Part shown: positions 1 through 8,817 of the stretch, piece by piece
Layout of the letters: each line of letters starts with the position of its first letter
Position numbering within the stretch: position 1 is the stretch's first letter
Source of the DNA: a virus
Taxonomy: Duplodnaviria; Heunggongvirae; Uroviricota; Caudoviricetes
IMG/VR virus record: IMGVR_UViG_2671181028_000014
DNA: 8,817 nucleotides
Strand: one strand, 5' to 3'
Program-made: the position numbers and the translations under genes
The notes under the pieces: model-generated
Databases searched by the model: none
What the model saw: the letters and a program-made list of their open reading frames with translations, nothing else
What the model was told of the DNA's origin: nothing

Positions 1-2979
1 GCCAGCGATGCAGAACGGTCTTCTGCCCGTATGCAGCGTTTTATGGAGCGTCAGACTCAGGCCGCCCGGCAGACAACGCAGGCGGCTTCTTCGGCTGCAA
101 CAGCCGCATCCGTCCATGCGCAGACGGTGGAGAAGAACGCACAGGCTCATGAACGCATGGCCCGCGAGGTGGAGAAAACCCGCCAGCGCATGGAGGCGCT
201 GAGCCAGAAAATGCGCGAGGAACAGGCGCAGGCCATGGCTCTGGCGGAGGCTCAGGATAAAGCGGCTGCTGCGTTTTATCGTCAGATTGACAGTGTGAAA
301 CAGGCCGGTGCGGGGCTGCAGGAATTACAGCGTATTCAGCAACAGATCCGACAGGCCAGAAACAGTGGCGGGATTGGTCAGCAGGATTATCTGGCGCTGA
401 TTTCTGAGGTTACGGCGAAAACCCGTGTTCTTACACAGGCTGAGGAAGAGGCTACCCGACAGAAAGTGGCGTTTATCCGTCAGCTTAAAGAGCAGGCAAC
501 CCGCCAGAATCTTTCTTCTTCTGAGTTGCTTCGTGCTAAGGCTGCCCAGCTGGGGGTAAGCAGTGCTGCAGAAGTGTATATCCGCAAAATGGAGCAGGCA
601 GGAAAAGCCACGCATTCGCTGGGTCTGAAAAGTGCAGCAGCCCGTCAGGAGATAGGCGTTCTGATAGGTGAACTGGCCCGCGGCAATTTAGGTGCGCTGA
701 GGGGATCCGGAATAACGCTGGCTAACCGTGCCGGGTGGATAGACACACTGATGTCACCGAAAGGCATGATGCCAGGAGCGGTTATTGGCGGTATTGCCGC
801 GGCTGTCTATGGTCTGGGTAAAGCCTGGTATGACGGTCAGAAGGAGGGGGAAGAATTTAACCGCCAGCTGTCGCTGACGGGGCATTATGCCGGAGTCACT
901 GCCGGGCAGCTGTGGACGCTCAGTCGTGCTATTTCCGGGAATGGTATCACGCAACATGCTGCAGCCGGTGCGCTGGCTCAGGTGGTGGGGAGTGGTGCAT
1001 TTCGTGGAAACGATATCGGTATGGTGGCGAGAGCTGCCGCACAGATGGAGCGATCGGTTGGCCAGTCGGTCAGCGATACCATAAATCAGTTTAAGCGGCT
1101 GAAGGATGATCCTGTAAATGCCGCGAAGGCTCTGGACAATGAGCTGCATTTTCTTACTGCCACTCAGCTTGAGCAGATACGCGTCCTTGGGGAGCAGGGG
1201 CGGTCCAGTGATGCTGCACGGATAGCCATGTCTGCACTGGCAGAGGAAACCGGTCGGCGTACTGCGGATATTGATAATAACCTCAATGCGCTTGGCAGTA
1301 CGCTGAAGTATCTGTCTGATTTGTGGAGTCGTTTCTGGGATGCGGCCATGAATATTGGTCGTGAAGACTCGCTGGATGAACAGATTGCCGCTTTACAGGA
1401 GAAAGTGTCGCGGGCGAAAAGACTCCCCTGGACGGCATCATCTTCTCAGGTTGAATACGATCAGCAGCGTCTTAACGATCTTCAGGAGAAAAAACGCCAG
1501 AAGGATTTGCAGGATGCAAAAGAGCAGGCAGAGCGGAATTATCAGGAGCAACAGAAACGCCGTAATGCTGAAAATGCTGCACTGAACCGGATGAATGAAA
1601 CGGAAGCAGCACGACATCAGCGTGAAATAGCGCGTATTAATGCCATGCAGTACGCCGATCAGGCTGTCAGGGATGCGGCGATACAACGTGAAAATGAACG
1701 TTACGAGAAAGCCCTGGCATCCGGTAAGAAAAAAACACGCGAAACCCGTAATGATGAGGCCACCCGGTTATTGCTGCAGTACAGTCAGCAACAGGCACAG
1801 GTGGAAGGACAGATTGCTGCTGCCAGACAGTCAGCAGGCATTGCCACGGAAAGGATGACAGAAGCGCATAAACAGCTTCTGGCTCTGCAGCAGCGCATCA
1901 GCGACCTGGACGGGAAAAAACTGACGGCAGATGAAAAGAGTGTGCTGGCCCGTAAAGATGAACTGATTCAGGCACTGACGCTGCTGGATGTAAAACAGCA
2001 GGAGCTTCAGAAACAGACGGCACTCAACGAGCTGAAGAAAAAAACAATTCAGCTGACCAGTCAACTGGCTGAAGAAGAGCGCGCTCAGCGTCAGCAACAT
2101 GACCTGGATATCGCCACGGTGGGTATGGGTGATCAGCAGCGGCAGCGATATCAGGTACAACTGAGTCTTCGCCAGAAATACCAGCAACAGCTGGAGCAGT
2201 TGAGGCGGGATAGTGAGCAGAAAGGGATATATAACACTGATGACTACAGAAAGTCCGAGCAGGCGCTGACGGAGAGCCTGAACCGACAACTGAATGAGAA
2301 TCGCCGTTACTGGCAACAGCTTGAAGTTGTGCAGGGTAACTGGAAAAACGGTGCTATGCGGGCGTTTCAGAATTTCACGGCAGATGCGGATAATGCGGCA
2401 GGCACTGCTGAGCAGATGCTTACAGCGGCATTTAACAGTGCAGGTAATGCACTGGCAACGTTCTGTACTACCGGAAAACTGAACTTCAAATCTTTTACCG
2501 CCTCGCTCCTTTCTGATCTGGCAAAAATCATGGCTCAGATGTCCATGATGCAGGCAGTTAAGGGGATTGGTTCGGCGTTTGGCTGGGGGAGTGCAGCAAC
2601 TGCCAGTGTGACGCCCAATGCTGATGGTGGTGTTTATCAGTCTGCTGATTTGAGTCGCTACAGTGGCACGGTGGTTAACCGTCCGACGTTTTTTGCTTTT
2701 GCAAAAGGTGCAGGTGTGATGGGGGAAGCTGGGCCTGAAGCCATTCTGCCTCTGCGTCGTGGTGCTGACGGTAAGCTGGGGGTTGTGGCGGATATTGGTG
2801 GTTCAGGTATGGCGATGTTTGCCCCGCAGTACAACATCGAGATCAATAACGATGGCACGAACGGGCAGATAGGTCCGGCTGCCCTGAAGGTGGTTTATGA
2901 CCTCGGGAAAAAAGCAGCAGCGGACTTTATGCAACAGCAGTCCCGTGATGGTGGTCTGTTCTCCGGAGGTGGACGATGA
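1..2979 (+). CDS. H: Tail tape-measure protein (lambda gpH family), 5'-truncated by window edge
   Basis: Frame 1 is open from nt 1 to the TGA at 2977-2979, so the ATG at 31 is an internal Met (no SD upstream). Long Q/A/E/R-rich coiled-coil region, a hydrophobic segment (MMPGAVIGGIAAAVYGL, nt ~766-828), and a Gly-rich C-terminus ending ...NNDGTNGQIGPAALKVVYD...RDGGLFSGGGR, which closely matches my recollection of the lambda gpH C-terminus. Sits immediately upstream of M with an ATGA stop/start overlap. Confidence 0.9.
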   Translation, partial: ASDAERSSARMQRFMERQTQAARQTTQAASSAATAASVHAQTVEKNAQAHERMAREVEKTRQRMEALSQKMREEQAQAMALAEAQDKAAAAFYRQIDSVKQAGAGLQELQRIQQQIRQARNSGGIGQQDYLALISEVTAKTRVLTQAEEEATRQKVAFIRQLKEQATRQNLSSSELLRAKAAQLGVSSAAEVYIRKMEQAGKATHSLGLKSAAARQEIGVLIGELARGNLGALRGSGITLANRAGWIDTLMSPKGMMPGAVIGGIAAAVYGLGKAWYDGQKEGEEFNRQLSLTGHYAGVTAGQLWTLSRAISGNGITQHAAAGALAQVVGSGAFRGNDIGMVARAAAQMERSVGQSVSDTINQFKRLKDDPVNAAKALDNELHFLTATQLEQIRVLGEQGRSSDAARIAMSALAEETGRRTADIDNNLNALGSTLKYLSDLWSRFWDAAMNIGREDSLDEQIAALQEKVSRAKRLPWTASSSQVEYDQQRLNDLQEKKRQKDLQDAKEQAERNYQEQQKRRNAENAALNRMNETEAARHQREIARINAMQYADQAVRDAAIQRENERYEKALASGKKKTRETRNDEATRLLLQYSQQQAQVEGQIAAARQSAGIATERMTEAHKQLLALQQRISDLDGKKLTADEKSVLARKDELIQALTLLDVKQQELQKQTALNELKKKTIQLTSQLAEEERAQRQQHDLDIATVGMGDQQRQRYQVQLSLRQKYQQQLEQLRRDSEQKGIYNTDDYRKSEQALTESLNRQLNENRRYWQQLEVVQGNWKNGAMRAFQNFTADADNAAGTAEQMLTAAFNSAGNALATFCTTGKLNFKSFTASLLSDLAKIMAQMSMMQAVKGIGSAFGWGSAATASVTPNADGGVYQSADLSRYSGTVVNRPTFFAFAKGAGVMGEAGPEAILPLRRGADGKLGVVADIGGSGMAMFAPQYNIEINNDGTNGQIGPAALKVVYDLGKKAAADFMQQQSRDGGLFSGGGR

Positions 2980-3305
2980 AAACCTTCCGCTGGAAAGTGA
3001 AACCCGGTATGGATGTGGCTTCGGCCCCTTCCGTAATAAAGGTGCGCTTTGGTGATGGCTATTCTCAGCGTGCGCCTGCCGGGCTGAACGCTGACCTGAA
3101 AACGTACAGCGTGACGCTTTCTGTTCCCCGCGAGGAGGCCACGGCACTGGAATCGTTTCTGGCTGAGCACGGGGGCTGGAAGGCCTTTCTGTGGACGCCG
3201 CCTTATGGCTACCGGCAGATAAAGGTGACCTGCGCAAAATGGTCGTCGCGGGTCAGTATGTTGCGTGTTGAGTTCAGCGCAGAGTTTGAACAGGTGGTGA
3301 ACTGA
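2976..3305 (+). CDS. M: Minor tail protein M (tail tip assembly)
   Basis: 109-aa ORF; GGAGG at 2965-2969 six nt upstream of the ATG; start overlaps the tape-measure stop (ATGA at 2976-2979). Sequence (MKTFRWKVKPGMDVASAP...) and length match lambda gpM as I recall it. Confidence 0.92.
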   Translation: MKTFRWKVKPGMDVASAPSVIKVRFGDGYSQRAPAGLNADLKTYSVTLSVPREEATALESFLAEHGGWKAFLWTPPYGYRQIKVTCAKWSSRVSMLRVEFSAEFEQVVN

Positions 3306-4003
3306 TGCAGAATATCCGACAGGAAACACTGAATGAATGCACCCGTGCGGAGCAGTCTGCCAGCGTGGTGCTCTGGGAAATCGATCTGACAGAGGTCGGC
3401 GGAGATCGTTATTTCTTCTGTAATGAGCAGAACGAAAAAGGTGAACCAGTCACCTGGCAGGGGCGGCAGTATCAGGCCTATCCCATTCAGGGAAGTGGAT
3501 TTGAGATGAACGGCAAAGGAGCCAGTGCAAGGCCAACGCTGAAAGTCTCTAATCTGCACGGCATGGTCACCGGGATGGCGGAAGACCTGCAGAGTCTGGT
3601 CGGAGGAACGGTGGTCAGGCGTAAGGTTTACGCCCGTTTTCTGGATGCGGTGAACTTCGTCAACGGAAATAGCGATGCCGATCCGGAGCAGGAGGTGATC
3701 AGCTGCTGGCGCATCGAGCAGTGCAGCGAACTGAGCGCGGTGAGCGCCTCTTTTGTACTGTCCACGCCGACGGAAACGGATGGCGCTGTTTTTCCGGGGC
3801 GCATCATGCTGGCCAACACCTGTACCTGGACCTATCGCGGTGATGAGTGCGGTTATAGCGGTCCGGCTGTCGCGGATGAATATGACCAGCCGACGTCCGA
3901 TATCACGAAAGATAAATGCAGTAAATGCCTGAGTGGCTGTAAGTTTCGCAATAATGTCGGCAACTTTGGCGGCTTCCTTTCCATTAACAAACTTTCGCAG
4001 TAA
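3305..4003 (+). CDS. L: Minor tail protein L (tail tip; Fe-S cluster-binding Cys motif)
   Basis: 232-aa ORF; AGGTGG at 3292-3297 upstream; start ATG overlaps the M stop by 1 nt (TGATG at 3303-3307). C-terminal Cys cluster (CTWTYRGDECGYSG ... CSKCLSGCKF). Length and sequence match lambda gpL as I recall it. Confidence 0.92.
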   Translation: MQNIRQETLNECTRAEQSASVVLWEIDLTEVGGDRYFFCNEQNEKGEPVTWQGRQYQAYPIQGSGFEMNGKGASARPTLKVSNLHGMVTGMAEDLQSLVGGTVVRRKVYARFLDAVNFVNGNSDADPEQEVISCWRIEQCSELSAVSASFVLSTPTETDGAVFPGRIMLANTCTWTYRGDECGYSGPAVADEYDQPTSDITKDKCSKCLSGCKFRNNVGNFGGFLSINKLSQ

Positions 4004-4007
4004 TCCC

Positions 4008-4751
4008 ATGACAGAGACAGAATCAGCGATTCTGGCGCACGCCCGGCGATGTGCGCCAGCGGAGTCGTGCGGCTTCGTGGTGAGAACGCCGGAGGGGGAA
4101 AGATATTTTCCCTGCGTGAATATCTCCGGTGAGCCGGAGGAGTATTTCCGGATGTCGCCGGAGGACTGGCTGCAGGCAGAAATGCAGGGGGAGATTGTGG
4201 CGCTGGTCCACAGTCACCCCGGTGGTCTGCCCTGGCTGAGTGAGGCCGATCGGCGGCTGCAGGTGCAGAGTGATTTGCCGTGGTGGCTGGTCTGCCGGGG
4301 GGAGATTCACAAATTCCGCTGTGTGCCACATCTGACAGGACGGCGCTTTGAGCACGGGGTGACGGACTGTTACACGCTGTTCCGGGATGCCTACCATCTG
4401 GCGGGAATTGATATGCCGGATTTTGAGCGTGAGGATGACTGGTGGCGCAACGGTCAGAACCTTTACCTGGACAATATGGCGGTCACCGGCTTTTACCAGG
4501 TGCCCCTGTCCTCTGCACAGCCGGGCGATATGCTGCTGTGCTGCTTTGGTGCGTCGGTGCCGAATCATGCCGCCATTTACTGTGGTGACGGCGAGCTGCT
4601 GCACCATATTCCTGAACAACTGAGCAAACGAGAGAGGTATACCGACAAATGGCAGCGACGCACACACTCCCTCTGGCGTCACCGGGCATGGCACGCATCT
4701 GCCTTTACGGGGATTTACAACGATTTGGTCGCCGCATCGACCTTCGTGTGA
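4008..4751 (+). CDS. K: Tail assembly protein K (N-terminal MPN/JAMM-like domain + C-terminal NlpC/P60-like domain)
   Basis: ORF in frame 3. JAMM signature HSHPGGLPWLSEAD (H-x-H-x7-S-x2-D) with an upstream Glu (CAPAESCGF); C-terminal region has a candidate NlpC/P60 catalytic Cys (GVTDCYTLF) and His (VPNHAAIY). Start chosen as the first ATG after the L stop (4008) so that the MPN domain is complete; the lambda-style annotated start corresponds to the in-frame ATG at 4152. No strong SD before 4008, so the start is uncertain. Confidence 0.85.
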   Translation: MTETESAILAHARRCAPAESCGFVVRTPEGERYFPCVNISGEPEEYFRMSPEDWLQAEMQGEIVALVHSHPGGLPWLSEADRRLQVQSDLPWWLVCRGEIHKFRCVPHLTGRRFEHGVTDCYTLFRDAYHLAGIDMPDFEREDDWWRNGQNLYLDNMAVTGFYQVPLSSAQPGDMLLCCFGASVPNHAAIYCGDGELLHHIPEQLSKRERYTDKWQRRTHSLWRHRAWHASAFTGIYNDLVAASTFV

Positions 4752-5290
4752 AAACGGGGGCTGAAGCCATCCGGGCGCTGGCCACGCAGCTTCCGGCGTT
4801 TCGCCAGAAACTGAATGAGGGCTGGTATCAGGTGCGCATTTCCGGGCGTGATGCAGGCGAAAACGAATTATCTGCCCGTCTTAATGAGCCGCTGGCAAAT
4901 GGTGCCGTGATCCACATCGTACCGCGTCTGGCGGGTGCCAAAAGTGGCGGTATTTTTCAGGCAGTGCTGGGTGCGGCGCTAATTGCTACGGCAATCTGGA
5001 TGCCGGGGCTTAGTATTGTTGCAAGTAATCTCATGTTCTCTCTTGGGGCAGGTATGGTTTTAGGCGGTGTTGCGCAGATGCTGGCACCGAAAGCCAAAAC
5101 GCCTAAAGTGTCAGCCACTGATAACGGTAAGCAAAATACCTATTTTTCCTCATTGGATAACATGGTTGCCCAGGGCAATGTCCTGCCTGTTCTGTACGGT
5201 GAAATGCGCGTGGGGTCACGTGTGGCATCTCAGGAGATCAGCACGGCAGATGAAGGGGATGGTGGTCAGGTTGTGGTAATTGGGCGGTAA
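4649..5290 (+). CDS. I: Tail assembly protein I (ubiquitin-like N-terminus, hydrophobic central region)
   Basis: 213-aa ORF starting MAATHTLPLASPGMARICLYGDL...; GAGG at 4634-4637 upstream; overlaps the 3' end of K by 103 nt in a different frame, as I recall for lambda K/I. Ends ...EGDGGQVVVIGR, then TAA at 5288-5290. Confidence 0.9.
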   Translation: MAATHTLPLASPGMARICLYGDLQRFGRRIDLRVKTGAEAIRALATQLPAFRQKLNEGWYQVRISGRDAGENELSARLNEPLANGAVIHIVPRLAGAKSGGIFQAVLGAALIATAIWMPGLSIVASNLMFSLGAGMVLGGVAQMLAPKAKTPKVSATDNGKQNTYFSSLDNMVAQGNVLPVLYGEMRVGSRVASQEISTADEGDGGQVVVIGR

Positions 5291-5350
5291 TATTATTTAC
5301 TCATGTTCTAACTGATTTAATATTTATATCGAACACTGATAATTATTCTG
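5291..5350 (+). promoter_or_regulatory. Putative sigma70-type promoter region for the inserted lipoprotein gene (AT-rich)
   Basis: ~70% AT intergenic stretch immediately upstream of the lipoprotein gene. Weak -35-like TTTACT (5296-5301) and -10-like TAATAT (5318-5323) with a 16-nt spacer; other -10-like hexamers (TATTTA, TATATC) nearby. By eye only, no experimental support. Confidence 0.3.
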
Positions 5351-5362
5351 TTGGTTAGCTAT

Positions 5363-5701
5363 ATGAACAAAACGATTTTATTCTGCACGATTATTGCCTT
5401 AACAGGATGTAAATCTTTGGATTACGTAAAATCCGGCAAGCCTGTAATGGAAGGTAATTCATTAAAAAATATTGATGAATTGTCAGGCTGCATATCTAGA
5501 CAATGGGCTGGTAATGGAACACCTATAACATCCATTCCTATTGAGAATGGGGTAAGCCTTTTAGTTCCACAGGCTATGGGTGGGTATGATGTTGTGCTTG
5601 ATATCAAAAAAGCAGGAAATGGCAGTAGTTTTACTCTTTATGAACGCGTACCAGCATTAACGCCAAAAATTTTTGCTGATAGTGTTAATGCATGTAAATA
5701 A
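5363..5701 (+). CDS. Predicted outer-membrane lipoprotein of unknown function (moron between I and J)
   Basis: 112-aa ORF from the ATG at 5363 (the ORF track begins at an upstream TTG, 5351). N-terminus MNKTILFCTIIALTG|C has a basic n-region, hydrophobic h-region and an L-T-G-C lipobox; the residue after the lipidated Cys is Lys, not Asp, implying Lol sorting to the outer membrane. Gene is ~30-35% GC against >55% in the flanking tail genes. Followed by an intrinsic terminator. No SD is obvious. Confidence 0.8.
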   Translation: MNKTILFCTIIALTGCKSLDYVKSGKPVMEGNSLKNIDELSGCISRQWAGNGTPITSIPIENGVSLLVPQAMGGYDVVLDIKKAGNGSSFTLYERVPALTPKIFADSVNACK

Positions 5702-5724
5702 TAGTTAATCCTGCCGTAACTCAT

Positions 5725-5755
5725 GAGCCGCCTTTTGGGCGGCTTTGTTGTTTAT
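5725..5755 (+). terminator. Rho-independent terminator downstream of the lipoprotein gene
   Basis: GC-rich hairpin AGCCGCC (5726-5732) / GGCGGCT (5738-5744), 7 bp stem with a 5-nt loop (TTTTG), followed directly by a T-rich tract TTTGTTGTTTAT (5745-5755). Lies 24 nt after the lipoprotein stop and ~13 nt before the J ribosome-binding site. Confidence 0.7.
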
Positions 5756-5764
5756 GGAGTGTGA

Positions 5765-8817
<3,053 letters not shown>

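Follow-up and report, generated by a model that had tools for sequence, protein, structure and literature searches.

A long-class lambdoid tape-measure gene of an E. coli prophage type, with an N-terminal insertion relative to lambda gpH and a probable recombination joint to a lambda-type tail tip module

The window, a stretch of 8,817 nucleotides of viral DNA (IMG/VR record IMGVR_UViG_2671181028_000014), opens inside a long reading frame that is followed by lambda-like tail genes. The locus raises the question of what this frame encodes, where its length comes from, and whether it was joined to its neighbors by recombination. A preliminary description of the same DNA had proposed a tape-measure protein (TMP) of more than 990 codons, lacking its N-terminus and longer than lambda gpH (~853 aa). 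Both points held, as frame 1 is open from position 1 to 2979 with 992 codons and a TGA stop at 2977-2979, 32 codons are absent, and the full protein has 1024 aa compared to 853 aa in lambda. Our main reading, which we consider to have a probability of about 0.85, is that positions 1-2979 encode residues 33-1024 of the tail TMP of an E. coli lambdoid prophage belonging to the long gpH class. The protein would be a colinear, diverged homologue of gpH with an N-terminal insertion, and its shaft module would have recombined about 10 codons before the stop onto a lambda-type tip module.

The gene was identified through its close relatives and through profile matches. The closest complete prophage is that of E. 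coli DEC9B, which is 99.5% identical over the whole window. By comparison with the annotations of this prophage and of phage phi458, in both of which the full TMP gene is annotated at 3075 nt (1024 aa), the window lacks the first 96 nt (32 codons) of the gene. The TMP DNA is 95-98.6% identical to the annotated TMP genes of phi458, vB_EcoS-813R6, mEp460, and cdtI, and the protein is 90-97% identical to the 120 listed database representatives, of which 93 are 1020 or 1021 aa long. Three Pfam domains were matched: TMP_2 (PF06791, 167.5 bits, cut-off 30.2), TMP_4, and Tape_meas_lam_C (PF09718, 83.7 bits, cut-off 23). TIGR01541 was matched at 308.5 bits (cut-off 104.75), phrog_24 was also matched, and phmmer found the lambda gpH chains of PDB entries 8IYK/8IYL/8K35 with an E-value of 4e-46. 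An Rfam scan of the window gave no matches. The position is that of a gpH-family gene: M overlaps the TMP stop, just as H and M adjoin in lambda with the stop of one overlapping the start of the other, and G and T lie upstream in relatives, a placement read from DEC9B, phi458, and mEp460 (95-99.5% identical) outside the window itself. The window TMP is a member of the long gpH class, of which mEp460, cdtI, and phi458 are the type examples and Fels-1, Gifsy-1/-2, and phi80 more distant relatives. Judged from the alignments, near-identity to the named members, a length of 1020-1024 aa, and the N-terminal insertion all point to this class. The features of the window are listed in Table 1.

Table 1. 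Features of the tape-measure gene and the adjoining tail tip genes in the window (aa positions count from the first codon of the window).
Feature	Position	Strand	Evidence and remarks
Tail tape-measure protein (TMP) gene, long lambdoid type (mEp460/cdtI/phi458 type)	1..2979	+	5'-cut; codons 33-1024 and stop; frame, Pfam, TIGR01541, phrog_24, DNA identity
Predicted helical insertion relative to lambda gpH, ~171 aa (aa 25-196)	73..588	+	Pfam offsets, BLASTP, MAFFT gap
TMP_2 domain (aa 196-394)	586..1182	+	PF06791, E 4e-49; aligns to gpH 120-256
Central helical ruler segment (aa 395-778), including TMP_4 (aa 584-661)	1183..2334	+	Colinear with gpH ~257-626, 20% identity; long helices predicted
Tape_meas_lam_C domain (aa 779-853)	2335..2559	+	PF09718, E 9e-24
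Internal mosaic patch	2340..2650 (approximate)	+	51-72% identical to mEp460, remainder of gene 97-100%; sliding profile
Conserved block INNDGTNGQIGPAALKVVYD, not type-specific	2842..2901	+	6/60 nt differ from lambda; 27-nt perfect run
Counterpart of the gpI-docking C-terminal helix, gpH 818-849 (aa 957-988)	2869..2964	+	PDB 9E7M chain Ha (32 aa), E 2e-6
Long-type-specific block LGKKAAADFMQQQS	2902..2943	+	26/42 nt differ from lambda; 2/42 from mEp460
Crossover interval between mEp460-type body and lambda-type tip module, in short patch CGTGATGGTGG common to both	2941..2955	+	Codon-level comparison
Gene M (distal tail protein), lambda type	2976..3305	+	Start overlaps TMP stop (ATGA); 93% to gpM; Pfam Phage_min_tail
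Gene L (tail tip), lambda type	3305..4003	+	95% to lambda gpL
Gene K (JAB and NlpC/P60 peptidase), lambda type	4008..4751	+	98% to gpK; both Pfam domains
Gene I (tail tip plug, partner of TMP C-terminal helix), mosaic	4688..5290	+	76% to gpI; middle mEp460-like, not lambda-like
Gene J (central fibre, host specificity), lambda type, runs off 3' end	5768..8817	+	94% DNA to lambda; protein 88.5% in DEC9B

The alignment to lambda H that the preliminary description called for came out colinear but not uniformly similar along its length (20-32% in the body and 35/46 at the end). One BLASTP HSP joins residues 257-992 of the window TMP to gpH 120-853 (E 2e-51), residues 2-56 of the full-length protein align to gpH 3-57, a match over the N-terminal 55 residues, and both shared Pfam domains occur in the same order. 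With an overall identity of 26%, the alignments indicate that the TMP is a colinear and strongly diverged homologue of gpH. A conserved N-terminus is followed by TMP_2, which contains a hydrophobic segment, and then by the long helical centre; after Tape_meas_lam_C come a Gly-rich stretch that is not helical and, at the end, a terminal helix. The hydrophobic segment (~aa 252-280) lies inside TMP_2 and corresponds to gpH 116-140, and the Gly-rich non-helical stretch is found at aa 847-958, lambda being likewise. Lambda gpH (853 aa; PDB 8IYK, 8K35, 9E7M) shares with the window TMP the hydrophobic segments and the Gly-rich stretch, and its gpI-docking C-terminal helix has a sequence counterpart there. 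Helices were taken from a structure prediction made from the single sequence, of which the secondary structure alone was used since its confidence was low (pLDDT 48.8).

The extra length over lambda is accounted for in whole by one N-terminal helical insertion, which lambda gpH does not have. TMP_2 starts at residue 228 of the full-length protein compared to residue 54 in lambda, an offset of 174 aa in Pfam coordinates, and the insertion extends from residue ~57 to residue ~228 in full-length numbering, with a net gain of 171 aa. Pfam offsets, alignment, and per-segment identities agreed on this site. The insertion is 52% Q+E+R+A and was predicted as a continuous helix. It is common to phi80 gp16 and the TMPs of Fels-1, Gifsy-1/-2, and mEp043/213, with 46-69% amino acid identity, and was found in 37 phage records. 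The preliminary description had placed the extra length in the coiled-coil centre of the protein instead, a location that the Pfam offsets, BLASTP, and the MAFFT alignment all contradict.

One possible explanation of the extra length, along the lines of that earlier placement, is that the Q/E/R/A-rich centre (nt 1380-2300) is both the extra length and the foreign part of a mosaic, taken from another TMP or made by internal duplication. The preliminary description had pointed to this stretch as unfamiliar from lambda. Its composition and structure were described correctly, as aa 460-767 are 47% Q+E+R+A and almost all helical in the secondary structure of the low-confidence model, and identity to lambda in the centre is only ~20%. 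However, the equivalent segment of lambda gpH (aa 257-626) is itself 44% Q+E+R+A, of nearly equal length, and colinear, the single HSP spanning the whole centre. The centre is therefore diverged from lambda and not foreign. TMP_2 and Tape_meas_lam_C are separated by 385 aa in the window TMP and by 371 aa in lambda, which contradicts the centre as the source of the length, and a sliding identity profile against mEp460 stayed at 97-100% throughout the centre without interruption. Internal duplication was rejected as a source of the extra length since Tandem Repeats Finder reported nothing on 1-2979 and no significant self-similarity was detected. In composition-corrected BLASTP, the insertion matched the rest of the protein and gpH with E-values of at least 0.03; lower E-values appeared solely with the correction switched off, reflecting composition bias. 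We consider an origin of the extra length in a foreign or duplicated centre hardly credible, and the N-terminal insertion remains our explanation for it.

The C-terminal end is where the gene comes closest to lambda. The last 46 residues are identical to gpH at 35 of 46 positions, compared to 20-32% identity in all other aligned segments, which supports the earlier statement that the C-terminal ~50 residues look lambda-like. They are not one lambda-like block, as that statement implied, but three: nt 2842-2901 are not type-specific, 2902-2943 are of the long type, and 2944-2979 are of the lambda type. At the DNA level, likeness to lambda starts abruptly at nt 2841 and within the TMP gene is confined to the last 139 nt. 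In the first block, lambda-type genes differ among themselves by 8-17 nt, more than the 6 nt that separate the window from lambda, and five of these six differences are synonymous. The last 12 codons (2944-2979) are the sole recently lambda-type part of the TMP end, with one difference in 36 nt. Upstream of the crossover the window equals mEp460, which diverges from position 2956 onward. E. coli matches starting at nt 2841 were considered as a third TMP body type, but these belonged to lambda-type TMPs of the usual kind, 849-853 aa long.

The crossover falls inside the counterpart of a functional helix. In lambda, three copies of the C-terminal helix of gpH (residues 818-849) dock together on the trimeric gpI of the tail tip (PMC12617516, PMC10721106). 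A helix was predicted at aa 959-979 of the window TMP, and the central 14 residues of the docking-helix counterpart differ from lambda.

On both sides of this point, the tail genes differ sharply in their relation to lambda. Among the shaft proteins of the DEC9B prophage, identity to lambda is 41% for Z, 53% for U, 55% for V, 33% for G, 38% for T, and 26% for H, in contrast to 93% for M, 95% for L, 98% for K, 76% for I, and 88.5% for J in the tip. The picture of two modules was drawn from relatives with 98-99.5% identity, as the window itself is without the first 32 TMP codons and all shaft genes. The DNA of gene M is 90-98% identical to lambda and 48-77% identical to mEp460. These comparisons indicate that a non-lambda shaft module (Z-U-V-G-T-H) was joined to a lambda-type tip module (M-L-K-I-J) by homologous recombination in a short shared patch ~10 codons before the stop. 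The proposal in the preliminary description that recombination had joined a lambda-like tip to a different shaft or tape-measure segment is thus borne out, with 26-55% identity upstream, 76-98% downstream, and a crossover at ~2941-2955, although the mosaicism is finer than proposed.

Another possible explanation is that there was no recombination, and that the lambda-like C-terminus reflects purifying selection on the part that docks on the tip while the rest diverged vertically from the lambda gene. Docking of the helix on the gpI trimer is a conserved structural role, the predominance of synonymous differences in 2842-2901 is expected under selection, and the motif is retained by Fels-1 too. 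Selection on the protein does not fit the jump in nucleotide identity to lambda from ~47% (41/87 nt, 2755-2841) to 35/36 nt at 2944-2979, followed by 90-98% through gene M with synonymous sites included. Also, mEp460 has the same gene body but another end and a gene M at 48-77% from exactly this point, and in block 2842-2901 the difference between types (6 nt) is smaller than that within the lambda type (8-17 nt). The end types and patch types are freely reassorted among the 120 representatives as well. Vertical divergence under selection is therefore very unlikely, and recombination remains the preferred reading.

Comparison with named phages separated two groups of close relatives. The TMP genes of phi458 (UYE91770.1), vB_EcoS-813R6, and 500465-3 are 98.3-98.6% identical to the window in DNA over all 2979 nt. 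They have the same patch variant as the window, their last 12 codons and gene M are likewise of the lambda type, and they differ from it within the TMP gene by point differences alone. In contrast, mEp460 (YP_007112087.1), cdtI, Ayreon, and Tritos have a TMP of the same type (1021 aa) with ~95% DNA identity over nt 1-2960. These are 97-100% identical to the window outside one patch, and differ from it by another patch variant at nt ~2340-2650 (51-72%), by their last 8 codons (RLSGAYR), and by a gene M of another type. At a greater distance, phi80 gp16 (1045 aa) is of the long class, with an insertion 48% identical and 38% identity overall, but its C-terminal end is unrelated and its tip module is of another kind. 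The Fels-1 TMP (1053 aa) is of the long class with 60% identity overall and an mEp460-type end, and the Salmonella phages Fels-1 and Gifsy-1/-2 have the same insertion at 63-69% identity.

There are additional small exchanged patches within the 3' third of the TMP gene. Among phage records, the window's variant of the patch was found only in 500465-3, 813R6, and phi458, where it accompanies the lambda-type end alone. Among the 120 database representatives, the patch variants reassort freely with the C-terminal end variants, the window-like patch (type A) being combined with an mEp-type end in 33, with a lambda-type end in 4, and with ends of other kinds in 15. Co-adaptation of the patch with the C-terminal end or the type of M was rejected on this basis. 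Co-inheritance of the docking helix with the type of gpI was likewise rejected, as phi458 combines the window's helix with a lambda-type middle of gene I and the middle in the window is of the mEp460 type; strict linkage between the helix and the gpI type is absent. The insert between I and J in the window is absent from phi458. [quoted passage not shown]

A broader and quite improbable reading is that the 3' end of gpH-family genes is a preferred exchange point, reassorting ruler/shaft modules of ~850 and ~1020 aa with tip/host-range modules, or else that the N-terminal insertion has a role other than length. Block 2842-2901 and the short shared patch 2944-2955 would serve such an exchange. 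Lying inside the gpI-docking helix, the exchange point would give rise to hybrid docking helices, which would still need to fit gpI.

By analogy with the gpH family, the TMP would work as in lambda, where extended helical copies are held in the tip complex by their C-terminal helix, which sits on the gpI plug. These copies would serve as the template along which the major tail protein polymerises up to the TMP N-terminus, and would afterwards exit the tube, aiding DNA entry. Proteolysis in the gpH family yields gpH* and a C-terminal fragment, but the Gly-rich stretch of the window TMP does not by itself indicate such cleavage. The preliminary description had expected a longer tail than that of lambda. 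At 0.145-0.15 nm of tail per residue, the ruler relation given in PMC5099701, it is a reasonable inference that the insertion would add ~26 nm, or ~6 tube rings, to a lambda-sized tail. A literature search for the tail lengths of cdtI, mEp460, phi458, and phi80 yielded for the long TMP type the Ayreon figure alone, ~120 nm, which is a rough and uncalibrated value from a genome announcement (PMC5764929). Ayreon has a long-type TMP with 95% DNA identity to the window, and a tail of ~120 nm is not longer than that of lambda; this figure does not support a longer tail.

This could be explained if the insertion lay outside the ruler, acting in chaperone binding, head-proximal interactions, or the DNA-entry channel, with tails no longer than those of lambda. 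In lambda, N-terminal parts of gpH* were modelled in the trans-envelope channel. In TP901-1, infectivity depends on the N-terminal 154 residues in ways that go beyond length, but duplication or deletion in the N-terminus altered tail length proportionally (PMC5099701). The insertion was also predicted to be a continuous helix with the same composition as the ruler centre, and long-type TMPs stay at 1020-1024 aa despite frequent patch exchange, as expected of a length-determining protein. The Ayreon value, for its part, is approximate and lacks calibration against lambda. These points suggest that a role outside the ruler is the less likely reading, though it keeps an appreciable chance, and that the insertion would more probably lengthen the tail.

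The long-type TMP gene is an ordinary, already catalogued tail ruler gene of E. coli prophages. Its type, length class, and position are already annotated in cdtI, mEp460, phi458, Ayreon, and thousands of E. coli genomes, and the significance of the present analysis beyond correct annotation is slight. That lambdoid phages exchange modules is textbook knowledge. What is added is a position for the shaft/tip crossover, within the gpI-docking helix and ~10 codons short of the H stop, and the assignment of the length excess over lambda to an N-terminal insertion common to phi80 and the Gifsy phages. A longer tail in this very common prophage type stays a prediction. In the set of 5426 complete E. 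coli genomes, DNA of the N-terminal insertion was present in 1844 (about a third), the window was covered to at least 80% in 1816, and the exact junction haplotype occurred in 89.

The reading frame at window nt 1-2979 (+ strand, frame 1) contains 992 open codons and ends in a TGA at 2977-2979. Comparison with the E. coli DEC9B prophage, phi458 and mEp460 placed the window start 96 nt inside the full tape-measure protein (TMP) gene, in agreement with the preliminary description, which had reported more than 990 TMP codons with the N-terminus missing. The next gene, M, begins at 2976 with an ATG that overlaps the TMP stop, an arrangement also seen for lambda H and M, and is followed by homologues of lambda L, K and I, a small low-GC insert, and J, which runs off the window. 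The TMP scored 308 bits with NCBIfam TIGR01541 (cut-off 105), and PHROG 24 ("tail length tape measure protein") spans the entire window protein. No tandem repeats were found in 1-2979, and no Rfam family matched at any point in the window. Family models, colinear homology and gene position all place this gene in the family of lambda gpH.

Over all 2979 nt, the gene is 98.3-98.6% identical in DNA to vB_EcoS-813R6, 500465-3 and phi458, and over nt 1-2960 it is ~95% identical to mEp460, cdtI, Ayreon, Tritos and others. The matching phage records call the gene a tape-measure or tail protein, except that of 500465-3, which has no annotation. The best genome match, at 99.5% across the whole window, was a prophage adjoining dusA in DEC9B. 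The full gene is 3075 nt (1024 aa) in DEC9B and phi458 and encodes 1021 aa in mEp460. Thousands of protein database entries bear the name "phage tail tape measure protein [Escherichia coli]" (a single cluster holds 10,008 sequences), 93 of 120 database representatives are 1020 or 1021 aa long, and 1844 of 5426 complete E. coli genomes carry DNA of the diagnostic N-terminal segment. The window TMP is a near-identical member of a long class whose annotated sequences were already available from cdtI, mEp460, phi458 and Ayreon and from thousands of E. coli prophages. Known kinds cover everything in the gene, and the finding is real but ordinary.

The TMP was correctly described as longer than gpH, with a net difference of +171 aa. 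The source of this length was examined domain by domain (see table). The window-type protein has 174 aa more than lambda before TMP_2, 4 fewer within it, 14 more between TMP_2 and Tape_meas_lam_C (385 vs 371 aa) and 13 fewer past Tape_meas_lam_C, which indicates that the extra length is one N-terminal insertion. The insertion has a Q+E+R+A content of 52% and is predicted to be helical. With correction for composition, neither the remainder of the protein nor gpH was significantly similar to it. It also occurs elsewhere, at 46-69% aa identity, in phi80 gp16 (1045 aa), Fels-1 (1053 aa), Gifsy-1/-2, mEp043/mEp213 and others.

Features of the TMP gene and of the insert between I and J
Feature	Window nt	Window aa	Details
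N-terminal insertion	73-588	25-196	full-length residues ~57-~228
TMP_2 (Pfam)		196-394	full-length 228-426; gpH 54-256
TMP_4 (Pfam)		584-661	
Tape_meas_lam_C (Pfam)		779-853	full-length 811-885; gpH 627-701
Long-type body	2755-2841		lambda 41/87 identical; mEp460 identical
Not type-specific (INNDGTNGQIGPAALKVVYD)	2842-2901		lambda 6 differences/60 nt, 27-nt perfect run; mEp460 identical
Long-type-specific	2902-2943		lambda 26 differences/42 nt; mEp460 2 differences
Lambda-type, on into lambda-type M	2944-2979		lambda 1 difference/36 nt; mEp460 12 differences
ORF in I/J insert	5363-5701 (+)		112-aa protein, lipoprotein-type signal and lipobox (MNKTILFCTIIALTGC)

The preliminary description had instead seen a foreign tape-measure segment in the Q/E/R/A-rich, coiled-coil-like centre (nt 1380-2300). 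The composition stands, since residues 460-767 are 47% Q+E+R+A with long predicted helices. A foreign origin, or a role as the source of the extra length, was ruled out: the lambda counterpart, gpH 257-626, has a Q+E+R+A content of 44% and almost the same length, and the alignment passes unbroken through the centre at ~20% identity. The centre is a diverged counterpart of lambda's own ruler centre. The alignment with lambda H suggested as a check gave one colinear BLASTP match (window aa 257-992 vs gpH 120-853, 26% identity, E 2e-51), which speaks against a foreign segment. Residues 2-56 of the full-length protein also align to gpH 3-57 at 33% identity.

In the standard view, lambdoid phages evolve by exchanging modules between shaft and tip genes. 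The proposed joining of a lambda-like tip to a different shaft held up. In the DEC9B prophage, shaft proteins share 26-55% identity with lambda (Z 41%, U 53%, V 55%, G 33%, T 38%, H 26%) vs 76-98% for tip proteins (M 93%, L 95%, K 98%, I 76%, J 88.5%). DNA similarity to lambda runs at 87-94% from nt 2841 to the window end, excepting the insert at 5287-5736. A comparison of the last 75 codons one by one resolved four segments (see table), and the between-type difference in block 2842-2901 was smaller than the 8-17 differences found within lambda-type genes. mEp460 changes over to RLSGAYR in the last of these segments, and its M gene is only 48-77% identical to the window's. Together with the segment pattern, this places the crossover from long-type body to lambda-type tip near nt 2941-2955, within a short patch that both types share, ~10 codons before the stop. 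The C-terminal ~50 residues, described as lambda-like, are therefore so only in part: a block that is not type-specific is followed by a long-type-specific one, and the last 12 codons are of lambda type. The exact junction haplotype (nt 2660-3240) occurs in 89 of 5426 genomes. The many E. coli matches beginning at nt 2841 were ordinary lambda-type genes (849-853 aa). Overall, the preliminary observation was confirmed and its interpretation partly supported.

A second variable patch lies at nt ~2340-2650, where identity to mEp460 is 51-72% vs 97-100% across the rest of the gene. Among phage records, only 500465-3, 813R6 and phi458 have the window's variant. All combinations of patch and end variants were seen among the 120 database representatives; these are independent exchanges, not a co-adapted pair.

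In lambda cryo-EM structures, gpH residues 818-849 are helical and dock as a trimer on trimeric gpI within the tip; gpH occupies the lumen of the 32-ring gpV tube, and gpH* is later part of a trans-envelope channel (PMC12617516, PMC10721106). The counterpart of the docking helix is window aa 957-988 (nt 2869-2964; PDB chain 9E7M_Ha, E 2e-6), with a helix predicted at aa 959-979. Since the crossover falls inside it, the predicted docking helix is a hybrid, long-type in its centre and lambda-type in its last residues. Linkage between helix type and gpI type is not strict, as phi458 has the same helix but a lambda-type gpI middle, whereas the window's is mEp460-like. The middle of gene I (~4800-5130) has no more than 48-62% identity to lambda and phi458, but over 4800-4950 it is 95-98% identical to mEp460, so the tip module is itself a patchwork.

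By family membership, the window TMP would act as a ruler. The ruler constant is 0.145-0.15 nm per residue, and in TP901-1 an N-terminal duplication or deletion shifted tail length proportionally (PMC5099701). Applied to 171 extra helical residues, this predicts a tail ~26 nm, or ~6 rings, longer than lambda's with its 32. Patch exchange has left the TMP length tightly conserved (1020-1024 aa), which is in keeping with a length-determining role. Among phages with this TMP type, a tail measurement was found in the literature only for Ayreon, whose "long flexible tails (±120 nm)" (genome announcement, PMC5764929) are not longer than lambda's. The Ayreon figure is approximate and uncalibrated, and the longer tail is therefore a prediction only. 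That the tail is no longer than lambda's is considered rather unlikely.

The I/J insert is of low GC (35-42%) and absent from lambda, phi458 and mEp460. A terminator-like hairpin lies 3' of its ORF at 5725-5745, and this arrangement is the one usual for a moron; phi80 has an unrelated moron (morF) at the same position. The protein had no Pfam, NCBIfam or PADLOC match, only phrog_914 (unknown function), and its phage matches were limited to two phages, Fraca and LMessi, at 30-33% aa identity. The insert DNA was present in 337 of the 5426 E. coli genomes. Our guess is a putative superinfection-exclusion lipoprotein.

Gene K (4008-4751) encodes 247 aa with JAB and NlpC/P60 domains. Lambda K, annotated at 199 aa in the old record, aligns only to residues 49-247, so its annotated start is probably too late. 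In the 3' part of J (8350-8783), identity to phi458 drops to 78%, while that to lambda holds at ~94% as far as 8713; this part, the receptor-binding end, varies among otherwise close relatives. A 238-nt stretch near the end of the Aeromonas phage AP1 record (MT713136, 254 kb), unannotated there, is 99.2% identical to window 1639-1876 in the TMP gene and is probably contamination or an assembly artefact. In the 99.5%-matching DEC9B prophage beside dusA (NZ_CP074760.1; regions 24720-25370 and 26274-27371), the tail fibre genes are followed downstream by nleG7, a type III effector gene. The probable source of the window is therefore a lambdoid prophage that carries an effector, in an EPEC/EHEC-like strain.

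Follow-up and report, generated by a model that had tools for sequence, protein, structure and literature searches.

Gene K of a lambda-like Escherichia coli prophage very probably encodes a 247-residue JAMM and NlpC/P60 assembly enzyme, with the 199-residue K as an annotation artefact

Gene K was analyzed in a window of 8,817 nucleotides, by which we mean the whole stretch of viral DNA under study. In all likelihood, K is translated from the ATG at position 4008 as a 247-residue assembly enzyme that combines a JAMM and an NlpC/P60 domain and processes the product of gene I, and the 199-residue K of lambda is an artefact of annotation. The 247-residue form is correct but already known from PGAP, the databases, and the published domain architecture. 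The remaining value of the analysis lies in the documented cause of the 199-residue misannotation and in a lineage-specific short isoform of low probability.

Genomic setting of gene K

The distal tail module of an E. coli prophage of the lambda type makes up the 8.8-kb window. The prophage of E. coli DEC9B showed 99.5% identity to the window, and a search of 5,426 complete E. coli genomes found related DNA in approximately 4,700. The features discussed below are listed in Table 1. K is located between the genes matching Phage_tail_L and Lambda_tail_I and encodes a fusion of the JAB and NlpC/P60 domains, which is the arrangement that identifies K/TAPK.

Table 1. Position of genes, codons, and motifs in the window
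Feature	Position	Strand	Remarks
Tape-measure gene H	ends at 2979		5' part cut off by the window start
M	2976–3305		
L	3305–4003		Phage_tail_L (Pfam), just upstream of K
Stop codon of L (TAA)	4001–4003	+	4 nt 5' of the K start
Gene K, full-length CDS, 247 aa	4008–4751	+	Putative JAMM/MPN+ (Prok-JAB) domain N-terminal, NlpC/P60 (C40) domain C-terminal
Codons in the long form only (48)	4008–4151	+	Helix 3–15 and strands 21–27 and 30–36 of the predicted MPN fold; P17, E19, C21, G22, and N38 conserved
Codon of E19 (GAG)	4062–4064	+	Putative catalytic, water-activating Glu of JAMM; context P-A-E-S-C-G, motif P-x-E-x-C-G
Shine–Dalgarno-like GGAGGAG	4136–4142	+	Codons of E43-P44-E45-E46; 9–11 nt before ATG 4152
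Internal in-frame ATG (Met49)	4152–4154	+	Where K of lambda (199 aa) was historically annotated to begin
JAMM zinc-site motif, H68-S69-H70-x7-S78-x2-D81	4209–4250	+	HSHPGGLPWLSEAD, residues 68–81
NlpC/P60 papain-like domain, residues 111–224	4338–4679	+	C121 (4368–4370), H187, H199
Gene I	4649–5290 (start 4649 or 4688)	+	Frame other than that of K; overlaps the 3' end of K
Insert between I and J	5291–5767		36% GC versus 54–59% GC for the module
J	from 5768		

Two further properties of the module were observed. In the near-identical DEC9B locus, gene H comprises 3,075 nt and encodes 1,024 aa (PGAP) versus 853 aa in lambda; a proportionally longer tail than that of lambda is therefore predicted. 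In addition, the interval between I and J, which spans only ~60 nt in lambda, contains in the window a gene for a predicted lipoprotein of 112 aa (ATG, 5363–5701) with the N-terminus MNKTILFCTIIALTGC including a lipobox. This protein belongs to phrog_914 (function unknown) and is labeled “hypothetical protein” by PGAP. The gene is followed by a terminator-like hairpin, AGCCGCC-TTTT-GGGCGGCT, with a T-run (~5726–5753). The insert looks like a moron, possibly one encoding a surface or exclusion lipoprotein.

JAMM and NlpC/P60 domains of K

The motif defined for JAMM proteins, E-x(n)-H-S/T-H-x7-S-x2-D (Ambroggio et al., 2004; PMC300881), was found in the K frame, where x7 corresponds to P71–L77 and x2 to E79–A80. 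The glutamate of the motif, E19, was conserved in at least 90% of 52–56 homologues and lined up with the EaCG of structures 2kks and 2kcq. Since E19 lies upstream of Met49, the motif is complete in the 247-aa form only.

A comparison with the Pfam profile Prok-JAB (PF14464; gathering threshold of 25 bits, profile length of 114) separated the two forms clearly. The long form scored 53.4 bits (E = 2.8e-14) over profile positions 4–113 of 114, whereas the 199-aa form scored 23.7 bits, which is under the threshold, and matched positions 63–113 only, i.e., half of the profile. The NlpC/P60 domain (PF00877) scored 48.8 bits (cut-off, 23), covered the complete profile (1–105 of 105), and was present as a whole in both forms. 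Within its triad, C121 was conserved in at least 90% of the 52–56 homologues, and H187 and H199 were invariant. The protein was assigned to phrog_30 with E = 8.7e-164.

The AlphaFold2 model of the 247-aa K had a pLDDT of 96.6 and a pTM of 0.91. In this model, residues 3–15 formed a helix and residues 21–27 and 30–36 formed strands (pLDDT of 96–98), and residues 1–48 lay within the MPN core. Foldseek matched the N-terminal half to PfJAMM1 5ld9 (TMt of 0.65), 5lda, 2kks, CSN5, Rpn11, and AMSH, all with a probability of 1.00, and the C-terminal half to enzymes of the MepS and LytE type. A search of the PDB with the K-family profile gave a consistent picture: 2kks, 2kcq, and 5ld9/5lda were matched from their residues 5–31, starting at profile positions 2–17, and the C-terminal domain matched MepS/Spr, LytE, and Acd. 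The modeled structure thus has the alpha/beta fold of MPN domains. As residues 1–48 belong to the MPN core of the model, a start at Met49 would remove the first helix, two strands, and the catalytic Glu.

These results bear on several statements of the initial annotation, which had been made from the letters of the window. It had placed a JAMM signature and an upstream Glu in the K frame, and both were located there (E19 and H68–D81). It had also estimated that a start at 4152 would leave about 20 residues before the H-x-H motif and truncate the MPN fold; Met49 precedes H68 by 19 residues, and E19 and half of the fold are encoded in 4008–4151. The complete JAMM and NlpC/P60 modules that it had attributed to the 247-aa protein were recovered with Pfam. 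The in silico features of JAMM proteins, NlpC/P60 proteins, and the K family are all found together in the 247-aa form only.

Conservation of the first 48 residues

A tblastn search of 50,697 phage genomes matched 1,763 records, and in 1,723 of these the match took in 80% or more of the 247 query residues. In a spread sample of the matches (60 rows listed), the alignments began at query residues 1–8, down to 25–30% identity; the rows listed included phages T1, Rtp, and Burkholderia KS9, as well as phages of Mannheimia, Pseudomonas, and Klebsiella. When 1.84 billion cluster representatives were searched exhaustively with HMMER, 2,808 matches were obtained. In relatives of 230–260 aa (35–59% identity), residue 3–15 of the relative was paired with query residue 3–10, and the collinearity from residue 3–10 onward held for homologues at 25–58% identity. 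Conservation upstream of Met49, which had been proposed as a check of the longer form, therefore extends through every homologue examined.

In the alignment of 52–56 proteins, G22, N38, H68, H70, and D81 were invariant, and P17, E19, C21, F47, S69, and S78 were conserved in at least 90% of the sequences. For 17 closer relatives, the Nei–Gojobori dN/dS of codons 1–48 was 0.38, with 22/15/31 variable sites at the three codon positions and hence an excess at the third. This ratio is approximately twice as high as that of the remainder of K (0.17–0.21); nevertheless, it indicates purifying selection on codons 1–48.

Candidate translation starts of K

The ATG at 4008–4010 opens an ORF of 744 nt (247 aa and the stop codon) that ends with the TGA at 4749–4751. 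The ATG at 4152–4154 (Met49) lies in the same frame and yields a protein of 199 aa. TETESAILAHAR is an example of a peptide that would mark the long form of K. The ATG at 4008 had been described as the first after the L stop; this is correct for the stretch downstream of L, while the stop-to-stop ORF of K also includes GTG 3933 and ATG 3954, both within L.

Initiation at one of these two upstream codons would give a protein of 265–272 aa. From 3933 onward, no stop interrupts the K frame, and in one record, mEp010, whose annotation is based on phanotate, K is longer and reaches into L. However, no homologue supported 3933 or 3954 as the K start: the homologues begin a few residues from position 1 of the 247-aa form, and the extension is not conserved, overlaps the C-terminus of L in another frame, and has no Shine–Dalgarno (SD) sequence. 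Moreover, one additional base between L and K in lambda and in many relatives leaves only 7 open codons upstream, and thus in-frame starts of the 3933/3954 type are lost in those genomes. We consider a start inside L to be exceedingly improbable.

The distance between the L stop and the K start at 4008 was found to be a general feature. It ranged from −4 to +5 nt in nearly all lineages, being +4/+5 nt in the lambda group and +2/+3 nt in mEp010 and Mannheimia; the junction was an ATGA overlap in T1 and TGATG in at least 12 enterobacterial prophages. In distant phages, annotated proteins of 243–260 aa begin at the L stop. We infer from this adjacency across the family the classic signature of coupling by termination and reinitiation.

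No SD sequence was found upstream of ATG 4008 (anti-SD pairing of +0.6 kcal/mol). The GGAGGAG in front of ATG 4152, in contrast, forms a duplex with the anti-SD of −9.5 kcal/mol, similar to the values of the L and I starts. This difference accounts for the 199-aa calls that some gene finders make although the long ORF is uninterrupted, and for the disagreement on the K start between public records.

The same signal raises the question of two isoforms, i.e., full-length K from 4008 and a nested 199-aa K' from 4152, which would retain the intact NlpC/P60 domain but no functional JAMM domain, would have a separate or regulatory role, and would resemble other nested lambda products. Besides the strength of the SD-like sequence and the choice of ATG 4152 by gene finders, the existence of K versions with only NlpC/P60 in some prophages (PMC1779556) would fit a second product. 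Among the 56 internal in-frame ATG codons of the tail genes, ATG 4152 is the sole one preceded by a GGAG/GAGG core; yet one such codon in 56 is no more than a rough estimate would expect by chance, the GGAGG falls out of the codons for E-P-E, and a spacing of 9–11 nt is long for an SD sequence. The codon itself is not maintained either: position 49 is CTG in a prophage of E. ruysiae (94% aa identity; locus L030), ATC in E. albertii (90%; ATC was found in loci L038 and L050), and Ile or Leu in nearly all distant homologues. The GGAGGAG is kept in the close E. coli group only. Citrobacter relatives retained the ATG of codon 49 and lost the GGAGG, which shows that the SD and ATG are not conserved as a pair. 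Two isoforms therefore seem unlikely to us.

We regard as equally doubtful the specific version in which, in the E. coli lambda group, GGAGGAG-N9-ATG (4136–4154) drives a nested 199-aa product, with the NlpC/P60 domain alone active, alongside full-length K in tail-tip assembly. If true, the sequencing error of 1982 would by accident have “annotated” a nested gene specific to this lineage. The initial annotation had left the choice between the longer form and two isoforms; the longer form is upheld, while the short isoform finds no comparative support, as neither Met49 nor GGAGG is conserved.

The lambda reference sequence lacks one G

The annotated start of lambda K (14276 in NC_001416) aligned exactly with ATG 4152, which agrees with the 199-aa lambda start given in the initial annotation. 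However, J02459/NC_001416 was found to be without one G after position 14266 (between 1267 and 1268 of our lambda locus L001, corresponding to 4141–4143 of the window). The reference reads GGAGGC-TATTTCC, whereas independent lambda genomes read GGAGGCGTATTTCC. The missing G is located 9 nt 5' of the ATG of the 199-aa form, and K is split into an ORF of 76 aa and the annotated ORF of 199 aa. In NC_001416, the N-terminus of the JAB domain (MTQTESAILAHARRCAPAESCGFVV...GEPEA) lies in a frame other than that of the annotated K, and the equivalent long ORF contains a stop.

The sequence GGAGGCGTATTTCC was present in five deposits, namely lambda imm434, two independent Lambda genomes, Lambda_AGU (48,503 bp), and DE3. 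In the phage collection, the gap was found in J02459, NC_001416, and only two further records (OR474059 and OR974322), which may be reference-guided; approximately 66 other matching records had the extra G.

When 185,579 species genomes were scanned, many low-coverage lambda contigs were seen in unrelated assemblies; they are evidently contamination from sequencing controls or reagents. Many of these contigs matched the reference base for base along stretches of up to 3 kb, the inserted G excepted, and at least 15 independent ones carried the G and encoded a continuous 247-aa K. The lambda contigs (loci L016–L028, L039–L043, L046, L048, L051, and L070) came from assemblies of Neobacillus, Pseudoxanthomonas, Shewanella, Chromatium, Bradyrhizobium, Enterococcus, Streptomyces, Pseudomonas, and others. 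Some were ~48.4–48.5 kb in length, and the contigs of ~48.5 kb are probably commercial control DNA.

The simplest reading of these data is that one base was omitted in the 1982 sequence, and that the first ATG after the break of the frame was annotated as K and then propagated. Since the ORF is broken by the lack of one G in the reference, the 199-aa start of the lambda style is not a biological alternative. Two other causes of the difference were considered. A programmed −1 frameshift in lambda K was rejected, as independent lambda sequences have the extra G and a continuous ORF and the site has no slippery heptamer. A strain-specific mutation of cI857 Sam7 is unlikely, given that contaminant contigs otherwise identical to the reference carry the G. 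A search of the available literature for lambda position 14266/14267 and for a correction to the start of K yielded neither. The lambda sequence of a commercial supplier presumably lists the inserted G at 14266, and we take UniProt P03729 to carry the 199-aa K as well.

The possibility that only the 199-aa form is made, with the upstream 144 nt being untranslated or a decaying remnant of JAB, has in its favor the historical annotation in lambda, DE3, lambda imm434, and 813R6, the presence of an SD at 4152 and its absence at 4008, and the length of 199 aa still quoted in the literature (PMC7291167). However, the lambda annotation rests on an omission of 1 nt that independent lambda sequences do not share. 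In addition, residues 1–48, including the catalytic positions, are conserved down to 25–30% identity, their codons show dN/dS below 1, the short form would lose E19 and halve the MPN fold, and an activity of gpK on gpI resembling that of deubiquitinases (DUB) has been reported at a conference (PMC12908700). Production of the short form alone is thus, in our estimation, highly improbable, and translation of the 247-aa form from 4008 remains the preferred reading.

Annotation of K in public records

At least five different start codons of K are annotated for essentially one gene. In the DEC9B locus, PGAP annotates exactly 4008–4751, as a C40 family peptidase, and most of the K protein clusters, with thousands of members, are of 247 aa. 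Among the individual records, K has 199 aa in NC_001416, EU078592, OM418626, and ON470618, 211 aa in KT232076, 223 aa in NC_049955, 247 aa in OL657228, PV340536, and NZ_CP074760, and 275 aa in PP180001. The versions of 211 and 223 aa start at internal GTG codons, 3' of the codon of the catalytic Glu. The 199-aa model was copied into the records of DE3, lambda imm434, and 813R6, and the study that still quotes 199 aa detected only a peptidase, at residues 52–182 of 199 (PMC7291167).

The practical worth of the result is the curation of the lambda reference NC_001416/J02459, in which the 199-aa K is without the catalytic Glu. A gpK cloned or modeled from this reference would have half a JAMM domain.

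Product of gene I as the presumed substrate

Lambda K was listed among the JAMM proteins in 2004 (PMC300881), and its JAB and NlpC/P60 architecture was published in 2003–2006, with TAPK described by Iyer, Burroughs, and Aravind in 2006 (PMC1779556). In the latter work, TAPI was defined by a ubiquitin-like (Ubl) domain with a C-terminal Gly, and the JAB domain was predicted to release the Ubl (PMC1779556). According to a conference report of 2025, lambda gpK cleaves the Ubl of gpI in a deubiquitinase-like manner (PMC12908700). Lambda gpK is essential for tail assembly and absent from the mature virion (PMC10721106, PMC12617516), and lambda gpI is found in the virion, where it was resolved by cryo-EM from residue 101 only.

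The product of gene I in the window matched Pfam Lambda_tail_I and phrog_32. Its N-terminal Ubl ends with K-S-G-G, with the GG encoded at 4946–4951. In both lambda and the window, I contains A-G-A-K-S-G100-G101, where the cryo-EM density of gpI begins (residue 101). This shared sequence, together with the reported action of gpK, indicates that K and I of the window are the same enzyme–substrate pair as in lambda, and the product of I is the presumed substrate of the JAB domain of K.

The start of I is ambiguous: ATG 4649 has an SD (−9.4 kcal/mol), and ATG 4688 was chosen by PGAP. A third codon, GTG 4748, which overlaps the K stop and serves as the start in several phage records, would cut into the ubiquitin-like domain of I. 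Depending on the start, K and I overlap by 64–103 nt in different frames, and the synonymous divergence of K is lower there (pS of 0.13 versus 0.28).

Proposed role of K in tail-tip assembly

Taken together, K would be translated from ATG 4008 as a 247-residue non-virion enzyme of tail-tip assembly. Initiation without an SD would most likely occur by translational coupling to the L stop 4 nt upstream. The product would consist of a putative JAMM/MPN+ zinc isopeptidase domain (residues ~1–105, with E19, H68, H70, S78, and D81) fused to a putative NlpC/P60 cysteine peptidase (C121, H187, and H199). By homology, the JAMM domain may act in a deubiquitinase-like manner and remove the Ubl of I after its Gly-Gly, and this removal would allow the structural part of I to enter the tail tip at the right step. 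The 199-aa K persists because annotations are transferred between records and because gene finders give weight to the internal GGAGG.

Comparison with known systems

The closest known counterpart is lambda gpK (TAPK), which, after correction of the lambda sequence, shares 94% aa identity with K of the window over all 247 residues. Lambda has the same H-M-L-K-I-J gene order, the same JAB and NlpC/P60 domains, and the same neighboring protein I with a Ubl and GG. It differs in the 199-aa K of the reference, in A46 (E46 in the window) and a few other substitutions, and in being without the 36% GC lipoprotein moron found between I and J of the window.

The stand-alone prokaryotic and archaeal JAMM/MPN+ proteins (PfJAMM1, 5ld9/5lda; AfJAMM, 1oi0/1r5x; 2kks; 2kcq) have the full E-x(n)-H-S-H-x7-S-x2-D motif, as does K. 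Their Foldseek comparison with K gave a TMt of 0.59–0.65 and an rmsd of ~2.8–3.4 Å at a probability of 1.00, and the E-values against the K-family profile were 1e-12 to 1e-10. PfJAMM1 cleaves the ubiquitin-like SAMP2, which parallels the presumed action of K on the Ubl of I. Unlike these proteins, K has a fused cysteine peptidase domain and a role in phage tail morphogenesis, and it is presumed to act on a linear Ubl fusion, in which the Ubl is the N-terminal domain of I, and not on an isopeptide conjugate.

With E. coli MepS/Spr and B. subtilis LytE, K shares the papain-like fold and the Cys-His-His triad. In contrast to these enzymes, K is without a signal peptide or cell-wall-binding domains and is a cytoplasmic protein that is absent from virions.

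What the first reader, a model, noticed from the sequence alone, without database searches (positions are those of the whole stretch)
5363..5701. Small outer-membrane lipoprotein encoded immediately upstream of the receptor-binding protein gene: candidate receptor-masking or superinfection-exclusion factor
The ORF has a textbook lipoprotein signal peptide (MNKTILFCTIIALTG|C). The +2 residue is Lys, which predicts outer-membrane localisation. The mature ~96-aa product contains two further Cys (…LSGCISRQ… and C-terminal …NACK) that could form a disulfide. I do not recognise it as Bor, Lom, Cor or Llp by sequence. Its position directly 5' of J parallels known phage outer-membrane lipoproteins that block the phage's own receptor (T5 Llp, and Cor of phi80/N15-type phages, both acting on FhuA). 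Alternative roles are a serum-resistance or adhesion moron (Bor-like in role) or an abortive-infection or defence factor. The function is unknown and potentially novel.
Basis: partly seen in the sequence, partly recalled or inferred. Interest (0 to 1): 0.85.

Follow-up and report, generated by a model that had tools for sequence, protein, structure and literature searches.

The report
Uncharacterised prophage tail-module lipoprotein gene
A small, real and conserved gene inserted between two tail genes of an E. coli prophage encodes an outer-membrane lipoprotein of a family nobody has studied. It probably changes the cell envelope, most likely to keep other phages out, but nothing ties it to the phage's own receptor and its function is untested.

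Summary
Window 5363-5701 (+) is a genuine 112-aa gene with a canonical lipobox (LTG|C16) and no Asp at +2. Two further cysteines (C43, C111) are invariant across 66 family members.

It lies in a low-GC insertion of about 420 bp between tail genes I and J of a lambdoid E. coli prophage. It occurs in 338 of 5426 complete E. coli genomes and is always annotated "hypothetical".

It belongs to PHROG phrog_914 (function unknown). It has no Pfam, NCBIfam or PADLOC match and no sequence or fold relation to Cor, Llp, Bor, Lom or mEp021 Lpp. The nearest solved fold is Francisella Flpp3, and only weakly.

- Near-identical lipoproteins sit upstream of four different J receptor-binding-domain classes.
- Phages with the same J lack the gene.
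- Homologues sit at other tail-module junctions (mostly K|I, also T|H), beside an integrase, and in non-phage chromosome.

My best guess (about 0.4) is an envelope-level superinfection-exclusion factor that is not tuned to the resident J. HK97 gp15 is the closest precedent. A host-fitness role is the main rival. I rate it a new variant of a known kind, of moderate interest.

The parts
4688..5290 (+). Tail assembly protein I gene (upstream neighbour; start as called by PGAP, an alternative ATG is at 4649)
   Evidence: Pfam Lambda_tail_I, E 1.7e-23. RefSeq annotation of the 100%-identical DEC9B prophage.
5291..5715 (+). Insertion of about 420 bp relative to insert-free relatives: AT-rich leader, lipoprotein ORF and a short 3' tail
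   Evidence: Alignment with the I-J junctions of phages 2G7b and PhiR47_1, whose I-J gap is 60 bp against 478 bp here. GC is 0.32-0.39 against 0.55-0.60 in the flanks.
5291..5362 (+). 72-nt AT-rich leader with only weak sigma-70-like signals (best -10 is GATAAT at 5338-5343, with a poor -35)
   Evidence: The consensus scan finds no + strand promoter. A relaxed scan gives at most 9 of 12 matches with a 15-nt spacer. Whether the gene has its own promoter is unresolved.
5363..5701 (+). Lipoprotein gene, 112 aa including the signal peptide, family phrog_914
   Evidence: ORF. phrog_914, E 5.7e-33. 116 representative clusters. 338 E. coli genomes. AF2 pLDDT 84.
5363..5407 (+). Signal peptide, residues 1-15 (MNKTILFCTIIALTG); the lipobox LTGC spans 5399-5410
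   Evidence: Read directly from the sequence. The lipobox Cys is invariant in the family.
5408..5410 (+). Cys16 codon, the predicted lipidated N-terminal residue of the mature protein (+2 Lys, +3 Ser)
   Evidence: Sequence. Invariant column. None of the 20 lipobox-bearing homologues printed has Asp at +2.
5489..5491 (+). Cys43 codon, in predicted helix 37-50
   Evidence: Invariant in 66 sequences. Secondary structure from the model.
5693..5695 (+). Cys111 codon, at the end of the C-terminal helix 103-111; inferred disulfide partner of Cys43
   Evidence: Invariant in 66 sequences. The disulfide is inferred, because model coordinates could not be inspected.
5725..5755 (+). GC-rich hairpin plus U-rich tract just before J. 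It belongs to the phage backbone, not to the insert.
   Evidence: Terminator-like site. Fold energy -22.6 kcal/mol, z -2.7. The same hairpin is present in the insert-free phages 2G7b and PhiR47_1.
5769..8817 (+). 5' three quarters of the tail tip / host specificity gene J; it runs off the window and its receptor-binding C-terminus is outside it
   Evidence: RefSeq gpJ in DEC9B, 3396 bp. tblastn mapping.

Best explanation
The gene is a horizontally acquired accessory gene, moron-like, dropped between tail genes I and J of a lambdoid E. coli prophage.

**How the product is made.** It is made as a prolipoprotein and lipidated on Cys16. Because it lacks Asp at +2, the Lol pathway should send it to the inner leaflet of the outer membrane. 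There a short tether (residues about 17-28) would hold a compact alpha/beta domain of about 85 residues in the periplasm. This domain (beta-alpha-beta4-alpha) is stapled by a Cys43-Cys111 disulfide.

**Most likely job.** Envelope-level superinfection exclusion. By binding an outer-membrane or periplasmic host component, or the tail tip of an incoming siphovirus, it would stop adsorption or DNA delivery by other phages. Its specificity would NOT be matched to the receptor-binding domain of the resident phage's own J protein.

**Shown:** the gene, the lipobox, the conserved cysteines, the fold prediction, the insertion, purifying selection, and the family's strong association with lambda-like tail-tip gene clusters.

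**Inferred:** lipidation, outer-membrane localisation, the disulfide, expression from the prophage, and the exclusion function itself.
For: **Envelope protein.**
- The lipobox and two extra cysteines are the only invariant columns across 66 relatives.
- The model is confident.

**Accessory insertion.**
- The site is occupied in some related phages and empty in others.
- GC is 8-20 points below the flanks in all enterobacterial phage loci.

**Under selection.** 57 of 60 copies are intact, and synonymous changes outnumber non-synonymous ones.

**Phage-associated.** Twelve contexts outside the window's own group were examined, counting each lineage once.
- Nine are lambda-like tail modules, at K|I or T|H: and L078.
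- One is a lipoprotein + I pair outside the tail module, in the early/immunity arm of phiAH14a.
- One is a prophage end next to an integrase.
- One is clearly chromosomal.
- A thirteenth, next to dnaX, is probably also non-phage.
- Three further short contigs were uninformative.

**Hot spot for lipoprotein genes.**
- The K|I slot holds lipoprotein genes of at least three unrelated families: phrog_914, phrog_2320 and phrog_890.
- In Fraca and LMessi two of them sit in tandem. Such an array is what an arms-race locus looks like.

**Precedents.**
- HK97 gp15 is a tail-operon moron in the same T|tape-measure slot as the Enterobacter homologue. It is an exclusion protein that acts independently of the receptor, depends on the incoming tail, and has mostly chromosomal homologues (PMC3594210).
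- Lipoproteins Lpp021 and Lpp010, encoded in the structural-gene cluster of mEpimmI phages, exclude OmpA- and LamB-dependent phages (PMC11893012).
- T5 Llp is a periplasmic, disulfide-constrained outer-membrane lipoprotein that blocks FhuA (PMC9586334).
Against: - There is no experimental or homology link to any exclusion or defence protein. PADLOC gives nothing, and Pfam and NCBIfam give nothing.
- At least one homologue (38% identity) is a native-GC chromosomal gene in Shimwellia blattae, between a yidB-like gene and ecotin, with no phage genes nearby. Another lies next to dnaX. So the family has, or had, a function unrelated to phages.
- No convincing promoter of its own was found. In several phages the gene is packed 6-40 nt after the preceding gene, or overlaps it. 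Expression in the lysogen is therefore unproven, and it may simply be a late gene.
Confidence: 0.4

Rival explanations
1. Mask of the phage's own receptor. The lipoprotein binds the periplasmic face of the outer-membrane protein that this prophage's J uses. This would block homotypic superinfection and inactivation of progeny on cell debris, as T5 Llp and Cor do with FhuA.
For: - It is immediately upstream of J in all 59 E. coli-type loci examined.
- It is an outer-membrane lipoprotein with a conserved disulfide, like Llp.
- The majority J class (25 of 36 loci) is homogeneous.
- mEpimmI Lpp proteins show that such a mechanism works for porin receptors.
Against: - Identical or 99%-identical lipoproteins are linked to four J distal-domain classes: 90-100%, about 60% and about 42% identity, and one unrelated.
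- The same J types are common in phages lacking the gene.
- Homologues sit at other junctions far from J.
- Fraca already carries cor.
- There is no homology to Llp or Cor beyond the signal peptide.
Confidence: 0.12
2. Host-fitness (lysogenic-conversion) factor with no role against phages. It would be a periplasmic or outer-membrane lipoprotein that protects or remodels the envelope, for example by inhibiting or binding a host-derived enzyme, resisting serum or bile, or helping adhesion. It would be carried by prophages as cargo, like Bor or Lom.
For: - There are chromosomal, native-GC homologues outside prophages. One lies next to ecotin, a periplasmic protease inhibitor, and another next to dnaX.
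- The nearest solved fold is Flpp3, a Francisella outer-membrane virulence lipoprotein.
- The gene does not co-vary with J.
- It is widespread in commensal and pathogenic E. coli from many hosts.
Against: - The family is overwhelmingly found inside lambda-like tail modules rather than at prophage ends, where virulence cargo usually sits.
- The fold match is weak (6-9% identity).
- There is no Pfam match to Bor, Iss, MliC, PliC or Ivy-type families.
- Adjacency to ecotin was seen in one species only.
Confidence: 0.25
3. Late lytic-cycle helper. The gene would be transcribed with the tail genes and act during virion production or release, for example by keeping progeny from sticking to debris or vesicles, or by modulating outer-membrane disruption. 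It would not act in the lysogen.
For: - No convincing promoter of its own was found.
- The gene is tightly packed with, or overlaps, the preceding late genes in several phages.
- The downstream hairpin belongs to the backbone.
- Its position in the tail-tip cluster is kept over 25-58% identity.
Against: - It is dispensable, since close relatives with the same tail genes lack it.
- Low GC marks it as foreign to the operon.
- It is not in the lysis cassette.
- Chromosomal homologues exist.
- Protecting progeny would again require matching to the receptor, and that is not seen.
Confidence: 0.1

Closest known systems
HK97 gp15 (tail-operon moron; inner-membrane superinfection-exclusion protein; YebO-like)
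   Same: - It is a small envelope protein encoded by an insertion inside the tail operon of a lambdoid phage.
- Its T|tape-measure slot is exactly where the 50%-identical Enterobacter homologue sits (PMC3594210).
- Its exclusion is independent of the receptor.
- Most of its homologues are chromosomal.
   Different: gp15 is an inner-membrane protein with a transmembrane segment, not a lipoprotein. There is no sequence relation (Pfam gives nothing). The function of the present gene is untested.
Cor (phi80, N15, HK022, T1; PHROG phrog_1119)
   Same: It is a small phage-encoded lipoprotein with a conserved intramolecular disulfide, encoded in the tail region of temperate siphoviruses.
   Different: - Cor is about 77 aa, lies downstream of J and the tail fibres, and is specific for FhuA.
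- hhalign matches only the signal peptide and a few following residues.
- It belongs to a different PHROG.
- Fraca carries both genes.
T5 Llp (PDB 8A60 chain B)
   Same: It is an outer-membrane-anchored periplasmic lipoprotein whose termini are constrained by a disulfide. It is encoded next to the receptor-binding protein gene (PMC9586334).
   Different: - Llp is 61 aa when mature, against 97 here.
- The only sequence match is the signal peptide (E 0.76).
- Llp is matched to its phage's receptor; this gene does not co-vary with J.
Lpp021 / Lpp010 of mEpimmI phages (PMC11893012)
   Same: These are lipoproteins encoded within the structural-gene cluster of temperate E. coli siphoviruses. They have been shown to exclude phages that use OmpA or LamB.
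   Different: Lpp021 is 72 aa, lies downstream of J on the opposite strand, and shares only the signal peptide. Lpp010 was not compared.
Lambda Bor / Iss
   Same: It is a prophage-encoded outer-membrane lipoprotein of about 97 aa with an internal and a near-C-terminal cysteine. It is a lysogenic-conversion (serum-resistance) factor.
   Different: There is no Pfam Lambda_Bor match for this protein or for any of 66 relatives. It lies at a different genomic position (Bor is near the lysis genes; this is from my own knowledge). Bor does not appear among the BFVD fold matches.
Flpp3 / DUF3568 (Francisella outer-membrane lipoprotein; PDB 6PNY, 2MU4, 9NLT)
   Different: - Identity is only 6-9%, and there is no Pfam DUF3568 hit.
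- The similarity is at the level of a common small fold that is also shared with DUF302, KA1 and BamC-N domains.
- It gives no functional inference.

Membership tests
Bacterial lipoprotein (Lgt/LspA/Lnt substrate) | N-terminal signal peptide with a positive n-region, an uncharged h-region and a lipobox [LVI][ASTVI][GAS]C, with the Cys at about position 15-35 | tested here: met
   The sequence is MNK-TILFCTIIA-LTG|C16. The lipobox Cys is invariant in 66 relatives. SignalP and LipoP were not available.
Bacterial lipoprotein (Lgt/LspA/Lnt substrate) | Actual lipidation and outer-membrane localisation | not testable with these tools
   This is inferred only from +2 Lys / +3 Ser (no Asp+2 Lol-avoidance signal). 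It needs globomycin or palmitate labelling and fractionation.
PHROG phrog_914 (function unknown) | Full-length match to the family HMM | tested here: met
   E 5.7e-33 over 1-112 of 118 profile positions. The Klebsiella, Pseudomonas and Enterobacter relatives hit the same PHROG.
Cor superinfection-exclusion lipoproteins (phrog_1119) | Sequence homology to Cor | tested here: not met
   PHROG scan returns only phrog_914. hhalign of the family profile against Fraca Cor aligns 29 columns, covering the signal peptide and the first residues after it.
Cor superinfection-exclusion lipoproteins (phrog_1119) | Inactivation of FhuA / exclusion of FhuA-dependent phages | not testable with these tools
   This needs plating and ferrichrome or colicin M assays.
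T5 Llp-type lytic-conversion lipoprotein | Sequence or fold similarity to Llp (8A60_B) | tested here: not met
T5 Llp-type lytic-conversion lipoprotein | Cognate pairing with the phage's own receptor-binding protein | tested here: not met
   Lipoproteins 98-100% identical are linked to four J distal-domain classes. The same J types occur without the gene. Caveat: the receptors of these J classes are unknown.
Lambda Bor / Iss (Pfam Lambda_Bor) | Match to the family HMM | tested here: not met
   No Pfam family at E up to 1 for the protein. None among 66 relatives.
Lom / Ail / OmpX beta-barrels | Match to the family HMM; eight-stranded barrel | tested here: not met
   There is no Pfam hit. The model is a helix/sheet sandwich. 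The prophage has a separate lom downstream of J.
Moron (Juhala/Hendrix sense) | Present in some and absent from other closely related phages at the same junction | tested here: met
   The I-J gap is 478 bp here against 60 bp in 2G7b and PhiR47_1, with clean flanking alignment.
Moron (Juhala/Hendrix sense) | Base composition different from the surrounding genes | tested here: met
   GC is 0.37 against 0.57-0.59 in the flanks. The same offset is seen in all enterobacterial phage loci.
Moron (Juhala/Hendrix sense) | Own promoter, allowing expression from the repressed prophage | tested here: inconclusive
   The consensus scan finds none on the + strand. The best relaxed candidate has a 5/6 -10 box and a poor -35. 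No transcript data are available.
Moron (Juhala/Hendrix sense) | Own terminator | tested here: not met
   The hairpin at 5725-5745 is also present in insert-free phages, so it belongs to the I-J backbone.
mEpimmI Lpp exclusion lipoproteins | Sequence homology to Lpp021 (mEp021 gp81) | tested here: not met
   hhalign aligns only 20 signal-peptide columns, probability 33%. Lpp010 was not tested.
DUF3568 / Flpp3 | Family HMM match and shared fold | tested here: inconclusive
Known anti-phage defence systems (PADLOC-DB) | Match to any defence-protein HMM | tested here: not met
   0 families at E up to 1.

The most novel reading that the evidence does not exclude
The lipoprotein may be functionally coupled not to the receptor-binding protein J but to the tail-tip protein I, or to K.

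**Why I raise it.** Across enterobacterial, Pseudomonas and metagenomic phages at 25-58% identity it sits immediately next to gene I, usually K|lpp|I and here I|lpp|J. In Pseudomonas phage phiAH14a a lipoprotein + I-paralogue pair has been copied as a unit into the early/immunity arm.

**What it would mean.** The family would be a receptor-independent exclusion system. It would recognise, in the periplasm, a tail-tip protein ejected by incoming lambda-like siphoviruses and block channel formation. That would make it a Gram-negative, outer-membrane counterpart of TP-J34 Ltp or HK97 gp15. The K|I junction would then be a general hot spot for diverse exclusion lipoproteins (phrog_914, phrog_2320, phrog_890).
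Probability: 0.1. Interest if true: 0.75.

Novelty: new variant of a known kind. Interest (0 to 1): 0.45.

Why it matters
About 6% of complete E. coli genomes carry this intact, purifying-selected envelope gene inside a prophage tail operon, as do many Enterobacter, Citrobacter, Klebsiella and Kluyvera prophages. Nobody has named or tested it.

If it is an exclusion factor, it adds a new protein family and fold to the short list of phage lipoproteins that shut the door on other phages. That matters for predicting phage host range and for phage therapy against lysogens. Its independence from the resident J would point to a mechanism different from Llp and Cor.

If it is instead a host-fitness factor, it is a widespread lysogenic-conversion gene in pathogenic and commensal E. 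coli.

Either way, the K|I and I|J junctions of lambda-like tails emerge as a hot spot that collects unrelated lipoprotein genes. That pattern can be tested systematically.

Tried and rejected
1. **A private terminator.** I first took the hairpin at 5725-5745 for the moron's own terminator. I rejected this because the same hairpin sits in the empty I-J junction of 2G7b and PhiR47_1.
2. **Homology to the experimentally characterised mEp021 Lpp and to Cor.** Only the signal peptide aligns.
3. **Literature look-ups.** Searches for phrog_914 and for WP_153274582 found no paper.
4. **Stenotrophomonas phage papers.** They surfaced in a 'moron / lipoprotein / tail assembly' search, but the lipoproteins they mention are o-spanins and are irrelevant.
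5. **Fraca and LMessi as virulent phages.** That would have forced a lytic-cycle function. Rejected, because Fraca has an integrase, an excisionase and a repressor.
6. **The 234-aa gene upstream of the homologue on contig L095 as a K gene.** There is no BLAST or Pfam support.
7. **Searches that could not be run or found little.**
   - Family alignments A3 and A5 were too divergent for locus scans.
   - The one genome-contig scan found a single Kluyvera prophage.
   - Single-protein IMG/VR scans found only near-identical relatives or nothing.
8. **P0030.** This 1047-aa repeat protein, hit in 5 stretches, looks like a low-complexity or repeat artefact and was left out.
9. **Cys43-Cys111 distance.** I could not measure it in the model because the coordinates are not exposed.
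10. **RNA families.** The Rfam scan of the window found nothing.
Full report
**What is in the window.** The 8.8-kb window is the tail-tip part of a lambda-like prophage. It holds the 3' part of the tape-measure gene H (31-2979), M (2976-3305), L (3305-4003), K (ending at 4751; JAB + NlpC/P60) and I (4688-5290). These are followed by the ORF in question (5363-5701) and the first 3 kb of J from 5769. The stretch 5291-5770 is 100% identical to a prophage integrated next to dusA in E. coli DEC9B. There PGAP calls the same 112-aa ORF 'hypothetical protein'.

**Check of the observation.**
- The ORF, the start codon and the signal peptide are as described: MNKTILFCTIIALTG|C16, with Lys at +2 and Ser at +3.
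- The two other cysteines are C43 and C111.
- In a 66-sequence alignment of the family (mean column identity 20%) the only invariant columns are C16, C43 and C111. P27, W48 and G63 are nearly invariant.
- None of the 20 lipobox-bearing homologues printed has Asp at +2.
- The gene is not a chance ORF. A profile search of 1.84 billion representative proteins finds 116 clusters, nearly all 105-125 aa. The gene is present in 338 of 5426 complete E. coli genomes, in 350 copies of which 349 are chromosomal.
- Among 60 copies compared, 57 are intact. There are 11 synonymous against 6 non-synonymous distinct codon changes, which indicates purifying selection.
- AlphaFold2 with a shallow alignment gives pLDDT 84 overall. 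Eight of the nine 10-residue blocks after residue 20 are at 88 or above (80 for residues 91-100). The topology is a short helix (19-24), then beta-alpha-beta4-alpha. C43 lies in the long helix and C111 at the end of the C-terminal helix. A disulfide between them is inferred, because I could not inspect coordinates.

**It is an insertion.**
- Phages 2G7b and PhiR47_1 have J C-termini 97% and 92% identical to that of this prophage. Their I-J gap is 60 bp against 478 bp here.
- The three-way alignment places an insertion of about 420 bp (about 5291-5715) right after the stop codon of I.
- GC is 0.32-0.39 inside against 0.55-0.60 outside. The same 8-20 point deficit holds for the homologues in all enterobacterial phage loci examined.
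- Two classical moron features are not established. The GC-rich hairpin at 5725-5745 is also present in the insert-free phages, so it belongs to the backbone. The 72-nt AT-rich leader has only a weak promoter candidate, with -10 GATAAT at 5338-5343 and a poor -35. Whether the gene is expressed in the lysogen is therefore open.

**What family it belongs to.**
- Pfam, NCBIfam and PADLOC give nothing. Pfam also gives nothing for any of 66 relatives.
- PHROGs places it in phrog_914, function unknown (E 5.7e-33). The Klebsiella, Pseudomonas and Enterobacter relatives fall in the same PHROG.
- Every database name for the close clusters is 'hypothetical protein', 'Lipoprotein' or 'Phage protein'.
- No paper mentions the PHROG or the RefSeq accession.
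- Sequence searches of the PDB match only the signal peptide, including that of T5 Llp.
- In BFVD the only significant match is a protein of Pseudomonas phage phiAH14a, which proves to be a true family member.
- Profile comparison with Cor of phage Fraca and with the exclusion lipoprotein gp81 of mEp021 aligns only the signal peptide.

**Where relatives sit.** This is the most informative result.
- *E. coli-type copies (90-100% identity; 56 of 59 at 98-100%).* In all 59 IMG/VR loci the gene follows I, and in nearly all J follows directly. The tape-measure gene upstream ranges from 25% to 100% identity, so the gene travels in mosaic prophages.
- *More distant relatives between K and I.*
  - Fraca and LMessi (30-33%).
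  - Klebsiella phage ST846-OXA48phi9.1, plus 13 IMG/VR relatives of which the 12 with downstream flank show the same order.
  - A Kluyvera prophage (53%).
  - P0011, P0016 and P0017.
  - P0023, where the start overlaps the stop of K and the next gene is an I-J fusion.
- *Between chaperone T and the tape-measure gene.* The 50%-identical Enterobacter/Citrobacter group lies here. This is the very slot of the HK97 gene 15 moron (PMC3594210).
- *At a prophage end.* P0033 lies next to an integrase.
- *In non-phage chromosome.* P0020 (38% identity) is a native-GC chromosomal gene of Shimwellia blattae, between a yidB-like gene and ecotin, with no phage genes within 6 kb. P0027 lies next to dnaX.

**Test of the own-receptor model.**
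- For 36 loci with a complete J (35 from IMG/VR plus DEC9B), I compared the last 250 and the last 120 residues. This is the region that carries receptor specificity in lambda (established knowledge).
- The distal 120 aa fall into four classes:

| Class | Distal 120 aa compared with this prophage | Loci |
|---|---|---|
| A | 90-100% identical | 25 |
| B | about 60% identical | 3 |
| C | about 42% identical | 6 |
| D | unrelated | 2 |

- None is close to lambda J (at most 44% identity).
- The lipoprotein is 100% identical in members of classes A, B and C, and 99% identical in class D.
- Class C is the J of many Stx1a/Stx2c phages and of PhiR49_1. A tblastn of the lipoprotein against 50,697 phage records hit only Fraca and LMessi. 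So each of these J types exists abundantly without the gene.
- Fraca has a family member as well as cor.
- Together these results argue against a cognate Llp/Cor-like pairing with J. They do not exclude it if classes A to C all use one receptor, which I cannot determine.

**Mechanism.** I commit to envelope-level superinfection exclusion that is not tuned to the resident J (confidence about 0.4). The reasons are as follows.
- The protein is exported, is probably outer-membrane-anchored, and is under selection.
- The family lives almost entirely inside lambda-like tail-tip clusters.
- The K|I junction collects unrelated lipoprotein genes. phrog_2320 sits directly upstream of the family member in Fraca and LMessi, and phrog_890 occupies that slot in phiAH14a. 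That looks like an arms-race hot spot.
- The precedents fit. HK97 gp15 sits in the same kind of place, excludes through the incoming tail rather than the receptor, and has mostly chromosomal homologues. mEpimmI Lpp proteins and T5 Llp show that small outer-membrane lipoproteins can do this.

The main rival (about 0.25) is a host-fitness envelope factor. It is supported by the chromosomal homologues and by the weak Flpp3 resemblance. A purely late, lytic-cycle role (about 0.1) is kept alive by the missing promoter and by the tight packing with late genes.

**Most novel reading not excluded.**
- The gene is next to I in almost every phage lineage.
- In phiAH14a a family member lies directly upstream of gp32 in the early/immunity arm. 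This member is mis-annotated as gp33/gp34; its true start reads MRIAALGLAVALLSGC.
- gp32 is an I paralogue 79% identical to the tail-module I (gp84), with an identical C-terminal 60 aa.
- So a lipoprotein + I cassette has moved as a unit at least once. The lipoprotein might therefore recognise protein I (or K) of incoming phages in the periplasm. I give this about 0.1.

**Verdict.** The gene is an uncharacterised phage-borne lipoprotein family (phrog_914), unrelated to Cor, Llp, Bor and Lom. It is best filed as a new variant of a known kind, namely tail-module lipoprotein morons. Interest is moderate. A specialist would not be surprised by such a gene. However, it is common, conserved, easy to test, and apparently does not follow the Llp/Cor logic.

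Noticed in passing
window 5725-5755; L012 (2G7b) about 6460-6500; L013 (PhiR47_1) about 3440-3480: The I-J intergenic hairpin with a U-tract is conserved between phages with and without the insert. It shows at least one compensatory stem change (G-C here, A-U in 2G7b and PhiR47_1). It may be a regulatory or terminator element inside the late operon just before J.
   Followed up: partly
L090:4959-5948 and L092:26339-27410 (Pseudomonas phage phiAH14a, NC_074659): phiAH14a has two lipoprotein + I pairs. A phrog_914 member (mis-annotated as gp33/gp34) lies upstream of an I paralogue (gp32) in the early/immunity arm. An unrelated phrog_890 lipoprotein (gp83) lies upstream of the tail-module I (gp84). 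The two I proteins are 79% identical, with identical C-terminal 60 aa.
   Followed up: partly
L002:5647-5994 (LMessi); L001:5725-5994 (Fraca): Directly upstream of the family member lies a second, unrelated lipoprotein gene (phrog_2320; MRKFLSILACSLIIVGC... in LMessi). In Fraca its annotated start is too far downstream and hides the signal peptide. These phages therefore carry tandem lipoproteins in the K|I slot, and Fraca also has cor after J.
   Followed up: partly
L075, L076, L077 (IMG/VR E. coli prophages): Three of 60 copies are frameshifted or truncated (98 aa and 37 aa products), so the gene is occasionally lost. One E. coli genome (strain C7) carries three copies, and one copy in the collection is on a plasmid.
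   Followed up: no
L010:5544-6946 (Shimwellia blattae CP001560): The chromosomal homologue sits between a yidB-like gene and ecotin, near copCD-yebY, and its GC equals or exceeds that of the flanks. This may be the native form of the family. Conservation of this neighbourhood in other species was not examined.
   Followed up: no
L017:2044-4939 and L018:2490-4939: In the P0017 phages the K-I interval also holds an immI-like block (Arc-family repressors, Bro-N/KilA-N/ANT antirepressors) upstream of the lipoprotein. This shows that the K|I junction accepts several kb of accessory genes.
   Followed up: no
L099:3473-4966: In one metagenomic phage the gene after the lipoprotein is a fusion of an I-type ubiquitin-like domain (residues 8-88) with J (FNIII-A_GpJ domain).
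   Followed up: no
window 31-2979 versus L019-L077: The tape-measure gene upstream of otherwise 90-100% identical M-L-K-I-lipoprotein blocks is either about 97-100% or only about 25% identical to the window's. This marks a sharp mosaic boundary at the H/M junction.
   Followed up: no

Follow-up and report, generated by a model that had tools for sequence, protein, structure and literature searches.

A conserved terminator-type hairpin directly upstream of tail gene J in lambdoid prophages, and the accessory genes inserted before it

Results

The tail-tip genes and the insert between I and J

The window, by which we mean the whole 8.8-kb stretch of DNA that was analysed, is the tail-tip part of the late operon of a lambdoid prophage, and every gene in it lies on the + strand. 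Matches to Pfam and PHROG, together with the RefSeq annotation of a near-identical prophage in E. coli DEC9B, give the gene order H-M-L-K-I-[lipoprotein]-J (Table 1). The DEC9B prophage, which is integrated beside dusA and carries a Q-family antiterminator gene 5' of its lysis, head and tail genes, differs from the window at 42 positions in total and is identical to it over positions 5100-6000. Lysogens carrying this prophage include E. coli DEC9B (NZ_CP074760 464373-464849) and APEC O1 (NC_008563 1363288-1363765), and 4323 E. coli genomes gave a match to the junction segment (window 5100-6000). All 42 differences fall in two patches, 36 in K (4303-4551) and six in J (6658-6772), a distribution that suggests small mosaic recombination tracts within otherwise identical DNA. 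The start of gene I is placed where RefSeq places it in the DEC9B prophage (window 4688), the reading frame being open from an ATG at 4649, and the stop codon of this gene (TAA, 5288-5290) forms the fixed left boundary of the insertion site described below. The start of gpJ annotated in DEC9B corresponds to window position 5768, and the N-terminus of the protein matches Pfam FNIII-A_GpJ and other J domains.

Table 1. Features of the window (coordinates are window positions)
Feature	Position	Strand	Basis
Tape measure gene H	to 2979, 5' end outside the window	+	
M	2976-3305	+	
L	3305-4003	+	
K	to 4751	+	
Tail assembly gene I	4688-5290	+	Pfam Lambda_tail_I 1.7e-23; PHROG 32; DEC9B annotation
A+T-rich spacer, 5' end of the cassette	5291-5362	+	G+C 0.32-0.40 vs 0.55-0.60 in flanks
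Inserted accessory gene ('moron'), 112-aa predicted lipoprotein	5363-5701	+	Translation; PHROG 914 5.7e-33
Terminator-type hairpin	5725-5745	+	Folding, terminator scoring, positional homology to lambda 15463-15482
Interrupted T-tract TGTTGTTTAT	5746-5755	+	T-weight 3.79; T-rich tails kept in all three J lineages
J ribosome-binding site and start codon	5756-5770	+	GGAG 5756-5759, 8 nt 5' of ATG 5768-5770
Tail tip / host-specificity gene J	5768-8817, runs off the window end	+	Pfam, PHROG, DEC9B annotation

The gap between I and J measures 477 nt in the window, compared with 59-61 nt in 109 of 115 junctions with a lambda-like J, and is occupied by a gene that lambda and most of its relatives do not have. 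The insert has a G+C content of 0.36, and positions 5300-5800 range from 0.32 to 0.42 against 0.55-0.60 in the flanks. The product is a predicted lipoprotein (lipobox MNKTILFCTIIALTG/C), annotated as a hypothetical protein in DEC9B; searches gave no Pfam match and no significant NCBIfam match, and its database homologues are named only 'hypothetical' or 'lipoprotein'. Its AlphaFold model scores well (pLDDT 84), with a weak best match in the PDB (Francisella Flpp3, E = 9e-3, TM 0.52). The cassette is present at 95-100% identity in 337 of 5426 complete E. coli genomes (about 6%), which looks like one insertion lineage.

A promoter belonging to the lipoprotein gene would have to fall in the 72-nt spacer between I and that gene, at the 5' end of the cassette. 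Scanning it (5291-5362) identified no + strand sigma-70 site at a threshold of 9 of 12; by eye the best candidates reach 8 of 12, a score that is uninformative in DNA of 28-36% G+C (TTTACT-16-TAATAT at 5296-5323; also GATAAT at 5338-5343). Inspection by eye of the sequences upstream of lipoprotein homologues at other junctions likewise revealed no shared promoter motif.

These homologues (about 50% identity; about 30% for Fraca, L133) occur at three junctions of lambdoid tail operons: between the chaperone gene T and the tape measure gene in Enterobacter, i.e. at the HK97 gene-15 site (L417, 2501-2842); between K and I in a metagenomic prophage (L419, 2501-2866) and in Fraca (L133, 1501-1836); and between I and J, where the window gene (5363-5701) lies. 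In every case a hairpin and T-run come next, immediately upstream of the following gene's ribosome-binding site.

A stable hairpin and T-tract precede J

Positions 5725-5755 read GAGCCGCCT-TTT-GGGCGGCTT, then TGTTGTTTAT. The stem comprises nine pairs (six G-C, one A-U and two G.U) around a 3-nt UUU loop (5734-5736), of which the outer half consists of G5725.U5745, A5726-U5744, G5727-C5743, C5728-G5742 and C5729-G5741, and the inner half of G5730-C5740, C5731-G5739, C5732-G5738 and U5733.G5737. Within it a 7-bp core, AGCCGCC/GGCGGCT (5726-5732/5738-5744; six G-C pairs and one A-U pair), is closed at its ends by the G.U and U.G pairs. The sequence-only reading had placed a 7-bp GC-rich hairpin and T-tract at 5725-5755, between the moron and J, and this is what we find there; its expectation of a stable fold is also borne out, with RNAfold giving -15.4 kcal/mol for 5722-5748 against -6.5 +/- 2.1 for shuffled sequences (z = -4.2), none of 200 of which folds as well.

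The hairpin ranks first in a terminator-like consensus scan of the window. That scan returned 14 sites against 8 +/- 3 expected by chance, a total near enough to chance for the scan alone to be weak evidence, and sites were therefore scored separately with a discriminant d of the d'Aubenton-Carafa type, which combines hairpin and T-tail (ViennaRNA energies, threshold 0). With d = 20.1 the hairpin is the sole + strand site in the window with d of 5 or more, and none of 100 dinucleotide-preserving shuffles reached 20 (shuffle maximum 9.3). By comparison, d is 29.6 for lambda t_oop and 40.4 for the hairpin 3' of lom.

The element occupies non-coding DNA on the + strand, 24 nt past the lipoprotein stop codon (5699-5701), and the J ATG follows after 22 nt. 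The end of the T-tract abuts the J Shine-Dalgarno sequence, the two being linked by the motif TTTATGGAG that is found in lambda-like phages. Counted with T5744 and T5745 the tract reads UUUGUUGUUUAU and is interrupted, with nine T in the 12 bases 5744-5755. Its T-weight of 3.79 is close to that of the corresponding lambda element described below (3.81), whereas lambda t_oop and the lom 3' hairpin lie at 4.5-4.9. An interrupted U-tract of this kind is weaker than a canonical one, and termination is expected to be real though not maximal; its efficiency may be modest.

Two other identities for the element were considered and rejected. A terminator acting on the antisense strand would require a T-rich tail, and the minus-strand tail ATGAGTTACGG is not T-rich. 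A prophage-encoded anti-sRNA of the AgvB/AsxR type from EHEC does not fit the position, as AgvB and AsxR sit at the PR' moron site and not between I and J (PMC4104026). Rfam gave no match at gathering thresholds for the window and four related I-J loci, and at E <= 1 returned two sub-threshold chance matches only.

Lambda has the same element at its empty site

In lambda (J02459) genes I and J are 60 nt apart with no gene between them, and positions 15463-15482 read AAACCGCC-TGCG-GGCGGTTT, then TGTCATTTATGGAG (also given as TGTCATTTATGGAGCGTGAGGAATG). As in the window, this hairpin follows the I stop codon and precedes the J Shine-Dalgarno sequence, and its register to the J ATG is the same. 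The two elements share a common frame of eight pairs, five of which are identical, and their 3' flanks agree at 20 of 22 bases; the terminator score of the lambda element (18.6) is close to that of the window. They differ at stem position 3 (A-U in lambda, G-C in the window), in the loop (UGCG in lambda, UUU(UG) in the window) and in their distance from the I stop, which is 18 nt in lambda and 434 nt, including a gene, in the window. The U-tract is interrupted in both lambda-like versions (UUUGUUGUUUAU; UUUUGUCAUUUAU). The consensus terminator scan omits the lambda hairpin, apparently because it lengthens the stem greedily, by G.T pairs that run into the T-tract, and our own script was used instead.

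A literature search found no paper describing or testing a lambda I-J terminator, nor any on 3' ends or termination efficiencies at that position. The element is nevertheless visible in the lambda sequence of 1982, and to find an intrinsic terminator downstream of an accessory gene is in itself textbook for lambdoid late operons.

On the + strand of the lambda late operon, terminator-grade hairpins lie at 6101-6114, 7164-7179, 15466-15479, 18920-18935 and 19613-19632 (L256). Nearly all such hairpins are intercistronic (D-E, E-FI, I-J, J-lom and 3' of lom), one more being located inside C (4487-4502).

The hairpin is widespread at I-J junctions

To place the window element in a wider context, loci of three J lineages were gathered through the J N-terminus and the distance from I stop to J start was measured. 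For lambda-like J, the 109 of 115 junctions mentioned above are empty sites, and the hairpin is present in all those listed individually. The HK97-like J set comprises 81 junctions, of which about 59 are empty (52-54 nt) and 22 carry inserts (gaps of 317-1031 nt); empty or filled, all 81 have GCCACC-N4-GGTGGC-TTTTTTT-ATGG directly 5' of J. The HK97-type hairpins, with 7-8 G+C-rich pairs and 7-8 uninterrupted T, are textbook terminators. For J of the BP-4795/Stx-like lineage, the junctions examined with the common gap of 234-260 nt have CAGGCA[C/T]CC-TCCG-GG[G/A]TGCCTG-TTGTTTTTG approximately 45 nt before J.

Two further classes of Stx-like junction (340-343 nt and 851 nt) have no hairpin within 90 nt of J, and ES18, with an I-J gap of 9 nt, is without one. 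On this comparison the I-J hairpin is widespread and positionally fixed, yet not universal, and its absence from ES18 and the two Stx-like classes indicates that it is not required for expression of the tail genes.

Several observations on these loci stand apart from the survey counts. The common Stx-like gap (234-260 nt; L134 1255-1500, L357 and others) contains no convincing ORF and two terminator-like hairpins, one just past the I stop (AAAAAAATCCCGCAG...CTGCGGGAA) and the other being that approximately 45 nt before J, with no Rfam match; such a gap might encode a small RNA or be what is left of a cargo since lost. In the HK97-like Fraca and HK544, near-identical hairpin/T-run motifs (AAGCCACC-N4-GGTGGCTT-TTTTTATGG) stand on both sides of gene I (L133 1855-1880 and 2510-2535; L136 770-795 and 1430-1455), and these direct repeats could mediate cassette exchange. 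Lambda-like J N-termini with 98-99% protein identity to that of the window also appear on short, often low-coverage contigs in many assemblies of unrelated bacteria, including a Bacillota MAG, Kitasatospora, Bradyrhizobium, Paenibacillus, Shewanella and others (L003, L009-L022, L024-L026, L028 and others), which most likely represent contamination with laboratory lambda DNA.

Pairing in the stem is conserved

When 36 distinct hairpins of the lambda and HK97 types are aligned stem to stem and in register, 95.1% of alignment cells pair normally; shifting the 3' partners by 1-3 columns lowers this figure to 28-57%. Two of the eight pairs show compensatory A-U to G-C exchange: at position 3, 23 hairpins have G-C and 10 have A-U; at position 6, 22 have A-U and nine have G-C; and all four combinations of the two are present. 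Other, one-sided stem changes are nearly all G.U wobbles, while the loops of this set comprise 15 different sequences. The Stx-type (BP) hairpin shows a separate C-G to U-A exchange. These compensatory changes mostly split whole lineages and so represent few independent events, and the alignment assumes that lambda-type and HK97-type hairpins are homologous.

Among 102 empty lambda-type junctions, two of 16 stem columns are polymorphic, both being C to U opposite G such that a G.U pair is kept, against 17 of 44 other non-coding columns, a marginal difference (Fisher p = 0.066). Taken together, changes that preserve pairing and stems that are better conserved than the neighbouring non-coding DNA point to selection on RNA or DNA structure, and not on mere sequence identity. 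A T-rich tail is kept throughout the three J lineages, which goes beyond what a plain RNA-stability hairpin would require. The window element thus has the features by which intrinsic (Rho-independent) terminators are recognised: a G+C-rich stem (about 5-14 bp) with a short loop (3-8 nt), a U-tract, a non-coding site on the sense strand, a score above chance, and conservation.

Unrelated cargos end at the first base of the stem

At least 10 unrelated cargos occupy the slot between I and J, and all of them lie between the I stop and the base at which the stem begins. Each insert is associated with a single copy of the hairpin, at its right end; on the left it is bounded by the I stop codon, where no repeat is present. 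Besides the lipoprotein gene, the slot holds an 84-aa ORF, ORFs of 190-200 aa and of 279-309 aa, a 238-aa UPF0257 secreted protein and, on the reverse strand, a 210-aa ORF (L277) and sodC (Pfam Sod_Cu; L036, a Citrobacter prophage). L036 keeps the lambda-type hairpin before J despite the orientation of its sodC, and next to a reverse-strand cargo the hairpin cannot act as the terminator of that cargo. Its presence at empty sites and beside reverse-strand cargo identifies it as a backbone element upstream of J and not as part of the cargo; on this comparative evidence the stretch from I stop to hairpin is an insertion hotspot, and the hairpin the resident boundary element of the I-J junction. 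Reverse-strand sodC (Cu/Zn superoxide dismutase) is also found at this junction in Stx-like prophages, and the insert loci (L036 1787-2500; L376 1650-2500; L310, L277, L329, L270 and L266) include several ORFs without a family match.

The exact window allele, GAGCCGCCTTTTGGGCGGCTTTG, occurs in 59 viral contigs, every one of which has the lipoprotein gene, and all 60 loci with the lipoprotein gene have the window hairpin allele, then J. This allele (GAGCCGCC-TTTT-GGGCGGCTT) may have arisen by mutation of the resident hairpin or may have replaced it together with the cassette; its position and predicted function are the same either way.

Discussion

A resident terminator, predicted to be overridden by Q

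Our preferred reading, to which we assign a probability of roughly 0.6, is that the hairpin and T-tract represent, at this locus, an intrinsic terminator resident at the I-J boundary of lambda-, HK97- and Stx-phage-like tail operons, and predicted to be overridden by Q. The functional part of this proposal draws on the anatomy of the element, its conservation and the established behaviour of Q-modified polymerase, by which intrinsic terminators of the late operon are read through (PMC7547250). Polymerase without the Q modification would release its transcript in the U-tract at approximately 5750-5754, just 5' of the J Shine-Dalgarno sequence. In a lysogen, transcription from upstream, whether initiated at a promoter of the inserted accessory gene or at spurious promoters in the tail genes, would thereby be kept from J and the genes beyond. 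Upon induction, Q-modified polymerase from the late promoter would read through and J would be made; given the Q-family gene in the DEC9B prophage, such lytic read-through is the standard expectation. Cargo landing between the I stop and the hairpin would acquire a terminator automatically, which would fit the many unrelated cargos in this slot, and if an inserted gene has its own promoter, its transcript would end just before the J ribosome-binding site.

What the element conveys about the lipoprotein gene is a separate matter. The sequence-only reading had taken the hairpin as support for autonomous, lysogenic-conversion expression of the inserted gene, and this step fails: the same element is present in lambda and in the empty junctions of the lambda-like (109 of 115) and HK97-like (about 59 of 81) lineages, and is kept beside cargo on the reverse strand, e.g. 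the sodC of L036. As the hairpin would be present anyway, it is uninformative as to whether the lipoprotein gene forms a transcription unit of its own. What stands of the earlier interpretation is a conserved, sense-strand, terminator-type hairpin in the late tail operon before J, together with the mechanistic picture, the standard moron model (PMC3594210) combined with Q antitermination, as the likeliest account of how the hairpin acts on transcription from upstream; what falls is its use as evidence for independent transcription of the lipoprotein gene.

Alternative explanations

One alternative concerns the origin of the hairpin rather than its function, namely that it arrived with a self-contained cassette of promoter, gene and terminator and is present because the lipoprotein gene needs it. 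The classical definition of a moron includes its own terminator (PMC3594210), and the strict linkage of the window allele to the lipoprotein gene (59 contigs; 60 loci) is what such an origin would give. The window hairpin moreover differs from the empty-site allele by one deletion, a compensatory A to G/T to C pair and loop changes, while the 3' 22 nt differ at two positions, a pattern of divergence that would fit a recombination joint within the 3' arm or the T-tract; and the lipoprotein homologues at L417 (T-tape measure) and at L419 and Fraca (K-I) are each followed by a hairpin and T-run. Against this, more than 160 junctions have a hairpin of the same architecture and register at the empty site, at least eight unrelated HK97-like cargos, those on the reverse strand included, all end at the GCCACC...GGTGGC hairpin, and each insert has one copy of the hairpin, at its right end. 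We regard a cassette-borne origin as unlikely; even if the allele came in by exchange, a terminator was present at the site beforehand, and the hairpin would not be diagnostic of autonomous expression. We judge it about equally improbable that the role of the element is mainly post-transcriptional, with a hairpin 10 nt 5' of the J Shine-Dalgarno sequence and a U-rich leader that insulate or enhance translation of J, or with a stem that shields the upstream mRNA, e.g. by guarding the I (or lipoprotein) message from 3'-exonucleases after processing and so setting the ratios of tail proteins. Stabilising intercistronic hairpins occur in other operons, and a translation enhancer is another possible explanation of the U-rich stretch before the Shine-Dalgarno sequence. 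Such a role would account for the fusion of hairpin, T-run and Shine-Dalgarno sequence into a conserved block in two lineages (TTTATGGAG in lambda-like and TTTTTTTATGGG in HK97-like phages) and for the location of nearly all terminator-like lambda late hairpins in intercistronic gaps beside genes of very different copy-number needs (D-E, E-FI, I-J and J-lom); furthermore, Q should neutralise termination during lytic growth, so any lytic role would have to be post-transcriptional. The Stx-like hairpin, however, lies approximately 45 nt from the J start, away from the Shine-Dalgarno sequence, and still keeps its T-tract, and the HK97-type versions are terminators of textbook form.

A role confined to recombination appears less probable still. 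Here the hairpin would be shared sequence at which cassettes are swapped, or the leftover terminator of a lost cargo, without a regulatory role of its own. Homology between filled and empty sites, and between one cargo and another, sets in precisely with the first stem base, near-identical hairpins flank gene I in Fraca and HK544, and T4-type PeSL cassettes (promoter plus stem-loop) mediate modular shuffling of this sort (PMC2839356). Mere boundary sequence would not explain stems that are conserved above neighbouring non-coding DNA and whose changes preserve pairing, and the motif is found at the right boundary only, the left being the I stop without a repeat, with no conserved promoter motif alongside. 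A related suggestion, which we offer tentatively as a possibility we consider doubtful on balance, is that the I-J hairpin acts as a conserved 'landing pad', a fixed right boundary at which unrelated cargos are repeatedly captured and exchanged. Exchange might proceed by short-homology recombination between terminator hairpins, in the manner of PeSLs, and the phage would keep the hairpin because insertions there become harmless to J expression. The occurrence of one lipoprotein family at T-H, K-I and I-J, ending each time at such a hairpin, fits this suggestion.

Implications

The comparative result, i.e. a hairpin of the phage backbone conserved between I and J with a recurrent site for cargo 5' of it, is the part of this analysis that we consider modestly interesting. 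It offers a rule for the annotation of lambdoid prophages, in which a terminator-type hairpin is to be looked for just 5' of the J ribosome-binding site and the region from the I stop up to that hairpin treated as a hotspot for accessory genes, sodC among them. At this locus the hairpin is unusable as evidence for a lysogenic-conversion gene with its own expression, for which a mapped promoter or expression data are needed. If termination and its suppression by Q both hold, the I-J element would serve as a natural insulator through which insertions into the tail operon become tolerable, and such a role would help to explain why accessory genes gather at a few fixed junctions.

Comparison with known systems

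The T4-type PeSLs resemble the I-J arrangement in that conserved stem-loops border variable, non-essential genes of a hyperplastic slot, and different cargos share the same boundary hairpin (PMC2839356). PeSLs have a strong conserved promoter as well as a stem-loop, and have them on both sides of the cargo, whereas at the I-J junction the motif marks the right boundary only and no promoter motif is shared; the coupled conserved promoter and flanking copies that define a PeSL-like mobile cassette are thus absent here.

A moron is a promoter, gene and terminator inserted between two late genes (PMC3594210). Like the lambdoid morons HK97 gene 15, lambda lom and bor, the window insert is an extra gene between genes that are adjacent in relatives, has a lower G+C content (0.36 vs 0.55-0.60) and is followed by a terminator-type hairpin. 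It departs from the classical moron in that its terminator is not private to the insert, an equivalent being present at the empty site. Its promoter candidates reach 8 of 12.

A further parallel is the Q-antiterminated late operon itself (PR'-tR'), in which, as is predicted here, an intrinsic terminator lies within a unit that Q-modified polymerase reads. The two differ in place: tR' stands directly after the promoter, as the decision point for late transcription, whereas the putative I-J terminator lies approximately 15 kb downstream, deep in the operon.
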